DNA of 64,000 nucleotides, taken from positions 32,001 to 96,000 of the forward strand of contig JBHLOC010000004.1 in NCBI GenBank assembly GCA_048940925.1. The letters run 5' to 3'. The notes under the pieces were generated by a model. The model saw only the letters and a program-made list of their open reading frames with translations. It made no database searches and was not told the origin of the DNA. Positions 1 through 64,000 of the stretch are shown in pieces. How positions within the stretch are numbered: the stretch's first letter is position 1; each line of letters starts with the position of its first letter. Made by a program: the position numbers and the translations under genes. This DNA is from Promethearchaeota archaeon. GTDB lineage: Archaea > Asgardarchaeota > Lokiarchaeia > Sigyniarchaeales > SOKP01.

Positions 1-642
1 ATAGTACCAATTTTTGAAGGATTTACATTAAGTCATGCAATTGAGAGAATTGATCTTGCTGGACGAGATGTTACAACATATTTACAGAGATTGTTACGAC
101 AAAATGGACACTCATTTACTACATCTGCAGAAAAGGAAATCGTAAGAGATATTAAAGAAAAGCTTTGTTATGTAGCTTTAGATCCTGAGAAAGAGCTATT
201 ACTTTCAAAACGAATAGCAGGTATGGAAAAAAGCTATATGCTTCCTGATGGAGAAACTATAAATATAGGAATAGAGAGATTTTTAGCACCAGAGAGCATA
301 TTTAATCCATCAGTATTAGGCAAGGAATTAGACTCATTAGATGATGTTATTGTAGAAGCTATTACTGCTTGTGATGTAGACCTAAGGAGAGATCTCTACA
401 GCAATATTGTACTCTCAGGGGGATCAACAATGTTTCCTGGTATTAGAGAACGATTGACTCGAGAAATAAAAGAACAGATACCTGATTCCATTGATGTTAA
501 AATTATCGCTCCACCGGAAAGAATGTATTCGGTTTGGATAGGAGGCTCTATTCTTGCTTCGCTAAAGACATTTCACCGCATGTGGATCACCCGTAGAGAT
601 TATAAGGAGCTAGGACCTCAAGTAATTCATCGATGTTTTTAA
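1..642 (+). CDS. Actin (Asgard/Lokiactin-type), 5'-truncated by window edge
   Basis: Frame open from base 1: [28 protein letters not shown]...[23 protein letters not shown]...[14 protein letters not shown]...[22 protein letters not shown]...VIHRCF, hallmark actin motifs. Confidence 0.97.
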
Positions 643-663
643 GTCTTCCTTTAAAAAACTAAG

Positions 664-879
664 GTGGTGAAAAATATGATAAAAATAGTAATGATTGATG
701 GAATTCCCTACATATTTATAGAAGAAGGGATTATTGAATTCAGTTCCAAATCACTTACAATAGAAAAAGATCATAATAAGAAGAAAGATTTTACATATTT
801 TCAGAGACAAAAGGAAGCGCAATTTATGAAGAATTTATTGAAGGAATTAAAAAGAAATTTTATGAATAAGAAGCAATAG
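664..879 (+). CDS. Small hypothetical protein
   Basis: 71-aa ORF 21 nt after the actin stop, with a GGTGGTG SD-like sequence near the start; no recognisable motif. Confidence 0.55.
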   Translation: MVKNMIKIVMIDGIPYIFIEEGIIEFSSKSLTIEKDHNKKKDFTYFQRQKEAQFMKNLLKELKRNFMNKKQ

Positions 880-968
880 GGTGAAATTAAATTTTAAATA
901 ATTTTTATTTTTCATTAAATAATCAAAAAATTAAGTCATGAATGGATTGTTTTTCATAAAGATTTTTA

Positions 969-2219
969 TTGGTTGATAAAGTGGAAAAATTGAGAAATTT
1001 TCTTGAAGAGTATTTTCAACAGGATTCTAAGATAAAGTCATATGTTTTAATTGAAGAAAAAAATAAAATCGTAGATTCATCAGGCAGCTCGGATTTAATA
1101 GATGATTTAGAAGACATAAATTCAGCTTGGAGTAAAAAGGATACTAGGGAGTTAACACTTTCTGGTATAAAATATGTAATATTACAATCTTCCTTGAATG
1201 TATTCATCGCAATTACTCCCGACAAGCAAGGGAGCATCATTGGAGTGAAAGATGAAGAACGGAAGATTTTTTATAAAATTGCTCCTGAGGGGTTAATTCT
1301 TCATAGTTTAAAAGAAGCATCAAACACTTTAAGCGAATTAAGTACAAAAGCTCCCTATATGAGTCCTGAAGATGATTTAGGCAAAACTGAACGTTTAAAG
1401 TGGGCAACTCCAAGGATACTGCTTGATGATACAAACAATTTACAAGAATTAGGTTTACTAAAGTTTGGGTTAAGTATTGAGGAAGCTAAAGTATATTTAG
1501 CCTTATTAGATAGGGGGAAGGAGGGCGCTAGTGTTGGGGAATTAAATGAAGATTTAGCTATTAAAAGAACTACAATTTATCGTATTATTGATCGTTTAAT
1601 TAGTAAAGAGTGGGCGGTGAAGTTACCATTAGTGCCTAAAAGTGCCCAAAATTATATAGCGAGACCATTAAATGACATTTTAGACGAGAGAATCCAACAA
1701 AAGGATGAGGAATTAAAAATCTTAAAAAGCTTCCGTTATATTATGGGGGATTCAAGCGAGAATGGATGGATAATTTTATCTGATATAAAAAAAGATTTAC
1801 AAACTTATAGTCAAGAAACTTTTGATTTTAAAACACTCGGAATTACAGGGGTTGAAAAGGATTGTGGTCTTCTCATTTTTGAATATGATAAAGAAATTAA
1901 AGAAAAAATTATTATTAGAGCCGCATTACAACTTTCTTTGGAAAAAATGAGGGAATTAATACAACCAGATCTCGATGAAAAAGATTTGACTATTCCTGAT
2001 TTGGAAGACATCAAAACAGAGGATACACAAATCAAGGATTATTTAGGCATGATCTTGTACTTCAAGTTTAAAGAAGGAACTGAGACTGCAAACAATATAG
2101 GTACGGATTGGATTGTAGCAGCTAGGCATGTTGCAGTCCCTATAGAGAATAAGATCTATGTGGTTTGGGGTTCGGAAGAAAAATTTCCAATTTTATTGAG
2201 TTTTATATTAAAACTTTAA
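969..2219 (+). CDS. Profilin-like N-terminal domain fused to TrmB-type HTH regulator
   Basis: N-terminal ~125 aa resemble Asgard profilin-like proteins (LSGIKYVILQ...GSIIGVKDEERKIFYKIAPEG). Central LLKFGLSIEEAKVYLALL...LAIKRTTIYRIIDRLISKEW is a TrmB winged HTH. Confidence 0.75.
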   Translation: MVDKVEKLRNFLEEYFQQDSKIKSYVLIEEKNKIVDSSGSSDLIDDLEDINSAWSKKDTRELTLSGIKYVILQSSLNVFIAITPDKQGSIIGVKDEERKIFYKIAPEGLILHSLKEASNTLSELSTKAPYMSPEDDLGKTERLKWATPRILLDDTNNLQELGLLKFGLSIEEAKVYLALLDRGKEGASVGELNEDLAIKRTTIYRIIDRLISKEWAVKLPLVPKSAQNYIARPLNDILDERIQQKDEELKILKSFRYIMGDSSENGWIILSDIKKDLQTYSQETFDFKTLGITGVEKDCGLLIFEYDKEIKEKIIIRAALQLSLEKMRELIQPDLDEKDLTIPDLEDIKTEDTQIKDYLGMILYFKFKEGTETANNIGTDWIVAARHVAVPIENKIYVVWGSEEKFPILLSFILKL

Positions 2220-2229
2220 AGTTTTCATA

Positions 2230-2778
2230 ATGACAGCGCAAATACCAGATGAATTTATGTTAAATGGTGAATCTTTTTCACTAGTAGGTTTAAAAGGCAC
2301 AGGATTATTTAAACCAGAGGATTTTGGAATAATACCGTATTTTAGTTGTACAGCTTGTTGGCGAGGATACGTTATGAAGTATGTATTTACGGAAAAACAG
2401 TTAATTATGGATGAATTGCTAGTAAATATCAATGATCCTCCAAAAATCAATGGAGTTGAAGCTCAAGATGGGAATGATCTTTTTAAATATAATTATAAAA
2501 ATTTGAATCTTAAATCAAAGTTTACAGGGAGTGTTCTTCTCGCAAAAGACTTTATACAATCTATGTACGTGCATATGGGTTTTCAGAGACCAATGGCTTT
2601 TAAGACAGTTGTTGAAATCCATATTGAAAATGGAGACATCATCTCATTAAAAGATCTTTCTAGACAGATGGAGGAACAAAGGAAAAGGGATCTTTATAAG
2701 GGAGCACAGCCTGAATCTAATTCTAAAAAAGATATTGAGAAATGGGTTAAAAAAACCTTTTCTCTTGATTATGAGTGA
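2230..2778 (+). CDS. Conserved hypothetical protein (MTAQxxD / CTACWRGY motif)
   Basis: 182-aa ORF 10 nt after the previous gene, with a distinctive TACWRGY motif. Confidence 0.75.
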   Translation: MTAQIPDEFMLNGESFSLVGLKGTGLFKPEDFGIIPYFSCTACWRGYVMKYVFTEKQLIMDELLVNINDPPKINGVEAQDGNDLFKYNYKNLNLKSKFTGSVLLAKDFIQSMYVHMGFQRPMAFKTVVEIHIENGDIISLKDLSRQMEEQRKRDLYKGAQPESNSKKDIEKWVKKTFSLDYE

Positions 2779-3066
2779 TAACAGTCCCAGATTTTAATAA
2801 TATTCTGTTCTTTGTCCTTCTTTTCAGATAACCTGAACAATCCTTTCTTGAAAGTCAGCACTGTCTGTGATACTTATTATGATGGATGTCCTCAGAACAT
2901 CAAACTTATTGAGATCTTAACAGTTCACGATTAGGTTTATTATTGAAATTATTATTAAGAAATTCAAAAATATTTATATAATGCTATAAACAAGAAGAAA
3001 TTAAATTAAATTTTCCAGCAATACAATATATTATATAAATAATCTATAAATTAAAGTGGAAAAATC

Positions 3067-3522
3067 TTGGTAGATTTTAGAAAAGATACATGGTTATATG
3101 CCTTAATCGCCTCTATACTTGCTATAATATCACTCTTTACTCCTGCACGTATCATACATGCTGGCGGAGAGTACGGGGACATGATAGCTTGGTTAGGTGG
3201 TGGTATAATGTTAGAAATTGATTCGGGAACTTGGCATGAGGATTTATTTAGTCAGCTTCTATTTGGTGCTACTTTAATTTCAATAACATTACTTCTTATA
3301 ATCTCAATTAATTCTTGGAGAGGAAAGGAAATTAAACGGGATTCATTAATCTATTTACTTTCAGGAACTATAATATTAATGTTAACTATATTCTTCTGGA
3401 TCTTTGAATTTGATCCTGATTTTGAGACTATCAGTTTTGCCACAATCGGTATTTTCATTTCTGGTATAATATCTATTCTAGCATTTACAATTGATAGATT
3501 AAGTGCATACAGGAACAAATAA
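3067..3522 (+). CDS. Four-TM membrane protein
   Basis: About four hydrophobic segments. Confidence 0.75.
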   Translation: MVDFRKDTWLYALIASILAIISLFTPARIIHAGGEYGDMIAWLGGGIMLEIDSGTWHEDLFSQLLFGATLISITLLLIISINSWRGKEIKRDSLIYLLSGTIILMLTIFFWIFEFDPDFETISFATIGIFISGIISILAFTIDRLSAYRNK

Positions 3523-3627
3523 TCAAATTCTCAATAAATAATTACTATATTTTATTTCTTTTTATATGTTTTCCAATTTTATTTATATATATATTAATAA
3601 AACTATGTTTCCTATAATTAATGAAAA

Positions 3628-4188
3628 TTGGATATGAATAGAGAAGAGTGGCAAAAGTCGAAGGGAGAAGAAATACTTAGAGAATTTGGTATTAAAGAAG
3701 ACCAAAAAATATTAGATTTTGGATGTGGATCAGGAGTATATTCAATCATTGCTTCGAGAATAGTAGGTAACACAGGGAAAATTTATGCGCTTGATTGTGA
3801 GGAAGCCCCATTAGAAGAGTTATCAAGCAAAATCACAACTCAAAATATTAGTAATATTGAAATCATAAAAACTTCGAAAAAAATATCGATTCCATTGAAA
3901 TCTGATTCTCTAGATGTAGTATTAATGTATGATGTATATCATTTACTTGAAAAGGATGATCGAATCCAATTGTTAGATGAGATACATCGAGTTTTAAAAA
4001 GTAATAATGGGATTCTATCTTATTTTGCTACTCATATAGGTTCTTATGGAATTCAATTAAATAAAGTCCAAGAACAAATAAAGAAAGCAGGTTTTGAATT
4101 TATAGAGCAGTTTAAGCGCCCAATGTTTCATTGGACTTGGATTGAGCAAGGTATGATTTTTAAATATAAAAAAATAGGAAAAAAATAA
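3628..4188 (+). CDS. Class I SAM-dependent methyltransferase
   Basis: ILDFGCGSG motif I; DVVLMYDVYH; EIHRVLK. Confidence 0.92.
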   Translation: MDMNREEWQKSKGEEILREFGIKEDQKILDFGCGSGVYSIIASRIVGNTGKIYALDCEEAPLEELSSKITTQNISNIEIIKTSKKISIPLKSDSLDVVLMYDVYHLLEKDDRIQLLDEIHRVLKSNNGILSYFATHIGSYGIQLNKVQEQIKKAGFEFIEQFKRPMFHWTWIEQGMIFKYKKIGKK

Positions 4189-4190
4189 AA

Positions 4191-4961
4191 TTATTTTCTC
4201 GCTGTAAATATTCCGAATCCTGTGATATTCTCATATCTTATATTTTTGAAATTGTATTTATTTAATAATTTTTCCCAGTGCTCTTTATTCCTGAAAGCAA
4301 AGCAACACAAGCCACTAAATGCTACTAATTGCCATGACGTTCGATTCCATTCACTCAAGTAAAGATATCCATCAGGCTTTAAAACGCGATAAATCTCTTG
4401 CAGTGCTTTATCTTGACCGTTTGGTTCATGCACTTCATGAAGTACTGAAGAAACATTAACAATATCAAATGTATTTTTTTCAAAAGGGATGTTAGAAGCA
4501 GAACCATATTGAAAAGTAGTTCTGTCTTCAACTTTTTCAATTCTAGCATTATTTTGTACCTTATCTAAAGCATTACCCGGAATTGCTAGTTTTGAATAAA
4601 TATCAATACCGTATAAAAGTCCTCCTTTCTTTAATTCTTTAGCAATTCTAATCGCTGTTCTTCCAGTTCCACATCCTACGTCTAAAATCTGGGGATTATC
4701 AATTTCTTCTAATGCTTTCATTCTAGCAATTAAATCTATTTTTGGCATTTTTCGTAATAACAATATATGCATCGTAATCATTCCAATACCTGGCCATAAA
4801 AATACCAAAACGATAGCTAAACCCGAAATAATAAAAATTATTTGCACTACTCCATCTATTAAGAATCCATAAATAAAAACAGATAAACCTATTAATCCTA
4901 TGATATTGAATCCAATAATTAGATTCTTCACATACCATCCATATTTAGGTTTTGCTTCCAT
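4191..4961 (-). CDS. Class I SAM-dependent methyltransferase with N-terminal TM helices
   Basis: Two N-terminal TMs; ILDVGCGTG; FDIVNVSSVLHEV; EIYRVLKPDG. Confidence 0.92.
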   Translation of the reverse strand: MEAKPKYGWYVKNLIIGFNIIGLIGLSVFIYGFLIDGVVQIIFIISGLAIVLVFLWPGIGMITMHILLLRKMPKIDLIARMKALEEIDNPQILDVGCGTGRTAIRIAKELKKGGLLYGIDIYSKLAIPGNALDKVQNNARIEKVEDRTTFQYGSASNIPFEKNTFDIVNVSSVLHEVHEPNGQDKALQEIYRVLKPDGYLYLSEWNRTSWQLVAFSGLCCFAFRNKEHWEKLLNKYNFKNIRYENITGFGIFTARK

Positions 4962-4973
4962 CTTTATTTCGAC

Positions 4974-5507
4974 CTAGATTTTAATAAAATTATATTGTTT
5001 ATCAATCACTTCAGTCAATTTGAAAAGTCCTTTGGATGTGATCAGATTTATTATTTCATCTTCATTCATATGATGATCATCAAATGAAAGGATTGAATTT
5101 AGCTTTAAAACTCGATAAAATTCTTTTAATATATTAAATTTATTAGAGATGTCATGAAGTACATCAAAACAAATAATTTTATCAATACTTTCATTATCTA
5201 ATCCAGTAGCACAGTCTGTCTGAATTGTTTCAATATTAGTATAACCCATTCTTTCAGCTTTTTTTTTAATCTTTTCTAATGCCAATGGATGAATATCTGC
5301 AGCAAAAACTTTCCCATTTGGTCCTAATTCCTCAACTGCAGCTATTGTATAACTTCCTGATCCACACCCATAATCTAAGATTATATCTCCTAGTTTTATA
5401 TTAGCTTTTCTAATCTTATTTACAGGAGGGTAAAACTTATCACGAATTTTGAAAAAAAATGACATAAATCTAAAATCGATATTTGATTGTTTTTTATTCT
5501 TCTTCAT
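4974..5507 (-). CDS. Class I SAM-dependent methyltransferase
   Basis: ILDYGCGSG; FAADIHP; FDVLHD; EFYRVLK. Confidence 0.92.
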   Translation of the reverse strand: MKKNKKQSNIDFRFMSFFFKIRDKFYPPVNKIRKANIKLGDIILDYGCGSGSYTIAAVEELGPNGKVFAADIHPLALEKIKKKAERMGYTNIETIQTDCATGLDNESIDKIICFDVLHDISNKFNILKEFYRVLKLNSILSFDDHHMNEDEIINLITSKGLFKLTEVIDKQYNFIKI

Positions 5508-5952
5508 TTAAATCACCTCTATTATTTTCCTGGACATCTTCAAAACTTCCCCCAAATGCCTGAAACAGCTTGATAGCAAAATTTTTCAGTTTAGTTGATT
5601 TCATAAAGCCAAGTCCTTTTTCAATATCTCCAAAGACGAGGATTAAATCTCCAGAGTTTATTTTAAAAGTCTCTCGAGCATCTTGTGGTATTACAATTTG
5701 TCCCCTCTCACCAACTTTAGCAGTACCAAAATAGTATTCATGTTTTTCTAGTTCTTTTATATCAATTTCTAAATTTTTAGCCAAACCTAAACCTTTATTT
5801 AATTCTCCAAAAATATATACTTCATCTCTAGCTTCAATTTCAAAGATTTCTCTTGCTTTATGGGGAATAACAATTTGACCTCGTTCACCAACCTTTACTG
5901 AGCCAAAAAAGTATTTTCCTTTTTTACCAGGAAATTCAGTTATTTTAATCAC
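5494..5952 (-). CDS. Tandem AbrB/MazE/SpoVT-domain transcriptional regulator
   Basis: Two copies of FG(S/T)(V/A)KVGERGQIVIP...ARE.F.I. Confidence 0.9.
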   Translation of the reverse strand: MIKITEFPGKKGKYFFGSVKVGERGQIVIPHKAREIFEIEARDEVYIFGELNKGLGLAKNLEIDIKELEKHEYYFGTAKVGERGQIVIPQDARETFKINSGDLILVFGDIEKGLGFMKSTKLKNFAIKLFQAFGGSFEDVQENNRGDLNEEE

Positions 5953-5970
5953 CTTTTATTATTCATATTG

Positions 5971-6030
5971 ATATGATCATACCAATATGATCATATTAAT
6001 ATGATCATACGAATCATACTATATAAATAT
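5971..6030 (-). promoter_or_regulatory. Triple palindromic operator (ATATGATCATA x3, 14-bp period) plus TATA box of the AbrB-like gene
   Basis: ATATGATCATA at 5971, 5985 and 5999; TTTATAT on the minus strand at about 6021-6027. Confidence 0.7.
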
Positions 6031-6041
6031 ATTGCTTTTCT

Positions 6042-6205
6042 TTATTCAAAAATTTCAATTTCAAGATGATTCTTTGCTTCAATAAAAATAGGACCTTTTG
6101 CAATATATGTAATAGCTAAATGGCAACCTCTTCTAGAAAGAAAAATATCATTTTTGTTAATTCCAAAAGCTCTTAAAGTTCTTTCTGGCAAAATAACACT
6201 CTTAT
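6042..6205 (-). pseudogene. 3' fragment paralogous to the gene at 8655-9122
   Basis: Translates KSVILPERTLRAFGINKNDIFLSRRGCHLAITYIAKGPIFIEAKNHLEIEIFE*, matching KSIFLPERTLKAFEINKNDTLLSGRGSHLAIGFIAKGPIFEEAKKHPEIEIFE; the 5' two-thirds is missing. Confidence 0.85.
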
Positions 6206-6387
6206 ACCTGTCTCTTCAAATATTTCTCTTTTTGCGGTAGTTAAAGTATCCTCTCCTTGCCTTATATGCCCTTTTGGGTATGTCCAGCTCATATTTCGAT
6301 TTTTCACGAGAATTATTTCAGATGTGTGTCATTATTAAATATAATTCCCCCAGCAATATAATCCTGTAAAAAATTGTTTTTATTCAA
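6200..6387 (-). pseudogene. Frameshifted, 3'-truncated Nudix hydrolase
   Basis: TTG...YIAGGIIFNND / frameshift at GACACACAT / EIILVKNRNMSWTYPKGHIRQGEDTLTTAKREIFEETGI (complete Nudix box GX5EX7REUXEEXGU), then breaks off. Confidence 0.8.
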
Positions 6388-6547
6388 CTTGGCAGTTAAG
6401 TAAATTAATTCTTTTAAACTTTTTAACAATTTAATTAAGGATTTCTAATAAAAAAAAGCAAATTAAATATCAGTTAATAAAAAATTATTATATAATTTAG
6501 ATTTCCGAAAAAAATATCAAATTAATTGTAACAAAATTAAAAATAAT

Positions 6548-7834
6548 CTAAATTTGGCTTTCAATTTGAATAAGATTTGAAATTAGGTTGAGTATCGAAT
6601 GTTCTCTAATTTCAAGTGCCTCTAACGCGTTCTTTAATTCTTTGGGATCTTTTATCCATCCCTTAGCATCATCTTTACATAGATGAAAATGATTTGCAAG
6701 ACCTTTTAATACTTGAATATACCAAGAAATCTTATTAATAATATGTAATGGATCACCAATTTTGCCATTATGTGGATTATTTGATAATTCTTGAAGCTCA
6801 TTATAAAGTTCTGATATAGTATCAAGGCAATTATTTACTTTCATTCCACATCTATTCGCAAAAGTGCGATTCATCCATTTCCTTGCTAATAAACCCAGGT
6901 CATTTGTCTCTTGTTGAAGTTTTTCTATAATTGCAATTACTTTTTTTGAGTTTCCAATAGTTTTTGAAATATACCTATTCAATTCATCATTAGGTTTATT
7001 CGTTTGATTATTACTTGTAATTTCATTATATTTAGTTTTAATTAATCCTAGTTTTAAGAGAGGTGAAAAGGGTTCTGCAATTTGGCCATGATATTCTTTA
7101 GCATATACTATAGTATATGCCCAACCAGCTGCACAATGATCTGCTGGCATCAATCCTTCATAACCAGGATTGACTCCCTGGTTTATAAACTCGTTTTCTG
7201 TCATGCCATACTTTGGAGCCAAGATATGACTATATTCGCGTAATCCTGGTGTATCGATCATTCCAGGACCAAATACAAATATAGAAATATTGGTATCTTC
7301 TAATTCAGCTGCTAATGATTTAGCAATTGATGTTAAAGCAGTTTTACTAGCAAAATAGGGTGCCATGTATGGCCATCCTTCCGCAGAAGTGAGAGTATTT
7401 ATTACACCTTCATTTTGTTCAATCATATATGGTAAAAAGGTTTTAATGATATAAATAGCACCTCGAATATTTACGTCATATATTTTATCCCAATCTTCCA
7501 TTGAAATTTCAAGTATAGTGCCTACTGAAGTTGAATATGCGTTATTTATTAAAATATCAACCTTTCCATAATTTTCAATAACTTTTTTCTCTAAATTTTT
7601 TATATCATCTTCATTAGAAACATCCGTTTTTATAAATAAAGCAGTCCCACCTTCTGCCTGAATTAACTCTTCAACATCTTTACCATAATTATTAATTTCA
7701 GCAATAATTACTTTAGCTCCCAACCAAGCTAACGCTCTTGCAAGTTCTTTTCCAATACCTCTACCTGCCCCTGTAATAATAGCAACTTTGTTAGAGAGGG
7801 AATTCCTTGCCAAACCTAATTTTTTAATAAACAT
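6548..7834 (-). CDS. SDR-family oxidoreductase with long C-terminal helical extension
   Basis: ITGAGRGIG; DILINNA; YFASK (YxxxK); PGMIDT; about 165 extra C-terminal aa. Confidence 0.9.
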   Translation of the reverse strand: MFIKKLGLARNSLSNKVAIITGAGRGIGKELARALAWLGAKVIIAEINNYGKDVEELIQAEGGTALFIKTDVSNEDDIKNLEKKVIENYGKVDILINNAYSTSVGTILEISMEDWDKIYDVNIRGAIYIIKTFLPYMIEQNEGVINTLTSAEGWPYMAPYFASKTALTSIAKSLAAELEDTNISIFVFGPGMIDTPGLREYSHILAPKYGMTENEFINQGVNPGYEGLMPADHCAAGWAYTIVYAKEYHGQIAEPFSPLLKLGLIKTKYNEITSNNQTNKPNDELNRYISKTIGNSKKVIAIIEKLQQETNDLGLLARKWMNRTFANRCGMKVNNCLDTISELYNELQELSNNPHNGKIGDPLHIINKISWYIQVLKGLANHFHLCKDDAKGWIKDPKELKNALEALEIREHSILNLISNLIQIESQI

Positions 7835-7874
7835 CTTATTATCACTTTTTAGTGTTATTAAGATATTATAATCA

Positions 7875-7927
7875 AAATGACTATTTAAATGTTTGGGTCA
7901 GTGAGTCATTAAGTCATTTAGTCATAA
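7875..7927. promoter_or_regulatory. Four 8-bp-period RGTCA direct repeats plus one inverted copy between the divergent SDR and TetR genes
   Basis: GGTCAGTG AGTCATTA AGTCATTT AGTCATAA (7896-7927) and AAATGACT (7875-7882). Confidence 0.6.
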
Positions 7928-7937
7928 ATATATAAGT

Positions 7938-8579
7938 ATGAAAATCCTTATTATTATTATCATGCCAAAAGCTTTTACAGCTGAAGAGAGAAATATTATA
8001 AGAAATAGTCTAATTGAAAAAGGTGCAGAATTTTTTGGATCCTATGGCTTAAAAAGGACAAATGTTGAAGATTTAACAAATGCTGTAGGTATCTCAAAAG
8101 GATCTTTCTATTCTTTTTACAATTCTAAAGAAGAACTTTTTTTAGATGTACTAGATCACGTAGAGAAAAAATTTATCAAGGAAATGCAACAACTTTTGAA
8201 AAAAATGAAAAGTAGCCCAAAAGAGACTTTTAAAAAATTTTTAAAATTTCATATGCAAGCACCAAAAGATAATCCAATCATACAACAAGTTGCTGATAAA
8301 AATATTAGAGAATATCTTATCAGAAAATTATATAATAATCCTAAATTACAACGAAAACTTCAAACTTATGAATACATTCCCCAACTTATTGAAATGTGGC
8401 AAAAGCAGGGCATTATGATTAATAAAGATCCTGAAATTTTAGCAGGTATATTAAAATCCATATTTACAATTGGATTAGATGATGAGACTGTTGAATATAT
8501 TGGAAGGAAAAAGTTCCCTGAAATTATTGAGAATCTTTTAGATCTTATTGTAGATTACATGATAATTTCTGATTCTTAG
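7938..8579 (+). CDS. TetR/AcrR-family regulator (probable start 7962)
   Basis: MPKAFTAEER...FFGSYGLKRTNVEDLTNAVGISKGSFYSFYNSKEELF. Confidence 0.93.
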   Translation: MKILIIIIMPKAFTAEERNIIRNSLIEKGAEFFGSYGLKRTNVEDLTNAVGISKGSFYSFYNSKEELFLDVLDHVEKKFIKEMQQLLKKMKSSPKETFKKFLKFHMQAPKDNPIIQQVADKNIREYLIRKLYNNPKLQRKLQTYEYIPQLIEMWQKQGIMINKDPEILAGILKSIFTIGLDDETVEYIGRKKFPEIIENLLDLIVDYMIISDS

Positions 8580-8654
8580 TGAATATCTTATAGGGATGCC
8601 AAGATATCACTATTTATCTTTTATTTAATTTAGTTTAATATAATCTGATTAATT

Positions 8655-9122
8655 CTATTCAAAAATTTCAATTTCAGGATGTTTTTTTGCCTCTTCAAAT
8701 ATTGGGCCTTTTGCTATAAATCCGATAGCTAAATGGCTACCTCTCCCAGAAAGTAAAGTATCGTTTTTATTAATCTCAAAAGCCTTTAAAGTTCTTTCTG
8801 GCAAAAATATGCTCTTGTCCTTAAGAATTGTTACCCAACAGTATTTTTTATTGTTTGATTCGATAATCTCACCTTCAGGTATTTTATATTTAGCTAATGA
8901 AGTATTTTTATCTATTAATTCTTTCATGATTGAATTTTTTAAAATTCTCACAGAACTTAATCCAAATCCCCCTGAAGTTTTACTTCCTGAAAATAAGATA
9001 GCACATTTATCCTGCTTTAAATTATACTCCTCATAAGCTTTGGGGGGAATTTTCACTTTACCTTGATGTCCCACTTTTGACCATCCAAATAGGTATTTTC
9101 CTCCTTTTACAATTTGTGGCAT
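8655..9122 (-). CDS. AbrB-like conserved hypothetical protein
   Basis: MPQIVKGGKYLFGWSKVGHQGKVKIPPKAYEEY; duplicated swapped-hairpin-like pattern. Confidence 0.75.
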   Translation of the reverse strand: MPQIVKGGKYLFGWSKVGHQGKVKIPPKAYEEYNLKQDKCAILFSGSKTSGGFGLSSVRILKNSIMKELIDKNTSLAKYKIPEGEIIESNNKKYCWVTILKDKSIFLPERTLKAFEINKNDTLLSGRGSHLAIGFIAKGPIFEEAKKHPEIEIFE

Positions 9123-9158
9123 AGCTTATCCCTATTATTATAAAGTTTTTTTTGAAAT

Positions 9159-9749
9159 TTATTTCTGCTTCAATATTTTTTTATAAAAATCATATATTAT
9201 TAGTTCACGGTCTTCAGCGATTTTTTTTGAAATATCTAAATATAATTGATCTTTTAGTTTTAGGATTTTATTTTCTAAATGCTCAATAACTTGATCAAGA
9301 CCGCCTTTTTTTTTAATTGTAAATCCAACAGTTCTGTATAGCCCTATAGCTCCAAGTGCGTCTAATTTGTCAGCATCTGATAAAATTTTAGCTTCAAGTG
9401 TTTGAGGAATTATATTATTTGAGAAAGAATGAGCCTTTATACAATGAATTATCTTATCAATATCATCTTTGTTGAGATTGAATTGCTGAGAAGTAAGAAA
9501 TTTAAAAGCTTTTTCAGCAGAAATTTCCGCATGATTTCTTTTTAGGTTATCTTTTTTTTCGTCTATTCTACCAATATCGTGAAGAAGAACAGAGATTTTC
9601 AGTATGTCTAAATTAGCGTTCAACTTTTCTCCTATATTTATACACATAGTATATACTCGTTCAACATGGTTAAATCCATGAATGTCATCTTTTTCAGAAT
9701 TATTAAAAGCAAATTTCCTTACTTTTGAAATAAATTTGTTATTTAACAT
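9159..9749 (-). CDS. HD-domain phosphohydrolase
   Basis: HGFNHVERV; LLHDIGR; HCIKAHS; EAKILSDADKLDALGAIG. Confidence 0.93.
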   Translation of the reverse strand: MLNNKFISKVRKFAFNNSEKDDIHGFNHVERVYTMCINIGEKLNANLDILKISVLLHDIGRIDEKKDNLKRNHAEISAEKAFKFLTSQQFNLNKDDIDKIIHCIKAHSFSNNIIPQTLEAKILSDADKLDALGAIGLYRTVGFTIKKKGGLDQVIEHLENKILKLKDQLYLDISKKIAEDRELIIYDFYKKILKQK

Positions 9750-9915
9750 TGATTTATATCATTCTATTTGACTTCTCGCTGAATTTCCAGCGCATAAAAA
9801 AATTGGACTTGTTTTTGCCATATTAATTTCTCCTAATTTCGATTTTTAATGAAAAAATCCTTTTAATATCGACTTATATAAAATATATAGTTTCATAATG
9901 AGTAAATAACTCACT

Positions 9916-10881
9916 TTAAAATCCATTTTTCCATTTTTTAAAAGAACCAAAACCTTCCTTTTCAAATTTAATTTGTTTATTTTTTTTATCAAAAATAATT
10001 GAAAGAAAATAAGAAGATCTTCTTGAATAACTTTCAGCCAAGATTAACACAATTTGAATTGAATTTTTGTTTTCTTGGAAAAATGGAATAATTGAATCCC
10101 ATTTATGAAAGAATCTGTATTCCTGACTTAGACTCTCAGCTAATTCATAGTATAACATATTCTCTGAATTTTTTAAAATATTATGATTAAAAATTTCTTT
10201 TCGTCTAGAGGAAAACACAAATTTTTTCATCAATTTAAAAGTAATACCATCTTCATTTATGTCTTTCTCATAAATAAAATAAGACCACGGTAAAATACCT
10301 GGAACATAATGTTGATTCTTTTGAAGTTTCACTTGTACTAAGATTCTTAAAATTGCGCGTGCTCCAAAATAACATAAATATATGGAAGAATATATCGTGG
10401 TAAGAGCTCGAAATAAATAGTAATTTGGAATTGTAAGGAATAGCATAAATAAAGTAAAAAAGTTTATACCTGAAAAGATAAAAAGAATAGGATTTATTGC
10501 TCTGTCAGCGAGAAATCTATACTCTTTTTTTGAAATCGGGTAAAAAATCGGAACTTTTGAAGCCGTAAAGAGATCTAGAGTCACATGAAGACTATATCCT
10601 ATGAAACCAGCAATCCAAATCTCAATAAATATACCATTTGTTAAAATTGATATGATTAAACTAAAAATACCAGTAAAAAATAAACCACTGACATAAGAGT
10701 GAGTGCCTGCTCTATGTGATAAGTAATATAATTTATATTTTCTCGATATTGGTTCAAATAATAGATCAATATCAGGGAAAATAGCCATAACGACCAAAAA
10801 GAGGACTGATTCTGAAGATAAAGTAAGTACTAGAGGGAAATATGCTAAAATTCCAATAAGTGTATGTGTAAAAATATCCAT
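9916..10881 (-). CDS. Membrane-bound metal-dependent hydrolase (YdjM-like)
   Basis: MDIFTHTLIG; FPDID; HRAGTHS; SLHVTLDLFT. Confidence 0.88.
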   Translation of the reverse strand: MDIFTHTLIGILAYFPLVLTLSSESVLFLVVMAIFPDIDLLFEPISRKYKLYYLSHRAGTHSYVSGLFFTGIFSLIISILTNGIFIEIWIAGFIGYSLHVTLDLFTASKVPIFYPISKKEYRFLADRAINPILFIFSGINFFTLFMLFLTIPNYYLFRALTTIYSSIYLCYFGARAILRILVQVKLQKNQHYVPGILPWSYFIYEKDINEDGITFKLMKKFVFSSRRKEIFNHNILKNSENMLYYELAESLSQEYRFFHKWDSIIPFFQENKNSIQIVLILAESYSRRSSYFLSIIFDKKNKQIKFEKEGFGSFKKWKNGF

Positions 10882-10949
10882 TTTTAATATTAAAGGATTT
10901 AAATTTTTATTTTTTGAAAATTTATTGCTTTTAAGGAGGCAATCCTATT

Positions 10950-10985
10950 GTCAATCTTTTACTATCATTTTTTAAAAGACTTCAT
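10950..10985 (-). promoter_or_regulatory. Putative SECIS element (eukaryote/Lokiarchaeota type)
   Basis: Minus strand AUGA-AGUCUUUUA-AAAAAUGAUAG-UAAAAGAUU-GAC: AUGA/GA core, 9-bp stem (one G.U), A-rich apical loop; begins 5 nt after the TGA at 10991-10993. Confidence 0.75.
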
Positions 10986-10990
10986 TCAAA

Positions 10991-11470
10991 TCATTCATTA
11001 ATTCTTTTAACTTCAAAATAATGAGCGAATTCTTCATCATTTTTTCCAAATTTTTTCATGATAATCCTTTTAAAAGTACCAAAATCTACACGTTCCTTCA
11101 TGACATCAGCTCATCAATCAGCATGGACTACTATTGTAATCTCACTTTCAGGAATTAAGTTAAAATTAATATCCTCCTGAAGCGGTATGAACTCTCTATT
11201 GGGACCATAAGCATTTACAGCGCAGTCTTCATAAATCTTATTCTCCTCCGAATCCCAAATTAATTGGAGGAAGCTATGAATTAAGCCTTTATATATTGGA
11301 AAAATAGAGTTTTTTGGATTTTCATACATATGTTTATCTAAAATACTCAATGCATCAATAATAGTTCCATCATCTTTTAAATCTAAATTGTATTCTATCC
11401 CCTTTGATAACTTTTTTTCAGGATCAGGGGCAAATATTGTTAGTTTAATATTCTTAATTCTAAAATTCAC
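10991..11470 (-). CDS. Putative selenoprotein: beta-grasp (ubiquitin/MoaD-like) domain + Sec-Sec + 39-aa tail (159 aa; 118 aa if the first TGA terminates)
   Basis: ...ITIVVHAD-TGA(11114-6)-TGA(11111-3)-ADVMKERVDFGTFKRIIMKKFGKNDEEFAHYFEVKRINE-TGA, followed by a SECIS-like hairpin. N-terminal pattern (LDLKDDGTIIDALSIL...LIPESEITIV) resembles the MoaD/SAMP fold but has no terminal GG. Confidence 0.7.
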
Positions 11471-11503
11471 CTCAAAATTATAAAAATATAAATTTACTAA
11501 GCA

Positions 11504-11917
11504 CTAAATAAGCCCTTTAGCTTTAAGTAGTTTGGGTAATTCCTTTCTAAGAGTAATTGAGGAAGAAACTTTTATCTCTCCATCAAGAACCACACATTTA
11601 TTATGAAGATTTAATTTTCTAGCTTCTTTTGAATTTAGGTTTTTTGTATCGTAGTCGATATGTTTTATATAAGGGGTGAGCTCTACAAAAACACGATTTA
11701 TGAATTTATCCCACTCACAAGCACATACATCTAAAGGCACATAGATATCTACTTTCAATTTTCCTTCTTTTAAGCTTTTAAGATTATCTAAGCTACAGCT
11801 TTCTTTTCCACAATGTAAATCTGAATCAATACTACAAAAATCTCCCCAATAATCAGGTGATGCCCTAATTTCTTTCATAACCTTTTCTACAGTTTTATCT
11901 ATCTCATGATCAGACAT
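11504..11917 (-). CDS. Cys-rich thioredoxin-like / ArsD-like protein
   Basis: KVDIYVPLDVCACEW (CxC after the first strand) and KCVVLDGEIKV...LRKELPKLL resemble the ArsD/Trx-like fold; N-terminal C-x7-C-x4-C; lies directly downstream of acr3. Confidence 0.6.
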   Translation of the reverse strand: MSDHEIDKTVEKVMKEIRASPDYWGDFCSIDSDLHCGKESCSLDNLKSLKEGKLKVDIYVPLDVCACEWDKFINRVFVELTPYIKHIDYDTKNLNSKEARKLNLHNKCVVLDGEIKVSSSITLRKELPKLLKAKGLI

Positions 11918-11990
11918 ATCTTCTTTATTCCTTTTTTTTATACTTATTAAAATCTATTCTAAACAAAATATTTTTTGAATATATTTTAGT

Positions 11991-13049
11991 TTATTGAGTT
12001 TTCCAAAATCTCCGTTTTTGAAGATATCGTCCCAAATATACAATTGAAAGCATTACTGGAACCTCCCAAAACAATCCCATTGTAGTTCCTAATGCTGCGA
12101 TTGAACCAATTCCATACATAGCAATAGCTGTAGCGATAGCAATTTCAAAATGACTTGATGAACCAATAATTACTGTAATGATCGCTTCTCTATATTTTAA
12201 TTTAAATAGTTTCGTGATGAAAATATTATATCCAACAACAATTACAAATCCAAGTAATAACGGTATCGATACTAAAAGCAAGAGTTTTGGATTATGTATT
12301 AAGACATCTCCATTCATTGAGAAAAGAACAATCAAAGTTGTTAGTAAAGCTACAATTGATATCTTTCCGACTATAGGTCTATAGGTATTGTTAAACCAAT
12401 CTTCACCTTTAGAAGATATTAATAATCTTTTACTAATTACTCCTAATAGAAGGGGAAGCCCAATAAAGATAAAGATCGAGACTAATAGTAAAATCCAATC
12501 AACAGGTATGTTTTGAATGCCTGTTAATAATGTTACCATAGGAGCATAACCGAATATTATTGTTATCGTATTAAGACTTGTGTTCACTACATTTTGTTCT
12601 TGATTCCCTTTTGCCATCCATCCCCATACTAAAACCATCGCCGTACAAGGACTTGAACTTAATAAAATTATGGCAACTATTAATTGTTCATACCCAGGTA
12701 CAAAAATTCGAGCCATAAGCAAACCAACAAATGGAGCAATTAACCAATTAGAGATTATTGTCAAGATTATTGGTTTGGGATTTCTTCCTAATTTTTTTAA
12801 TTCAGAGACTTGTAGGTTCAACATTGCAGGATACATCATTAAAAATAAACAGATCCCGATAGGTATAGAAATTTGACCTATACTCAAAGCATTTATAGCT
12901 TGGCTAATTCCAGGAATTATCTGGGAAAAAAGAATTCCAATGACGATGCATAATGCAACCCATAAGGGAAGAAACTTTTCAAAAAATCCTAGTTTTTTAG
13001 ATTCTGCATCTTTAGTTATTGAAATTTCCTCTGTTTCTGATACACTCAT
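11991..13049 (-). CDS. acr3: ACR3-family arsenite efflux transporter
   Basis: LGFFEKFLPLWVALCIVIG; IGICLFLMMYPAM; NWLIAPF; SPCTAMVLVW; SSHFEIAIATAIAMYG; FWEVPVML. Confidence 0.96.
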   Translation of the reverse strand: MSVSETEEISITKDAESKKLGFFEKFLPLWVALCIVIGILFSQIIPGISQAINALSIGQISIPIGICLFLMMYPAMLNLQVSELKKLGRNPKPIILTIISNWLIAPFVGLLMARIFVPGYEQLIVAIILLSSSPCTAMVLVWGWMAKGNQEQNVVNTSLNTITIIFGYAPMVTLLTGIQNIPVDWILLLVSIFIFIGLPLLLGVISKRLLISSKGEDWFNNTYRPIVGKISIVALLTTLIVLFSMNGDVLIHNPKLLLLVSIPLLLGFVIVVGYNIFITKLFKLKYREAIITVIIGSSSHFEIAIATAIAMYGIGSIAALGTTMGLFWEVPVMLSIVYLGRYLQKRRFWKTQ

Positions 13050-13243
13050 CCGTTTTCACTAAATTTTATGAAAATTTTTTTAAAAAACTTAATTTATATT
13101 TATAGGGTTTGAGATATTTATGAAATGCATCAAATAAAAATATTTGGATTTAAAGAATTTAACAAAATATTTATATTAACTTAAACATAAGTTGATCAAT
13201 ATATATATAATTTATAAATCTTGAAATAGTTCTAAAAAAGTGG

Positions 13244-13645
13244 GTGATGGTAATAAATAAAAGGCGCACTATTGAGATAACAGACTCCCTCGAGAGTTGT
13301 ATTAACATGACTGAAATCGATGTTAAAACCTACTTTCGAGATTTGCAAGATTTGGGGAAAAATTTAGAAAAATCTAATAAATTTAAGAAATTATTAGAAT
13401 TTTGTTATGTAATTGGTAATAAAGAGCGTTTAAAAATAATTGCAGCATTAAAAGATAATGACCATTGCGTTTGTGAATTAGAAGCAATCTTAGATAAATC
13501 GCAACCATCAATATCACATCATCTTAGAATTCTTGAAAGCATTGGGCTTATAAGAAGCTTTAAAAAAGGTAAATTTACTCATTATGACATTATTAAAGAA
13601 ACAGTTAATTCATATTTAGATCTACTAAATCAAGAATTAATTTAA
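13244..13645 (+). CDS. arsR: ArsR/SmtB metalloregulator
   Basis: ERLKIIAAL...HCVCELEAILDKSQPSISHHLRILESIGLI...KKGKFTHY; CVC As(III)-type site; divergent from acr3. Confidence 0.92.
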   Translation: MMVINKRRTIEITDSLESCINMTEIDVKTYFRDLQDLGKNLEKSNKFKKLLEFCYVIGNKERLKIIAALKDNDHCVCELEAILDKSQPSISHHLRILESIGLIRSFKKGKFTHYDIIKETVNSYLDLLNQELI

Positions 13646-13671
13646 ATCTAGATTTTAAAATAAGTTATCAA

Positions 13672-15066
13672 TTATTTCTTCAATTTGAGCTTCCTGATGA
13701 AAAATAAGCTTAATAAATAGAAGATACCCATAGATGAGAAAGTAAGAGTTAATATTATTGAGTTTTCTGAATTAGATCCAGTAAGAATAAAACCTATAAG
13801 TAGAGAAGATAATGCTGAGCCAATTGACATAACAAAAGAATTTAACCCAAAATAGGCTCCAGAAATATTTGAAACCGCTTCTTCAAGACTAAACTCTTTA
13901 TTATTTTCAGCAGCTTCATATACTAACGCGCTAGCTAAAGGTGGATTGAAAAGACCAAAACCATACATTGAACCTAAGATTGTTCCAATAGATAGTATAA
14001 ATAATATTACTACAAATGCATTGGGAAGTTGATTATAAAGAAAGATTAAATCTGATAAAGAAGCAACAGCTGCTGCTATAATACAAATCGTATATGTCTT
14101 AGTAATATCATGCTTTTTAAGCATTCTACGCCAAATAACAAATCCCGCAAATTTGCCTCCGGTTGAGACAATTATATAAAGATAAAAACTAGGTCCTGTA
14201 AAAAGAAGCGCATAAGTTAAAAATGGTATAACAAGAGCACCTAGTATTCTACCTGCCATCCCATTAAATAGTATAACAGAAAGCAATTTTCTATATCTTT
14301 TATCTTTTATTGGTTCAACCATTTGGGGAAAAATTGTCTTAAAATTCTTTTTTTTAACAATAGTAATAGAGGATTTATGAAAACTTTCATCAATTGAGAA
14401 AAAGGTAGTAATAATCGCAATTAATCCAAAAAGAGTGAAGCTAATACCTATCAATGGTATATAAAAAAGAATATATTCTCCCGAAGGTTCCCACCATTTT
14501 ACATTTTGAGGATCTGGTAAGATACTCTGCACCATTATAGGTAGTAATAAAGCAATTATAGAAGAAACTATACTAAAGAAAGTTGTTAAAGCTGCAATTG
14601 TTTGTCTGTTCTCATGTGTTTGAGATTGTTCTGTAAGCATTGATTGATGTACTGTGAAGATTGATGATCCCGAAATAGTATTTAATATTAATATCACCCA
14701 TAAAAAAATAGCTGTTGGAAAATATAATTGGTTATTTTCAGGGCATCTAGGCGGGAACCATATAATAATACTTGTGAAAATCCAGATAGGTAGTCCATAA
14801 AGCAGAAAAGGTCTCCGTTTCCCAAATCTTCCCGGTTTTTTATTGTCAGCTATAATCCCGAAAAATATCGAAGAAAAAGCTGAAATAATAAGTTGAATAG
14901 ATATACCAATTGAAATGAGTATGGTATCTAAATTAATTGTATAAACATAAAATTGTAAAACAAACACACCGACAAACATATTTGTCAAAAACATTCCAAA
15001 TTGACCTATTGTATATCCGAATAATCTGAATCCATGTAATTCCCGTGGTGTGCTAATATCACCCAT
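13672..15066 (-). CDS. MFS transporter, GPH/MelB-like
   Basis: FGIIADNKKPGRFGKRRPFLLYG; about 12 TMs; SGAYFGL. Confidence 0.9.
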   Translation of the reverse strand: MGDISTPRELHGFRLFGYTIGQFGMFLTNMFVGVFVLQFYVYTINLDTILISIGISIQLIISAFSSIFFGIIADNKKPGRFGKRRPFLLYGLPIWIFTSIIIWFPPRCPENNQLYFPTAIFLWVILILNTISGSSIFTVHQSMLTEQSQTHENRQTIAALTTFFSIVSSIIALLLPIMVQSILPDPQNVKWWEPSGEYILFYIPLIGISFTLFGLIAIITTFFSIDESFHKSSITIVKKKNFKTIFPQMVEPIKDKRYRKLLSVILFNGMAGRILGALVIPFLTYALLFTGPSFYLYIIVSTGGKFAGFVIWRRMLKKHDITKTYTICIIAAAVASLSDLIFLYNQLPNAFVVILFILSIGTILGSMYGFGLFNPPLASALVYEAAENNKEFSLEEAVSNISGAYFGLNSFVMSIGSALSSLLIGFILTGSNSENSIILTLTFSSMGIFYLLSLFFIRKLKLKK

Positions 15067-15410
15067 AATAAAGTAATTTGTTACTTAAAATTTAAGATTT
15101 CGATTTTTGTGTTATTTATTCTTTTATGTAGAATTCTTACAAAATCTTTTGTTATAAATTTAAAACTAATTTTTCTCTGACTATTTCATTTAGATTTTTA
15201 AGATAAAGATTTAACTATTAGATATAAGCAAGAAATAAAGAATTATAAATTATTTTAGAGTTTATAGAAAAAATTTTTATTATATATATTTTATGGTTTT
15301 TGTCGATTCCGTATTTATAGTTAAACATGAATACCGCTAAATATATATGGATAAATTGGTATGTAAATAGTGTTCATAAATTTTAGTGATTTTTTAAGTA
15401 GAGGTTTTCT

Positions 15411-16634
15411 ATGAGTGATTTAAACAGTATTCCGGAATTTTCAAAATATTTTCGAGCGATTTCTCCTTCAGAAATCAATATTAATAACGAAGATATATTT
15501 TATCGCGATAAATATAATGAAATTTTAAATTTTATTAAGTTAAATTTGACGAACAATCAAGATTTGGTATTAAAAGAGTATGTAGAGCCAAAAGGCGCCA
15601 TTTTATTATATGTAAATCGGGGTACAGACATATTAGATTTTTTGAAACTAATATCAATGAATTATTATATAGATTTTATTGAATATAATGATAATGAGGT
15701 CATTAAAACTCCTGAAGACTTTATAAAAAGTTTGAGTTCTATTGTTAAGGTATTGAAAGCTAATATAGAAAAAAGCACTGAACTAAATAACAAAAAGAGA
15801 TTGTTTTTAATTAACCAACATATATTTCGTAATCAAAATTTCACAGGAAAGAATTTAGTGGAATTTTTTATAAAAGCGCAACAAAATGGTAAAATTAGAT
15901 TTAATTGCAAAGAGTTAGACCTAATTTTAGTTTGGATCAATTATGATCTTAAGGAAATCAGATCAGTCTCAGCAGATTTATATGATATATTTGATCTATT
16001 TCTTATAATAAATATGTTAAACCAAGTTGAACGAGAAACAGTGTTTCGAGATTTCTTAGAAAAAAATCCAAAGATCGTGTTTGATATTGATGAAATAGTA
16101 AAAAACACACAAAATTGGGAAGTAAATAATATTAAGCAACTTTTAAAAATTGGAATTTTAAAGCATTTTATAAATTATGAGTTAAATAGTAAAAGTAATG
16201 AAATTACAGATAGTCTTCTTAATTTAATTAAATCAGGTGAATATTTACCAACACTCTCAACCAATACACCAGAAATTTCAGATGATAAAGATATCAAGGG
16301 TGAAATTGTTGGAACAGAGAATGTTTCTTTAAAAAAAGAACGGGAAAGTGTTGAACAGATCAACGATGCAGATAATTTTGCTGAACAAATTCGAGAAACT
16401 CGTATTTCAGATTTTATGTTAAACCAATTATATGAAAATGCTGCTTCGAAGCATTATAATGAACTTCTTATTATTATTGATAAACTGAAGAAAAATGAAC
16501 CGTTAGAAGAAAATGATAGGAAATTATTAGCAATATACCCATTCATCTTAAATGAATCTCCAAATAGAGCACAAATTAATTTAGAAAAGGCAAAGAAAAG
16601 AGTGGATCGTATAAAACAAGTTTTTGGTAATTGA
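15411..16634 (+). CDS. Degenerate AAA+-like protein heading the SMC operon
   Basis: EPKGAILLYVNRGTD (eroded GILLYGPPGTGKT); ERETVFRDFL...DIDEIVKNTQNWEVNNIKQLL resembles the AAA lid. Confidence 0.55.
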   Translation: MSDLNSIPEFSKYFRAISPSEININNEDIFYRDKYNEILNFIKLNLTNNQDLVLKEYVEPKGAILLYVNRGTDILDFLKLISMNYYIDFIEYNDNEVIKTPEDFIKSLSSIVKVLKANIEKSTELNNKKRLFLINQHIFRNQNFTGKNLVEFFIKAQQNGKIRFNCKELDLILVWINYDLKEIRSVSADLYDIFDLFLIINMLNQVERETVFRDFLEKNPKIVFDIDEIVKNTQNWEVNNIKQLLKIGILKHFINYELNSKSNEITDSLLNLIKSGEYLPTLSTNTPEISDDKDIKGEIVGTENVSLKKERESVEQINDADNFAEQIRETRISDFMLNQLYENAASKHYNELLIIIDKLKKNEPLEENDRKLLAIYPFILNESPNRAQINLEKAKKRVDRIKQVFGN

Positions 16635-16656
16635 AATTAAGTAAGATGAGAAAAAT

Positions 16657-19600
16657 TTGGCTTCTCAATCAAAAAATAATCAAAGAAAAAAAGAATTGAA
16701 TTATTCTGAAAATAGGAAGATTTTCATTAAGAAGGTTATTTTAGAAAATTTCCTATCCTTTCAAAAAGATGAAGTAGATTTTGGGGATGCTAAATTTATA
16801 ATAATTGTTGGTCCAAATTGGAGTGGAAAGACATCGATTTTTCAAGCTATCAAATTTGCGTTGGGTAGTAATGAAAGAGATGAGAGGTATACAAAATGGT
16901 CAGATTTCATTAGAAACGGTCAAAATCATGCTATGGTCGAGATCCATATACAAAATGATGGAGAGCTAATAAAATTAAGGCGTTATGTTATTAAAGGGCA
17001 ATCTCCGTATTTTAAAATAAAATTAAAGGAAGATAAAGAATTTAGAAAAATCCAAGCACTTGAAATTCAAAAATTGATTAGAACATTAAATATTAATCCT
17101 GACAATCAATTTGCTTTTGTTAGCCAAGGAAAGATTGATGCTGTTAAAAATTTAAAGTCGACAGAGTTGTGTTCTTTCCTGGAAGAAGGAATTGGGCTAA
17201 AAAGTTTGAGAAATGAGATATTGCAACAAAAATCAAATGTTAATAATTTAAATACTGAGCTTAAATCATTAATGAGCAAAAAAAATACGTTAAATATAAG
17301 TTTAGAATTTCTAACTCCTAAGTTGGAACGTTTAAAGAAAAAAAATAAGCTATTAGAAATTAGAAATAAATTCCATGATGAACTCTTATGGGCAAATAAA
17401 GATAAATTACAAAAAGAAATTATCAGAATTGAAGAATTCGTTAAAAACATCATACTTGTAATCGAAGGGATTAAAAGAGAAAAAACAAAGTATGATAAAA
17501 AAATCCTAGAGTTAGTAAATGAAATTGTTACTGAGGAACAAAGTATTAACAAACTTTCAGAAAAATTAGGAGAACTGAAATATAAACAAATAGACTTAGT
17601 AGCAAAAATAAAGAAGTGGCAAAAAGATAAAATATTAGTAAAACAAGACTTAGATGCTTATTCTCAAAATATCGATCGAATTGAAAAATTAGTAATCAAC
17701 TTTGAAATGCAGAAAGAGAGTCTAAACGATGAGATAAAAATAATGACAAATGAAATCACTCACCTTGAAAATCAAATTGATAAGCTCCTAAAAGAGCAAA
17801 ATCAACTTATAAAAAAAATCAAACAAAATAAACTTCTGCTAGATGAATATAATCAAGTGATTTCTGAGAAAACCAAAAAGATAAATATTATTAAAGAAAA
17901 TGAAAACTCAATTAAGGCTATAAATGATGAGATCAATCAGTTATTTCAGAGTTTTAAGGATATAGAGCATAAATTAAAAAAGAATAAATGGTTTTTGGAA
18001 AATCCAACTAAAAATCTTTTAGAAAAGCTTGATAAGCAGTTAAGAGAATCTTCAATAAAAATCTTTGAAATTGATTCAGAAATAAAGAAACTGGAAATTG
18101 AAAAATCCAGAAAACTAAATAAATTAAAAATCTTACAAGCTTCACTTAGGGAACGTCGAGTTATTCTCCCCTCTACAATTTCTATTTTAAAGGAAGAGAT
18201 AAAAAAAAGAGAGTTAAGAGTTAAAGGTCCTATTATTGATTATCTTAAATATGATGATGAGTTAAGTTATGCTATAGAGTCCGTTTTAGGGGAAAAATTA
18301 CTTTATAGTTTTATTGCTGAGGATTGGGATACTTTAAATTTATTAAAGAGATTAAAAGAGAAGTATGGAGCATACTGTAACCTCTATTTACCAAAAAAGA
18401 TAACCTTACAGCCTTTAATGAGAATTTCTGCAGAGGGAGTTGTGGGTTACATTGCAGAATTAGTAAAATTTGTAGATAATGATGTAGATATTAAAAAAGT
18501 AATTTACTCCAAAGTAAAAAATTGTATTGTTGTGAGAGATTATCGTTCTGGAACAAATCTTTATAATAAACTTAATTTCCGAGGGAAATGTGTCACCTTA
18601 AAGGGCGAACAAATAGTTTCTTATAAATATGTGTATGAAACACCTTATATTAAGAGATTGAAAGGATTATTAAGTGCAGCAACCCAAAAAGAACAGTCAA
18701 GCATTTTAGAATCAGAAGTTAATATCTTGAATGATAAGATCTCAGAATTAAAAATCAAACAATCAAGCTTTGACAATATTCAAAAAGAGATTTTTAAGAA
18801 AAAAGAAGCCTTCAACGACCTTTTATATAATTTCAATCAAAAACAGAGAATAACGACTAAAAAGAATGAATTATATGAAGAAATGCATAATTTTGAAAAA
18901 AATAATTCATCTTTAAAAAAAGAGATTCAGGATTTAGATCTTAAAATAAAAAGTCTACAAACCCATACTGATTCTGAATTTTTTAAATGGAATGATAGGG
19001 TTAAAGAAATACCTAATGAATTATCTTTTTTAAATGAAGAAAAGAAAAAGTGGGATCTAAAACGGAAAGAGAATTTAGATATTTTAAAAGAAGTACAAGA
19101 TAAATTATCGAAGCATAAGAACCAACTTATTCTATTAAAATCGGAATATGAAAATAAAAAAGAAGATTTCCAGAAAGCAGATAAATCTGCTTTTAATACA
19201 TACAGGCAATTGGAAAATGTAGAAGAAGAAATTAATATAATAGAACAAAAGATTTCAGAGTTAAGAGAAACAAGAATGAAACTCCAAAAAGAAAAAAGTC
19301 AGATCGAAAATAATAACATGCAAACCATTTTAAAATTAGAACAAGAGAATGTCAAGTTAAATTCATATAATCAAGATCTTGAATCCAAAAAAAATGATTT
19401 AAAAAGAATTAACTCTGAAATAGGCCCTTTAATTTCTGAACAAATCATGAAACTCCGTTCAATTAAGGAAATTGAGAAAGATATCCTACAAATCGATGAA
19501 AAATTGCTTAATTATTTGGATGTAGATGACTCAATTGTAGTCGAAAGAGATCAAATCATTGCTTCATTAAAAGAAATATCAAAAAATCAAAAAGATTTAG

Positions 19601-20124
19601 AAAATGATATTAAAGCAGCTATTAAAGCTGAAAGTAAATTAGAAAATACTTATAACAACAAATTTAGTATAGTTCTTGAAAATCTTCAAACTAAAATAAA
19701 TCAAAAATTTGAGGATTCTCAAATAAAATCATATTGTTCTCTTGAACTTTCAGGAAGTTTTGAAGATCTAGGAGTTGAGATTAAAGCTGCTACGTCAAAA
19801 GAACAATTGAAATCATTTACTGCATTAAGTGGGGGCCAAGTTTCTTTAATTTCAATCTGTTTAATTTTATCATTACAAGAGATTAAGCCTTCTGCTCTTA
19901 CTATGCTAGATGAGCCAGGTATGTTTTTAGATGAAAAAAATTCTGAAGTAGTATATCAATTAATAAAGGCAACATTGGAACAAAACCCCATTCAATTATT
20001 CATGTTTTTACCTAAATCTTCAACTTCATTATTTATGCTAGCTGAAAAGGTAATTGGAATTGCGAGAGTGGGGAAAAATGAAATTTCTTCAGTTTTTAAA
20101 CCTAAAATTCTAAAAAAGAAATAA
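16657..20124 (+). CDS. smc: SMC-family ATPase, Smc5/6-like (ClsN-related)
   Basis: LENFLSF; Walker A GPNWSGKT; Q-loop NINPDNQFAFVSQGKI; coiled coils; hinge VKGPIIDYL...YAIESVLG; LSGGQ signature; Walker B MLDEP. Confidence 0.95.
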   Translation: MASQSKNNQRKKELNYSENRKIFIKKVILENFLSFQKDEVDFGDAKFIIIVGPNWSGKTSIFQAIKFALGSNERDERYTKWSDFIRNGQNHAMVEIHIQNDGELIKLRRYVIKGQSPYFKIKLKEDKEFRKIQALEIQKLIRTLNINPDNQFAFVSQGKIDAVKNLKSTELCSFLEEGIGLKSLRNEILQQKSNVNNLNTELKSLMSKKNTLNISLEFLTPKLERLKKKNKLLEIRNKFHDELLWANKDKLQKEIIRIEEFVKNIILVIEGIKREKTKYDKKILELVNEIVTEEQSINKLSEKLGELKYKQIDLVAKIKKWQKDKILVKQDLDAYSQNIDRIEKLVINFEMQKESLNDEIKIMTNEITHLENQIDKLLKEQNQLIKKIKQNKLLLDEYNQVISEKTKKINIIKENENSIKAINDEINQLFQSFKDIEHKLKKNKWFLENPTKNLLEKLDKQLRESSIKIFEIDSEIKKLEIEKSRKLNKLKILQASLRERRVILPSTISILKEEIKKRELRVKGPIIDYLKYDDELSYAIESVLGEKLLYSFIAEDWDTLNLLKRLKEKYGAYCNLYLPKKITLQPLMRISAEGVVGYIAELVKFVDNDVDIKKVIYSKVKNCIVVRDYRSGTNLYNKLNFRGKCVTLKGEQIVSYKYVYETPYIKRLKGLLSAATQKEQSSILESEVNILNDKISELKIKQSSFDNIQKEIFKKKEAFNDLLYNFNQKQRITTKKNELYEEMHNFEKNNSSLKKEIQDLDLKIKSLQTHTDSEFFKWNDRVKEIPNELSFLNEEKKKWDLKRKENLDILKEVQDKLSKHKNQLILLKSEYENKKEDFQKADKSAFNTYRQLENVEEEINIIEQKISELRETRMKLQKEKSQIENNNMQTILKLEQENVKLNSYNQDLESKKNDLKRINSEIGPLISEQIMKLRSIKEIEKDILQIDEKLLNYLDVDDSIVVERDQIIASLKEISKNQKDLENDIKAAIKAESKLENTYNNKFSIVLENLQTKINQKFEDSQIKSYCSLELSGSFEDLGVEIKAATSKEQLKSFTALSGGQVSLISICLILSLQEIKPSALTMLDEPGMFLDEKNSEVVYQLIKATLEQNPIQLFMFLPKSSTSLFMLAEKVIGIARVGKNEISSVFKPKILKKK

Positions 20125-20133
20125 AAAAGTTGT

Positions 20134-20766
20134 ATGATTAAAGAATTAAATAAAAAAATTGAAAATATTAGAACTAAGGTTCTTTCCGGAGAAATATCTT
20201 TATTAGATATAGAACTGGTTCCAATTTTTGAATATCTAAAGGATTCATTAACTGTGGATAATATTGATAAGTATTCAAAAACCTATCAAAGGGCATTTAC
20301 ACTTCTAAATGAGAAATTTGAAGAATTTAAAATCTTACTAAATCACTTAGATAACGAAAATGTCTTCATAGAGTTTTTAAAATCAAAACCAAAAGATAAA
20401 GAGATTTATGGACTGCTTAAGGATTGTTGGAGACAACCATTCACAATCCATAATCTCTCTATCAATTTTCTTAAGCGATCTAAAGATAAATTAAGTTCAA
20501 GTAACAGAGAATCATTTGCTATTGAAATAATAGAAAGAATGAAAGTAAAGAACGATTTTTTTTTAGAAGTACCAACACAGAAATTTACTGAAAAAATGTT
20601 AGACTTTTTCGATGCTATAAAGCGTAAATTGCCTTGCCCTTTTGATGATGTTTTTAAAGATGAAAAAGATCAAATAAAAATATATGAAAAATTTGTTTTT
20701 ATTTTACACTTACTACAATTAGGGAGTTTAAAATATCAAAAAGAGAGTAATTTTTTATATTTGTGA
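20134..20766 (+). CDS. scpA: Kleisin (ScpA/Nse4-like)
   Basis: Follows smc; ISLLDIELVPI N-terminal motif; C-terminal FVFILHLLQLGSLKYQ wHTH matches the kleisin cap-binding motif. Confidence 0.75.
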   Translation: MIKELNKKIENIRTKVLSGEISLLDIELVPIFEYLKDSLTVDNIDKYSKTYQRAFTLLNEKFEEFKILLNHLDNENVFIEFLKSKPKDKEIYGLLKDCWRQPFTIHNLSINFLKRSKDKLSSSNRESFAIEIIERMKVKNDFFLEVPTQKFTEKMLDFFDAIKRKLPCPFDDVFKDEKDQIKIYEKFVFILHLLQLGSLKYQKESNFLYL

Positions 20767-20783
20767 AGAGTTGAGAAAAAATA

Positions 20784-21299
20784 ATGAATGAAATTACAAT
20801 TTTAATGCACTTATTAAGTAGGAAAGTAAATTTGTTTGAAATAGGAGCAACCAAAGAAGAAGTGTTAAACGCTTTAAATATTAAAGATAAAAATAAATCA
20901 ATTTATTTTCAAGATTTGATTACTAATTTATCAAATTACATCGAACCCTTAGGACTTCAAATTCGATTCAATCCGTTGAATTCTCATTGGTTTATTCTTT
21001 TTAATTCAGATGTTTCAGATTTTGTATCAGCAAATCCTTTTGAAGGAAAACCAAGATTAGCTGCAACTTTATTTTGTACGTTAGTTTGTTGTATGAAGAA
21101 TTTCGGAACTGGTAAAATTCATGAGATTCGAGAATTAAGGAAAAAAAAAGGGATTATCGAGGATTTAAATGAATTAAAGAAGATGGGATATTTGGAATTA
21201 AAGAAAGATTCGGGTGAAGTTAAATTATCCCCTCTTATAGGATATCAACTTGACCTTGAAAAATTATTTATAAAATTAGCATTAAAATTTAAAAAATAG
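20784..21299 (+). CDS. Kite subunit (tandem winged helix; ScpB/Nse1/Nse3-like)
   Basis: Third gene after smc; LSNYIEPLGLQIRF and LNELKKMGYLEL...VKLSPL tandem wHTH pattern. Confidence 0.7.
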   Translation: MNEITILMHLLSRKVNLFEIGATKEEVLNALNIKDKNKSIYFQDLITNLSNYIEPLGLQIRFNPLNSHWFILFNSDVSDFVSANPFEGKPRLAATLFCTLVCCMKNFGTGKIHEIRELRKKKGIIEDLNELKKMGYLELKKDSGEVKLSPLIGYQLDLEKLFIKLALKFKK

Positions 21300-21306
21300 A
21301 AAAATA

Positions 21307-21942
21307 CTACTGACTAGTAGTAATTTCTAAAATCATTTCTGCAACACGATTGTTATATTTCTCAATTTCGTCAAAATTATCAACAGTTTCTCCACATGTT
21401 ACAAAAAACTCATTGATCGCAATTTTTCGTTTTTCAAAAAAGTTTTTGATTTTACTCGTTACTTCCTGAACTTTCTTTTCCATATCTCCTTCTACTAAAT
21501 CGACTTTATTGATGCATACATAAATTTTATCAGGGAAAAACCGAACATCATTAAAGAATTCAAATTGTCTCTCTAATTCACGATCCATTGAAAAGACCGC
21601 TATAATCTGGGTTGCAATGCGAGAGATGGTAATAATACCCATTTTCACTACGGCCCTAGACCTGTCGCCACCAGGGGCGAAAATAGTATGCGCCTTATTG
21701 CTCTCATCTTCCCTAAACACAATTCGATTGGGATGGATGGTTTTTGTTTCTTTTTCGTCTAGAGCACTCTCCTTATTTCCTCCAGGAACAGTTGCTTCTC
21801 CAGAAAAGTCTGCCTTAACTACAGAACATTTTATTCCTCCTTCTACTTTTTCGATTTCACCTTTTTTTAAGTATCGAACAAAAAGGCGAAGGATACTGGT
21901 CTTTCCAACGCTAACATCACCTAACAATCCAATGTTCACCAT
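21307..21942 (-). CDS. Small Ras/MglA-like GTPase
   Basis: G1 GDVSVGKT; G2-like KTI; atypical G3 FAPGG; G4 INKVD; G5-like TCG. Confidence 0.85.
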   Translation of the reverse strand: MVNIGLLGDVSVGKTSILRLFVRYLKKGEIEKVEGGIKCSVVKADFSGEATVPGGNKESALDEKETKTIHPNRIVFREDESNKAHTIFAPGGDRSRAVVKMGIITISRIATQIIAVFSMDRELERQFEFFNDVRFFPDKIYVCINKVDLVEGDMEKKVQEVTSKIKNFFEKRKIAINEFFVTCGETVDNFDEIEKYNNRVAEMILEITTSQ

Positions 21943-22754
21943 TATGCTTCTCCCTCCAATAGTTTATTTAAAAGTAATTCGTAATCTGTAATTATAAATT
22001 GTTCAAGAAAGGCATTATTATGAGCATTAATAAGAGCTACTAATATTTCTTTTAGATTTTTAGCGTTCTTTGAGTATTTTATCAGATTTTCTGAGGTGGG
22101 ATCTTCAGTAAAATCTCTGGCATGTTCCTCGAATCCAAATTTAGATAATTCAGGCAAGGCATTGAAAAATCCAAAAGCTGAATATCCTTGAAATTGGAAA
22201 AATACAAAAAATCTTGTTTTAATATTTTTTATAATCTGAGTAAGATAGGCGGATGGATAAATTTCTCCTAATGTTAGTTCTTCATCCTGTTTAATTATAA
22301 AATAAGGAGAAATTGGAGATACTTGAGTTCCATACATTTCTTTTGGAGGTATAGAAATAAAGGGTAATTTTTCTGAGACAATTGTCCAAAGATCTTCTCT
22401 TTTCTTTTCTAATAAGATATCTTTTATCTCATCGTAAGCAAAAAAAAAGTCTGATTGAAATCCTAATAGAGAGCTTAAGTATACTGATAAAGAAGCGAAT
22501 GTAGCTTCTAAAACCGGTCTTCGCCCTCCATCATCCTCAGAGGGTTTTACAGCTCCCTTCCACGCTCTTAATCCGGAATATGCAAAGGATTTAACATCAA
22601 AAAATGCACCTGAAAGAAATAAAAATGAGGGGGGTTCGCTCTTATCACCAGTTAAAAATTCTAAAGATTTGTTAATTAAGACACTCTCTAACTTCGCATC
22701 ATGAAATTTGGAGTGAACCTTTGGCATTTGTAGCCATGATTTCTTCTTCGCCAA
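21942..22754 (-). CDS. Hypothetical protein translationally coupled to the GTPase
   Basis: 270-aa ORF whose stop overlaps the GTPase ATG by 1 nt. Confidence 0.75.
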   Translation of the reverse strand: MAKKKSWLQMPKVHSKFHDAKLESVLINKSLEFLTGDKSEPPSFLFLSGAFFDVKSFAYSGLRAWKGAVKPSEDDGGRRPVLEATFASLSVYLSSLLGFQSDFFFAYDEIKDILLEKKREDLWTIVSEKLPFISIPPKEMYGTQVSPISPYFIIKQDEELTLGEIYPSAYLTQIIKNIKTRFFVFFQFQGYSAFGFFNALPELSKFGFEEHARDFTEDPTSENLIKYSKNAKNLKEILVALINAHNNAFLEQFIITDYELLLNKLLEGEA

Positions 22755-22910
22755 AATTACACACTCAATATATTGATTTTGATAAAATAAATAAGAATTC
22801 TCGAATAATTAATTTTTCCTATTTTAATAAAACATAATATTATGCTAATATAATATTTTGCAAATGATTAAGATAAGTCTAAATTAAACTATATCAATGC
22901 CACATTTTTG

Positions 22911-23531
22911 TTAATTAGTAATTTCTTTAGCTAACAATTCGCTAATCTTTGAAGTTATTAAATCGTACTCAGAAATTGAATTTAAATTTGAAATTTTTAT
23001 AGTTTCAATTAAATCTGTTTTTTGAAAATGGAGATATGCCAAATCCATATTGGAATTATTTTCTTTAATTTTTATAAGGGCTCCTTTCAAAAAAATTTGT
23101 ATAAAATCCTCAGATGTTTCTTTTATTGCCCGTTTCTCAGGATCAATTAATTTAATTTCTACTGAATTAAGATCGTAAAAATTCAAAACACATAGTAGAT
23201 CTGGTTCTTTATTGTTATTTTTGGTAAAGATTTTTCTCTTAATATTTGTTCCTCTAACTTTTTCTTTTGGAATTTCTTCAATAAAATATTTTTCGTCCTT
23301 GGGTTTTTTATCTATTTTTAGAGTTTGTTGATAGATTTCATCTGCACTAGTGAAAGATTTATTTGAGATGAGTGAGTTTAAATAATTTATGACTTCCTTT
23401 AATTCATCTATCTCTATTTGTAATTCTTCTAACTGTTCCTTCTTTTTGTAATATATATTTTGAATTTTGCTTAACATCTGTGATAATTTTTCGATTTCGT
23501 GGTCTTTATCTTCACGTTCCATTGATTTCAT
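22911..23531 (-). CDS. Hypothetical protein with N-terminal coiled coil
   Basis: Heptad-rich N-terminus. Confidence 0.75.
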   Translation of the reverse strand: MKSMEREDKDHEIEKLSQMLSKIQNIYYKKKEQLEELQIEIDELKEVINYLNSLISNKSFTSADEIYQQTLKIDKKPKDEKYFIEEIPKEKVRGTNIKRKIFTKNNNKEPDLLCVLNFYDLNSVEIKLIDPEKRAIKETSEDFIQIFLKGALIKIKENNSNMDLAYLHFQKTDLIETIKISNLNSISEYDLITSKISELLAKEITN

Positions 23532-23612
23532 ATATGTTTAATAAGAAAATAAATTTATTTAAAAATTAGTGCTATAAATTAATAAAGTAATTTACTTTTA
23601 AGGAAAACTAAA

Positions 23613-24479
23613 ATGGAATCTATGATAATTACTCCAAATCCCTCTGATCCCGAAGTTCAATTATTAACAAAGGAATTTGAAAAGAAAGCTTACAATATTC
23701 ATTATTTTATTCCCTCTAGTGTGAAACTATCTATTTCTTTTAAAGATAAATTTGAAGATAAGTTTAATATTCTTGAGACTAAAGCGGCTCTCGTGAGAGG
23801 GTTTGGTGCAGGGATCACTCAAAAAGTATTCTTTAGATTAGATATTTTAAGGGCTATAGAAGAATGTGGCGTTAAATTAATAAATTCAAGAGAATCTTTA
23901 GAAATAGCTAGTGACAAATTTTTAACTTCTATTTTTTTGGACAGATATAACATTCCTACACCTAAAACAATAATTTGTGAAGATCCTCATACTGCTATAG
24001 AATCTTTTGAAGAATTGGGAGAAGATTGTGTCTTAAAACCACTCTTTGGATCAAAAGGTGTAGGTATAACTAGGATAAATGACAAAGGTTTTGCTGAAAA
24101 TGTGATATATTCTCTTGGTCGACTTAATGAAGTGTTTTATCTACAAGAGTTTATTAAGCATCAGAATAGAGATATCAGAATACTAGTGTTAGGTAATAAA
24201 GTTATTGCTGGTATGTACAGAGTTGGTGATAGTTGGAAAACAAATATTCATGCAGGTGCGAAGGCAGAACGATTAGATATAAATTCAGAATTGGAAAAAT
24301 TAGCTCTTAAAGTAGCTAAAGTTACTAAAACCAAAATTGCTGGAGTTGACATTATAGAGAGTGAAAAAGGGTATCTTGTTTTAGAAGTGAATTCTATTCC
24401 AGGATTTACTGCATTACAGAAAGTAACAGATGTGAATTTAGCTGAAGAAATAGTTAATTACTTCTTAGAAAATTCTTAA
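23613..24479 (+). CDS. RimK/LysX/MptN-family ATP-grasp ligase
   Basis: ASDKFLT; VLKPLFGSKGVG; YLQEFI; DIRILV; WKTNIHAG; GVDIIE; VLEVNSIPGF. Confidence 0.93.
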   Translation: MESMIITPNPSDPEVQLLTKEFEKKAYNIHYFIPSSVKLSISFKDKFEDKFNILETKAALVRGFGAGITQKVFFRLDILRAIEECGVKLINSRESLEIASDKFLTSIFLDRYNIPTPKTIICEDPHTAIESFEELGEDCVLKPLFGSKGVGITRINDKGFAENVIYSLGRLNEVFYLQEFIKHQNRDIRILVLGNKVIAGMYRVGDSWKTNIHAGAKAERLDINSELEKLALKVAKVTKTKIAGVDIIESEKGYLVLEVNSIPGFTALQKVTDVNLAEEIVNYFLENS

Positions 24480-24558
24480 CCTTTAAATTTTCAATTAAAA
24501 AGTTTAAAAAAAAAAATAAAAAGTAGTAATTTAATGTCAAAAAGAATATTTTTCTTTT

Positions 24559-24891
24559 TTATAAAACTTCAATCAATCCTATTAATGCGGCAATAACTAG
24601 TAGTACGCAGGCAATTATTCCTCCAGCAAAGATAACAAGCAAGATCCCTAATATAAATAAGAATAGCCAATGAAAAGGAAAGGGATTATCAGGTTTAATT
24701 GCTGTATAGATTGTTATAATTGAAATAAAAATTCCAATAATCGCATAAATTATGTGATATAATCCAAGCCAATGAGGGATGGGCCAATTAAATCCAAAAA
24801 TTGCAAATATTTGACTTGCTAATGCTACTAAGCCTCCAATAACAGTAAGGAATTTCATAATTCCTTCATTTTTATAATGAGTTTTAGCCAT
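24559..24891 (-). CDS. Small membrane protein
   Basis: Three to four hydrophobic segments. Confidence 0.75.
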   Translation of the reverse strand: MAKTHYKNEGIMKFLTVIGGLVALASQIFAIFGFNWPIPHWLGLYHIIYAIIGIFISIITIYTAIKPDNPFPFHWLFLFILGILLVIFAGGIIACVLLVIAALIGLIEVL

Positions 24892-25085
24892 TTTGTATCC
24901 TCTTAATTATTATTGTAATTTGAATAATTATTTTGCATTATATAAGAATTTAAGTTTTAAAAACAAAGACTAATATTTGTATTTATATAAAAATGTCAAA
25001 ATTCTTATTTTCCTGCTAGATTTTTTCAGGTGATATTATCTAGATATTTTTAGATTTTAAATATAAACTTATTTGAAAAAATTAT

Positions 25086-25247
25086 GTGATTGAAGATAAA
25101 ATAAGACGATATAGAAACGAAATCACTCTTGCAAGAGAGTTATCAAAAATGAGATATGCTGATACAGATTATTATGAAAATTTAATTATTAAATTTGAAA
25201 AAATATTAAGATTCTATGAAGATTTAAAAAGTATTAGAAACTTATAA
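25086..25247 (+). CDS. Small helical protein (53 aa, not in the ORF track)
   Basis: GTG start; MIEDKIRRYRNEITLARELSKMRYADTDYYENLIIKFEKILRFYEDLKSIRNL; TTTTAAATA TATA-like box about 30 nt upstream. Confidence 0.55.
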   Translation: MIEDKIRRYRNEITLARELSKMRYADTDYYENLIIKFEKILRFYEDLKSIRNL

Positions 25248-25270
25248 GTGAAAAAAAATCCTCCTCTTTT

Positions 25271-25843
25271 TTAATAAAATTGATATAAATCTTTATTTAA
25301 GTAGGGTAATAGAGCACATATTACTGCTTGAGTCAAAATTTTAGTTCTAGTTATTGCATTATTACTTAAAAAACTAATAGCACCAGATTCATTTTTCAAA
25401 TTCATATTACCTGCTAGTTTTCCCATAATTTCACCAATTTCTATATTTTTTTTTGTTAAAATTTGATCGATAACAGATTGAGGATATTCAAAGGCAACTC
25501 CAGATCCTAATGATACATGCTCAAATTCATCTATAATTGCACAAAATTGGAAATCCATATAATTCGTTTTAATAAAAGGCATAGTAACTAGCCCTGCTTC
25601 AATTCCCACCCCAAAAATTCTATTGTTAATCTTTTTTCTTTCAATGAGAAAATTTAAAGCACTTGTAGCTCTATTAATTGCACCTTCAAGAATTATCTTT
25701 ATCCCAACAGGTTGATTTGAAACTTTTGAATTTCCTTTAATTTTAAAAAGTTGAAAATTATCGAAATATTTACTAAATCCTATTTTTGTAGCATTAATTT
25801 TTGTTGGATTTAAAGAAGCTACACAGATATGAATTTTTTCCAT
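25271..25843 (-). CDS. yjjX: Inosine/xanthosine triphosphatase (YjjX family)
   Basis: VASLNPTKI; VSNQP; GAINRA; GVGIEAG; GAISFLS...TR. Confidence 0.9.
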   Translation of the reverse strand: MEKIHICVASLNPTKINATKIGFSKYFDNFQLFKIKGNSKVSNQPVGIKIILEGAINRATSALNFLIERKKINNRIFGVGIEAGLVTMPFIKTNYMDFQFCAIIDEFEHVSLGSGVAFEYPQSVIDQILTKKNIEIGEIMGKLAGNMNLKNESGAISFLSNNAITRTKILTQAVICALLPYLNKDLYQFY

Positions 25844-25857
25844 AATTAGAATTACTA

Positions 25858-26463
25858 TTAGTCCATTTGAAATAAATTAACATTAAATTCCTTTTTTAAG
25901 ATTTTATAGAGTTTTTGCATCGGTAAACCCATCACATTCGAGGAAGACCCAATTATTTTATTTATAAATAAACTTGCTTTATCTTCTATAGAATAGGCTC
26001 CAGCACGTCCTTTCCATTCATTAGTGTTTATGTATCCCCTGATTTCTTTATCAGAAAGTGCAAGAAATTCTACAGACGTTATATCATAATCAACAATAAT
26101 CTTAGAAATAATGGTATCGATAATTGCTATTCCTGTTATTAAATTATGCGTTTTACCACTTAATTTCTTAAGAATTTTAAAAGCCTGCACTTTATTTTTT
26201 GCTTTGCCAATTATTTCTCCATTAAGTTCCACAATTGTATCTGCTGCAATAATAACATAATCAAGATTATCTTTTATTAATGCTGTTTTAGTAGAAAGTG
26301 CTTTGGCTTTAGCTAATTCTTTTGATAACTCAATAGGATCTGTTATAGTTGTTTTGTACTTTTCTTCATCGATATTAGATGTAACTACTTTAAAAGTAAT
26401 CCCTGCCTGTTTCAATAACCTGCTTCGATCGACAGACTTTGAAGCTAAGATAATCTTCTTCAA
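25858..26463 (-). CDS. maf: Maf-family nucleotide pyrophosphatase
   Basis: IILASKSVDR; IDEE; IIAADTIV...IIGK; LSGKTH; AGAYSI; NVMGLP. Confidence 0.93.
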   Translation of the reverse strand: MKKIILASKSVDRSRLLKQAGITFKVVTSNIDEEKYKTTITDPIELSKELAKAKALSTKTALIKDNLDYVIIAADTIVELNGEIIGKAKNKVQAFKILKKLSGKTHNLITGIAIIDTIISKIIVDYDITSVEFLALSDKEIRGYINTNEWKGRAGAYSIEDKASLFINKIIGSSSNVMGLPMQKLYKILKKEFNVNLFQMD

Positions 26464-26614
26464 TTATAATATCACAGAGAAGCTAATTTTGTACTATCTA
26501 GTTATAAGATTAATTTTGTTGTTAATTTTTTTGAAGAGTTTATTTTGGGATTAATAATATAAGTCAATGAGAAAATGCATATATTTAATATATATTAGTA
26601 AACAAGTTTAGTTT

Positions 26615-27718
26615 ATGGAGTATTTCTATTTTTGGTTTATTTTCTTTTTATTGTCATATTTAGTTATTCTCTTTAATTATTTGTATTTTTCATTCAAGAA
26701 AGATACTATTAATAATATTGTTGGATTTGGTGCCTTATTTTTAGTATTTACTCATATTTTGTTGTTTTTACTATTAATGAATCAGGATATTGAGCTCCGT
26801 TCATCTATAATGCCTTTATGGTTATTGTCACTAGGAATACCTTTATTAGTAGTTCTTTTTTTATTAATAATATCTACGGGAATAGTGCAAGTATATAAAC
26901 GAGTTTTGAATAAAGATTTTTCCAATTTTTCAGATAAATTCGAATTAAAACAAAAGAATTTGAGTAAAGCAAAAAAAGATACGTTTCGAAAATTACATCA
27001 CGTATTAATATTTATTGGTCTTTTTATTGTGTGGTATATCGGTCTATATGTTGTGCAATTTTATACAGGAAGCTCAGCAGGAATGATTCCTGAAGAAAAT
27101 AATATGCTTTTATTGTATTTACAAATACTTGATGAACAAAATTCTATTGCTGAGGTTATGTATGCATTAGGATGGTTTTATTATCTTCTATTTTTCTTTT
27201 TTTATACCATATGTTTAATAATGATTACAAATGAGTATAGCCGAAAATCTCGCTTTTTTTCTTTTCCTTTTACTTTTTTTCCCAACTTGTATCTAACTAA
27301 AGAAGAAAAAGATAATTATGGAACTTATCTTTATTTTGCAATCGGACATTTGTTTGTAGCTTTCATTTGCCCTCCAATGATATTTTTTGCGATATTAGGG
27401 ATAAGCTCAATTGCCGATTTAATGACTAGTCAAATTGGAATACGTTATGGGACACATCATATTTCTTGGAATAAAGAAAAAACTTGGGAAGGTTCAATAG
27501 CAGGTATATTTTCAACTTATATTATATGTATTTTCTTTGTCGGTCATTTTTGGGCAATGATTTTTTCGATTACCTTCTTAATTTTTGATATATTTACTAG
27601 AAAACCAATTAATATATCAGATAATCTATTAATCCCTATTGGATGCGGATTACTTTATATTTTTATTAGATTTTTCTTTAAATTAGATTTCTATACAATT
27701 ATTTTAGCATGGATTTGA
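26615..27718 (+). CDS. CTP-dependent polyprenol/diacylglycerol kinase family (dolichol/phytol kinase-like)
   Basis: FRKLHH; SIADLMTSQIGIRYG; KTWEGS; ISDNLLIP; multi-TM. Confidence 0.85.
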   Translation: MEYFYFWFIFFLLSYLVILFNYLYFSFKKDTINNIVGFGALFLVFTHILLFLLLMNQDIELRSSIMPLWLLSLGIPLLVVLFLLIISTGIVQVYKRVLNKDFSNFSDKFELKQKNLSKAKKDTFRKLHHVLIFIGLFIVWYIGLYVVQFYTGSSAGMIPEENNMLLLYLQILDEQNSIAEVMYALGWFYYLLFFFFYTICLIMITNEYSRKSRFFSFPFTFFPNLYLTKEEKDNYGTYLYFAIGHLFVAFICPPMIFFAILGISSIADLMTSQIGIRYGTHHISWNKEKTWEGSIAGIFSTYIICIFFVGHFWAMIFSITFLIFDIFTRKPINISDNLLIPIGCGLLYIFIRFFFKLDFYTIILAWI

Positions 27719-27771
27719 TATTTGGTAGTAAAAATTTTTATAATATTAGACTTTAAAGGTTAACATCAACT

Positions 27772-28803
27772 ATGTATTTCCTGCCTACAAGCATAATTTT
27801 CATCGGATATTCAATTTTAACTCTAATTTATATATTTAAAAACAAAAAATTCAAAATAGAAAATCGTCTATTTATCAATGAAATTTTTATAGCTTTATTA
27901 TTTTTGATAGCTGGCGTTCTTTTTCCTTTTATTTATCAATCTCATTCACCAAATTTAAGTCAAAGTTCACTTAATTATTTATGGCTATTTACATCAATCA
28001 CTTTTGTTGTTGAGTTGGGAATATGGGTAATTATGTTACTTTATAATGGTTTCATTTCAAAAAGAAATCCCGAAATTATGGCAGAGAGAGATTATAAGAA
28101 ATATTGTCAAGAATTTAATGAAAATTGGACTGATGATTTGAAAAGTGAATTAGGTAGGAAATTTTTGCATTTATTTACTTGTTTTGTTATTTTCTTCTTC
28201 TGGACATTAGGACTTATTCTTGATGATATTGGAGTATTGTCTCAATGGAATTTAGATAATTATAGTTTCTCATATTGGTTGATCATCACTATAGGTTTTG
28301 GATTTGTAATTATGTTTCAAATTGGAGATCTAACTCGTTTAAATAAATTCTACATGCTACCGAATTGGTCGAAGAAGTGGTATATGTCTATGCGACAGGA
28401 AGAGCAATGCACATTTATAGGGTCTACGCCATTAGTATTATCTTTTGTACCTTTTTTGTTTGCTCCTTTTCCTATTTTTGGATCTGTAGCTTTAATTACA
28501 ACTGGAGCTGATGCTGCTGCATGTATCATAGGAAAAAAATACGGGAGACATAGTTTAAGAAAGAATACAAAAAAGACTGTTGAGGGTTTTTTAGCAGGTG
28601 GAGTAGCAACATTATTGATAGTACTTATTATCCCAATCACATATTATGCGTGGATGCCTATACCAATTGAAAAAATCATTTTAATGGCGATTGTGGCTAC
28701 AACCCTATTTTTATTGATTGATGCATTTGCTAAGTATATTTCCGATAATATTTTGAATCCAATGTTGACTGGGTTTGGAATGTGGTTAATTTTAGTTTTA
28801 TAG
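27772..28803 (+). CDS. CTP-dependent polyprenol/diacylglycerol kinase family, paralog 2
   Basis: GRKFLH; GADAAACIIGKKYG; KKTVEGFLAG; ISDNILNP. Confidence 0.87.
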   Translation: MYFLPTSIIFIGYSILTLIYIFKNKKFKIENRLFINEIFIALLFLIAGVLFPFIYQSHSPNLSQSSLNYLWLFTSITFVVELGIWVIMLLYNGFISKRNPEIMAERDYKKYCQEFNENWTDDLKSELGRKFLHLFTCFVIFFFWTLGLILDDIGVLSQWNLDNYSFSYWLIITIGFGFVIMFQIGDLTRLNKFYMLPNWSKKWYMSMRQEEQCTFIGSTPLVLSFVPFLFAPFPIFGSVALITTGADAAACIIGKKYGRHSLRKNTKKTVEGFLAGGVATLLIVLIIPITYYAWMPIPIEKIILMAIVATTLFLLIDAFAKYISDNILNPMLTGFGMWLILVL

Positions 28804-28818
28804 ATCTTAAAAGAAGGT

Positions 28819-29109
28819 TTAACCACCAAAATAAATGTAAATGAACACTATTTGATCACCATCCTTTAAGATAGTATCTAAAAACTTATCATGACGATAA
28901 CTATGTCCATTTATAATCAAAGAAAGAAGTTTATGAAATTCCCCTTTTTCTCCTTTTTCCCACACTAAATCAGTAAAAGCTTTTCCATATTTCTCTTGAA
29001 AGAATTCTAATAATTCTTTTAGAGTTAACTCTTTTTCAAATTCAAATGTTTCGAATAAATTTTTAGTAACTTCATTAAATGGGGGAGAGAATTCAAGATG
29101 CAATTTCAT
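28819..29109 (-). CDS. MoaD/ThiS/SAMP ubiquitin-like protein
   Basis: LIING...DTILKDGDQIVFIYIYFGG with C-terminal diglycine. Confidence 0.9.
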   Translation of the reverse strand: MKLHLEFSPPFNEVTKNLFETFEFEKELTLKELLEFFQEKYGKAFTDLVWEKGEKGEFHKLLSLIINGHSYRHDKFLDTILKDGDQIVFIYIYFGG

Positions 29110-29236
29110 ATTCTAATTATAATTTTCAGATTGATTTTCTTAAGAATTTTAAACAAAATAATTAATAAAAACTTGATGCTAATAAAAAATAAAAAAGTTA
29201 GTGCGTATCTTTTGTTTTCTTTAAATAATAGAATTC

Positions 29237-30016
29237 TTATATAATTAATAATCCAAAAAATGTACCAAAAGGGAAGCTTAGAAGAAGTATTATAGAAGAT
29301 AATATGATAAAAAGTCTAAACACCTTCCATGTAAGTTTTTGAGTTTCCAACGACGCGATTTTTCCAAATTTAATAGAAGTAAATGAATAAATACACAATA
29401 AGAATCCTGGGATTAAATTAATATAACCGTAAATAGTTAATAAATTAATTAATCTCAAATTAATATAAGGGTATAATAACAGTAGTTGATCCTCTAGAAA
29501 ATCAGGAACAATTAGAATAAATAATAATCCAATTAAAAAATGAATAATTCCACTGAAAATTAGTAAAATGAAATATGGTAGTTGCAAATTTCTACCTTTT
29601 CTTTCCACACTTTCGGTTGATTTTAACTCTTGCTTTAAGCCAAGTGCAAGAAATGGACCAATTGGAAAAATTAAAATTGATATGATAATACTGATTATCG
29701 TAATTATTTTTACTGTTTTACTATCATCATATCTTATTTTAAAGAAGGGAATAAACATTGTGATAACTCCAATAATTATATATATCCAACCAATCAATTT
29801 TATTATCCAAAGTAAAGTTGCATTTAAATAAGGATAAATCATTATTATTGGTAATCCAAGTAAAAAGCTCACTAATAAAGTGAAAAGTAAACCTCCTGCA
29901 ATTTGACATAAACCGGTTCCTAGATAAATTAGAAAATGAGTCTCGTCTTGGAAATCTTTTAATTTTATATATATTTCCTTAATTTTACTGTTTTCACTCA
30001 TATTACCACCACTCAC
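29237..30016 (-). CDS. Membrane protein with internal 2x3-TM repeat
   Basis: YPYLN...IFPIGPF repeated as YPYIN...SFPFGTF. Confidence 0.75.
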   Translation of the reverse strand: MSGGNMSENSKIKEIYIKLKDFQDETHFLIYLGTGLCQIAGGLLFTLLVSFLLGLPIIMIYPYLNATLLWIIKLIGWIYIIIGVITMFIPFFKIRYDDSKTVKIITIISIIISILIFPIGPFLALGLKQELKSTESVERKGRNLQLPYFILLIFSGIIHFLIGLLFILIVPDFLEDQLLLLYPYINLRLINLLTIYGYINLIPGFLLCIYSFTSIKFGKIASLETQKLTWKVFRLFIILSSIILLLSFPFGTFFGLLII

Positions 30017-32057
30017 CAGAACCTTGCTCTCCTTCTTTTAATTGATTAACAGTTTCATTATATTCTAAGAAGATATCAAATCCCTGCATCTTTATAAAAT
30101 CTCTGCTTACTATCCAAGTAGGGTAAATGTTTATTCTAGTAGCGAAAGCTAAAGCAGTATCTAAAGAAACATTATTCATAATGTAAAATTGATGATGTGC
30201 CATCATATGCAATCCTTCATCTTCATAAACTTCCACATAATCTTTTTGCCAAAGCCAACTAGTATGTCTCGCTGTGACATTTTTTACGATAGCTATCCCT
30301 ACTTTTCCACCAGGTTCTGAGGGGATAAATAATAACCCATTACTAAGAGGAAGGAATATATAAACAGGATGATATTTATAGTCATCTCTATGAAGTCTTT
30401 TTAAATAATTCTCGAGTAATGAAGGAGAGTAACCTATTTCCTCAAAATCTCGATTAGGATATTTGAATTTTATACTAATTCTTCGTATTGAATCATCTAG
30501 CCAATCATAGGTACCATTAAAAGATATATCTAAACGTGTTAAATTAAACACTCTATTGAGGAGATCAGAAGAATTGAACTTAACCCGTGAGACTAAAATT
30601 TCTGGGTTTAGAACGCCATTATCTACTCTTGAACTATATACAACATTAATAGGTAAATCATTTAAACTTAAGTCCGAATCTAGAACCGTTATTAAACATT
30701 TGAAATTTTTAATATCTGTAAAGAATTCTTCTGTTTTTAAATCATATTGGAGTAAATTAACATCTATTTCATTAAAATTATCTGCTAAGATTGTGAGAAT
30801 TTGTGAGCAATTTTTTTCTGCAGTGATAATATTAGCCATAGCAGTATGTCTTTCTAAAGGATCGGGGCCAATACCAGTAGAATCTGTACAAGTTGCTTGT
30901 AACCATAATTTTTCAGCCATTTGTAGTTTTTCTGTTATAATTGTTTGATTAGCTATATCCAATAAGTCATAATATTGATTAAGAATTCCTTTAGTAGCTA
31001 TAATAATATTTCTACATCGATAGTTATTAGCTAAAATAATTCCATCATCTGCAGAATCTCCATTATTAGCAGCCCAAATATAACTTGAATTATATCTCGT
31101 TGTGCCCCAATTGCATTCAGGAATATAATAGTCTAATTTTTTCACAGCTCCCTTACTTTCACAATGATTCACCCATTCTGTGCACGTCATAAACTTATTA
31201 CCTTCCATTTCAAGCATTACAAGTTCTTCTTCATATGCTTTTACTTTTTTATCGTCAACAAAGAATTCCGGAAGTCCTTTTTTTTCCCAATTGTTAACTT
31301 CTAAGGCTAGTTCAGCATCTAGTTCAAAACACCATGAATGCATATAACCCGCTTCCCATTTTGGTAAATAGTCATATTGAAGAACATTGATTTTCTTACC
31401 TGTTCCAGTATTTATTAAATCAAATACAGGTGAATCAGCTCCAGAATATCCCGGAAACCTAAAATCTCTTATTTGTTGAGTAGATGCTAAAACTGTATCA
31501 ATATTACTAGTCCATTTACTATTCAATAAAGTAGCTAAACCATAACAAAACTGGCCTTCTTGAAAGAGTATGCACCTACTTCTTTTATCCAATATACCTG
31601 CAGCGTCTAATGTCTTGTTAGCGTATTCTAGGTTTAACTCAAAAACATCTGCAGGATACATGTAAATTAATTGACTAAATTGAATGCCACATATTAACTC
31701 CATCTGCCCATGGTTTATTAGCTCTAATGATAGATCCTTTATTTCTTTAAACTGAACTTCATTAAAAACTCGATAAATCAGCTCTGCTTGACACTCAATT
31801 GTAAATTTCCATTTTGGATGCTTTTCATATATCGATAATAATTTAAAATATGGTTCACGGATGATTGTCTCTTCCACCTCTTCACTACCTAATCGATAAT
31901 CAATATTGAAATGATAAAAATTAGTAGTACATCGAGGACCTATCCAGAATAAACGAACAGCATATGTCATTATCCCTACGGATATAAATCCAACAATTAA
32001 AGCAGAAATAGCAATGTGTTTATAAAATTTATTTCTTTTAGCTGAAAAATTAACCAT
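30003..32057 (-). CDS. Membrane-anchored GH57/NodB-like carbohydrate-active protein
   Basis: N-terminal TM; FYHFNIDY...EPYFKLLSIYEKHPKWKFTIE...GQMELICG is GH57-like. Confidence 0.55.
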   Translation of the reverse strand: MVNFSAKRNKFYKHIAISALIVGFISVGIMTYAVRLFWIGPRCTTNFYHFNIDYRLGSEEVEETIIREPYFKLLSIYEKHPKWKFTIECQAELIYRVFNEVQFKEIKDLSLELINHGQMELICGIQFSQLIYMYPADVFELNLEYANKTLDAAGILDKRSRCILFQEGQFCYGLATLLNSKWTSNIDTVLASTQQIRDFRFPGYSGADSPVFDLINTGTGKKINVLQYDYLPKWEAGYMHSWCFELDAELALEVNNWEKKGLPEFFVDDKKVKAYEEELVMLEMEGNKFMTCTEWVNHCESKGAVKKLDYYIPECNWGTTRYNSSYIWAANNGDSADDGIILANNYRCRNIIIATKGILNQYYDLLDIANQTIITEKLQMAEKLWLQATCTDSTGIGPDPLERHTAMANIITAEKNCSQILTILADNFNEIDVNLLQYDLKTEEFFTDIKNFKCLITVLDSDLSLNDLPINVVYSSRVDNGVLNPEILVSRVKFNSSDLLNRVFNLTRLDISFNGTYDWLDDSIRRISIKFKYPNRDFEEIGYSPSLLENYLKRLHRDDYKYHPVYIFLPLSNGLLFIPSEPGGKVGIAIVKNVTARHTSWLWQKDYVEVYEDEGLHMMAHHQFYIMNNVSLDTALAFATRINIYPTWIVSRDFIKMQGFDIFLEYNETVNQLKEGEQGSGEWW

Positions 32058-32164
32058 AAAATAATTTAATCCTAAGTGTTTTAATATTTATCTCCAATAC
32101 AAACTTTGTATTAGAAAAATAAAATAAAAAATAGATACTAAATTAATAAGTTATTTTGATTAAA

Positions 32165-32362
32165 TTATTCTTCTTCGGTAGCTTCTTCAATACCTTCTTT
32201 AATTCCTTTCTTAATACTGCCCTTCTTGATGGCTTTTTTAGTTCCTTTTCCTGCAGCTTCAGAGCCAGTAACTTTTTCCACTACTTTACCAAAACCTTTT
32301 GCTAAACTTTTCTTTAATGACTTTCCAAAACCTTTTTTCTTTTTCTTCTCTTCGTCACCCAT
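32165..32362 (-). CDS. Small Lys-rich protein with acidic tail
   Basis: 65 aa; KGFGK repeated; coding-like composition. Confidence 0.65.
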   Translation of the reverse strand: MGDEEKKKKKGFGKSLKKSLAKGFGKVVEKVTGSEAAGKGTKKAIKKGSIKKGIKEGIEEATEEE

Positions 32363-32621
32363 TATACTTCATCCTATAGTTTGTTTAATTATTTTACTTC
32401 TATTTTTTAAATTTTAAATGAATTTTGTAGATTAATTTATATATCATTTTAATAAAATAATGAAAATTTAGGTTTTATAAATATTTTGATGAATTTTTGT
32501 TAAATCCTCTAGTACATAATTTTGAAGTTAAATTTTATAGCACTTGATTATTAAATATTTAACAGATAAATAATAATACTTGTAAAGAATGTATCTCATT
32601 ATCATATGAATCAATTATAAT

Positions 32622-33644
32622 TTGGAAGAACGTTTAATAATGGCTAAAGTTTTGTTTATTTCAAAAAATAATGTTCGAGATGCGTGGCTTTCAGCTATAG
32701 GGCAAATTTTATATAATGGAGATGATATAAAAACAGAATATGATAACCCTGAAGATCCTCCTTCCAAAGATGCTTCAGTTTTAATTGAAATTAAAGATCC
32801 TATGAGCAATCCAATAATGAGAAAGGATAAGGTTATGAAAATTAGATCAAAGTTCGGTAATTCCTATGAAGTATTTGGTTGCATAGCGGATACATACTTG
32901 ATTGGTTCCATTCAAAGTGGATATATTGAAGAAATCATGGAGGGAATAAATGATCATTTTTTATATACATCTGCGGTGAGTTTTCCTTATTCTTATCATG
33001 ACAGACTTTTCAATTATACACCATTCTCTCTTGAAGATTCTATTCATAAAAATTATGATTTAGAAATTGTGGATAAGGATTTTGTAAAAATTCATAAGAA
33101 ATTGATAAAGGCTGAGAAAATTAGAAGTACCGTTGATTCTAATGTCTGGAAATTAAAAAATGGAGTAGAATTTGATTTAGATAAGAAAATATCAGAACAA
33201 GTCGGAATTGAAAAAATTCCTATGGCTTTATTTAATTTTCCAAGAATTAATCAAATGGAATATATTAAAAAGAAATTAAAAGAAAAACCTTATTCACGGA
33301 GAGCTCAAGCTATAACTTGGAGACCATTAGTCGATCCTTTTCATGGGGATCCTCCCTGTCTTCAGAGGATCTTTATGCGTATTAAAAATGGACAATTAAT
33401 TATGCAGACAACTTGGAGGAGTCGTGACTTATTCCGTGCATGGGAAGCCAATGTCAATGGAATGATTAGAATTCAAAAGAGTATTGCTGATGAGCTTGAT
33501 GTTGGGATGGGTCACTATTTAGATTTTAGTAATTCATTACATATATACGGGAATACAATTTCAGAAGTCAAAGATATGTTGGATCGCATGAAAACCAAGG
33601 GAGAACATTTCCCTGAAGAAATTGAAGATTTTATAAAGAAATGA
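32622..33644 (+). CDS. thyA: Thymidylate synthase ThyA (archaeal type; probable start 32640)
   Basis: YSYHDRL; INQMEY; SRRAQAITW; DPPCLQ; WRSRD; ANVNG; SLHIY. Confidence 0.9.
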   Translation: MEERLIMAKVLFISKNNVRDAWLSAIGQILYNGDDIKTEYDNPEDPPSKDASVLIEIKDPMSNPIMRKDKVMKIRSKFGNSYEVFGCIADTYLIGSIQSGYIEEIMEGINDHFLYTSAVSFPYSYHDRLFNYTPFSLEDSIHKNYDLEIVDKDFVKIHKKLIKAEKIRSTVDSNVWKLKNGVEFDLDKKISEQVGIEKIPMALFNFPRINQMEYIKKKLKEKPYSRRAQAITWRPLVDPFHGDPPCLQRIFMRIKNGQLIMQTTWRSRDLFRAWEANVNGMIRIQKSIADELDVGMGHYLDFSNSLHIYGNTISEVKDMLDRMKTKGEHFPEEIEDFIKK

Positions 33645-33652
33645 GTGCCTTT

Positions 33653-34408
33653 TTAAAAGATTTTTGGAAAAATCTTTATTGTATTTTTATAAATTTGTTC
33701 TTCTAATGCCCTTGATGGTAGATCTTTAAGTTTTGAAACGGTGTTTAAAACCTCTCTTATCATGGCAGGACTACCAATTTTGCCTGAATATTTCACTGGT
33801 CCATCGCTTTCTAGTAAAAGATGTTGCTCATCTACTTTTGCCACAGTTTTTTTCACTGCTGGAGAATAACTAATTGCTGGTGTGATCGAGAAGTAATAAC
33901 CTCTATCAATCCCTAAATCTAAAAATTCTTCTGGTCCTGAATACCAATGGATATTGACATTAGGGATTTCATATGAAGGAAGCAGATCAAACACAAATTT
34001 TTCTGCTCCTTTAGTGTGTAAGTTTACAGGTAATTCTAACTCCTGGGCTAATAAGAGCATTTTTTCAAAAATTTTTTTTTGAATTGGATATAGTTCTTTA
34101 TCTTTCACAAAATGATGATCTAAACCAATTTCCCCTATAGCACAAATTTTTTCCTTATTCATTCTAATTTTTTCAATTACACTATCTATTTGGATTTCTA
34201 TATCCTTATTCATACTTACTTCTTCAGGGTGGATACCCAAAGCAGGATAAATTTCATTATATTGATCTGATATTTCTAATATCCTATCTATACTAATAAC
34301 ACTCATTCCAACTGCTATTATCTTTTCTACTCTTGTATGTTTAGCTTCCTCAATTATTTTATCTAAAGATAAGTAGAGATTAGCATGACAATGAATATCA
34401 ATTAACAT
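33653..34408 (-). CDS. tatD: TatD-family hydrolase
   Basis: LIDIHCH; LGIHP; IGEIGLD; PVNLH; IHWYSG; LESDGP. Confidence 0.95.
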   Translation of the reverse strand: MLIDIHCHANLYLSLDKIIEEAKHTRVEKIIAVGMSVISIDRILEISDQYNEIYPALGIHPEEVSMNKDIEIQIDSVIEKIRMNKEKICAIGEIGLDHHFVKDKELYPIQKKIFEKMLLLAQELELPVNLHTKGAEKFVFDLLPSYEIPNVNIHWYSGPEEFLDLGIDRGYYFSITPAISYSPAVKKTVAKVDEQHLLLESDGPVKYSGKIGSPAMIREVLNTVSKLKDLPSRALEEQIYKNTIKIFPKIF

Positions 34409-34435
34409 AATAATTACCTCTTAAAAAAAGTCAAT

Positions 34436-34774
34436 TTATAACGAATTTATCTGTTCTCTTAAATGAGCAATTTTTTTAACTAAATCAAATTTTCTACGCC
34501 AATTGTAATCGGTAGAATCCAAATGTTCTTGTAGAAACTCTAGTTCTTTTAATAAGTAATTTTTTAAGTCTTCCTTAGTGAAATGTCCTATATGTTTAGG
34601 TAGAGGTTCAACTTTAGCCGCTTTTTTTATTCTTAAATCTGAAATAGCTTTTGCTAGTTGTGCTTGAAAACCTTTCGCCTTATTTGGATCTACATTTTCT
34701 AAGGTATCAATAGAAACCTTTAAACCGTCGATAAACGCTTCTAAATCATCTATTTCAACTCTATCGTTTGGCAT
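34436..34774 (-). CDS. Hypothetical protein
   Basis: 112-aa helical ORF. Confidence 0.7.
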   Translation of the reverse strand: MPNDRVEIDDLEAFIDGLKVSIDTLENVDPNKAKGFQAQLAKAISDLRIKKAAKVEPLPKHIGHFTKEDLKNYLLKELEFLQEHLDSTDYNWRRKFDLVKKIAHLREQINSL

Positions 34775-35303
34775 ATATAGACTTTGAAAATCATTGTTTA
34801 TAATTTTATAAATCTTAGAAGCATATTAAATATTTATTATTATATATTAAGGAAGTTATTCATTTTATTTTCCAGATTCTTTAATCTTTAATCCTGGAAC
34901 TAATATTGGAACATTTTGTTTATAATCTTCGTATTCTTTACCAAATTAATCTGAAAATTTTGGTAATTTTTAATCCTTTATCCGCATCAAATCTCTCCTG
35001 AAGCTTTTGATGCGCAACGGATAAGAAGTAGAGCGGTATTATCAAAATTCTAGCTCTTAAAAATAGGAAAAAAAGAATTATTCATAAAATTATTTATATA
35101 GATTAAAAATTTAAAATTTGTTGAAATTTAGATTTAATTCCTAAATGCTCATTAATTTTTGGAAAGAAAAGGGAGATTTAATAAACCCCCCAGACATTAG
35201 AATGGTTTAGGATTTGCAATTTTTACTATAATAATTAATCTCATGAATCTAATTCAACCTTATAAAAAAATTAAGGGAATAAAGCTCCTTTTTTGGGAGT
35301 TAT

Positions 35304-36131
35304 TTATTCATGAGAAATTAAAGAATTTTTTAGTTCTTCTGCTAAATTCCCTAATTTATTAGCGGTTGCAGTAATTTCCTCCATAGAAGCGGTTTGTTGT
35401 TCAGAGGATGCACTAATTCCTTCCATAGCACTGGATGTAGCATGAATTTTAGAAATTATTTCTTCAATTTCTCTGCTACTATTTGTGACAGCAGTTCTAG
35501 ATTCTTCTGCTAACTTCCTGACTTCATCAGCTACAACAGCAAATCCTCTTCCTTGTTCGCCTGCTCTACCAGCTTCTATACTAGCATTTAGAGCTAATAA
35601 ATTTGTTTGTTCAGAAATGTTAGTAATAATACTCATTATTCTTTTAATTTCTTTTGAAGATACCACGACAGATTGGCTATCTCTTGACATTTCTTGTGTC
35701 GCTGATGCAATTTCTTCAGCAGAAGCATTTACTTCAGAAGCGCTTGCTGCTAATTCAGTTGCCATATTTGCTACATTAACACTAGCCTCAGATGCAGATT
35801 GTAAAACTCTTTCTAAATTCTCTTTTGAATTTAGAACTCTGTTTTCTACTATTGTCACTAGACCTATAAATCCAATTATGGTAGCCATAAACGCTGCAAA
35901 AGTTTCTCCAAAAGGATCTCCGTCTGCCCATAAACCAAATTTATCTAGAAAATTTCCAATTGTATATAACATTCCCCCAACCATGGCGAGTAATAGAAAA
36001 ATATGAGATAATGTTTTCTTCCTCATGTAAACACCAATAGATAGAATAATCCCTATTAGAAAGAATATCATTCCTATTGTATTCACTGTCCCATCATATA
36101 AATCCGTCGGACTTATTACTTGAAAAATCAT
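35304..36131 (-). CDS. Methyl-accepting chemotaxis-type signal transducer with 3-TM N-terminus
   Basis: [40 protein letters not shown]. Confidence 0.95.
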
Positions 36132-36454
36132 TTTTTTAATCCCTCCTTCTTTCTTATTTTAAAAACGGACTTTGTTGGTACCTTTTTATTTAGTACATAT
36201 CGATAAAATTCTATCACAGAAGCTCCACACATAAATACACCTGCAAGAAGCGCGAATGTGTGTTCCATAAAATTAAATGTATCAGGCATAGTGAAAGCTT
36301 CCATATTTGTTGACAAAAAAGTAATCCAGATTGCTATGAACCCAGGTAACCACTTTAATAAAGATTTGTATTTTAATGCTGGACTGATATACATGAGCAA
36401 ACCCATCGAAATAATTATTAACACCAAAAATTCATTTATTTCAAAACTTGGCAT
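36128..36454 (-). CDS. Three-TM membrane protein coupled to the MCP
   Basis: 4-nt ATGA overlap with the MCP start; three TMs. Confidence 0.75.
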
Positions 36455-36642
36455 CTCTTAAAATACCTCATTGCTTTTTTTATTATATACCTCATTTTAC
36501 TAATTTTTTATAATTCAATTCAATTTAGATATGAATAAATTTGTGATATTTTTATTCAAATCAAGATTTTTTGTTAAGATTCTTTATATAATAATTTATT
36601 TTTATTCAGAAACTTAAATTTATTATCAAAGATTTTATATTT

Positions 36643-36686
36643 AAACTTTTTTTTTACAACTTTGTTGCGCTGTTGTAAAAAAAGTT
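36643..36686. promoter_or_regulatory. Inverted repeat in divergent intergenic region
   Basis: AAACTTTTTTTTTACAAC-N11-GTTGTAAAAAAAGTTT. Confidence 0.45.
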
Positions 36687-36865
36687 TTAGAATTTCATTA
36701 TTTGTGTACAAAAATTATAAATTTTTTAATAATTATTTCAAAATGTACGAAACTTTTAGTGAAGTAATTAAAATGGAATATAATATAGTGTGTTTAGATA
36801 TTTATAAAAATCATATTTAAAATCATTTAACACTTAATCACCATGTATAATTAATTATTATTTGA

Positions 36866-38785
36866 GTGATTTGTTTGCTAGGAAATTTACATGAAGATTT
36901 TTCTTCTTTGTTAAATAAATATAACAATAAAAGGGTTTCAATAGAGAAAGCTATCAAGAATTATATTAGTCCAGGTGATCGAATATTTATCGATTCTGGA
37001 TGTGCAGAACCAATCGAATTAACTGCAAAGTTAATAGAATTCGGTCGACAACTCCCAGATGTAGAGATATTACATTTTCTAAGCTTAAGTGATCTTGATT
37101 ATTATGAGACTGCTGGTGGGATAGAAGATTTATTTAGACACAATGCTTTTTTTATTGGAAAATCACTTCGTAAATATGTCTTACAAGGGCAAGCTGATTA
37201 CACACCAATGCTTCTATCGGAAATTCCGCAATTATTTAAGCTTGGACGTATACATTTAGATACAGCACTTATTCAAGTTAGTCCTCCAGATAAATATGGT
37301 TTTTGTAGTTATGGTATAAATGTTGATATTGTAAAACCTATATGTGAAGCAGCGGAATATGTCGTTGCAGAAATAAATCCTAAGATGCCACGAACATTAG
37401 GAAATTCTTTTATTCATATGGATGATATTGATGCCTTCATAGTGTCTGATCATGATATAATAGAATTTAATTATAAAAAATCAGGAGAGGTTGAGAAAAA
37501 AATTGCTCAATTTGTAGCATCTCTCATAGAAGATGAATCTACTATCCAAATGGGAATTGGAACTATTCCTAATGCAGTAACTTTAGAACTAGAAAAAAAA
37601 AGAGATTTAGGAGTGCATAGTGAAGTTTTTTCAGATGGGATAGTAGATCTCGTTGAGAAGGGAGTAGTTACATGTAAAAAAAAATCTATTCACAAAGATA
37701 AAATAATTTGTTCATTTGTTATGGGTTCTAGAAGGCTTTATGATTTTGTAGATGATAATCCTATGGTTGAGTTCCATCCCTGCGAATATACAAATGATCC
37801 CTATGTTATCAGTCAAAATAAGAAACAAGTAGCAATTAATGCAGCAATAACAGTCGATCTAACAGGTCAAGTAAACGCTGATTCTCTTGGTCATCAATTT
37901 TATAGTGGTATCGGAGGACAAGTCGATTTCGTGAGAGGTGCTGGAAGAGCTAAAGAAGGAAAACCAATAATGGTTCTTCCTTCTACTGTTATGTTACAGG
38001 ATGGAACTGTAGTTTCGAGGATTGTACCTTTTCTTGAACCCGGTTCAGGAGTAGTGATAACGAGAGGAGATATTCATTATGTGGTTACTGAATGGGGAAT
38101 TGCATATCTATATGGAAAAAGTATAAGAGAAAGAGTACTTGAGATGATTAATATTGCTCACCCTGACTTTCGAGAAGAATTATTAGAACATGCTAAAAAA
38201 TGGAAATATGTCTATACAGACCAAAAGTTACCTATTTCTATTGATGGAAGAATAAGCATCTATCCAGAAAAATATGAGACTTCTATAAGACTTCAAAATA
38301 ATAAAACTTTAAAAATTCGTCCAGTTAAAACGACTGATGAGAGGATGATACAAGAACTCCATTATTCTTTGGATGAGAAAGATAGATATCTAAGATTCTT
38401 TGCACCTATGAAAGATTTTAGACATAAAAAAATACAACCAATGGTAAACATCGATTATTCGACAGATATGATTATCGTAGCTGTATATGGCGAAAAAGAG
38501 GAGGAAAAGATTGTTGCAATGGGTGCTTTCTTTAAAACACCACAACCTTCTATAGCAGAATTAGCCTTCGTAGTTCATAAAGAGTGGAGGGGCTTAGGAA
38601 TTACAAAATTTTTACTGGAATATTTAGTTAAAATAGGAAAAGAACTTAATTATAGAACATTTAAAGGCTCAATTTTACTTGAAAATAAACCAATGCTTCA
38701 TATAATTAATAATTCAGGGTATTCTCTTAAGTTAAAGAAAATCGAGGGAGGCGTAACTGACTTTGCTTTTGATTTATCCTCATAA
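36866..38785 (+). CDS. Acetyl-CoA hydrolase/CoA-transferase fused to C-terminal GNAT domain
   Basis: ADYTPMLLSEIP; IQMGIGTIP; GVHSEVF; YSGIGGQVDFVRGA; VVTEWGIA; GNAT AELAFVVHKEWRGLGI. Confidence 0.93.
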   Translation: MICLLGNLHEDFSSLLNKYNNKRVSIEKAIKNYISPGDRIFIDSGCAEPIELTAKLIEFGRQLPDVEILHFLSLSDLDYYETAGGIEDLFRHNAFFIGKSLRKYVLQGQADYTPMLLSEIPQLFKLGRIHLDTALIQVSPPDKYGFCSYGINVDIVKPICEAAEYVVAEINPKMPRTLGNSFIHMDDIDAFIVSDHDIIEFNYKKSGEVEKKIAQFVASLIEDESTIQMGIGTIPNAVTLELEKKRDLGVHSEVFSDGIVDLVEKGVVTCKKKSIHKDKIICSFVMGSRRLYDFVDDNPMVEFHPCEYTNDPYVISQNKKQVAINAAITVDLTGQVNADSLGHQFYSGIGGQVDFVRGAGRAKEGKPIMVLPSTVMLQDGTVVSRIVPFLEPGSGVVITRGDIHYVVTEWGIAYLYGKSIRERVLEMINIAHPDFREELLEHAKKWKYVYTDQKLPISIDGRISIYPEKYETSIRLQNNKTLKIRPVKTTDERMIQELHYSLDEKDRYLRFFAPMKDFRHKKIQPMVNIDYSTDMIIVAVYGEKEEEKIVAMGAFFKTPQPSIAELAFVVHKEWRGLGITKFLLEYLVKIGKELNYRTFKGSILLENKPMLHIINNSGYSLKLKKIEGGVTDFAFDLSS

Positions 38786-38857
38786 TTAAGTTTCAAATGT
38801 TTCTATAATTAAAAATAGATAAATTCATTTTGTTTACAGAGTTAACTTCAATAATTA

Positions 38858-39757
38858 TTGAGAAAAAGTTATTTTAAACTCTTTATTAATGAAGAAATGC
38901 TTATTACTGATTTCCATAATCTTTATAAAACATCTGGATTAGCATCTGAAATAATTCAATCATTTCATAAAATTATATACTCTTATTACAAAAATTTCAA
39001 AAGGGATTTTCCTTTTAGAGAGGATATCACCCCTTATAAAGTTTTGATTTCAGAAATTATGTTACAACAAACTCAAACAACGAGAGTATCAGAAAAGTTT
39101 TTAGAATTTATAGAACAATTCCCTGATTTTTTAGCCCTCTCAAAAGCCCCACTAGATAAGGTTCTTAAGGTATGGAAAGGATTAGGATATAATCGTAGAG
39201 CAGTTGCATTAAAAAAAATAGCTAATATAATAATAACCGATTATCATGGTGAGGTGCCTGATTCTATAGAAATTCTAAAATCATTTCCTCAAATAGGGCA
39301 TAATACAGCATCCTCAATTGTAACTTTTGCCTTTAACAAACCCACAATCTTTATTGAAACCAATATCAGAAATGTATACCTCTACTTCTTTTTTCCTAAT
39401 AAAACCCATGTTCAAGATAAAGAAATTTTACCTATTGTTGAAAGAACTATTGATAAGAAAAGCCCTCGAGAATGGTATTATGCTCTCATGGATTATGGAG
39501 TAATGCTTAAAAAAACTCATCCTGAATTGAATAGAAAGAGCGCTCATTATCGAGTGCAAACTCCTTTTAAAGGATCAAATAGGGAACTTAGAGGTAAAAT
39601 ATTAAAATCTTTAATAAAGACTAATACTCTTCATAAGTCAGATTTTGAGAAAAAATTCATAAAATTTGATCAAAAAAACGTTAAAATAGTGCTTAATCAA
39701 TTAGAAAAAGAAGGTTTTATCAAGAAAGAAAAAAATAAAATTACTCTTGTTAAATGA
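38858..39757 (+). CDS. mutY: A/G-specific adenine glycosylase, MutY-like, lacking the Fe-S Cys motif
   Basis: PYKVLISEIMLQQTQ; WKGLGYNRRA; PQIGHNTA; ALMDYG; no C-terminal Cys cluster. Confidence 0.88.
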   Translation: MRKSYFKLFINEEMLITDFHNLYKTSGLASEIIQSFHKIIYSYYKNFKRDFPFREDITPYKVLISEIMLQQTQTTRVSEKFLEFIEQFPDFLALSKAPLDKVLKVWKGLGYNRRAVALKKIANIIITDYHGEVPDSIEILKSFPQIGHNTASSIVTFAFNKPTIFIETNIRNVYLYFFFPNKTHVQDKEILPIVERTIDKKSPREWYYALMDYGVMLKKTHPELNRKSAHYRVQTPFKGSNRELRGKILKSLIKTNTLHKSDFEKKFIKFDQKNVKIVLNQLEKEGFIKKEKNKITLVK

Positions 39758-39769
39758 ATTTTAGAATAA

Positions 39770-41053
39770 TTACGAGTGATTCTTTAAATAGTGAGCAATT
39801 TTAATGGCCATTCTTTCTTGTTTTTTCCAATCCCCAAACGCATTTCCTTTTGATATTAAATTTTTCATTGCTTTTTTATATGCGTCATTTAAAATTTTAA
39901 CAGGTTGTTTTGCAAAGGGGGTTTGTGGTAAGGGGATAAATGAATGAGCATGAATTCTTGCTCCCAATTCTGATAAATCTTTCATCATTTTAATTGTCAG
40001 TTCAATATCCTCTTCACTTTCACCAGGTAAGCCAAAAATAAAATCTACATTAACTTTAAGGTTTGAGTTTAGTATCAATTTAACCGCCTTATACACATCT
40101 TCTAAAGTATGATCTCTATGGCACAAATCCAATATCTTTTGACTACCAGATTGAGCACCTATTGTAATATTATCGTTATCAGCATATTTTAGAATTAAAT
40201 CTAAAGAATCTCGATTTACATGCTCAGGTCTTACTTCTGATGGAAAAGTACCAAAAAAAATTTTAGCTTTCAGACCAATCGTTTCTCTAATTTTAAATAA
40301 TAAATCCTCAAGCGTAGCTAAATTGACTTTTTTTCCATCTTTAGAACCATAAGCAAAAGCATTTGGAGTTACAAATCTAATATCTGTAAGATCACCATAA
40401 TAATTATACAAAATCTTTACATATTTTAAGATAGATTCTACACTTCTATGTCTTGGCATTGGTCCGGATATATAAGGTGTCTGACAAAAGTAACATACAT
40501 ATGGGCAACCTCTTGTTATTTCGATCGCTCCAAATCTAGTGTTTTTTATTGGAAAAGGAGGATATTCATCTAAGTTAATTGTGGTTCTTTTTCCTGTATA
40601 AATGTAATCATTTTCTTCGTTCAAATAAGCTATTCCTTTAATATTACCAAATTTAATATTAAGAAATAGATTCTTTACAAGATCTTTAATTGTTTCTTCT
40701 CCCTCGCCAACAACTACTACATCAAATCCCATTTTAAGAGTTCTTAATGGATCTCCAGTAGGATGAGGACCTCCAGCAACAAAAAAACATTTATCTCCAT
40801 ATTTAGATCTAAGTTCCCCTATTAAATCGTAAATATCAAATAGTTGGGTCGTAAAAAAAGATATCCCAACCAATACAATATCATGATCATCAATAATTTT
40901 TTTAAGATTTTGTATAAGATCATTTCTTTTTAGGATAAAATAGAATTCTATATCTTCAAAATATTCTCCATTCTCAAGAGCTGCAACTATCGCGTTCAAG
41001 CTATAAATATTTTCTTTTTTATAGTAAATGACAAAACCAATTTTCTTCTGCAT
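39770..41053 (-). CDS. B12-binding radical SAM protein (TIGR04013-like)
   Basis: AGGPHPTG; VVGEGE; EITRGCPYVCYFCQ (CxxxCxxC); FPSEVRPE; GAQSGS. Confidence 0.92.
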   Translation of the reverse strand: MQKKIGFVIYYKKENIYSLNAIVAALENGEYFEDIEFYFILKRNDLIQNLKKIIDDHDIVLVGISFFTTQLFDIYDLIGELRSKYGDKCFFVAGGPHPTGDPLRTLKMGFDVVVVGEGEETIKDLVKNLFLNIKFGNIKGIAYLNEENDYIYTGKRTTINLDEYPPFPIKNTRFGAIEITRGCPYVCYFCQTPYISGPMPRHRSVESILKYVKILYNYYGDLTDIRFVTPNAFAYGSKDGKKVNLATLEDLLFKIRETIGLKAKIFFGTFPSEVRPEHVNRDSLDLILKYADNDNITIGAQSGSQKILDLCHRDHTLEDVYKAVKLILNSNLKVNVDFIFGLPGESEEDIELTIKMMKDLSELGARIHAHSFIPLPQTPFAKQPVKILNDAYKKAMKNLISKGNAFGDWKKQERMAIKIAHYLKNHS

Positions 41054-41177
41054 AGCCTGACAAAAAATATAAGATTGTATTATTATCCAGATTATATATA
41101 ATTACATTACTTTCAAAAATTTGCTTATAATAATAAATAATATTAACAAGAACAAAATATCATAAAAGGAGATAGAT

Positions 41178-41642
41178 ATGTTGTTGAATGAATTAATCGC
41201 TACTGAAATTGATGAAGTGGGAATATCTTGGTTTGATTTTTATTCTATAGGACATATCTGTCTTGGTGTGGGTCTATTCTTGTTTTTCTCATTGTTTTAC
41301 ACTATTCCAAAGAAGAAAGGAGCTATACCTATTTTTTCATTGTTATTTGTTTTTATCCTTACATTAACATTCTCAATAATTTGGGAGATTCTTGAAAATA
41401 TATTATTTCTCAACTTAGGTTGGAAGTTTGAAGATCGAGCGGATAGTTGGCGAAATATTACCACTGATATATTATTATACGCTATTGGTGGATTGGGTAC
41501 GTGGTTTTTTGCATATTTAACTTTCGAAAAAGAGAAAAGTGCCTTTGCCTATTATACTTTTGGATTCATCGGATTTGGGCTATGGCTTGGCATATTTATT
41601 ATAGTTCGTTATTTTACTTTCCATAATTCTCCAGTTATTTAA
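41178..41642 (+). CDS. Membrane protein (D-x3-H / WE-x2-EN motif)
   Basis: FDFYSIGH; IIWEILEN; DSWRNITTD; four TMs. Confidence 0.75.
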   Translation: MLLNELIATEIDEVGISWFDFYSIGHICLGVGLFLFFSLFYTIPKKKGAIPIFSLLFVFILTLTFSIIWEILENILFLNLGWKFEDRADSWRNITTDILLYAIGGLGTWFFAYLTFEKEKSAFAYYTFGFIGFGLWLGIFIIVRYFTFHNSPVI

Positions 41643-41685
41643 CATTTTTTCATTACAAAAGCATAACCAATCAAATTGTAACATA

Positions 41686-42435
41686 ATGACTAAGTTAAAA
41701 GAATATATAGAGTTTAACCAAGGTAAACTCCCCTTAATTATATCTGTACCACATGGTGGAACTTTAATAGTTGATTCGATCCCTAAGAGATCTGACGGAG
41801 TCTTAGGAATAGATAAAGGAACAATTGAATTTGCGCTAGATTTAATTAATAAAATTGAAAATTTGAAATGTAAAACCTCCTCTTATATTATTTCAAATGT
41901 ACATCGAAGCAAAATCGATTTAAATAGAAGTGAAAACCAAGCATACAACCATAAATCTTTACTCGCTAGAGAAATCTATACATTTTACCATAATAAAATA
42001 AGAGATCTAATTTTGAATAATATAAGAATTCATACTTACTCCTTATTAATTGATATTCATGGATTTGAATCAGATAACCGTCCACCAGGATTTAGGGATG
42101 TTGATATAATTTTAGGTACAAATAATCTCGCATCATTTTTCTCTCATCCTATCCCTCTGAAAGATTGGGACAAAAATCTTCGAGGAGATATCGTAAAAAA
42201 GTTTATAAAATTAAATATACCGATTGCGCCAGGGCACCCAAGAAGAAAGGAATATGTCTTATCTGGAGGTTTTACAACAAAGCAATATGGTGCATCTCAA
42301 ATAAACAATTCTCAATCAATGCAAATAGAACTCTCAGACAGAATTCGAGTGATTAATAAAGAATTGAGAACTTTAGTATTGGATAATCTAGCTAAAGCTC
42401 TAATTGATTATATTGTGCAAAATGGAGATATTTAG
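41686..42435 (+). CDS. N-formylglutamate amidohydrolase family
   Basis: ISVPHGG; HRSKIDLNR; LIDIHG; DIILGT; SGGFTT; QIEL. Confidence 0.88.
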   Translation: MTKLKEYIEFNQGKLPLIISVPHGGTLIVDSIPKRSDGVLGIDKGTIEFALDLINKIENLKCKTSSYIISNVHRSKIDLNRSENQAYNHKSLLAREIYTFYHNKIRDLILNNIRIHTYSLLIDIHGFESDNRPPGFRDVDIILGTNNLASFFSHPIPLKDWDKNLRGDIVKKFIKLNIPIAPGHPRRKEYVLSGGFTTKQYGASQINNSQSMQIELSDRIRVINKELRTLVLDNLAKALIDYIVQNGDI

Positions 42436-42448
42436 AAAATTTGTATTT

Positions 42449-43078
42449 CTAATTATTAGAAGAAATAATTATCTTAACAATACGATTTATATATTTTCCT
42501 TTTTGTATCTTACAAACTCTCGCGACTTTTTTATAGTGAAATGATTCTGCTAATGTATCAAGATATGAAATATTATATAAAATTGAGATATTATCATCAT
42601 TTCTCATAAATAGTAAATCTAATTTATCTTGAATATTTCTCTCACTTATAGTAGTCTTATAGTTCACACGTTGCTTAATTTCTCTAAGAGTCCTTGCAAA
42701 GTTAAGATCTCTTATTGTTGAGATTATAGAGTTTAATACCATAGCATATAGAATAATTACATTAATATTTTCTGTTTCTTTTAAATTTTCTAATTTTAGT
42801 TGCAGATCCTGATAAATCTCTCTAATATAATTATCGTCTACTCCCTTAATTTTCTTAAAAAGATTTAAAAACTTGAAATATTTGCCTTCTATAAATAAAT
42901 CTAAATTTTCATTAAATAAATCCTTAAATCTTCTTATTATTTGCCCTGAATTGCTAATCTTTATTGAAACTTCAGGTGTTCTCCCTATAATAATATCACG
43001 GCCTTCTTTGTAAAACTGCTGGTTAATTAAATTATTAGTAGCATCGTATAATTGTTCTAACATCATTTTTCTTGACAA
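42449..43078 (-). CDS. Hypothetical protein
   Basis: 209-aa ORF. Confidence 0.7.
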   Translation of the reverse strand: MSRKMMLEQLYDATNNLINQQFYKEGRDIIIGRTPEVSIKISNSGQIIRRFKDLFNENLDLFIEGKYFKFLNLFKKIKGVDDNYIREIYQDLQLKLENLKETENINVIILYAMVLNSIISTIRDLNFARTLREIKQRVNYKTTISERNIQDKLDLLFMRNDDNISILYNISYLDTLAESFHYKKVARVCKIQKGKYINRIVKIIISSNN

Positions 43079-43469
43079 AATTATTAATATTAACTTTTAG
43101 TCGTTTATCTCTTACAAATTAATAAAAATTCACTGATTTAATTTTTTGCATTATCAAGAAAAAGTTAATAAAATTGGATAATAAGGCTCAATAATATAAG
43201 AGTATTATTTTATGAGGAAGAAATAATAGCTAAAATCGTTTTAAGAATTATATAAAATCCTTAAAGCTTATTATGTCATATTTCTTTATACTAAACCTCT
43301 TAAAAAAACAAAAAGTCGGTATTGCTACTTTTTCATTTGTTTTAAAACTTTACACCGTTAAAAAGAAATAAAACCTTTTTATAATATTAAGGTTTAATAC
43401 TTATTGCAATTTTATACATTTAATTAATCAATTAATTTTGAAAATATGGTATATAACTAAAAAAGAAGG

Positions 43470-43916
43470 TTGAAAATTAAAATGGTTGACGAATCATTAT
43501 TAAAGGAAATAAAATCAGCCCAAGATAAGGGAGCAGCAAGTGCATCAGTAGAAGATATGATGAAAGTTTTTGAATTCATCAAACAGATCTCAACTGAGAA
43601 TGAAGATCTAAAAGAAGAACTTGAGGATATGGATATAGCAATTCAAATGGTAATTTCGGATGCAGACAAGAAATTTTGGCTCACTGTGAAAGAGGGTGAT
43701 TTAGATTTTGGTGATGGAGATGTAGATAATCCTTCATTCACAATGTCTTCAAATTTAGAAGTCGGAGCTGGTATTCTAATGGGCGAAGTTGATGCAACAA
43801 GTGCATATATGGCAGGAGATATTACTGTTGAAGGAAATCTTCAAGATGCAATGGCGTTCCAGGAAATTATAGAATTAGCATTAGAAGCATATGAAGATTT
43901 AGTTGAAGATATGTAA
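43470..43916 (+). CDS. SCP2 sterol/lipid-binding domain protein
   Basis: ILMGEVDATSAYMAGDITVEGNLQDAMAF. Confidence 0.92.
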   Translation: MKIKMVDESLLKEIKSAQDKGAASASVEDMMKVFEFIKQISTENEDLKEELEDMDIAIQMVISDADKKFWLTVKEGDLDFGDGDVDNPSFTMSSNLEVGAGILMGEVDATSAYMAGDITVEGNLQDAMAFQEIIELALEAYEDLVEDM

Positions 43917-43989
43917 AAGATTCTCATTTAAATCAACCAATTCTATATAATCATTTCTTTTTTTTCTTTAAATTCTTAATAAATTCAAT

Positions 43990-45249
43990 TTAATTAATTT
44001 TATTCATAATTTCTAATTTAAATATTCTATCATTCTTCTTAACAGGATCATCCACTAAAATACCGACAGTTATTGTTTTATTTTTTGAAGCCTGTGGTGT
44101 TTCAGTTAGATTCTTTTTTTGTTTAATTTGAATTGAATGAATTTTTTGATGCACGTAGGTATCTGTATGAGTCCCAATAATAAATACTTCATCTCCCAGC
44201 TTTAATTTTCCTTTGGATAAAATAATTTTTGCTGCGGACTTTTCGGGGAAATAAGATATAACTTTCCCAATTTCAATTTTTCTAAAATCTGAAATATTTC
44301 CTTCCTGTTCTCTTTCAATTTCGTTACCTTTAGGTAATCCAAAATAAAATCCAGTAGAAAAACCGCGATTATAAACTTTTTTCAAACGTGGAATCCAATC
44401 TTGAACTTTTTCAATTGTAAATGTGTTGTCATAATATGCATCTATAGCTTCACGATAACATTTAGTAACTTCTTCAATATAAATAGGATCTCTCATCCTC
44501 CCTTCTATTTTAAAAGCATCAATATTTGCTTGAATTAATAGAGGAATATGTTCAATCATACATAGATCTTTTGTGTTTATAAAAAAAACGCCATCATAAA
44601 TGAATTCATTACTTTCATCGTCATAAACCTTCCATCTCCTCCTACATGGTTGGGTACACTTCCCTCGATTCGCTGAATAATCCTGTGACTCACAAATTTC
44701 CGCTGAAAAATAGCATCTGCCCGAGATAGAAGTGCATTGAGCTCCATGAATAAAGGTCTCAATTTCACATCTTTCTACTTTCTTTCTAATCTCTTTAATT
44801 TGTTCAAGTGATAATTCCCTTGCTAGAATTATTCTTTCTGCCCCTAAGTTTTCATAAAATTTTGCTGACAGGGCATTAGACACGCTAGCTTGAGTAGAAA
44901 TATGGAATTTTAAACCATTATTTTTTGCTAATTCTATTGCACCAATATCATGAATAATAACAGCATCAATTTCTGCTTCAGAAGCTTTATTTAATATTTT
45001 CTCAGTTAATTCAATTTCATTTTCGTAAATAATTATGTTGGTAGTTAAATACGCTTTCACATTATTTTCATGGCATATTGAAACAATTTTATTCAGATCC
45101 TCTAATTTAAAATTATCACTAAACATTCGCATATTTAGTGATTCAACACCAAAATAAACAGCATCAGCGTATTTTAAAGCAGCCTTTAAAGATTTAAAAT
45201 TCTTTAAAGGAGCCATTAATTCAACTTTGTTATCTGAATGATTACTCAT
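43990..45249 (-). CDS. U32 peptidase family (TrhP/RlhA-like Fe-S hydroxylation protein)
   Basis: ELMAP; ADAVYFG; HISTQAS; RIILARELSL; FIHGAQCTSISGRC; NRGKCTQPCR; FKIEGR. Confidence 0.93.
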   Translation of the reverse strand: MSNHSDNKVELMAPLKNFKSLKAALKYADAVYFGVESLNMRMFSDNFKLEDLNKIVSICHENNVKAYLTTNIIIYENEIELTEKILNKASEAEIDAVIIHDIGAIELAKNNGLKFHISTQASVSNALSAKFYENLGAERIILARELSLEQIKEIRKKVERCEIETFIHGAQCTSISGRCYFSAEICESQDYSANRGKCTQPCRRRWKVYDDESNEFIYDGVFFINTKDLCMIEHIPLLIQANIDAFKIEGRMRDPIYIEEVTKCYREAIDAYYDNTFTIEKVQDWIPRLKKVYNRGFSTGFYFGLPKGNEIEREQEGNISDFRKIEIGKVISYFPEKSAAKIILSKGKLKLGDEVFIIGTHTDTYVHQKIHSIQIKQKKNLTETPQASKNKTITVGILVDDPVKKNDRIFKLEIMNKIN

Positions 45250-45378
45250 GTTAAATTCAGATCTTAGGAATTTAAAATGTAAGTTAATACTATTAGTATA
45301 GCAGATACTAAAAATTTGATACTTTTTTTATATTAATAATAAGAAATTCAAGGAAAATGAGGAAATCTAAATTTATAA

Positions 45379-45486
45379 TGGCGCCCACAGCGGGATATTC
45401 CAAAACACGGAAAAGCCATATTTTTTTTGAACCCGCGTCGCAGGAGTGACAGTCCCGAATGCTAGACCGGGCTACACTATGTGGGC
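45379..45486 (-). tRNA. tRNA-Asp(GTC) with 30-nt T-loop intron (about 59/60; 45396-45425), CCA encoded
   Basis: GCCCACA/TGTGGGC acceptor; CGGGA-CT-GTC-AC-TCCTG anticodon arm; GCGGG-TTCAAA[intron]T-CCCGC; relaxed BHB. Confidence 0.9.
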
Positions 45487-45638
45487 TTTAGAAAAATAAG
45501 TACATAATCAAAGAAACAAAGGAAAATATAAAAATTTTTTTCTGAATAGAGTGTTAATACAGCTCATAGAAAGATTTATATTCTTTAAAGATGATGTAGA
45601 TAATAAGGAGTATTTAGGTATAATAATATCTTTTAAAG

Positions 45639-46094
45639 TTGAATATTACCCAAATTAATATGCTTGATTCTAAAAGTTTCAATTCGGTAATTAGCAATTT
45701 AGAAGATAAAGATCAAGAGTTTATTGCTAATTTGGATAAGATTATAAATTTGGGAATAGATACAGTTATGAATACAGAGGAACTCTTAGAAGAAATTACT
45801 GATTATGATTATATTTACCAGATTTTTATAACAGATATAAATTTTAATTTTTGGATAAAGGTTTCTAGGGGATCAATAACTTATAAAAAAGGAGTTAATA
45901 GAAATGCGTCTTTTCAGGTGAAATTTACAAAGGATATATTAATCAAGGTTCTTAAGCGAAAGATGTATGGAGCTGAGGCGTATATGAGAGGTATAATTAA
46001 AGTTGACGGGGATCTTACTCAGGGTTTAAGATTCATTAAACTGTTCAGATTAATTATAAAATATATAAATAACGGCTTTAAAAAAATAAAATAA
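45639..46094 (+). CDS. SCP2 sterol/lipid-binding domain protein
   Basis: FWIKVSRGSI; AEAYMRGIIKVDGDLTQGLRF. Confidence 0.88.
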   Translation: MNITQINMLDSKSFNSVISNLEDKDQEFIANLDKIINLGIDTVMNTEELLEEITDYDYIYQIFITDINFNFWIKVSRGSITYKKGVNRNASFQVKFTKDILIKVLKRKMYGAEAYMRGIIKVDGDLTQGLRFIKLFRLIIKYINNGFKKIK

Positions 46095-46208
46095 ACTAGT
46101 ACTGAAGCTTTAATTTAGCTTGAAATTAAAAATTTATTTAAATAAAATAGTTAAAATTTAATTTGCTTATTCTATTATAGTTATTATAATAATATCTCAC
46201 TTTTTATA

Positions 46209-46312
46209 GGGCCTGTAATCTAGTCTGGATTTTTATTTCCAATAAGGGAATAAACAGAAAGGGTACCCGGCTTCGGACTGGGATGTCGCAGGTTCGAATC
46301 CTGCCAGGCCCG
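46209..46312 (+). tRNA. tRNA-Arg(TCG) with ~31-nt D-loop intron (about 46230-46260)
   Basis: GGGCCTG/CAGGCCC acceptor; CCCGG-CT-TCG-GA-CTGGG; GCAGG-TTCGAAT-CCTGC; BHB helix TCTG/CAGA with GAT and AAG bulges. Confidence 0.9.
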
Positions 46313-46561
46313 TTATTTTTTATTCGAACATTTTATATATCATCAGATTAGTCTCCTTGACTAGGAATAAATAACAATGAATATTCGATTTATTTCATGC
46401 AAATGGAATACACTACAGTATTAAAGAGCATTTTTCATGGTTGTTTGTTATCAAAAAGAAACAATCGTTATCAAAAAGTATATTTAAATATTTGTTTTTT
46501 GATCAGTTTATTAACACAAATTAAAGATAAACACAAAAATCTCTTCAAGGTTATAGTAATA

Positions 46562-47020
46562 ATGGGGTTAGATACTGCAAATACAGATATTAATACTATT
46601 TCTAATCGAGTTGTCGATATTCCTCGAGCTAAAGGGTTAATTGGAATTTTAATTTTGAATAAAACAGGATCTTTATTTTACTCAAAAGTAAATAAAAAGA
46701 GAGTAAATATCATTAAAAATATTTTTCAAATAGCTGGATTTTTATCAGCAATGATGATTTATTCGAAAGATTTTATTGGAAGTAGAGAATTAGAATTAAA
46801 ATTAGAAGATGTTGATCTACATATTGATACTAAAAATGGCGTTATTTTTGCTTATTTAATTGAAAAAGAAAATCATACAGAGGATTCAAATAAATATATC
46901 CATATCATTTTTAACGATTTTTTAGAAAGGTATTATGATTCTCATATAAAAGACTTTAAGGGAGATTTAACACCCTTCTATAGTTTTGAAGAGGTTATTG
47001 ACCAGTATTTTGATATGTAG
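46562..47020 (+). CDS. Longin-like domain protein (probable start 46562 within ORF 46397-47020)
   Basis: GILILNKTGSLFYSK...IAGFLSAMMIYSKDF...FLERY...FKGDLTPFYSFEEVID, the Asgard longin pattern. Confidence 0.75.
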   Translation: MGLDTANTDINTISNRVVDIPRAKGLIGILILNKTGSLFYSKVNKKRVNIIKNIFQIAGFLSAMMIYSKDFIGSRELELKLEDVDLHIDTKNGVIFAYLIEKENHTEDSNKYIHIIFNDFLERYYDSHIKDFKGDLTPFYSFEEVIDQYFDM

Positions 47021-47070
47021 TTTATATTTAGATTAATTATAAATTATACTTATATTCTTAATCCCGGATT

Positions 47071-47490
47071 TTGAATAAAGAGAAAAATTTACACCATAAA
47101 TTCTTAAATAGAGTGATGTTTAATTATAACATAATGACTGCGACTTTAGAAGTTGACTTAGTCTTAGAAAATTTAATTAAAGAATTTGGAGATTCAGGGT
47201 TATATTTTGTATTAATTACCTCCGAAAACGGGGTTGTGATTAAATCATATATTAATCAGGAGTTCAATAAATCATCTATAGGATTAAATGTATCGCAGTT
47301 ATATGAGTTAGCTGAAGAAATTACCTCAGAAATAGGAGTTCATAAGCCTGATTTTACCTTAATCCATACGGATAATTTCTATGTTCTCTCGGTTAAGATT
47401 TTAGGGAAAATAATAATAGTTTTAATGGAAGATCAAGTCAATTTTTCATCTGTTTTTGGAATAATAAATAATTGTATAATTACAAATTGA
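47071..47490 (+). CDS. Roadblock/LC7-like domain protein (probable start 47133)
   Basis: LYFVLITSENGVVIKS...LYELAEEITSEIG...TLIHTDNFYVLSVKI. Confidence 0.75.
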   Translation: MNKEKNLHHKFLNRVMFNYNIMTATLEVDLVLENLIKEFGDSGLYFVLITSENGVVIKSYINQEFNKSSIGLNVSQLYELAEEITSEIGVHKPDFTLIHTDNFYVLSVKILGKIIIVLMEDQVNFSSVFGIINNCIITN

Positions 47491-47613
47491 TAATTTTAGG
47501 CTCATCCTTCCTTATTTGTATTTTTACTTAATCAATTAAAAATTGGACCCATGAAAACATTTAAATAGTGATTTTATATTCCAATTAAATATCACTTAAT
47601 ATGAGTAATTGAG

Positions 47614-48096
47614 ATGAAATATCAAAAAAATCAATATTCAAATAGCTTTTCTATTTGTACATTTATAATAGCTGGTGCATTTTTTTGGTGGGGTATATCA
47701 AGTTTTATACCATGGGATAGATGGTCATGGTGGGGATTCATATCAATAGGGATTGGTGCCGCGATCTTATCCAGTCAAATCGTTGCATTAGCTAATAGGA
47801 GTAAATTACGGAATGTTGTGTTGCAAGAGTTTCAAACAAATCCTGATGCTTCAATAGCGGATGTGAGTAGGAATACAGGAATTACAGAAAAAGACATCCA
47901 AGCAATTGTGTTAGATTTGAAAGCTTCTGGTCAACTGGTGGGTAAGTTTTCGACAAAAACAGGTCAAATTAAACACTTAACTATCCCAGAAGAATCTGTA
48001 AGTACCGAAGAGCGTGGTAAATATTGTTATAATTGTGGAACACCAATAAGTAAAGAATCTGCTCAATATTGTGCCTATTGTGGTGCCAAAATATAA
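47614..48096 (+). CDS. Membrane protein with wHTH and C-terminal double zinc ribbon
   Basis: Two TMs; SIADVSRNTGITEKDIQAIVLDL; YCYNCG...YCAYCG. Confidence 0.8.
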   Translation: MKYQKNQYSNSFSICTFIIAGAFFWWGISSFIPWDRWSWWGFISIGIGAAILSSQIVALANRSKLRNVVLQEFQTNPDASIADVSRNTGITEKDIQAIVLDLKASGQLVGKFSTKTGQIKHLTIPEESVSTEERGKYCYNCGTPISKESAQYCAYCGAKI

Positions 48097-48177
48097 CTTT
48101 TTTTTCTTTTTCTTTTTTCAATTTTAAAGTAAATTTAATTCAATTTAAAGAACTCTCAAAAAAAATTAAAAAGAAGT

Positions 48178-49146
48178 TTAAGGGGGGTATCTTAATTCGT
48201 AAATGCTCTTACCGCCATTAAGTGCTCCTTTAATATACTTTTCAACTTCATTGGGATCTCGTTGAGTAATTCCTTCAACTGGGGGAAGTTTTCCAGGAGG
48301 GAAAGTTTTTAATATGTCATTCACTAATTTTTCCAAATAATCTAACAAAGATTCTATACCCGGTAATCCCTTTTCTAAAGTTGCTTTACTTGGGCATCCA
48401 ACATTTCCTTCTGGATACGCAGCAACCTCTATTGGACCAAATCCAACCTGACCATACCATTTGATTGGTCTTTGGTATATATTTCCTGCTTTATCAACAT
48501 GTCCTTCTGGCATCCATCCAACAGGCTCATTATCACATGCATTTTCTAATTTTATCATTTCAGGAAATAACACCATTGAAAAGGAAGTTTCTGCCTCATC
48601 CGCATGAATGAAAGGTGTTTCAAATGGTCCTCCATGTTCCCTATCCATACACTGATTTGGAATAGCATGATACCAATTAACATTACACAGAACTGCAGGA
48701 AGTTGGTAATTTTTCGCCCACTCATGAATTGCTGAGGGAATTACATATTCTTGTCCATGTCCATTTAGTAGTATTTGCTTTCTGAAACCCATATTCCACA
48801 ATCCGGTAATAACTGCTCTTACCATGCCTTTAAAAATTTCTTCAGGAACGATTATTGAACCTGGCATTCCTAGATGATGATAAGGATGACTCCCATACCA
48901 AATAGGTTCTGCAATTGTGCACCCTGTTTTTTGAGCGATTAATTCTGCCATTCGTGTTACTAAAAAAGTGTCTTCTCCTATACATGCCGCCGATCCATGA
49001 TTCTCAGTAGAACCTATTGGGATTATAATTACATCATTCTTTTTTAGACGTTCATTAATCTCAAGGATTGACATAGTTTGAAGATATATTCCATTTGGTT
49101 TATCCATATGTCCTACATCTTTAGGGGGTAGATTCCATTTGCTCAT
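48178..49146 (-). CDS. iolN: Creatininase family; probable 3-dehydro-scyllo-inosose hydrolase
   Basis: IIPIGSTENHG; GEDTF; WYGSHPYHHLGMPG; LNGHGQ; HADEAETS; iol gene context. Confidence 0.85.
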   Translation of the reverse strand: MSKWNLPPKDVGHMDKPNGIYLQTMSILEINERLKKNDVIIIPIGSTENHGSAACIGEDTFLVTRMAELIAQKTGCTIAEPIWYGSHPYHHLGMPGSIIVPEEIFKGMVRAVITGLWNMGFRKQILLNGHGQEYVIPSAIHEWAKNYQLPAVLCNVNWYHAIPNQCMDREHGGPFETPFIHADEAETSFSMVLFPEMIKLENACDNEPVGWMPEGHVDKAGNIYQRPIKWYGQVGFGPIEVAAYPEGNVGCPSKATLEKGLPGIESLLDYLEKLVNDILKTFPPGKLPPVEGITQRDPNEVEKYIKGALNGGKSIYELRYPP

Positions 49147-49240
49147 TTTTTCATTCTAACCTCTAAAATTGAATTTTATTAATTATAAAAGGTGTTCATA
49201 TATGTTAAACTTTTTAATAATCCAAAATAATTAGAATTAT

Positions 49241-50053
49241 ATGAAATTGAGTATTGTATCTGCTCTTAATGAATCCAAGTGCAATCAAGAAGACGTATTG
49301 AAAAAGTTCACTTCTTTATGTGTTTTTTTAAAACCCTTAAATTATAATGGAATTGAATTAAGTTTAGTAGAGCCTGAAATAATTAACGCTAAAAAGATTG
49401 AAGAAATTCAAGAGTCTTATGAAATGGAAATCCCAGCGTTGGGAACAGGAAATACTTTTGTTCGTTTTGGTTATTCACTAGGTCACGCTGATGAAACTAT
49501 ACGGAGAAAAGCGATTGGGAGAATTGAAAAATATTTAGAATTTGCTGATAAAATTAGATCTAAAGTAATTATAGGATTAATTAGAGGACGATATAATTTT
49601 GAGAGTAGTCAGAAAAAAGAGAAGATGCATATCAAATCATCATTAAAAGAATGTTGTAGATTAGCAGAAAATTATGGTATTGAATTGCTTTTTGAACCTA
49701 TTAATCGATTTGAGATTGATTCATATAACACTATTTCAGAATCCTTAGAATTAATTGACGAGATAAATTCAGATAACTTAAAACTAGTAGTTGATTCTTA
49801 CCATATTTATCTAGAAGAAGATCCTGGATTTATATGGGAATATTTAGAAGAAATTGCGCATTATGTATCTCATATTCATTTAGCTGATTGTACACGTAGA
49901 GCTCCAGGTTCAGGACATTTTGATTTTAGATCATTTTTAAGTATTTTTAAAAATGCTGGGTATAATGGTTTTGCATCAATTGAAACTATTATGAAACCTT
50001 CATTTGAGGAAGTTGCTAAAGAATCGTCAGAATATCTTAGAATTATATTATAA
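49241..50053 (+). CDS. iolO: Xylose-isomerase-like TIM barrel; probable 5-keto-L-gluconate epimerase
   Basis: PALGTG; VIIGLIRG; FEPINRFE; DSYH; HIHLADCTRRAPGSGHFDF. Confidence 0.8.
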   Translation: MKLSIVSALNESKCNQEDVLKKFTSLCVFLKPLNYNGIELSLVEPEIINAKKIEEIQESYEMEIPALGTGNTFVRFGYSLGHADETIRRKAIGRIEKYLEFADKIRSKVIIGLIRGRYNFESSQKKEKMHIKSSLKECCRLAENYGIELLFEPINRFEIDSYNTISESLELIDEINSDNLKLVVDSYHIYLEEDPGFIWEYLEEIAHYVSHIHLADCTRRAPGSGHFDFRSFLSIFKNAGYNGFASIETIMKPSFEEVAKESSEYLRIIL

Positions 50054-50170
50054 TCTCAAAAATAACAAATACTTCCGAAATAAATTCTTAGCATTTATAA
50101 TTAGAATATAAAAAGAATAATAAGAAAAAAAACAAAAGAATAATTTTTGATAATTGTATCGAATCCTAGT

Positions 50171-50722
50171 TTATTTTATTTCGATCTTTTTCATTTCCTT
50201 TTTTTCAGGTTCTTTTTTAGGAATTCTTACGCTTAAAATTCCCTTATCTAAGTTAGCGTCGATTTCATCTTCATTTATATTTTCTGGTAAGCTAAATGCT
50301 CTATAATAACTGGCTGAACTGAATTCTCTCCTGACATATCCTTTTTTATCTTCTTTAACTTCTTCTTTTTGTTCTCCTTTAATTTCTAACATTCCATCAT
50401 GAAAAGTTATCTCAATATCACCCTTGTTTAAACCAGGTAATTCAGCAGAAATTTTATAATTATTTTCATCTTCTGTAATGTTTGATAAGGGAGTTCTAAA
50501 GATTGGAACTTCTTCCCATTTTATAGGTTCATATCGTCTCCTTCGAAATGGCCAGAACGATTCATCAAAATTTCTCCATAAATTGTCAAACATTCTATCC
50601 ATTTCTTGAAATAGTGAGAAGGGACTCTCTCTTCTTATGGCAAGTTCACGTGTTTTTTTTTCATTTACTTCTTTCTTCGCAACTTTTCCTTTTTTCACAT
50701 CGATTTTTTTGTCTTCAGACAT
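50171..50722 (-). CDS. Hsp20/alpha-crystallin small heat-shock protein
   Basis: AELPGLNKGDIEI; LEIKGE; YYRAFSLPE; GILSVRIPK; C-terminal IEI. Confidence 0.95.
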   Translation of the reverse strand: MSEDKKIDVKKGKVAKKEVNEKKTRELAIRRESPFSLFQEMDRMFDNLWRNFDESFWPFRRRRYEPIKWEEVPIFRTPLSNITEDENNYKISAELPGLNKGDIEITFHDGMLEIKGEQKEEVKEDKKGYVRREFSSASYYRAFSLPENINEDEIDANLDKGILSVRIPKKEPEKKEMKKIEIK

Positions 50723-50785
50723 AATTTACACCTCTTTCATTTTATTGATATTTATTTTGATAACAATTTAATTTGTAATGTTCGA

Positions 50786-50840
50786 TTGTCAATTTATGGT
50801 TGACAAATCTAATTTATCATAGTTGAAATGGGTATTTAAA
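50786..50840 (-). promoter_or_regulatory. hsp20 promoter: TATA box plus palindrome TTGTCAA-N7-TTGACAA
   Basis: Perfect 7-bp inverted repeat at 50786-50806; TTTAAATA on the minus strand at 50833-50840. Confidence 0.55.
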
Positions 50841-50911
50841 TTTTTCGTCTAGGATAATTTAATTAACTTATTGAAATTGAGAAAAATAAAAATGAAAGAG
50901 TTAGTTTGTTT

Positions 50912-51493
50912 TTATTTAATCTCTATTACGTGCTTTTCACTAATTTTTGCTGTTTTTTTAGGAATTATTAATTGTAAAATGCCATTTTTAAAACTTGCAT
51001 CAATATCTTCGGTAGATATATCTTCAGGTAAATGGAAACATCTATAGAAGTTAGCTGGTTGAAATTCTCTCCTTAGATAGTCTCCCTTTATTTCCTTAAT
51101 TTTATCTTTTTTTTTATCTTTATCTTTCTTTTCTTTTTTATCTTTATCCTTTTTTTCTTCTTTTTTTTCTTTTTCTATTATCTTTTTTTCTCCTACTATC
51201 TCCAAAATACCTTCGTCTAATGTAATTTTAACATTTTTCTTATTTAATCCTGGTAATTCAATAGAAATATAATATACATCTTCACCTTCTATTATATTAG
51301 TTGGTGCAATCCTATAAAAAGACTCACTCTCACTAATTTCAAGAGATTCTGGGTGCTCAGTTTTAAAACCACTTATCTCTTTTCTTTTTGTAGCAATTTC
51401 CTCTTGTTTTTTCTTATTCTCAAGAATTTGTTTATCACGTTCAACTTTTTCCTCTAACTCAATATCTTCTTCCTCTTCATGATTTTCATTCAT
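50912..51493 (-). CDS. Hsp20 paralog with K/E/D-rich insertion
   Basis: IELPGLNKKNV; FYRCFHLPE; NGILQLIIPK; insertion KEKKEEKKDKDKKEKKDKDKKKDK. Confidence 0.93.
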   Translation of the reverse strand: MNENHEEEEDIELEEKVERDKQILENKKKQEEIATKRKEISGFKTEHPESLEISESESFYRIAPTNIIEGEDVYYISIELPGLNKKNVKITLDEGILEIVGEKKIIEKEKKEEKKDKDKKEKKDKDKKKDKIKEIKGDYLRREFQPANFYRCFHLPEDISTEDIDASFKNGILQLIIPKKTAKISEKHVIEIK

Positions 51494-51612
51494 ATTATTA
51501 GATCTCTTTCTAATTTATTATAATTGAATAACAAAAATAGATGAAAATGATATAAAAAAGTTATGATAGTGAAATGTAATTTGATTCTTAATAATTAAAA
51601 ATTCCTTGTTTT

Positions 51613-52806
51613 TTAACTGAAATTGGTTGAAATTTTACATTGGGTCTTATCCGTTTGTAAAAGTCTCAGATTTTCAGGAACTTCATCAAGTGAGATTTCT
51701 TTTGTTATCATTGGAGTAACATCCATTCCTGCAGCCATACAACTAATAACATTTGGAAAATTACCATGCCCAGAATGACCTTGAGAACCAACGATCCGAG
51801 CTCTTTTAACTTGGAAAAATTCTCCACAAACTGGCATTCTTTGTTCTGCTCTTGCTACAATAACAACTGTACTATTGACTGCTTTACATTCCCATATTGA
51901 ATTTTGTATATCATCAGTTACAATATCTGGTAATCCAGTAGCTTCAAGATAAAGAGTAGCACCTTCATTATCTGTGTATTCTTTTACTTTTTCAACAAAA
52001 TTTTCTTTAATAGGGTTAATGACGTAGTCTGCACCTAATTTTTTAGCTATTTTAGCTCTCGTCTCCTCTGGTTCTGAAACAATACATACAGCTGCTCCCG
52101 CAGTTTTCAAAATTTTTGTTGCTGCTAAACCAATAGGGCCTCCACCTAATATAACTACATTCTCACCAGGTCGAACTCCACCACCTCGTTCTATAACTGC
52201 GTTATAGGCTACTGAAGTTGGTTCCACTAAACTCCCAATTTTAAAAACATCTTCATATTTCTGTTCTAATTTTTTCAAACTCCAGCATAACTTTGCAGGA
52301 ACTGCTATAAATTCAGCATATGCACCATCAATAGAAAAACCAATTTCTTGTAATCTTTCACAGTGATTTGGAAATCCATCACAGCAAGGTTTACATTCAC
52401 CACACCAGACCATTTCTTCTACGGTAACTGGTTCTCCTATTTCATAAAATCTTCCGGTCCTTTTATTAATTGCTTTTTTACCAACCTCTACAATTTCCCC
52501 TGAAAATTCATGTCCCAGTGTGACAGGAAAAGCAGTCAATCCAGGATAATAGATATAGCCATCTTCATATGTTTGGGCCATATGGACATCTGAACCACAA
52601 ATTCCGCACCATTTTACCTCAACCAATACTTCATTTGCTTGTATTTGGGGTTTATCTTTTTCTACTACCTCAACCACAGGATTACGCCATACTTGAGAAC
52701 CTAAATAAGTTAATTTACCTTCTATATCTTTTAATCCAAGTTTAACTGATGGTTTTGGATCCCATTTTGCTGATAGAACTATCGCTTTCATCCTATTTAT
52801 TATCAT
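51613..52806 (-). CDS. iolM: Zn-dependent MDR dehydrogenase; probable scyllo-inosose 3-dehydrogenase
   Basis: YLGSQVWRNP; CGICGSDVH; YPGLTAFPVTLGHEFSG; EEMVWCGECKPCCDGFPNHC; GSQGHSGHG. Confidence 0.88.
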   Translation of the reverse strand: MIINRMKAIVLSAKWDPKPSVKLGLKDIEGKLTYLGSQVWRNPVVEVVEKDKPQIQANEVLVEVKWCGICGSDVHMAQTYEDGYIYYPGLTAFPVTLGHEFSGEIVEVGKKAINKRTGRFYEIGEPVTVEEMVWCGECKPCCDGFPNHCERLQEIGFSIDGAYAEFIAVPAKLCWSLKKLEQKYEDVFKIGSLVEPTSVAYNAVIERGGGVRPGENVVILGGGPIGLAATKILKTAGAAVCIVSEPEETRAKIAKKLGADYVINPIKENFVEKVKEYTDNEGATLYLEATGLPDIVTDDIQNSIWECKAVNSTVVIVARAEQRMPVCGEFFQVKRARIVGSQGHSGHGNFPNVISCMAAGMDVTPMITKEISLDEVPENLRLLQTDKTQCKISTNFS

Positions 52807-53199
52807 CTCTACAACAATATATTAAATTTCTCCTTTTATATCAAATATAGTATTATTGGCAATACTTAAAAGAATATAATAGATTATGAAGAAACTGAAA
52901 GTAATAAAGGCTAGTATTTTAGATATTCTAGCAATTATAAGTTTTAGTAGTTCTTCAAATTTAAATTACATACATCTAAGAAATAAAAAATCGATGATGT
53001 TAAATATTATGCTTATACTTCAAGAATGTAAATGTTGAAAGTGGATCCTTTGCAATATTATTAAAATATTACTTATTCTATACATTTCCCAAAAAGTACT
53101 TTAACATTAGATTGAAAAATAAAATCGTTCTAGGTATCTTATTTTAATGCAAAAGTATAAAGTTAAAAAAAATTAAAATTTAGATGCTAAAGCCCTATT

Positions 53200-54405
53200 T
53201 TATTTATTTTTAGATTCTTTTAAAAAGAATGCTAAAATAAATATGATAAAACTTAGCACTGCTAGTAGAATCAATGATGGAAAATAATCTCCGTTAGGTA
53301 ACGTAAAATCTTGAAATCCAAATATAAATAGAATTCCTCCAATCTGACCAATCATCATCAGCATTCCATTTGAAGAAACCTCAGGGACTGGTTGGGTTAT
53401 TTCGGCAGCATATTCTAATGCAACAGGTCCAGCTGATAAGATTCCAAATCCTACGAGAAAACAAAATAATTCTAACATTAACAAATCTTGTGTGAAAGAC
53501 AAAATAGATAAAGATACTATTATAATAACGATAGAAATTATTAAAAGGAGTTTTCTCTTTTTAAATTTATCTGATAAGGTTGACATTACAATTGCACCGA
53601 CTATTCCTCCTAAAAGCAAAATCCCTCCTAAAATTCCTGCTTCAGATTCATATCCTCTCGGCGCAGCAATCAATTGTATATATGTTGCTATCATATTAAA
53701 GGCACCTAAACCAACAAAAAACAAGATAATTAATATTAAAAAATATTTATTTGCGAATAATTTTTTAATACCAGCCCACATAAATACTTTCTCTGTCGAT
53801 TTAGTTAATGATGGAGGCGTAGGTGGTCTGGATTTCGCAAAAATTACGAATAATAATCCTGATATTAGTGATATAATCCCATAGACTAATAACATGGGTG
53901 TTAGATTATCACCTATTACTAAAAATGGAGTAATTAATTCTCCTAACAAAATTCCTATAAATTGGGCGATTAAACAGAGCCCAGTTGCAGTAGTTCTTTC
54001 AGACTCAGGAAACCAATCAGCAGATAATTTTGTAATACTATTCAAAAGGAAAGGTTGCCCAATTGCTATCATAATTACAAAAATCAACAATAAGGAATAG
54101 TCTTTACCTGCAATAAATCTTAAAAAGCCAAAAATACCTCCTAATAACGCACCAATTCCTGCACCCCATCGAAAACCTATCTTTTCGACTAACCAAGATG
54201 ATACAAAGGTTACAGGAATATATACAATCATGAAGATCATTGACAATAACAAGATTAGAAATTCTTCAACACCATAAAATACTGATGCTTCTAAAGTAAC
54301 CGCAGCATAACTTATCCATAACATTTGCATGGTTATATTAGTAAACATAAATAATAATAATACAACCCAGCGAAAACTGTAAATTTGAATATTTTCTTCA
54401 CTCAT
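53200..54405 (-). CDS. MFS transporter (FLVCR-like)
   Basis: YSFRWVVL; WFPESERTTATG; SDKFKKRK; about 12 TMs. Confidence 0.9.
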   Translation of the reverse strand: MSEENIQIYSFRWVVLLLFMFTNITMQMLWISYAAVTLEASVFYGVEEFLILLLSMIFMIVYIPVTFVSSWLVEKIGFRWGAGIGALLGGIFGFLRFIAGKDYSLLLIFVIMIAIGQPFLLNSITKLSADWFPESERTTATGLCLIAQFIGILLGELITPFLVIGDNLTPMLLVYGIISLISGLLFVIFAKSRPPTPPSLTKSTEKVFMWAGIKKLFANKYFLILIILFFVGLGAFNMIATYIQLIAAPRGYESEAGILGGILLLGGIVGAIVMSTLSDKFKKRKLLLIISIVIIIVSLSILSFTQDLLMLELFCFLVGFGILSAGPVALEYAAEITQPVPEVSSNGMLMMIGQIGGILFIFGFQDFTLPNGDYFPSLILLAVLSFIIFILAFFLKESKNK

Positions 54406-54573
54406 AAAACTAACACTTTTATTTTTTTGATAATAAATTTTTAATTAATTAAATCAATTTAGACTTAAATAAATTTAAATCTATAATTTTTAATTTACAA
54501 ATTTTACGATTGTTTTGTTAATTTTTTCTTATGATTTGAAATTCAAATTTAAAAAGAAAGTAGGTGATTATGC

Positions 54574-55596
54574 ATAGTAAAAACCTTTACTGTTGGTGTA
54601 ATTGGGGCTGGTAGAATTGGAAAAATCCATATTGAAAATCTATTACGGCAAATATATAATGTGAATTTAAAGATTGTAGCTGATATTAAACTAAGTAATG
54701 AAATCAAACAATGGGCGGGTGAAATTGGTGTCCAGCAACTTACTTCGGATGCAGATAAAATTTTTAATGATCCAGAAATTGAAGTAGTATTGATTTGCTC
54801 TTCAACAGATACACATGTGAAATTTATTAAAAAAGCTGCTGAGGCTGGAAAACATGTCTTTTGTGAGAAACCAATTGATACAGACATAAGACGAATTAAA
54901 CAGACACTCTCAATTGTTGATGAAGCGGGAATAAAACTGATGGTTGGATTTAACCGACGTTTCGATCGTAATTTTATAAGATGTCATGAATCAGTTGTCT
55001 CTGGTCAAATAGGTGAACCTTACATTGTTAAAATTACTTCTCGAGATCCTGTTCCGCCCCCAATTGAATATATAGAAACTTCAGGTGGATTGTTTATGGA
55101 TATGACGATTCATGACTGGGATATGGCCCGATTTCAAATAGGGAGTGAGGTTGAAGAAGTCTATGCAACTGGAGGAGTACTTATTGATCCCAAAATTGGA
55201 AAGGCAGGTGATATAGATACTGCAGTCGCAATTTTAAAATTTAAAAATGGCGCTATGGGAATAATTGATAATACTCGTCAAGCAGTTTATGGTTACGATC
55301 AAAGAGTTGAGGTGTTTGGGTCCAAGGGATGTGTAGTAGCAGATAATGAAGCGACTAATACCGTTCGAATTTATACTGCAGAATGTACCAATATAGACAA
55401 GATACCCTACTTTTTCTTAGAACGATATATGGAATCTTATGCAACTGAAATAAAGAATTTCTTTGAATGTTTGAGTAATAATATACAACCTACACCAAAC
55501 GGTGAAGATGGTTTACAAAATGTTCTTATAGCTGAAGCGGCTCTAATATCATATGAAGAGAATCGCCCTGTAAGAATTTCTGAAGTAGATATTTAA
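54574..55596 (+). CDS. iolG: Inositol 2-dehydrogenase (Gfo/Idh/MocA); start lies upstream of the tracked ORF
   Basis: In-frame upstream of 54661: VGVIGAGRIGKIH; then CSSTDTH, FCEKP, GFNRRFD, TSRDP, SGGLFMDMTIHDWD, YGYDQRVEVFG, FFLERY. Confidence 0.9.
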   Translation: MVKTFTVGVIGAGRIGKIHIENLLRQIYNVNLKIVADIKLSNEIKQWAGEIGVQQLTSDADKIFNDPEIEVVLICSSTDTHVKFIKKAAEAGKHVFCEKPIDTDIRRIKQTLSIVDEAGIKLMVGFNRRFDRNFIRCHESVVSGQIGEPYIVKITSRDPVPPPIEYIETSGGLFMDMTIHDWDMARFQIGSEVEEVYATGGVLIDPKIGKAGDIDTAVAILKFKNGAMGIIDNTRQAVYGYDQRVEVFGSKGCVVADNEATNTVRIYTAECTNIDKIPYFFLERYMESYATEIKNFFECLSNNIQPTPNGEDGLQNVLIAEAALISYEENRPVRISEVDI

Positions 55597-55622
55597 GAAA
55601 CAAAAATTCATTAGCGAGATGA

Positions 55623-56171
55623 TTGCTTATACCATATGATTTATCTTCTTTTAAAGTACTGATCAAAAAGCTTTTCCCACCTAAAAAGTGTGTATTTACA
55701 GTTGACACATCTGGTGATGGAAAAGCGGATTCTATACAAATAAAGATGATTAATTTATTAGTTCCTTTTGTAGTCCCTGAAAACATTGAAATTGGAGAAA
55801 TTGATTTAAAAAATTTTGATATCGATAATTTTAATTTATCTAACTACGTTAATTTATTTTTAGATGACATCAAGATTGAAATTTCTAAAGATGCTATAAA
55901 TTTAGATACGATCAAAGATCAAATCACAATTCATCATAAGGGAGAATCATTTAAATTGGATGAAATTATTGAGGGTAAATTCAGTGGGAGAACTATCGCA
56001 TTAGGAGATAGTATTAGTGTTTTAATAAAATTAGATGATGAAAATCTTAATTTATTATCTAAAGGTGAACATTCTTTCAAGATTGAAAGTGATTTAATAT
56101 CTAATCTTATTATTAATTTTGAGTTGGATAAATCCAACATGAATATAAAGTTTGATCCCAAAAACACATAG
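55623..56171 (+). CDS. Hypothetical protein
   Basis: 182-aa ORF; DTSGDGKAD Dx[DN]xDG-like loop. Confidence 0.7.
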   Translation: MLIPYDLSSFKVLIKKLFPPKKCVFTVDTSGDGKADSIQIKMINLLVPFVVPENIEIGEIDLKNFDIDNFNLSNYVNLFLDDIKIEISKDAINLDTIKDQITIHHKGESFKLDEIIEGKFSGRTIALGDSISVLIKLDDENLNLLSKGEHSFKIESDLISNLIINFELDKSNMNIKFDPKNT

Positions 56172-56277
56172 TTTCTAAATTTTCTCCATATCAGCTTTTT
56201 ACTTATCGTTTCAGTCTCTCCATATTTATAAAGGGGTTTTTATTTGTATTTTCTGAATATTAGAAGAAGGTGTCATT

Positions 56278-56868
56278 ATGGAATCTACTAAACTCACTCA
56301 AAACGCGGATACAACTTCTTTAGATGATTCTACTCAAATTCAGTTTATTTGTCCAGTTTGTAAAGCTAAGAAAATACTTCTTTTTCCAAAGTCAGTTATT
56401 ACTCAAGCAAAAGGTTTAACTACAATGTCAATAGCGAAAGGTTTGGTTTGTAAGCATCATTTTCAAGCTTTTGTCGATAAAAATTGCGCAGTTCGTGGCT
56501 ATCAACGAGTAGATTTCGAATTTGAGAATGATTCAGTAAGAAAAAACAAACTAAACTCCGAAAATTTCAAAAATAATGAGAAAGATCTATTTGAGAATTT
56601 AATTTTAGAGGGAAATTATCTGGAATATAGACCTCAACGAGATAATTCTTATAATATTAATCGTCAAAATAATTACATATTAGATAATAAATCCAAACAA
56701 GAAAATCAACATCAAAATAAAGAATATGATCCAAAAAATAAGAAAATGACCCTTCAAGACATATATAATGAGTTTTGGGAGTTTATCGATGATGACAACG
56801 AAATTTTTCGCGATTTTATAATAAGAGATCAAAGAAGAATGGAAAAGAGAAATAATTTAGAGCTCTAA
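56278..56868 (+). CDS. Zinc-finger protein (CPxC...CxH)
   Basis: FICPVCK...VCKHHFQAFVDKN.AVRGYQRVDFE. Confidence 0.75.
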   Translation: MESTKLTQNADTTSLDDSTQIQFICPVCKAKKILLFPKSVITQAKGLTTMSIAKGLVCKHHFQAFVDKNCAVRGYQRVDFEFENDSVRKNKLNSENFKNNEKDLFENLILEGNYLEYRPQRDNSYNINRQNNYILDNKSKQENQHQNKEYDPKNKKMTLQDIYNEFWEFIDDDNEIFRDFIIRDQRRMEKRNNLEL

Positions 56869-56897
56869 TCATTGTTAAATATAAAAAAAAGTAGTTT

Positions 56898-59800
56898 TTA
56901 TTTTAAATTCTTATAGCGCTTCATAAACAGAATTATTGAAACTACAAAAACGCTTATTAAGATATAAAAGTTATACCCTGGAATACCTTCTGGCGCTCCT
57001 TTTGAAGGTTGTCCCACTAATTTTACTAGAATTGTATTTTCTGCTTCAATATTACCTACCAAATCAATAGAATAATACGTGATAAGATAATAAGCAGGTT
57101 CATAGCTAGATAAGTCAAAGGGATCACTATAATCTATCCAAGCAGAATCATTTATTTTATATCTAATTAAAGAAATCCCTGATCCAAATCCATCATCAGC
57201 TTCTATTGTAAAAAGTGTTGATTTATTTACGTTAATTGTTTCGCTATGAGGTATAAAAGATATTAGCGAAATTGGTTTAGTAGTATCCTTAAAAATATTT
57301 CTTTCTGCATATCCTTTAAATCCAAGAGAATCATTAGCATAGAATCTTATTGTAACTGGTCCATCTACTTTACCATCCCATTCCTCTTGATTGATTTTTC
57401 CTGTTAATCCATTGAAAGTAATGTTTGTTATACCGTTGTCTAATGTATACCATGTCTTGTTTAGATTCAATTCTGTAATTGACAGATTAAAAGTAGGTGG
57501 TACGCTCCCAAAAAATTCACTGATTTCTGGTGAAATAATAGTAATTATAGGGATACTAGTGTCTTTATTAACTATAACCTCTGAAGAATTTTCTTTCCCA
57601 TATGTATTATTTGCGTAAAATTCAATAGTAACAGGTCCATCTGTCCTTTTACTCCACTCTGTTTGGTTGATTGGTCCTGCTAACTCTTTAAATGTAATAT
57701 TTGTGATGCCATTATCTAGTGTATACCATGTTGTATTAATGTATAACCCCTCTATAGATAAGTCAAAATTAGGAGGTGCATTACTGAATAAAGCATTATC
57801 ATAGGGGAGATTAATAGATATCTTAGGAGGATTAATATCAACTGTGAAATATGTTATGATTGAATCATGTATATTTCCTATTGAATCATTCCCGAAAACT
57901 TGAAGTGAATGGATTCCATCTTGAGGTAACGGAATGGTAACATTTCCTAAAATTGTCTTATTAGCTTGCCCGTCCAATGAATATCCCATCCAATCTAAAG
58001 CAGTTAAATTTTTAAAATTAAGTAATAACCCTTCGATTAAATTATCTCCAATATTATATCTAGGATCCCATGAATAACCAATCGCATCAATATAAGAATA
58101 AGAATTGCTTTCACCGTCGGTTGTACCAAAATAGATAGTATCCATTGCGATTGGATTTCCATATAAACCATATCCCTTTCCACTTATATAAATTCCATCT
58201 AGCCATAAATACCATTTTCCAGCTGTGCAATTCCATTCAATCATTAGATGATACCATTGATTGCTTTTGTAAGTCATTATATTTTGCCAACCTGAGTTAT
58301 TATAATATCGAATCCACCCAGTAGAATCAAAGTAAAGATACACCGCGTCGTTTATAGTTAGATCCGTGTCATAAATAAAACACTTAGTCCTAGTTGTATT
58401 ATCTGCTTTCCTTATATAATATTCAATTGTTCCTGTATCTTTATCAACAAATGTTTGGGTAATTTCCATCTTTAAGGAATCAGAAGTGTCATGAAGTTCA
58501 ATTATTTTATTATGACCATCAAGCTCAGAAATTATTTTAGCCGTTCCCCCTGTTTCTAATACACTCCACCCTGTTGGAAAACTCCCACTTATATCATTTT
58601 CGAAACCATAGGTTGCAGGATAATAACCGTTCATCGGTCCAGTATAAGTCTTATTTTCTGGTGTGACAATATAAATTGAAGGAGTGTATATTTTGATTTC
58701 ATCGATAATCAAGTTCTTTGTCTCATCAAACAATCCACTAAATTCAAATTGATCAATAGTCATATCTTCATCAAGCTTTAACCCAACTGTTCTAGTAGTA
58801 AAATCCATATTTCCTATTTCTGAAATTTTAAAACATTTTTGCTCTATACCTGCGTATCTTAGATTAAAATCTATTTCATTTGAAGAAGTCGTGTTAAATA
58901 TAATTTCTATACTGTCTCCTGTTTTTAAATCAAAATTATAACTATTTGGACTTCTTAAAGTTAAGACCTCTGATTCATTTGTTTGACAATATAATATTCC
59001 TCCTCCTTGGTAATGCTTACTAAGAAAGTGATTTATCGTGGGTTGATTACTGGATGCTTCTGAAGAACTAAACTCTATAGAGTTTGAATGAGTTTTAAGC
59101 AGATAATAATAAAAGGGGCGACTTAGATTTATTGTAGTCCAATCAGTTCCTATAACCACTGAACTTGCTAAAGAATCTACTTCAGATGGTTGATAATCCC
59201 ACGTGATAAATGCTTCGTTAAAATTAGTTGTTGTATAAGAATCTACAATTGAGGGAAAAATACCATCATTTACATAACATCGCAAGTTAGAATTTTGTGT
59301 ATAATTCGCATATAAATAAGGAAATTCCTTCTTAATAAAACTATACTCTTCTCCCTTTGGTTCCAAATAACTATAGACCTTACCTTGTTCTTCACCAAGC
59401 ATCCACCAATTACTATACCAATCATCCCAAAATATACTCATTGGATTGGCATCTTGAGAGCTAAGAGAAAAAGATATTCCAGTATAATCCCAAGAAGATG
59501 TGTATTTATAAACTATTCCATTACCGCCAAGCATCCACCAATCGAATCCATCCCAAAAAATATCTCTTGGATTGAAATTTTGAACACCTATATAATACGA
59601 AACTCCAGTATACATCCAATGATCATAATAATCTGTATATTGATAAACCCTCTTATTTTCACTTCCTAACATCCACCAATGAGTTCCATCCCAACATATA
59701 CTTTCTGGGTTTCCATCTTCGTAAATTTCAAAAGAAATATCATATACCTCCCAGTCGGAAGAAAATCTGGTAATTGCAGGAGTGGGTGAATTATTATATC

Positions 59801-61034
59801 CAATAACATAATACAAACCAACTTCATGAAAAAAAAAATCTATTGGCTCTTCAACAATAGGGGAAAGATTGATTTGTTCTCCTGTAAATTCCCATGAAGA
59901 AGAATATTTATATGCGTCCCAATGATTACTTTGGTAATCATATCCAAGTATCCAACGATATCCATATGTATCCTCCGCATCCCAAGTAAAATCAATTGCT
60001 AAATCAAATAAAGGGTAAAACTCAGATGAAGTTCCTGTATAAACCCAATTAAAATCATACTTATAGACCATAATATTACCAATTCCAGCCATCCACCAAT
60101 TAATCCCATCCCAAAAGATGGTTTGTGCGTAATCATCTTGCGAAGTGAGATCATGAGATATTCCAGTATATGCCCAATTAACATCGAACATATATACATA
60201 TGATGTAGCCTCATCAAGTACCCACCAATAATATCCGTCCCAAAAAATATCTTTTGGGAGTAAACCTATACTTTCAAAGTCAGTAATAAAATCTCCAATA
60301 TAATACCAAGAAGAATCATAAAGATGAGCCCTAAGCTTTTCAGCACCAACCATCCACCAATTAGTTCCATCCCAAAATATACTTGTAGGATAATAATCCT
60401 CAGAACCAACATCATAAGAAATTCCCGTATAACTCCACGAAGCATCATACTTATAAACAATATGATTATTTCCTACCATCCACCAATTAGTTCCGTCCCA
60501 CACTATGCTTCTTGGATATGCATCCTGAGAACTAAGATTGTAACAAATTCCAGTATTAAGCCAAGAAGAAGTATACTTTTGTACTATACAATAGTAACTA
60601 TTCATCACCCACCAGTTAATTCCATCCCAATAAATATCAAAGGGGTAGGTCCAATGAGAGTCTATAAACCAAGATTCTCCTGAATAAGTCCATTCCGATT
60701 CATTAGTCACTCTACACTGGTAAAGTGATCCGTACCACTCATAAGGATCTGCTGAACGTGTATAGGCATCGTCGCTTGGAACATAAGATAAGGTCATTGT
60801 TCTCTTTGGTACACCATAAAGATCCCAAAAATTCGACGTATCGTTAAAATCTTCTTGATATATAAGACTTTTTGAACTCTCACTTAATTTAGATATATCA
60901 TTATTAAGATTTGTAGACGATTCGTTATTGTTATTATCAATGTAAGGGTGTAAATTAATATAGATTGTTGAAGATAAAGTTAAAACAAATGTTATAACTA
61001 TTAAAACAGCAATATCTTTTATTTTGGATTTCAT
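56898..61034 (-). CDS. Large cell-surface protein: Trp-rich propeller-like repeats, LamG/ConA-like domain, Ig-like repeats, IPGY-TM anchor
   Basis: Signal/TM N-terminus; about 10 ~43-aa repeats (P.SIFWDG.NWWM.G...VYKY.SSW.YTG.S); QWYHL...LWLDG; repeated WYTLDNG; C-terminal GIPGYN + TM + KRYKNLK. Confidence 0.88.
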   Translation of the reverse strand: MKSKIKDIAVLIVITFVLTLSSTIYINLHPYIDNNNNESSTNLNNDISKLSESSKSLIYQEDFNDTSNFWDLYGVPKRTMTLSYVPSDDAYTRSADPYEWYGSLYQCRVTNESEWTYSGESWFIDSHWTYPFDIYWDGINWWVMNSYYCIVQKYTSSWLNTGICYNLSSQDAYPRSIVWDGTNWWMVGNNHIVYKYDASWSYTGISYDVGSEDYYPTSIFWDGTNWWMVGAEKLRAHLYDSSWYYIGDFITDFESIGLLPKDIFWDGYYWWVLDEATSYVYMFDVNWAYTGISHDLTSQDDYAQTIFWDGINWWMAGIGNIMVYKYDFNWVYTGTSSEFYPLFDLAIDFTWDAEDTYGYRWILGYDYQSNHWDAYKYSSSWEFTGEQINLSPIVEEPIDFFFHEVGLYYVIGYNNSPTPAITRFSSDWEVYDISFEIYEDGNPESICWDGTHWWMLGSENKRVYQYTDYYDHWMYTGVSYYIGVQNFNPRDIFWDGFDWWMLGGNGIVYKYTSSWDYTGISFSLSSQDANPMSIFWDDWYSNWWMLGEEQGKVYSYLEPKGEEYSFIKKEFPYLYANYTQNSNLRCYVNDGIFPSIVDSYTTTNFNEAFITWDYQPSEVDSLASSVVIGTDWTTINLSRPFYYYLLKTHSNSIEFSSSEASSNQPTINHFLSKHYQGGGILYCQTNESEVLTLRSPNSYNFDLKTGDSIEIIFNTTSSNEIDFNLRYAGIEQKCFKISEIGNMDFTTRTVGLKLDEDMTIDQFEFSGLFDETKNLIIDEIKIYTPSIYIVTPENKTYTGPMNGYYPATYGFENDISGSFPTGWSVLETGGTAKIISELDGHNKIIELHDTSDSLKMEITQTFVDKDTGTIEYYIRKADNTTRTKCFIYDTDLTINDAVYLYFDSTGWIRYYNNSGWQNIMTYKSNQWYHLMIEWNCTAGKWYLWLDGIYISGKGYGLYGNPIAMDTIYFGTTDGESNSYSYIDAIGYSWDPRYNIGDNLIEGLLLNFKNLTALDWMGYSLDGQANKTILGNVTIPLPQDGIHSLQVFGNDSIGNIHDSIITYFTVDINPPKISINLPYDNALFSNAPPNFDLSIEGLYINTTWYTLDNGITNITFKELAGPINQTEWSKRTDGPVTIEFYANNTYGKENSSEVIVNKDTSIPIITIISPEISEFFGSVPPTFNLSITELNLNKTWYTLDNGITNITFNGLTGKINQEEWDGKVDGPVTIRFYANDSLGFKGYAERNIFKDTTKPISLISFIPHSETINVNKSTLFTIEADDGFGSGISLIRYKINDSAWIDYSDPFDLSSYEPAYYLITYYSIDLVGNIEAENTILVKLVGQPSKGAPEGIPGYNFYILISVFVVSIILFMKRYKNLK

Positions 61035-61149
61035 TTAATTTTCGCTTAAAAAATTTATTGGATTAATATTCAAAGTATTCTTAATTATTTAACATCTTTG
61101 TGTAAAATCCATCTTTATTTTCAATACTCTCAATCTTAACAATAAAGCT

Positions 61150-61659
61150 TTAATGTTTAATTATTCCAGGAGAACTGTATTTACCTTTTATGAAAAGATT
61201 AAAATGCTTAAGGATATTATCGAAATGAACTCTTGAATCAAAAAGGAAGATTTTTTTTGTTTCTCCGTTCGTAAATTTCAGATTGAACCTCCCGTAATGA
61301 TATCCATCAGGATCAGGAAGTTCATCGATATCTAACTCGGCTTTTTCTACTGTATTTAAATCCCATACGTTTGGGATCCTATTTATTAATCCAAGAAGTC
61401 TCACTTTATGTGTAATTTTTCCACCTTGTCGATCAATGTATAACGCCTTCTTATGAAATGTTGCTATTAATCCAAGTAGAATTGTTATAATTCCAAAAAT
61501 AAAGACTATAATTTCTCCTCCCCATTTCATAACAATAACTACAAATCCCAAGACTTCGAGAAAAATTCCAAAAAGTATAGTGAAGATACCAACATATTTA
61601 GCAGCTGGTTTTTTTAAATCAAGGATTGCTAGATTTTCATTTAGAATTTGTAATCTCAT
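61150..61659 (-). CDS. Two-TM membrane protein with PH-like soluble domain
   Basis: Two TMs followed by a beta-rich domain. Confidence 0.7.
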   Translation of the reverse strand: MRLQILNENLAILDLKKPAAKYVGIFTILFGIFLEVLGFVVIVMKWGGEIIVFIFGIITILLGLIATFHKKALYIDRQGGKITHKVRLLGLINRIPNVWDLNTVEKAELDIDELPDPDGYHYGRFNLKFTNGETKKIFLFDSRVHFDNILKHFNLFIKGKYSSPGIIKH

Positions 61660-62101
61660 TATTTTTCACCCAAAATTTTTTAGATTAAGTACAAAATTGA
61701 CAAATAACTATTTAACAGTTTTGTGTAATATCCTTCTTTATTTTCAATAGTATCAATCTTTACACCTACAAAAATAATGCAATCTTGAAAATTTCTACAT
61801 CCTCTGTTATTTTATTACCTTGCATGTGTCAAGTAAAAATAGAAAAAGAATTAAATAAGTTCTACACTATTAAAAGGTCTAATTACTCGCCTGAATAAAG
61901 AGAGTTTTTAAAGAAATTGTGCATCAAACATGTTTATGATATAATTAATGAATCTCTTATTAAAGAAATTGAAAATATGTCGACTTATGATGATAATTAT
62001 ACAGGATTAAGACAAATAAGGAATATCCAATTAACTTTTTATTGGGAAAAAAATAGTAGAGGGTTTAAAACAGAGATGCAAATAAATAAATAAATTAAGT
62101 T

Positions 62102-62264
62102 TGGCAAGGGTGGGATTTGAACCCACGATACCCAGATAACTGAGGTCGGTTTGAATGAAACCTTACACTTCAGTCTGGTGCGTTCGGGGGCATTAATCCG
62201 TAATTAATCCCTTCCCGGGTTTCGCGGACCTTCATAAAGCGAAGAACCACTACGCCACCTTGCC
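62102..62264 (-). tRNA. tRNA-Phe(GAA) with canonical 37/38 intron (62138-62167) and ~60-nt D-arm insertion (about 62185-62244)
   Basis: GGCAAGG/CCTTGCC acceptor; CCAGA-CT-GAA-G[30 nt]A-TCTGG with BHB helix CTGA/TCAG; GTGGG-TTCAAAT-CCCAC; removing both inserts gives a 73-nt tRNA. Confidence 0.88.
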
Positions 62265-62322
62265 TATGATGTTTTATCTTAATTCATAATTAAAAATTAA
62301 ATTTAATGCCGAATAAGATAGA

Positions 62323-62359
62323 AATTAAAGTATAGAATCTCATAAAAATATTTTTAGTC
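62323..62359. repeat. 37-bp direct repeat, copy 1
   Basis: AATTAAAGTATAGAATCTCATAAAAATATTTTTAGTC; 34/37 identical to 63086-63122. Confidence 0.85.
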
Positions 62360-62360
62360 G

Positions 62361-63041
62361 TTAAATCAGATCCATTATCTCCATGAAAGATTCAATTTTT
62401 CGACCATTCCAATTTACTTCAACTAGATGATAGGGATCCATCTCATTTGGATCACGGATCATAACAGCATCCATACCTAACTGAGAAGCTCCCGCGAGTT
62501 CATTACTATCACCATCTCCAATATAGAGGCATTCGTTTGGTTTGACTCCCAAATGTTCACATGCTAAATTGTATATTTGAGCGTCGGGTTTTTTCAAACC
62601 TACTGAAGCGGAGAATATAGTAGCATCAAAGAGATGAGAGAAGTCTGTATTTTTCCATAAGAGAGGTACCTCGGCAGAGCAATTAGTTATTAATCCAATC
62701 TTATATCCTAATCCTCTTAGAGCTTTTAAAATATCTACAGCTCCATTTTTGGGAGTTAAAGCTTTGCGAGTGTTTTCCAGTCTGATTTGTTCACATTTCC
62801 TAATGTTTTCATCACTTACAGAAACTTTAAGTATATTACAAATATACCTTATACTTTGTTCGGTGGTTTTAAAAATCCCAATTGCGCGCTTATAAGTTGT
62901 ATCACGCCAAAATTTTGAAAAATCCTCATTAGGTAAATCGAGAGCTAAAGCCATATCTGTTAATAATCTGTTATATCCTTGAACTGAATAATTATCGACA
63001 AGAGTACCGAATAGATCGAAAATAATAGCCTTATATTTCAT
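62361..63041 (-). CDS. HAD-superfamily hydrolase
   Basis: IIFDLFGTLV; GLITN; KKPD; YIGDGDSNELAGA. Confidence 0.93.
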   Translation of the reverse strand: MKYKAIIFDLFGTLVDNYSVQGYNRLLTDMALALDLPNEDFSKFWRDTTYKRAIGIFKTTEQSIRYICNILKVSVSDENIRKCEQIRLENTRKALTPKNGAVDILKALRGLGYKIGLITNCSAEVPLLWKNTDFSHLFDATIFSASVGLKKPDAQIYNLACEHLGVKPNECLYIGDGDSNELAGASQLGMDAVMIRDPNEMDPYHLVEVNWNGRKIESFMEIMDLI

Positions 63042-63085
63042 AGGATTCTACTAGTATGTCTGTCATTTTAGTTAATCGAATTTTG

Positions 63086-63122
63086 AATTAAAGTATAGAA
63101 TTTCATAAAAATCTTATTAGTC
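63086..63122. repeat. 37-bp direct repeat, copy 2
   Basis: AATTAAAGTATAGAATTTCATAAAAATCTTATTAGTC. Confidence 0.85.
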
Positions 63123-63205
63123 TGACTACATTAACTATGCGATATAAAAGATATTAGGAAAAAAAGTAATTAAAAATGAAAAATTTGTAATAGAAATTAT
63201 ATAAT

Positions 63206-64000
63206 TTAACTAGCTCGTTTTCTTTTACGCAATAGGAAAATTGCTGTTGTCGCTACTGCTATTCCAGCTATAGTTGACGTGATTGCTATGATGATTAGTA
63301 CGAGAGGAACTTTATCAGCAGGTTTCCCATCATTATCCGGTGGTGTTGGAGTTCGATTGTCTACCTTCGCCGTTAGAAACCAATTTGCTCCGTTGCCTGC
63401 ATCGAACACAATGACGTCTCTATAGCCGTTGATTGCTGGTGCCGAGGAATCAACTAGTTTTTCAGTACTTCCGTTAAAAGCTCTAATGTCGGACCAGTTA
63501 GTAGGAATCTTGAATATCATCGAATTATAATCGTCAATTCTTGCATCATAACAAGTAATATTTTCGTTAATAGAGGCGTTCCATATAAATAAGTCTTTTT
63601 CTAGAATGGTATAGGTCGAATCTGCCTTTAAACCCGTTTTAGTATAATTGATTTGAACCTTAGTGATATTACAGGAAAGGTTCCACCAATCATAATCGGC
63701 AGAAATTATGAATTCTAATTCACCCTTACTATTCGTATACTCTTGATTTGAAGTCATCCAATATCCAGAGTTGTTCACATTGTCGCTTACAGCAGTGTTG
63801 TTTATTTTAAGCCCTATATCTGAAGGTTTAGGAGTAAGTTTTAAAGGAGAAAAATCACATTTGAGGGTTAAATCAACGGTATCCGGAGGTACACCAGATG
63901 TTATTAAAACCCAATCCTCCGGACCAGGATCCTCTTTCCAGCAATCAAGATCATCACTATTATCTCCAGCACCAATATAATCTGAATCAAAATACCAATA
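63206..64000 (-). CDS. Cell-surface protein, C-terminal part (5' end beyond the window)
   Basis: Frame stays open from the tracked start at 63778 to the window edge; Pro-rich linker, C-terminal TM and RKRKR tail. Confidence 0.8.
   Translation of the reverse strand, partial: YWYFDSDYIGAGDNSDDLDCWKEDPGPEDWVLITSGVPPDTVDLTLKCDFSPLKLTPKPSDIGLKINNTAVSDNVNNSGYWMTSNQEYTNSKGELEFIISADYDWWNLSCNITKVQINYTKTGLKADSTYTILEKDLFIWNASINENITCYDARIDDYNSMIFKIPTNWSDIRAFNGSTEKLVDSSAPAINGYRDVIVFDAGNGANWFLTAKVDNRTPTPPDNDGKPADKVPLVLIIIAITSTIAGIAVATTAIFLLRKRKRAS

Follow-up and report, generated by a model that had tools for sequence, protein, structure and literature searches.

The question raised by this locus is what a protein that joins a profilin-like domain to a DNA-binding domain does behind an actin gene. 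Among the eukaryotic signature proteins that mark out the Asgard archaea are profilin and actin, which, to our knowledge, have so far been discussed only as cytoskeletal parts. The gene in question belongs to a Promethearchaeota archaeon with a genome of 4.8 Mb (contig JBHLOC010000004.1, here C7) and was analysed within a stretch of 64,000 nucleotides, C7:32001-96000, which is referred to as the window. It forms a single open reading frame of 416 codons at window positions 969-2219 of the forward strand. An earlier note had read this frame as a profilin-like N-terminal domain followed by a TrmB winged helix-turn-helix (wHTH) and a further domain, and this architecture holds in the profile search against the PDB, the hhalign comparison, the Pfam scan and the AF2 and Foldseek analyses.

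More than 160 full-length relatives of the regulator, of about 412 aa, are present in metagenomic Asgard bins. Because the 'ATG GAA AAA' with which the orthologues start aligns to residue 5, the true start of the regulator is probably the GTG at position 981, which gives a protein of 412 aa. Within the gene, the following parts were delimited:

981..1340, forward strand: profilin-homologous N-terminal domain of the regulator, residues 5-124 in the numbering of the 416-aa ORF (PDB profile search, AF2, Foldseek, hhalign)
1341..1427, forward strand: low-confidence linker of the regulator, residues 125-153, with the conserved pattern PY..(D)..LGK..LKWATPR
1428..1745, forward strand: TrmB-type winged helix-turn-helix of the regulator, residues 154-231, and long helix, residues 234-259 (PF01978, Foldseek)
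1746..2219, forward strand: C-terminal region of the regulator, with a low-confidence model at residues 260-296 and an alpha/beta domain at residues 297-416

The AF2 model of the regulator has a mean pLDDT of 69.8, with values of about 80-86 inside the profilin domain and below 50 at residues 128-155 of the linker, where the family alignment features the invariant residues Y130, L137, G138, K144 and W145.

The nature of the N-terminal domain was addressed with a profile built from the first ~125 residues of 34 family members. Among all PDB sequences, this profile matched Asgard profilins only, namely Loki profilin-1 (5yed, E 5e-15), Loki profilin-2 (5zzb, E 4.9e-14), Odin profilin (5zza, E 9e-13, aligned from end to end) and Thor profilin (7pbh, E 9e-9), and no roadblock or other sensor protein. 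Compared by hhalign with 20 stand-alone Asgard profilins, it aligned over 119 columns with a probability of 99.85% (E 9e-31). In the AF2 model the domain shows profilin topology, with helix 2-17, seven strands and helix 110-124, and the top Foldseek matches of the regulator model in the PDB are chains of Loki and Odin profilin-actin complexes (3e-6 to 1e-5), ranked before TrmBL2 (1e-4) and many eukaryotic profilins (~3e-4). The N-terminal domain of the regulator is thus a genuine profilin homologue and not a generic roadblock-like sensor. The earlier assignment of residues 1 to ~125 to an Asgard profilin-like domain is borne out by the profile search, hhalign and Foldseek alike, and the Foldseek comparison that had been proposed as a check places Loki and Odin profilins at the top. 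The Pfam family Profilin (PF00235, gathering cut-off 25 bits) gave no match for residues 1-130 at E values up to 1 and sub-threshold matches in 13 of the 34 relatives (best E 5.9e-4); it is barely reached by the same genome's own Loki profilin (26.5 bits). Residues 1-128 used as a single query sequence returned no short relatives, which a profile search over all representatives did find. A weak Pfam Profilin match in a 412-aa ORF on contig C73 was rejected as an unrelated helical protein.

Stand-alone Asgard profilins, whose known structures include 5yed/5yee (Loki profilin-1), 5zzb (Loki profilin-2), 5zza (Odin) and 7pbh (Thor) and which were reportedly studied by Akil and Robinson in 2018, are homologous to the domain over its whole length and share its fold. 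In the regulator, by contrast, the domain is fused to a DNA-binding body of 290 aa. The landmarks NW, W, G-KY, ER-IA and G of the stand-alone proteins are kept, the N-terminal helix is variable, and a near-invariant G(F/V)KDEERK hairpin stands in place of the TN..GQGH segment and the following Loki loop; the strand with Y69 and Q73 is conserved. Given this replacement, the actin face of the domain may be changed, and we infer actin binding from homology. Elsewhere in Promethearchaeota, members of this domain family are found on the C-terminal side of both Ras-type GTPases and wHTH arrays (501 and 734 aa) and on the N-terminal side of leucine-rich repeats (LRRs). Because of this recurrence, the profilin-like domain may be a general interaction module. 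For comparison, a survey of 256 Asgard profilins described N-terminal extensions only and no fusion of this kind (Survery et al., 2021, PMC8410842).

In the DNA-binding part, Pfam family TrmB (PF01978) matches residues 163-217 with 38 bits against a cut-off of 25.6 (E 1.5e-9), which confirms the TrmB domain of the earlier note, and no further Pfam family exceeds its threshold in the regulator. The recognition-helix motif KRTxIYRI is invariant across the family, and the long helix 234-259, predicted by AF2 after the wHTH, is presumably of the kind that dimerises TrmB proteins. By Foldseek, the body of the regulator aligns to TrmBL2 (5bpd, E 1e-4, with low TM values of 0.22/0.33) and to TrmB (3qph, 2.5e-3). 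No other part of the protein is as conserved as the C-terminal alpha/beta domain (297-416), with a mean column identity of 68% versus 45% in the profilin domain, which is the fastest-evolving part. The earlier note had left this C-terminal domain without assignment, and it still lacks a confident match: no PDB sequence was matched by the sequence profile, no Pfam family by any of the 34 members scanned (OST-HTH appeared below threshold at residues 246-291 in 17 members), and no structure by Foldseek at E 1e-3 or better when the domain was folded alone. A weak, recurrent likeness to Mog1, PsbP and DcrB-like sandwiches was seen in VIA (Z up to 5.7) and in the Atlas (TM up to 0.51, PsbP/DcrB-like clusters). 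Several relatives carry profilin-less paralogues of about 300 aa, consisting of the wHTH and the same C-terminal domain, a few kb away, which suggests that the profilin domain was added onto a pre-existing TrmB-like regulator.

In its surroundings, the regulator gene is part of a compact cassette, which begins upstream of the window:

C7:31411-31428, about 590 nt before window position 1: candidate operator TGTCAC-N6-GTGACA, abutting the actin-2 TATA box TTTAAATA
C7:31471 (L002:1471), 530 nt before the window, forward strand: start of the actin-2 gene, an ATT codon
1..642, forward strand: 3' part of actin-2 (213 codons), a second Lokiactin paralogue (PF00022, E 3.5e-68)
676..879, forward strand: small conserved gene of 67 aa between actin-2 and the regulator (tblastn), with the Shine-Dalgarno sequence GGTGGTG 5 nt before the ATG
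880..980, forward strand: spacer with oligo-T runs before the regulator, likely a partial archaeal terminator
2230..2778, forward strand: gene of 182 aa directly 3' of the regulator, without Pfam family, present in many, not all, cassettes

The whole actin-2 gene, located at C7:31527-32636, scores 429.8 bits, and its ATT start codon is conserved. As described before, the regulator lies on the strand of the actin gene, 327 nt after its stop, and two genes after it, with the conserved 67-aa gene in between. This small gene is matched by tblastn at the equivalent place in three genera (best E 2.6e-12), and its orthologues share the motifs IKIxDGIPCIxLDEGII and LLDElKKKF; two tandem copies are present in G276, the gene is missing where the gap between actin and regulator is 40-80 nt, and a search of the Atlas with the 67-aa protein gave no match. 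T-runs follow the stop of actin-2 or of the small ORF in most orthologous loci. An internal promoter for the regulator was considered and rejected, the TATA-like box at window positions 894-901 being kept in only 1 of 43 loci. The oligo-T runs before the regulator, together with the lack of a conserved TATA box there, suggest that it is expressed by attenuated read-through. Downstream, copies of the 182-aa gene, 66-80% identical, directly follow the regulator in 8 of the 20 excised loci; among the 45 public loci inspected, 14 have the gene there as well. It is a possible fourth member of the cassette.

The actin gene of the cassette is distinct from the canonical Lokiactin. The latter (actin-1) scores 440-447 bits, is located elsewhere in the genome (contig C40 in this organism) and contains the region of the published antibody epitope; the actin-2 of the source genome is 82% identical to it. 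In the tree, the split between actin-1 and actin-2 is supported with 100/99. Actin-1 is near-invariant, with terminal branches of 0-0.02 and identical sequences in six genomes, whereas actin-2 branches measure 0.01-0.14; actin-2 evolves about ten times faster than the canonical Lokiactin. Near-fixed differences between both paralogues cluster in residues 45-90 (numbering of this report), which by our own mapping onto rabbit actin landmarks would represent the D-loop and subdomain 2. The regions by which eukaryotic actin contacts profilin (the C-terminus and the 166-173 region) barely differ between actin-1 and actin-2, and therefore nothing marks actin-2 as the specific ligand of the profilin domain. 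For L. ossiferum, the literature gives a single Lokiactin.

How closely regulator and actin-2 belong together became apparent when 400 genomes of the phylum Promethearchaeota were scanned. All but one of the regulator matches fell into one GTDB family, in which 49 of the 134 genomes besides the source genome gave a match (genera g1, g11, g12 and g13). Counting the source genome, 44 full-length copies and one cut at a contig end were obtained, i.e., 45 of 135 family genomes, and the cassette is patchy, with 17 of 53 genomes in the genus. In 43 relatives with a full-length regulator, the gene is directly preceded by an actin of 420-439 bits in the same orientation, 40-650 nt away, apart from two exceptions: the contig of G171 ends at the position of the actin, and in G232 the actin gene is reduced to its 3' half. 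G240 contains two actin-regulator pairs. Directly adjoining actin on the same strand was found in 20/20 excised loci (in G232 as a truncated remnant only), and in public records actin-2 is directly upstream in 42 of 43 loci, all of them from metagenome-assembled genomes of uncultured Promethearchaeota. The location is chromosomal, on contigs of up to 1.28 Mb. The linkage to actin stated in the earlier note is hence strictly conserved, and it is even stronger than had been claimed, as the actin in question is a second Lokiactin paralogue, dedicated to the cassette and found together with the regulator.

Genomes without the cassette tell the same story. Only 3 of the ~87 family genomes without regulator have a second Lokiactin-like gene (E 1e-115 or better), and none of these is of the actin-2 type: the second copies of G182 and G152 look like actin-1 duplicates, judged by actin-1 score and coverage profile and not by placement in the tree, and in the tree the tandem second copy of G225 falls on the side of actin-1. 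In G224, G200 and G248, only a 3' remnant of the regulator is left, two of them with stop codons and none with actin-2 beside it; a conserved methyltransferase neighbour adjoins the remnant in G224 and G248. Since regulator-less genomes are devoid of actin-2 and the remnants have no actin-2 next to them, regulator and actin-2 are gained and lost together, with the counts coming from related genomes and thus not representing independent events.

A candidate binding site was found at the promoter of the same operon. In 20/20 of the first loci, an inverted repeat (T)TGTCAC-N6-GTGACA(A) is located upstream of actin-2, with a GTCGC/GCGAC variant in G263; the TATA box follows 2-3 nt after its proximal arm, and the flanking sequence is unconserved. 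Of the 41 public loci for which upstream sequence exists, 31 match the strict pattern and all contain the TATA-proximal half-site GTGACAA. The ten non-strict loci keep this proximal half-site and feature upstream half-sites that are altered, re-spaced or direct; one clade combines the symmetric variant GTCGC-N6-GCGAC with the proximal GTGACAA. Several loci contain extra half-sites at 11- or 22-nt phasing; the palindrome is accompanied by 0-2 of these. GTCAC-N6-GTGAC occurs once in the 4.8 Mb genome, with ~0.8 copies expected by chance from base composition, and for this reason the argument for an operator rests on position and conservation and not on the count. Spacings N4, N5, N7 and N8 of GTCAC/GTGAC gave no matches in the genome, palindromes with 1-2 mismatches showed no excess over control spacings, and a regulon search combining 1-2 mismatches with a nearby TATA box returned no promoter besides that of actin-2. 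The core of the palindrome resembles the Thermococcales TGM (TATCAC-N5-GTGATA) recognised by TrmB and TrmBL1, and we infer that the regulator binds the palindrome at the actin-2 promoter.

The likeness to TrmB, TrmBL1 and TrmBL2 of the Thermococcales extends to the protein, which combines a wHTH with a predicted long helix and a C-terminal domain, and to the candidate site, a palindrome with a TCAC...GTGA core beside BRE/TATA. Unlike these proteins, the regulator carries an extra N-terminal profilin domain and a C-terminal domain without Pfam match to the TrmB sugar-binding domain; its candidate half-sites are spaced by N6, and a single target promoter takes the place of a sugar regulon.

Taken together, conserved gene order, the co-occurring paralogue and the TATA-abutting palindrome, unique in the genome, make it very likely that the protein is a dedicated one-component regulator of the actin-2 operon; the one-component regulator of the earlier note has thereby gained an actin gene as its probable target. 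Highly improbable, by comparison, is a TrmBL2-like general chromatin protein with an incidental profilin domain and no specific operator: TrmBL2 (5bpd, E 1e-4) is indeed the best non-profilin structural match, but the TM to it is low (0.22/0.33). The palindrome, conserved and found once in the genome, together with the invariant recognition helix points to binding of a specific sequence, and an accessory gene downstream of T-tracts is unlikely to yield an abundant protein.

For the regulator of the actin-2 operon, the following mechanism is proposed. Within the cassette order of operator/TATA, actin-2, (small ORF) and profilin-TrmB regulator, the TrmB wHTH, probably as a dimer formed via the long helix, would bind TGTCAC-N6-GTGACA. 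The proximal half of the palindrome covers the BRE, and occupancy would most likely hinder the recruitment of TFB/TBP, resulting in autoregulation of the operon. Sites over the BRE most often repress, and autorepression is accordingly the sign of regulation that is proposed here by analogy. The output of the regulator would be lower than that of actin-2, owing to read-through past the oligo-T tracts. The profilin domain would sense actin monomers, be they of actin-2 or of the canonical Lokiactin, and its occupancy by actin would alter DNA binding, such that the output of actin-2 would follow the state of the actin pool. Actin as the ligand of the profilin domain is plausible, at about even chances. 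The interpretation offered in the earlier note is thus supported in part, well for the regulatory half and less firmly for a profilin domain that would sense actin or phospholipid. Regulation of the actin-2 operon via the palindrome with actin sensing by the profilin domain remains the best explanation for the whole, put forward tentatively and at slightly below even chances.

Additional support for actin sensing comes from a modest co-variation signal. Once the remainder of the regulator was accounted for, distances of actin-2 correlated with those of the profilin domain (partial Mantel r 0.55, p 0.0002; 20 genomes), with r 0.23 and p 0.044 for the converse test in the same number of genomes, and the result was similar after thinning of close relatives. 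As the N-terminal domain is also the fastest-evolving part, this co-variation may partly reflect its rate and is suggestive only.

The strongest competitor retains a regulator local to the actin-2 operon and holds that the profilin-like domain is not an actin binder or that the C-terminal domain is the real sensor. This is rather unlikely on the present evidence. The domain could instead bind a phosphoinositide-like lipid, a proline-rich partner, the 67-aa protein or a GTPase-related partner, or merely mediate oligomerisation. Such partners would fit the family-specific KDEERK hairpin with its loss of the TN..GQGH segment of stand-alone profilins, and the recurrence of the domain in Ras-GTPase, LRR and multi-wHTH proteins. 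TrmB-family proteins normally sense ligands via their C-terminal domain, and the unassigned C-terminal domain of the regulator, its most conserved part, could be the true sensor. Nevertheless, the closest sequence relatives in the PDB are Asgard profilins crystallised on actin, and the strict coupling to an actin gene as well as the co-variation are hard to account for if actin is not the ligand.

Less probable still is a DNA-positioning machine instead of, or besides, the feedback loop. As a ParR-like adaptor, regulator dimers on the sole palindrome, serving as 'centromere', would use their profilin domains to tether, hold or feed actin-2 filaments at their barbed ends for ParMRC-style DNA positioning; the operon would be repressed only incidentally, as happens when ParR occupies parC. 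ParMRC type II and crenactin-arcadin clusters likewise pair an actin-fold gene with an actin- or DNA-binding partner and an upstream cis site, and the order parC-parM-parR (cis site, actin-fold ATPase, DNA-binding partner) is matched in 42/43 loci. The uniqueness of the palindrome in the genome, the 11- or 22-nt phasing of extra half-sites at many loci, the concentration of actin-2/actin-1 differences mainly in D-loop and subdomain 2, i.e., filament contacts, and the barbed-end groove that profilin shares with the ParR tail on ParM would all suit this arrangement. However, the fixed register of 2-3 nt between half-site and TATA box in all loci speaks for transcription control, and one to three half-site pairs embedded in a promoter are no repeat array. 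The partner is a wHTH with profilin and neither an RHH ParR nor arcadin, and the actin is a true Lokiactin. Moreover, the location is chromosomal (contigs of up to 1.28 Mb) and not on a plasmid or mobile element, the patchy presence (17/53 genomes in the genus) is at odds with an essential role in segregation, and the ATT start codon suggests a low output of actin-2.

Returning to the actin-sensing regulator, the closest conceptual parallel is the MRTF-SRF system already drawn on by the earlier note. MRTF contains RPEL motifs, shuttles to the nucleus and is a co-activator of SRF. The comparison stands as an analogy of logic, in that an actin-monomer-binding module would be combined with a transcription regulator of an actin gene. 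It does not extend to ancestry: homology is lacking, no RPEL family appeared in the Pfam scan of the regulator, and a profilin fold is fused straight to a DNA-binding domain in a cell without nucleus.

Our literature search found no publication on a profilin-TrmB fusion or a second-Lokiactin cassette. With a profilin fold joined to a DNA-binding domain, and with an actin paralogue of its own under a matching candidate operator, the cassette offers a concrete and testable candidate for signalling from the cytoskeleton to transcription in a prokaryote, following a logic of the MRTF-SRF type. Though no cultured carrier is known, binding and EMSA assays should be straightforward because the components are small and soluble. 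The locus also shows that a second, accessory version of Lokiactin exists, which evolves fast and is under separate control, down to a conserved ATT start codon. Besides, Asgard archaea employ profilin-like domains as building blocks of various signalling proteins, such as GTPases, LRR proteins and transcription factors. In the biology of these archaea, actin may thus not only build the cytoskeleton, it may also feed back on an actin gene.

The profilin-like domain of the regulator is found in further architectures; a profile search placed members of the same family in the protein clusters P0148, P0160, P0194, P0196, P0236, P0248, and P0206. Promethearchaeota is the label of the only three clusters with a source name (P0236, P0206 and its members), and the others are metagenome sequences. 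Ras/Roc-type small GTPases carry the domain at their C-terminus, as do multi-wHTH proteins of 501 and 734 aa. In leucine-rich repeat proteins, it lies N-terminal to the repeats. Within the genome under study (G000), the nearest relatives of the regulator's N-domain (27% identity) are two paralogues, each featuring a low-complexity linker and the conserved C-terminal helix motif FLxWIxDxxGLAGYIxYxLQQN:

L010:1273-1908, minus strand, paralogue with profilin-like N-domain, 211 aa, contig C31
L011:1111-1776, minus strand, paralogue with profilin-like N-domain, 221 aa, contig C29

Besides, G000 possesses a Loki-profilin-1-like gene (locus L007) and a second short profilin (locus L006).

Regulator paralogues of about 300 aa, consisting of the wHTH and the C-terminal domain with the profilin domain absent, were not found in G000; some relatives encode them at a distance of 2.6-7 kb from the cassette:

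L015:6079-6912, profilin-less paralogue
L016:1146-1982, profilin-less paralogue
L032:10920-11744, profilin-less paralogue

Four loci of relatives are decayed cassettes. In L032 (G224:C4), L033 (G200:C1), and L034 (G248:C132), the regulator is reduced to its last 100-160 codons and actin-2 is missing, with stop codons inside two of the three remnants. In L021 (G232:C46), the regulator is intact, actin-2 is represented by its 3' half only and the promoter is gone. A pair of Lokiactin genes, separated by 1.6 kb, was detected in locus L035 of G225, a regulator-less relative; the second of them falls on the actin-1 side, not the actin-2 side, on a long branch:

G225:C48:2647-3759, Lokiactin gene
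G225:C48:5381-6487, second Lokiactin gene

Between actin-2 and the regulator, a small conserved protein is encoded in three genera:

Window 676-879, plus strand, small conserved protein, 65-70 aa

Its sequence features the motif IKIxDGIPCIxLDEGII, and its C-terminal helix, LLDElKKKF, is basic. The gene is doubled in tandem in G276 and missing in the genus in which actin-2 and the regulator lie 40-80 nt apart. The protein is without a family; it might, for example, be a partner of actin or of the regulator. Further downstream in the window, three neighbouring SAM-methyltransferase-like ORFs on both strands (3628-5507) and a 152-aa ORF carrying the AbrB/SpoVT-like motif VGERGQIVIP twice (5494-5952) were recognised by eye only.

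Actin-2 appears to start with an ATT codon, in G000 (locus L002) and likewise in L012-L020 and L022, i.e., in 11 of 20 loci:

L002:1471 (G000:C7:31471, 530 nt before the window), apparent ATT start of actin-2

Upstream of the DNGTG loop, ATG, GTG, and TTG are all absent, and a conserved Shine-Dalgarno sequence, GAGGTGGT, is situated 6 nt 5' of the ATT, which in L022 is immediately preceded by a TAA stop. Actin-2 orthologues of other genera feature ATG or TTG at this codon position, and canonical Lokiactin starts with ATG. The ATT start may keep the translation of actin-2 low or regulated.

Follow-up and report, generated by a model that had tools for sequence, protein, structure and literature searches.

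A Probable Sec-Sec Selenoprotein of the Beta-Grasp Type as the Last Gene of an Arsenic Operon in a Promethearchaeota Archaeon

In the known selenoprotein genes of Lokiarchaeia (i.e., HdrA-VhuD/FrhD, VhuU/FrhA, PrxL, and SelD), a kink-turn SECIS (AUGA, A-rich loop, GA) is found in the 3'-UTR right behind the stop codon, a single SECIS is shared by more than one UGA, and a UGA terminator is tolerated by the SECIS (Mariotti 2016, PMC4989117; Huang 2024, PMC11227280). The lokiSECIS adjoin stop codons that are in many cases UGA, and a minimal UGA-SECIS distance rule has been described (Mariotti 2016, PMC4989117). The Asgard selenoproteins reported to date fall into seven families, i.e., SelD, FrhA/VhuU, HdrA, FrhD/VhuD, Prx-like, AhpF-N, and DsbA-like (Huang 2024, PMC11227280).

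The gene described here was found in a 64,000-nucleotide stretch of a Promethearchaeota genome (contig JBHLOC010000004.1 of assembly GCA_048940925.1, positions 32,001 to 96,000; hereafter the window). Its predicted mode of decoding resembles that of the genes above in all of these respects. It differs from them in that its beta-grasp family is unrelated to theirs, its Sec residues would be adjacent instead of lying in CxxU/UxxC-type sites, and its context is an arsenic operon, in contrast to the hydrogenase and heterodisulfide reductase context of the known genes. To our knowledge, adjacent Sec residues are very unusual. Judging from the comparisons presented below, the gene almost certainly encodes a true Sec-Sec selenoprotein. 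For the locus as a whole, the best explanation, which we regard as very likely, is that of a 159-residue Sec-Sec beta-grasp protein that is encoded by the last gene of an ars operon and has a role connected with As(III). We infer Sec insertion itself and all of the chemistry discussed below.

Reading frame, SECIS and conservation across relatives

The ORF at 11114-11470 on the reverse strand reads ...VVHAD and is followed by TGA-TGA, after which the tail continues in frame as ADVMK... (Table 1). An earlier note on this DNA had followed the frame from HAD through TGA-TGA and across 39 sense codons as far as a TGA at 10991, and this was confirmed on the sequence, with the stop at 10991-10993. 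The same note had called such an open frame unusual for AT-rich DNA. The open run is present, but the chance of 39 open codons in DNA of 29% GC is P ~0.04. The folding energy of the hairpin that follows the stop is no better than that of shuffled sequences (z = -0.02), and in DNA this rich in AT, folding energy alone is uninformative. By itself, the argument from open frame and hairpin energy is only marginal.

Table 1. Features of the predicted selenoprotein gene and its surroundings (positions within the window)
Feature	Position	Strand	Remarks
Predicted selenoprotein CDS, 159 aa	10994..11470	-	GTG start 11468-11470; beta-grasp residues 1-118, Sec119, Sec120, helical tail 121-159
Predicted Sec119, first in-frame UGA	11114..11116	-	TGA in 53/53 members; gapless motif alignment with conserved Cys
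Predicted Sec120, second in-frame UGA	11111..11113	-	Predicted Sec here in all Asgard members examined
Predicted C-terminal tail, 39 sense codons	10994..11110	-	Overlooked by gene callers; dN/dS 0.13; helices in AF2 model pack on beta-grasp
Predicted true terminator UGA	10991..10993	-	5 nt 5' of SECIS core; same end point in orthologues
Predicted SECIS, Loki-type, type I, eukaryote-like	10948..10989	-	Covariation; model R1 78.6 bits
SECIS helix I	10987-10989 with 10948-10950	-	
SECIS 3-nt bulge and AUGA	10982-10986	-	AUGA itself 10982-10985
SECIS helix II, 8-9 bp	10974-10981 with 10953-10960	-	
SECIS A-rich apical loop	10961-10973	-	
SECIS 3' GA	10951-10952	-	
Second short hairpin, 5-bp stem, UUGCC loop	10933..10947	-	Directly 3' of SECIS; compensatory changes
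Thioredoxin-fold CxC neighbour, 137 aa	11504..11917	-	33-nt gap upstream of selenoprotein gene; candidate partner
ACR3 arsenite efflux transporter	11991..13049	-	TIGR00832 288 bits (cut-off 282.8); PF01758; first gene of co-oriented run
ArsR/SmtB metalloregulator, divergent	13244..13645	+	PF01022, NF033788
LMW-PTP-type arsC remnant	9759..9845	-	Only CX5R P-loop left; 20-codon ORF

The claimed kink-turn hairpin 5 nt past the stop was found with its AUGA, stem, A-rich loop and GA. In the SECIS alignment, 93.3% of the cells pair, compared with 44-53% when the partners are slid, and the search for covarying stems that had been suggested earlier revealed compensatory changes in 14 of the 16 pairs; the observed values were reached by none of 500 shuffles. 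Positions G8, A10, U11, G12, A13, AAA and A44-C45 of the alignment are invariant. Changes on both sides are seen in four of the five pairs of the second hairpin (helix 3), which follows other SECIS matches in the same genome as well. The covariance model R1, which was built solely from the SECIS of the beta-grasp selenoprotein family, matches 55 sites at the loci of relatives and, elsewhere in the 4.8-Mb genome, five further sites. Three of these five are directly 3' of FlpD/VhuD genes that contain two in-frame UGAs, and another is 3' of an HdrA-like gene with an in-frame UGA. The curated SECIS models of Rfam 15, a library that does not include the published lokiSECIS model, found nothing between 10700 and 11300, even at E up to 10. 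On its covariation and on the R1 matches at known selenoprotein genes, the hairpin is taken to be a SECIS.

The distance of the first UGA to the SECIS core is 131 nt. Across the family, stop and core are separated by -1 to +25 nt, and UGA-SECIS spacing is 104-144 nt for the UGAs predicted to be decoded and 0-25 nt for those predicted to terminate. We propose that both adjacent UGAs would be decoded as Sec under one 3'-UTR kink-turn SECIS ~130 nt 3' of them, and that the third UGA would end translation because the SECIS is too near for recoding. Termination at the third UGA, as the earlier note also had it, fits the finding of UGA stops beside lokiSECIS (Mariotti 2016, PMC4989117). The Sec machinery that was looked for in the genome comprises a tRNA-Sec (63.7 bits), the SepSecS and SelB-like genes that adjoin it, and two selD genes, each with an in-frame TGA (Sec); the SelB-like gene, at 240.3 bits, is just below the cut-off of the bacterial model (242).

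Matches to the protein were found in 136 of 400 Asgard genomes and in 116 of the 134 within the window's own family of genomes, and nearly all of the matches listed continue across exactly two TGAs, beyond which the tail is conserved. Relatives from other families and classes, at only 26-31% identity, cross the same TGA pair and keep the tail, which is also present in six database entries whose genes were called with table 4. Beyond the TGAs, conservation is of the coding type: dN/dS is 0.13 for the tail and 0.11 for the body, with dS >1, and 31 of 33 third codon positions in the tail vary. The TGA-TGA is identical, without differences, in independent assemblies of other studies and is thus not an assembly error.

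Fold, family and evolution of the motif

An AF2 model of the 159-residue product, computed with Cys substituted for Sec, was obtained at pLDDT 89 and pTM 0.86 with a confident tail. In this model, residues 1-118 form a complete beta-grasp domain, and the tail forms helices at 121-125, 130-141 and 149-152 (pLDDT 84-96). The structural matches include CysO (Z 7.1), SAMP1 (Z 6.5) and MoaD-related proteins (Z 5.9-6.1), although Z <8 may mean a common fold only. Foldseek gave moderate matches (E ~1e-2, probability ~1), with SAMP1, Urm1, CysO and MoaD among the best. The model and the fold matches to sulfur carriers agree with the beta-grasp protein of 159 aa claimed earlier, and the protein is modelled as a MoaD/ThiS/Urm1-like beta-grasp followed by three short helices.

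The MoaD/ThiS/CysO/Urm1/SAMP proteins are the best structural matches (Z 5.7-7.1), and their structures align up to residue ~118-121. Because the carriers align over their full length to residues 1-~120, the Sec dyad falls at the reactive Gly-Gly of the carriers; the dyad would thus lie just past the last strand, in the place of their reactive C-terminus. Unlike the carriers, the predicted selenoprotein has no C-terminal Gly-Gly, and its chain runs on for 39 residues into the three helices. While a thiocarboxylate is the reactive group in the carriers, side-chain selenolates would be reactive here. No match to the Pfam families of ThiS and Urm1 was found in the selenoprotein.

The claim that the protein is outside the known archaeal selenoprotein families was upheld. 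The read-through product, its 118-aa part and its tail drew no Pfam or NCBIfam family, nor did the CxC neighbour, and neither the read-through product nor the 118-aa part showed homology to any of the seven published Asgard families in Pfam/NCBIfam. The family was also not found in the published Asgard selenoproteome lists, as far as these were accessible. A profile search of PDB sequences yielded a chance-level match only (E 0.25), and the protein-cluster search with the 118-aa part led back to its own cluster and to one from Bathyarchaeota, the remaining ThiS/Urm1 leads (0.78-0.81) being weak. Nothing relevant was found in the literature on adjacent or vicinal Sec, and the text of a 2026 review (PMC13188914) contains none of the adjacent-Sec motif strings searched for. 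The bacterial metal-resistance selenoproteins (NF041239; MbdU and SaoC, PMC13188914) are similar in being small proteins of metal or metalloid loci with Sec as a supposed metal ligand. They differ in their in-ORF bacterial SECIS and other folds, and there is no sequence match: NF041239 (Moor_selen_rel) was not matched in the NCBIfam search at E up to 1, and its best genome-wide hit (E 0.139) is elsewhere.

Sec119 aligns without gaps to the Cys found in the C-U-U paralogues and in the Bathyarchaeial homologues that lack Sec. At the Sec120 position, the Sec-less homologues have Ile or Val and no Cys counterpart, which counts against the Sec-Sec reading. The motifs of relatives are C-U-U or U-G-U-U; in the tree, the C-U-U forms are basal, and the U-U-A forms make up one derived clade (support 96/95). 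The HAD-U-U-AD motif of the earlier note is therefore present here but is not family-wide, being a derived variant of an older G-C-U-U. As read from the alignment and the tree, the first Sec replaced an anciently conserved Cys, and the ancestral Asgard motif was G-C-U-U, with a shift to U-U-A in the window's clade.

Two further candidate features were considered. Cys83 (EDC), a candidate third ligand, would not be specific to the U-U-A type, being conserved in that clade but occurring in some C-U-U members as well. A CX5R oxyanion loop starting from the motif Cys, as in the C-UUEKV-R of some paralogues, was rejected because it is unconserved across the family alignment.

Arsenic operon and proposed role

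In the family of genomes to which the window belongs, the order is ArsR, ACR3, thioredoxin-fold CxC protein and, in the last place, the selenoprotein gene. The CxC neighbour accompanies the selenoprotein family in 41 of 56 loci, and ACR3 is present in 35 of the 56. ArsC and ArsM occur within the operons of relatives, where an intact ArsC is found after the selenoprotein gene. The CxC neighbour begins with a Cys-rich arm, which is followed by a thioredoxin-fold domain with C-A-C at the CxxC position; its residues 50-137 are modelled at pLDDT >90, and its best fold matches are thioredoxins. One relative (L050) has a fusion of the CxC domain with ArsM. A role related to arsenic is hence what we consider probable for the selenoprotein.

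Within such a role, the most likely function, which we put forward tentatively, is that of an As(III) chaperone or relay. The selenolates would bind As(III), and the selenoprotein might also exchange As(III) with the CxC neighbour or be kept reduced by it, so that arsenite would be buffered or channelled towards ACR3. A model for the proposed hand-over is ArsD, which is likewise a small ars-operon protein with a vicinal chalcogen pair (Cys12-Cys13) and a third ligand (Cys18). ArsD is, however, a thioredoxin-fold protein that relies on Cys alone and works for the ArsA ATPase, whereas the predicted protein has a beta-grasp fold and Sec and is accompanied by ACR3 without ArsA. The CxC neighbour is structurally nearer ArsD than the selenoprotein is, and PF06953 (ArsD) was matched by neither of them. 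As(III) sites usually have three chalcogens; the U-U-A motif supplies two only, which counts against an As(III) site.

It is also possible, if on balance unlikely, that the dyad is a redox or chalcogen-transfer centre instead of an arsenic ligand, and that its location among ars genes reflects a secondary recruitment, e.g., for electrons in the reduction of arsenate or organoarsenicals. The dyad would then form a vicinal diselenide or selenenylsulfide, or serve as a persulfide or selenide carrier, with the CxC neighbour as reductant. The thioredoxin fold of that neighbour and the position of the dyad at what is the reactive C-terminus in the beta-grasp proteins of the MoaD/ThiS/CysO/SAMP/Urm1 type are in favor of such a centre. 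So are the loci of the deep-branching C-U-U members, which are near genes for aldehyde:ferredoxin oxidoreductase, ferredoxins, FrhB-like proteins or prismane proteins and not near ars genes; the arsenic link is confined to the window's family of genomes, and the loci of the Sec-less homologues are without ars context. Given that both the C-U-U and the Sec-less members are found outside ars contexts, the ancestral role may have been redox or chalcogen handling. The decay of arsC at the locus while the selenoprotein gene stayed intact is another point on this side.

A chemical precedent is also available. The C-terminus of thioredoxin reductase is a Gly-Cys-Sec-Gly redox centre that is able to form an eight-membered selenenylsulfide ring. 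Its vicinal Cys-Sec after Gly (GCUG) resembles the G-C-U of the family's older motif, Gly-Cys-Sec-Sec. The motif here is, however, internal and has a second Sec, and the protein is not a flavoenzyme and has no homology to thioredoxin reductase. Against a purely redox function stand the ties to ACR3, ArsR, ArsM and ArsC in the window's family of genomes, the fusion of the CxC domain to ArsM, the Cys-rich arms, which are typical of As(III) binders, and the lack of family-wide conservation of an oxyanion-binding CX5R loop in the alignment. With the As(III) relay as the preferred reading, the protein might, though we suggest it with considerable reserve, be the first selenoprotein made for binding a toxic metalloid via adjacent selenolates and passing it on to ACR3 by way of a CxC partner. 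Such a relay could, in relatives, extend to ArsM or to an HgcAB-like corrinoid methylation module.

Decoding of the UGA pair and its implications

Other readings of the UGA pair itself were weighed. The pair could act as a selenium switch, with a 118-residue form ending in ...HAD made at low selenium and the 159-residue form made when Sec-tRNA is abundant. Two consecutive UGAs are expected to be decoded less efficiently than one, and the first 118 residues are a complete beta-grasp domain in the model. Selection on the tail is, however, as strong as that on the body, the tail packs confidently on the domain, and a truncated product would lose exactly the conserved reactive residues; we therefore regard such conditional read-through as improbable.

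A much poorer case can be made for two genes, i.e., a 118-aa ORF that ends at a tandem stop and a small ORF starting four codons further on. There is an ATG at codon 124 in the window's subfamily, and gene callers stop the ORF at the first TGA, all of the annotations inspected being truncated in this way. In the C-U-U and U-G-U-U members, however, no start codon is found past the dyad while the frame and the tail are kept, and in-frame conservation extends over the codons that separate the TGAs from the ATG. The supposed tandem stop is TGA in 106 of the 106 internal codons of the 53 relatives examined in detail and never TAA or TAG, although TAA is the usual stop (terminal stops of the 53 members: TAA 38, TGA 12, and TAG 3), and the SECIS is 3' of the tail. 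This invariance, along with the Cys that aligns with the first Sec, is also the outcome of the comparison with homologues that the earlier note had proposed. Two separate genes are highly improbable. Finally, a genome-wide use of TGA as a sense codon, to which the W-W reading of some short-contig homologues called with table 4 might point, and a decaying pseudogene can both be dismissed as next to impossible, since TGA ends 5 of the 41 long ORFs of the window and the selenoprotein gene itself, the other in-frame TGAs found are the Sec sites of SelD, VhuD and HdrA, and purifying selection across >130 genomes excludes a pseudogene.

If the Sec-Sec reading is true, two or three neighbouring UGAs would be decoded naturally in archaea by one eukaryote-like SECIS, and the gene would offer a natural substrate for studying how such a SECIS system decodes consecutive UGAs and what sets the minimal UGA-SECIS spacing. 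We know of no SBP2 in the eukaryote-like SECIS system of Asgard archaea. Nor do we know of any description of a metallochaperone associated with ACR3, for which the protein would be a testable candidate. SECIS-aware gene calling is needed for this selenoprotein gene and probably for others like it; a CxxU candidate on contig C63 may represent another family missing from the lists. The protein would represent an eighth Asgard selenoprotein family, unrelated to the seven in the homology-based surveys (Huang 2024; the 2026 review) and present in most of the sampled genomes of the main Lokiarchaeial family.

Recoding of the tandem TGA codons

The coordinates and description given in the earlier note for the TGA-TGA reading frame and its 3′ hairpin were correct on inspection of the sequence (see table). 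Taken alone, these features are weak evidence, because the chance of 39 open codons at 29% GC is P ~0.04, the hairpin's stability does not exceed that of shuffled sequence, and no Rfam match was found at it.

Features of the selenoprotein gene and its neighbors (window coordinates)
Feature	Position	Strand	Description
ArsR	13244-13645	+	Divergent from three co-oriented genes
ACR3	11991-13049	-	Over its equivalog cut-off
CxC protein	11504-11917	-	137 aa, Cys-rich; between ACR3 and selenoprotein gene
CDS start GTG	11468-11470	-	118 codons up to ...VVHAD
First and second internal TGA	11114-11116 and 11111-11113	-	Directly after ...VVHAD
Tail	10994-11110	-	39 sense codons after TGA-TGA
Third TGA, terminator	10991-10993	-	Ends the tail
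SECIS	10948-10989	-	5 nt past terminator; UUG-A-AUGA, 8-bp stem, 13-nt A-rich loop, return strand, GA-CAA
Second short hairpin	10933-10947	-	Directly after SECIS; covaries in 4/5 pairs
arsC remnant	9759-9845	-	20-codon ORF MAKTSPIFLCAGNSARSQIE; only CX5R P-loop of LMW-PTP-type arsenate reductase left

Nearly all of the ~170 homologues found by protein search are annotated as 118-aa proteins ending in VHAD, while six on short contigs, called with table 4, read HAD-W-W-AD and then the same tail. Six-frame searches gave matches in 136 of 400 Asgard genomes and in 116 of the 134 genomes of the window's own family; among the matches listed, nearly all cross exactly two TGAs and reach approximately query position 156, and relatives of 26–31% identity from other families and classes also read through two TGAs. 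In the 53 distinct members cut out, the internal codons are TGA in 106 of 106 cases, and the terminators are TAA (38), TGA (12), or TAG (3), a TAA-rich mix that is the usual stop usage in these AT-rich genomes. Among 31 orthologues, dN/dS is 0.13 for the tail vs. 0.11 for the body (dS >1), and 31 of the 33 tail third codon positions vary. The homologues thus show both the TGA codons and the conserved tail for which the earlier note had proposed to look, and the assembly errors that it had considered are countered by identical TGA-TGA on contigs from independent studies.

At window positions 11097-11132, which encode HAD-U-U-ADVM, short contigs from one sediment metagenome pile up to a depth of ~300 vs. 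~27, which implies a near-identical motif region in many co-occurring strains or species. A U-U-A copy in a relative's genome (L044, G162:C90, ~4040-4480, +), in which the tail's conserved Arg is replaced by a third in-frame TGA and the AUGA of the SECIS core by ACGA, is probably a decaying paralogue.

The SECIS element and the Sec machinery

The 3′ element is a SECIS, as the earlier note had claimed. All 38 aligned downstream regions share the closing G of helix I, an AUGA, a set of three apical As, and the A-C that follows the sheared G on the 3′ side, and the geometry is that of a classical kink-turn (helix I, 3-nt bulge, tandem G.A/A.G, helix II). Specifying helices I and II plus the extra hairpin gives pairing in 93.3% of cells vs. 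44–53% with partners slid, and compensatory changes occur in 14 of 16 pairs, values reached by none of 500 shuffles. A covariance model built from the family's 3′ hairpin alone (R1) gives the window site 78.6 bits and finds only five sites elsewhere in the 4.8-Mb genome. Three of these lie directly 3′ of FlpD/VhuD genes with two in-frame UGAs each and one lies 3′ of an HdrA-like gene, which are textbook Lokiarchaeial selenoprotein genes (Mariotti 2016, PMC4989117; Huang 2024, PMC11227280). In relatives' loci, 55 R1 matches are at or adjoin family members. The first UGA is 104–144 nt (median 131) and the terminator 0–25 nt from the SECIS core, in keeping with the proposal of a minimal distance for lokiSECIS, by which a UGA adjoining the SECIS terminates (Mariotti 2016, PMC4989117), and with the suggestion that the third UGA is too near to be recoded.

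The Sec machinery, whose presence had been left for confirmation, was found in the window's own genome: on contig C3, tRNA-Sec (63.7 bits, over the Rfam cut-off; 50049-50137, +), SepSecS 0.6 kb away (50770-51927, +), and a SelB-like GTPase 4 kb away (240 bits; 45426-46322, -), the cluster spanning 45426-51927; and on C72 two tandem selD genes (3553-4317 and 5278-6078), each with an in-frame TGA. Protein chemistry excepted, we consider it established that the window's gene encodes a Sec-Sec selenoprotein decoded via a Loki-type SECIS.

Every SECIS found in the genome (L069-L073) and in the family is followed after helix I by a short hairpin whose stem is stronger; a search of the text of Mariotti 2016 (PMC4989117) for hairpin and stem terms found no mention of it. 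Candidate roles are terminator, protein binding, and SECIS stabilizer. A small ORF whose end is overlapped by a 36-bit R1 match of the genome (C63:88542-88611, +; L071:1209-1577) encodes a transmembrane helix at the N-terminus and the motif C-K-R-U (CxxU), belongs to no Pfam family, and may be a further unlisted selenoprotein. Strong R1 matches in two relatives' ars loci (L041:1393-1463, -, 87 bits; L050:2690-2761, -, 76 bits), upstream of which no UGA-containing ORF was found, may be orphan or duplicated SECIS, or parts of genes not recognized.

Motif types, phylogeny and fold

Gapless alignment distinguished three motif types: D-U-U-A, that of the window; S-U-G-U-U, with three Sec; and the broader G-C-U-U, comprising paralogues that often adjoin D-U-U-A copies and all deep-branching members. 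When 1.84 billion representatives were searched exhaustively with a profile, only 86 clusters matched, among them Sec-less Bathyarchaeia homologues with a single conserved Cys (G-x-C-I-T/S-D/E). The first Sec in the window's protein is aligned with this Cys and with that of C-U-U, which answers the earlier question of Cys at the TGA positions. At the second position, every Asgard member examined has Sec. The maximum-likelihood tree splits the Sec-less from the Asgard group (support 100/99), with C-U-U forms basal and U-U-A (96/95) and U-G-U-U (100/100) each a single derived clade; since the root is the midpoint, we infer the direction of motif change. A single Asgard-like homologue (C-V-S) seems to have undergone secondary loss of Sec.

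The protein had not been recognized among classic archaeal selenoprotein families. Consistent with this, neither the family nor any adjacent-Sec motif is present in Mariotti 2016 (PMC4989117), Sun 2021, Huang 2024 (PMC11227280), Valentin-Alvarado 2024, or a 2026 review of 119 prokaryotic families (PMC13188914), subscription-only literature being outside the scope, and the NCBIfam and Pfam models searched gave no match.

The AlphaFold2 model (29 sequences, Cys in place of Sec; pLDDT 89, pTM 0.86) agrees with the proposed beta-grasp (strands 5-13, 25-32, 83-88, and 110-115; helix 37-50), to which the tail adds three confidently modeled helices. The top structural matches are the transcobalamin beta-domain, CysO, HVO_2177, SAMP1, MoaD-type proteins, and Urm1; their moderate scores (Z 5.7–7.3; Foldseek E ~1e-2, probability ~1) point to no more than a shared fold. 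Sulfur carriers end in Gly-Gly and align full length onto residues 1 to ~120; in the model, therefore, the Sec-Sec dyad would take the position of the terminal Gly-Gly of MoaD, CysO, SAMP1, and Urm1. The main rival to As(III) capture is a redox or chalcogen-carrier role.

Arsenic operon and possible role

In the window's lineage the selenoprotein gene is closely linked to ACR3 and the CxC protein; in the window it is followed by YdjM and HD genes. Across 56 loci, most with only 1.5-kb flanks, the companions include the CxC protein (41) and ACR3 (35); ArsR and LMW-PTP ArsC also recur. In relatives an intact ArsC lies 3′ of the selenoprotein gene; the remnant in the window therefore reflects decay of arsC at this locus. 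The CxC protein, which bears SCC-rich arms in other genomes, has a C-terminal domain confidently predicted as a thioredoxin fold, in which C-A-C occupies the CxxC position; in one genome a bona fide ArsM (L050:4547-5656, -; NF008823, 351 bits) carries this domain as a C-terminal fusion, which ties the domain to arsenic chemistry.

Corrinoid genes recur in many genomes. Between ACR3 and the CxC gene, the ars operons of many relatives contain an additional gene pair (L059:1607-3307, +, and L057:3201-3656, +; also L053, L055, L056, and L060): a 567-aa CpaM-like methyltransferase/HgcA-like corrinoid fusion (174–177 bits, under cut-off) and an HgcB-like 2x[4Fe-4S] ferredoxin. Together they could form a module for corrinoid-dependent methylation of metalloids.

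The arsenic link is not universal, since deep-branching C-U-U members adjoin AOR, ferredoxin, FrhB-like, or prismane genes and no ars context was found in the neighborhoods of Sec-less homologues. Soft selenolates are strong As(III) binders, and clustered thiolates form the As(III) sites of ArsR, ArsD, and ArsM; two or three chalcogens side by side are retained throughout this family. We lean toward an arsenic-related role. The most likely specific role, proposed tentatively, is that of an As(III) chaperone or relay, in which the Sec-Sec protein would capture As(III) on its selenolates and hand it over.

Follow-up and report, generated by a model that had tools for sequence, protein, structure and literature searches.

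The window, a stretch of 64,000 nucleotides from an Asgard archaeal genome, carries an arsR gene that is divergent from a run of three genes on the opposite strand: acr3, a gene for a 137-aa protein with a predicted thioredoxin fold (B) and a gene for a 159-aa Sec-Sec selenoprotein (A). The arsR gene (13244-13645, forward strand, with a likely real start at the ATG at 13309) encodes an ArsR/SmtB repressor that combines an HTH_5 domain (PF01022, 5.5e-16; NF033788, 71.8 bits, cut-off 55) with a Cys-x-Cys metalloid site located in helix 3, here CVC, read as HCVCELE. On the reverse strand acr3 occupies 11991-13049, B 11504-11917 and A 10991-11470, with gaps of 73 nt between acr3 and B and 33 nt between B and A. 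Each of these genes lies where the original prediction had placed it. The divergent control region between arsR and acr3 (13050-13243) was assigned by position only, and an operator search of this spacer returned only low-complexity AT inverted repeats that are indistinguishable from the AT-rich background. Homologues of arsR are divergent from acr3 in 14 loci retrieved from relatives.

Gene A starts with a GTG at 11470 and contains the tandem TGA-TGA at 11111-11116 (reverse strand), codons 119 and 120, which form invariant columns in alignment A1 and are read as Sec119-Sec120. Its frame remains open for 39 further codons until the TGA at 10991-10993. A eukaryote-like SECIS element follows on the same strand at 10929-10989, and the lower bound of 10950 given in the original prediction therefore cuts into it. 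The next gene, for a YdjM-family membrane protein (9916-10881, reverse strand, PF04307), is downstream of A in many, not all, of the loci examined and is probably a separate transcription unit from acr3-B-A.

Within the ACR3 arsenite efflux family the permease represents a divergent subtype that is found in 120 of the 134 genomes of the window's archaeal family. It clears the TIGR00832 cut-off marginally (288.2 vs 282.8 bits; the genome's second copy scores 446.7) and is 30% identical to the canonical copy in the genome, with PCTAMV, HFE and EVPVM aligned to RCIAMV, NFE and EVPVM. Transport by Acr3 requires the Cys of the C(T/I)AMV motif and the Glu of the EVPVM motif, and both residues are intact.

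HMMs for arsC and arsA found no match within the locus, as originally stated. Three LMWP-type candidates and ArsA/Get3-like genes are present elsewhere in the genome; in genome-wide HMM searches the LMWPc (PF01451) matches fell on other contigs only, and ArsC (PF03960, Grx-type) had no match. The earlier suggestions that the module reduces arsenate or takes the place of ArsC are unsupported. The methyltransferases encoded at 3628-5507 of the window were considered as ArsM and rejected, being generic class I enzymes that score far under the ArsM cut-off.

Proteins A and B

Comparison of A with its relatives indicates that the TGA-TGA gene does encode a selenoprotein and is translated through both TGAs, as originally predicted. 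Relatives of A occur in 136 of 400 Asgard genomes, and among the matches listed all have at least two in-frame TGAs. Homologues either stop at 118 aa or read WW followed by the conserved tail, and the 39 codons past the TGA pair are conserved as protein among relatives (R127, L128, D129, G131, F133, K134, G142, K143, H150, Y151 and F152). Cys at either U position was absent from every relative found. The sequence around the Sec pair of A is HAD-UU-ADVMK, and the ancestral motif is GC-UU; in the Bathyarchaeia relatives, only the Cys immediately before the Sec positions is retained. A third ligand is not universal, since both Cys83 and the Cys that precedes UU are missing from L058. As far as was searched, family A selenoproteins appear to be restricted to Asgard archaea.

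The SECIS element consists of an AUGA at 10982-10985, an 8-bp helix that pairs 10974-10981 with 10953-10960, a GA at 10951-10952 and an A-rich apical loop; positions 10943-10948 and 10932-10937 pair in another conserved hairpin. Across 42 sequences 93.9% of cells were paired and both-side changes occurred in 10 of 14 pairs, values that were reached in none of 500 shuffles. R1, a model built from the SECIS of A, also matches 3'UTRs of HdrA/VhuD selenoprotein genes in this genome, which have an in-frame UGA upstream of these matches and indicate that the genome uses Sec. The AUGA_GA core and A-rich loop agree with the type I SECIS of Lokiarchaeia, described as AUGA_GA / AAAAA (PMC11227280).

In the AF2 model of A (pLDDT 89.3) residues 1-118 form a beta-grasp domain, and a confidently folded helical tail (121-159) comes after U119-U120. 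The predicted domain is of the MoaD/SAMP/Urm1 type. Matches to beta-grasp sulfur carriers have moderate scores (Z 5.8-7.1 over 77-93 aligned residues), with VIA Z values of 6.9 for HVO_2177, 6.8 for CysO, 6.4 for SAMP1 and 5.8-6.0 for MoaD; Foldseek gave probabilities of 0.98-0.99 for Urm1, SAMP1 and HVO_2177, among its top rows. The Sec pair falls where the aligned carrier chains end, at their Gly-Gly terminus. A has no C-terminal Gly-Gly, its Sec pair being internal with the 39-aa tail after it, and it has neither sequence similarity to the carriers nor an NCBIfam match. Fold comparison revealed no recognisable oxyanion site in A, neither a CX5R loop nor an ArsC-like fold. The likeness to sulfur carriers was missed by the original prediction.

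B is modelled as a thioredoxin fold with a CxC at the usual active-site position. Its core (AF2 pLDDT ~90) has the topology beta-alpha-beta-alpha-beta-beta-alpha and matches thioredoxins with VIA Z of 8-10.6. P61, L62, C65, C67 and W69 are invariant, and an N-terminal helix and a Cys-rich arm (C-x7-C-x4-C) are optional. B has no Pfam match at E<=0.1 and no NCBIfam or PDB-chain sequence match. It had been described as Trx/ArsD-like, of which the thioredoxin part stands, while membership in ArsD was rejected: PF06953 does not match B, the motif is CxC (C65-x-C67) and not CC...C, a profile of B recovered no ArsD chain from the PDB at E<=10, and ArsD was absent from the top rows of the fold searches. 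Assignment to Thioredoxin_3, or "ArsE", was likewise rejected, as PF13192 matches four other loci in the genome and not B.

Linkage to acr3 in related genomes

The original prediction had set linkage of the small genes to acr3 or arsR in other genomes as a test beforehand, and the outcome was strongly positive, with several gene orders and with ArsM, a DGC-domain protein or a second ArsR nearby. A lies within 7.1 kb of acr3 in 84 genomes, all of one archaeal family; the chance that a random gene falls within this distance is ~0.4% in a genome of ~3.8 Mb. The acr3-B-A arrangement is far beyond chance, and A and B are undescribed small proteins of an Asgard arsenite-efflux operon. Because these genomes share a family, inheritance accounts for part of the synteny.

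The layouts are varied. Some relatives have arsR divergent from acr3-B-A1, as in the window. In L053, L066 and L069 acr3 and A2 are directly adjacent, and in L065 B, DGC, acr3 and A form a single run. In L121 a canonical-type acr3 comes after arsR-B-DGC, and A1 is located next to a second arsR. Where paralogous A2/B2 sets occur, they go with second copies of acr3. B-DGC pairs were found in L053, L060, L065, L068-70 and L121, and the window's operon has no DGC gene. A true ArsM (347 bits against NF008823, cut-off 263) is encoded within the same gene run in relatives. Outside the family, a relative of A with 25% identity is divergent from acr3 (L080), and another distant relative lies directly behind a CDF metal exporter (L081).

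In many relatives the operon itself also includes a corrinoid methylation pair of HgcAB-like type, an arrangement that the original prediction did not mention. The order in L033, L055-57, L067 and L071 is acr3, cpaM::hgcA-like, hgcB-like, B, A, and the HgcB-like ferredoxin of these sister operons ends in SCCG. In many genomes of genus g12 the spacing between acr3 and A is ~3.4 kb. The genome of the window has its HgcAB-like pair alone on another contig, with neither A nor B. The presence of such a corrinoid methyltransferase inside an ars operon of sister lineages bears on what HgcAB-type proteins evolved for.

Linkage is not uniform. In two complete genomes (G276 and G188) A and acr3 are 285-830 kb apart, and some A1 genes (L052, L054 and L063) are solitary, with flavodoxin, Rce1-like or MFS genes as neighbours. 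Three of five distant Asgard relatives of A are not beside any metalloid gene. The single-Cys relatives in Bathyarchaeia that lie on longer contigs have no arsenic context and so provide no functional lead; one of them is translationally coupled to a radical-SAM gene.

A possible metalloid relay and its alternatives

The presence of A and B next to acr3 in more than 80 related genomes suggests that they probably bind arsenic or hand it over. We consider that there is about an even chance that acr3-B-A is an ArsR-controlled arsenite-efflux operon in which B and A act as a soft-ligand relay for a trivalent metalloid. From gene context and residue chemistry we infer arsenic binding, contact of A with B or with Acr3, and control by ArsR. 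A vicinal chalcogen pair with a nearby Cys is the pattern of the As(III) site of ArsD, and CxC is that of ArsR. Cytoplasmic As(III) would be captured by the vicinal selenolate pair Sec119-Sec120 of A, aided, according to the subfamily, by the neighbouring Cys of the GC-UU motif or by Cys83, and the CxC of B, placed where thioredoxins have their active site, would contribute. Once bound, the metalloid would be shielded from the cell's own selenoenzymes and thiols, delivered to the Cys that is conserved in the Acr3 permease and exported; in relatives it may go instead to the operon-encoded ArsM or HgcAB-like methyltransferase.

It is possible, though we would put it somewhat below even, that A is both the first dedicated partner of Acr3 and the first known protein with two adjacent Sec residues: a ubiquitin-like beta-grasp in which the Gly-Gly terminus is replaced by an internal Sec-Sec metalloid site, joined by a thioredoxin-fold protein with a CxC in a selenium-based system of arsenic chaperones that occurs widely among Lokiarchaeia-type Asgard archaea. 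Acr3 is the most widespread arsenite exporter, and we know of no accessory protein for it. A conserved partner, if true, would alter the understanding of Acr3-type resistance, and A would provide a natural case of metalloid binding by selenolates, on a fold that elsewhere serves in sulfur transfer and protein tagging.

The residues of A and B could instead form a redox couple, a reading that we regard as unlikely. Sec-Sec, or Cys-Sec-Sec, would then cycle between the diselenide or selenenylsulfide and the selenols, with B as a thioredoxin-like partner, and the pair would act on arsenate, pentavalent methylarsenicals or As-S/As-Se adducts, reducing them to trivalent species for Acr3 or for the methyltransferases of the operon. 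The fold of B with Cys at the active-site position fits this idea, as does the likeness of the ancestral GC-UU to a C-terminal redox arm such as GCUG of mammalian thioredoxin reductase. Many of the operons include ArsM or a corrinoid methyltransferase with its ferredoxin, and an oxidative methylation cycle needs a reductant; the lack of arsC at the locus and of a Grx-type ArsC in the genome points the same way. However, no oxyanion-binding site can be recognised in A, CxC suits redox chemistry less well than CxxC and is a motif typical of metal sites, the neighbouring genes include no reductase for the pair, and the LMWP-type candidates could be arsenate reductases. In the anoxic habitat As(III) is the prevailing form, which also counts against a reductive role. 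Rather less probable is a role of A and B as substrate-delivery or accessory factors of the HgcAB-like methyltransferase in metalloid methylation, the link to acr3 being secondary and the pair having merely moved away in the window's genus. The operons with the HgcAB-like pair between acr3 and B-A suggest such a role, the vicinal CC at the end of HgcB parallels the UU of A, and the ~3.4-kb spacing in genus g12 fits a cpaM::hgcA-like/hgcB-like insert. Against this, most genomes of the window's genus have no HgcA-like gene between or beside these genes, the same is true of the acr3-A2, B-DGC-acr3-A and L080 layouts, and the pair in the window's own genome is remote from A and B.

We consider it very unlikely that A is a carrier-like beta-grasp protein that shuttles selenide or persulfide, or buffers selenium for a large selenoproteome, and is merely co-located with acr3. 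The MoaD/ThiS/CysO/SAMP/Urm1 fold, with UU where carrier chains end, would suit this function, and the Bathyarchaeia relatives, including the one coupled to a radical-SAM gene, are not ars-linked; but A lacks a terminal Gly-Gly and has an internal Sec pair with a conserved, confidently folded tail after it, no E1-like activating enzyme (ThiF/MoeB/UbaA) is encoded among the neighbours in the loci retrieved, and linkage to acr3 recurs in independent layouts. That the neighbourhood has no functional meaning, its synteny being inherited inside one family, was already disfavoured and seems highly improbable. All linked genomes do belong to that family (f1), and YdjM and HD genes with no obvious arsenic role are likewise syntenic; yet A stays near acr3 while order, strand and intervening genes vary by layout, the A2/B2 sets accompany second acr3 copies, and one relative outside the family likewise neighbours acr3.

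Comparison with known systems

Among the closest known parallels to the relay proposed for A and B is ArsD (PF06953), an arsenic metallochaperone. Like ArsD, B is a small protein of an ars operon with a thioredoxin fold, whose clustered thiols lie close to the N-terminal end of helix 1, and the vicinal chalcogen pair of A mirrors Cys12-Cys13 (with Cys18) of ArsD. Unlike ArsD, B lacks a sequence match and has CxC in place of CC...C; the vicinal pair is on a separate protein, A, of beta-grasp fold, and is selenium; and the partner would be Acr3 rather than the ArsA ATPase. The sulfur carriers MoaD, ThiS, CysO, SAMP and Urm1 resemble A in fold and in the placement of reactive residues directly after the last strand; A is distinguished by Sec-Sec and a conserved 39-aa helical tail in place of the Gly-Gly terminus, with no E1-like gene nearby. 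Adjacent Cys or Sec residues on flexible segments capture soft metals or shuttle electrons in MerA, HgcB and thioredoxin reductase. The ancestral GC-UU of family A is comparable to the CC of MerA and HgcB and to the mammalian GCUG arm, whereas its fold differs, its pair is internal and consists of two Sec, and it has no flavin or Fe-S domain.

A pair of a Trx-like protein (PF13192, ArsE) and a DGC protein (PF08859) has been described in arsR-arsP operons, for example operon C of Pseudodesulfovibrio mercurii ND132, and in an As-induced ars operon (bioRxiv 10.1101/2022.10.17.512643). Paralogues of B similarly stand directly before a DGC-domain protein in ArsR-headed operons with an arsenic exporter. 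B differs in having no PF13192 match, the exporter is Acr3 and not ArsP, and DGC is absent from the window's operon, while the ArsE-DGC operons have no described selenoprotein.

The known Asgard selenoproteome comprises SelD, FrhA/VhuU, HdrA, FrhD/VhuD, Prx-like, AhpF-N and DsbA-like proteins (PMC4989117, PMC11227280). A shares with these the type I eukaryote-like SECIS and the host lineages. Families A and B are absent from these surveys and adjacent Sec-Sec is unreported in them; their searches relied on homology with known selenoproteins or with Cys homologues (PMC4989117, PMC11227280), and A has no homologue of that kind at its Sec positions. A adds an eighth family, missed by homology-based surveys, and its two adjacent UGAs served by one eukaryote-like SECIS offer a mechanistic test case for Sec machinery of the Asgard/eukaryote type. 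Bacterial selenoproteins linked to metals and metalloids include ArsM selenoproteins, Sec-ArsC, MbdU and SaoB/SaoC (reviewed in PMC13188914). A is set apart from them by its archaeal origin, its fold, its UU motif and its lack of an NCBIfam match, and it resembles them in that Sec has been suggested to serve as ligand or catalyst in the context of arsenic or heavy-metal resistance.

The acr3-B-A operon and its selenoprotein

Three consecutive minus-strand genes begin with acr3 (11991-13049), followed after a 73-nt gap by B (11504-11917), which encodes a Cys-rich protein of 137 aa, and after a further 33 nt by the TGA-TGA gene A (GTG start at 11470, TGA stop at 10991-10993). Divergent from this run is arsR (13244-13645), encoding a protein of the standard ArsR/SmtB type with a 'CVC' site; the order, coordinates and gaps agree with the original prediction. 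Acr3 scores narrowly above the NCBIfam cut-off (288.2 vs 282.8 bits), and Pfam and NCBIfam searches returned no match for A or B.

With TGA read as Sec, A is a protein of 159 aa, composed of 118 residues, U119-U120 and 39 further residues. Some database relatives end at residue 118; others, for which the gene caller applied code 4, run through '...HADWWAD...' to a tail that shares 60-80% identity with that of the window's A. Across the phylum, a whole-genome search found a relative of A in 136 of 400 genomes, including 116 of the 134 genomes of the window's family, and every match among those listed has at least two in-frame TGAs. In a 40-sequence alignment both Sec columns are invariant, as are G142, K143, Y151 and F152 of the tail; R127, L128, D129, G131, F133, K134, F148 and H150 are nearly so. 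Such a pattern is expected only with translation, indicating that the tail is translated. A is a real selenoprotein: the predicted candidate keeps its in-frame TGAs and its conserved tail, and its SECIS element covaries.

That element, 61 nt long and directly 3' of the stop, is common to all orthologues and paralogues and consists, in order, of AUGA, an 8-bp helix, an A-rich apical loop, GA and a second, 6-bp hairpin. Among 42 sequences 93.9% of cells are paired and 10 of 14 pairs vary in both partners; 500 shuffles never reached these values, and slid registers gave only about 50% pairing. It agrees with the AUGA_GA / AAAAA type I element known from Lokiarchaeia (PMC11227280). A covariance model built from A-family elements alone located four more sites in the window's genome: three follow VhuD/FrhD-type genes and the fourth an HdrA gene, and in-frame UGA is present in each of these genes. 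The A element therefore represents the SECIS type at work in this genome. The terminal TGA of the window's A lies 5 nt upstream of the SECIS, a position occupied by TAA in most orthologues; we infer that this closeness prevents its recoding.

The four sites (G000:C64:18401-18455, C19:3220-3280, C41:146530-146580 and C85:66856-66916; L102-L105) lie downstream of HdrA/VhuD-type genes with at least two in-frame UGAs. At two of them a short GC-rich hairpin follows the SECIS core immediately on its 3' side, so SECIS elements or terminators of this genome may generally include the second hairpin.

Predicted folds and relatives

Sequence profiles of A and B matched none of the solved structures, ArsD included. 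The confident model of A, predicted with an alignment (pLDDT 89.3, pTM 0.86), has a beta-grasp in residues 1-118. The structures that it resembles most are the transcobalamin beta domain (Z 7.1), SAMP-like HVO_2177 (6.9), CysO (6.8), SAMP1 (6.4) and MoaD-type proteins (5.8-6.0), and Foldseek placed Urm1 and SAMP1 in its top rows; these scores are moderate, yet the matches are mutually consistent. The structural alignments stop at model residues 117-120, so that Sec-Sec stands where the aligned sulfur-carrier chains finish. In A the pair is internal, with two conserved helices after it. The core of B (residues 54-137) is predicted to adopt a thioredoxin fold (Z up to 10.6), in which helix 1 opens with the invariant C65-x-C67; only some orthologues have the helix and Cys-rich arm at the N-terminus. 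Of the 'Trx/ArsD-like' label given to B, the thioredoxin part thus stands in the model and ArsD membership falls with the sequence profile.

The window's type, A1, has the motif 'VHAD-UU-ADVMKER' and also Cys83. The A2 paralogues have 'PD(A/S)GC-UU', as does every distant Asgard relative from another family, and this is therefore the ancestral motif. A single-Cys sister family, 'GC(I/T)(T/S)(E/D)', is abundant, its few named members being Bathyarchaeia, and the neighbourhoods examined held nothing arsenic-related. This family of beta-grasp relatives of A (P0275 family; L097:6084-7429) numbers at least 423 proteins; one overlaps a radical-SAM gene stop in one genome, and in two genomes one is convergent with a carboxyltransferase.

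Linkage of A to acr3

The window's proteins were located in 45 fetched loci, and genome-wide A positions were matched to acr3 positions from two tables without some low-ranking rows. Among the matches listed, A lies on the same contig as acr3 and at most 7.1 kb from it in at least 84 family genomes, bearing out the expected neighbourhood conservation; in most of the remaining family genomes the contigs are short or the two genes fall on different ones, which precludes a judgement of linkage. They are clearly separated only in G188 and G276, and 16-18 kb apart in G225 and G166. The acr3 linked to A belongs to a divergent subtype (about 250-300 bits), which 120 of the 134 family genomes carry. 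The canonical subtype (about 440 bits) occurs in five, the window's among them, where the copy on another contig (C12; L116:7075-8178) is 30% identical to that at 11991-13049. Upstream of this copy is a 73-aa Redoxin/AhpC C-terminal fragment (L116:6244-6465, minus strand), possibly the last part of a Prx-like selenoprotein split at an in-frame TGA.

The linkage is not one frozen arrangement, as five layouts were found. The window and most of its genus have arsR divergent from acr3-B-A1. In L033, L055-57, L067 and L071 the order is acr3, a CpaM::HgcA-like gene, an HgcB-like ferredoxin gene, B and A, and L071 adds a bona fide ArsM (347 bits vs the NF008823 cut-off of 263). In L053, L060, L065, L066 and L068-70, acr3 and A2 are directly adjacent, with a pair of B2 (the paralogous copy of B) and a DGC-domain gene nearby or in the same run. 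In L121, arsR-B-DGC precedes a canonical-type acr3, and A1 has a second arsR and the gene of a Cys-rich DUF5714 protein as neighbours. The fifth comprises a 25%-identical A relative of another family divergent from acr3 (L080) and another distant relative whose gene comes next after that of a CDF cation exporter (L081). Some copies of A1 are solitary, their neighbours being flavodoxin, Rce1-like or MFS genes.

In L121 (G163) the DUF5714 protein (1279-1899, plus strand; 'GGCGFCGTCGGG', 'PRCC') is encoded between the second arsR and A1, and a lipoate-protein ligase gene between A1 and acr3. The L081 exporter (7906-9519, plus strand), which matches ZT_dimer in three stretches, immediately precedes the distant 'GC-UU' relative of A, in another Asgard family.

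The CpaM::HgcA-like protein fuses a SAM-methyltransferase to a corrinoid/transmembrane protein with the cap-helix 'NVWCAARG' (L055:7223-9303; also L033, L056, L057, L067 and L071), and is followed by a 2x[4Fe-4S] ferredoxin ending in 'SCCG'. The pair, inside ars operons between acr3 and B-A, scores under the HgcA/HgcAB-like cut-offs (191 and 184 vs 275 and 285 bits) and is a candidate corrinoid-dependent metalloid methylation module. The window's genome has its own copy of the fusion on contig C52 (L115:7599-9716). Within the window, 5-7 kb from the ars operon, 3628-5952 encodes three class I SAM methyltransferases, whose best NCBIfam matches, including ArsM-type models, are far sub-threshold, and a small AbrB-type protein whose HgcC-like match is weak (41.9 vs 70 bits).

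A putative metalloid relay and known systems

The role that appears to fit acr3-B-A best is a soft-ligand relay for trivalent metalloid. The vicinal selenolates of A would take the metalloid, assisted in most members by a nearby Cys; the CxC of B would provide a further soft-ligand site, and the metalloid would then pass to Acr3, at its conserved Cys, or to methyltransferases where sister operons encode them. ArsR, itself sensing via CVC, would control the operon. Against this role, the third ligand of A is not universal (it is absent in L058), the linked genomes share ancestry and some A members are unlinked.

The most credible rival is a Sec-based redox couple reducing As(V) or methyl-As(V). 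Somewhat less probable is that A and B are accessory factors of the HgcAB-like methylation pair with which they share the second layout. A selenium or sulfur carrier role ranks lower still; A has the predicted sulfur-carrier fold but not the Gly-Gly terminus that defines those carriers. Mere synteny, which shared ancestry might favor and the variety of layouts speaks against, seems the least probable.

The soft-ligand sites of the proposed relay would parallel established sites of other proteins: the vicinal Cys pair with a third Cys in ArsD, CxC in ArsR, and the 'CC' arms that MerA and HgcB carry. In proposed role B resembles ArsD and 'ArsE', whereas it fails the sequence tests of both families. 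In P. mercurii ND132 an arsenic-induced operon under ArsR carries a Trx-like and DGC-domain pair beside an arsenic exporter (bioRxiv 10.1101/2022.10.17.512643). None of the Asgard selenoprotein sets in Mariotti 2016 (five families), Huang 2024 (seven families) and a 2026 review contains family A; each was based on homology, either to selenoproteins already known or to Cys homologues. Bacterial selenoproteins in arsenic contexts are already known (2026 review), and so is, therefore, this kind of system; judged by the literature and libraries searched, what is new is family A itself, with its Sec-Sec site, fold and Acr3 partnership.
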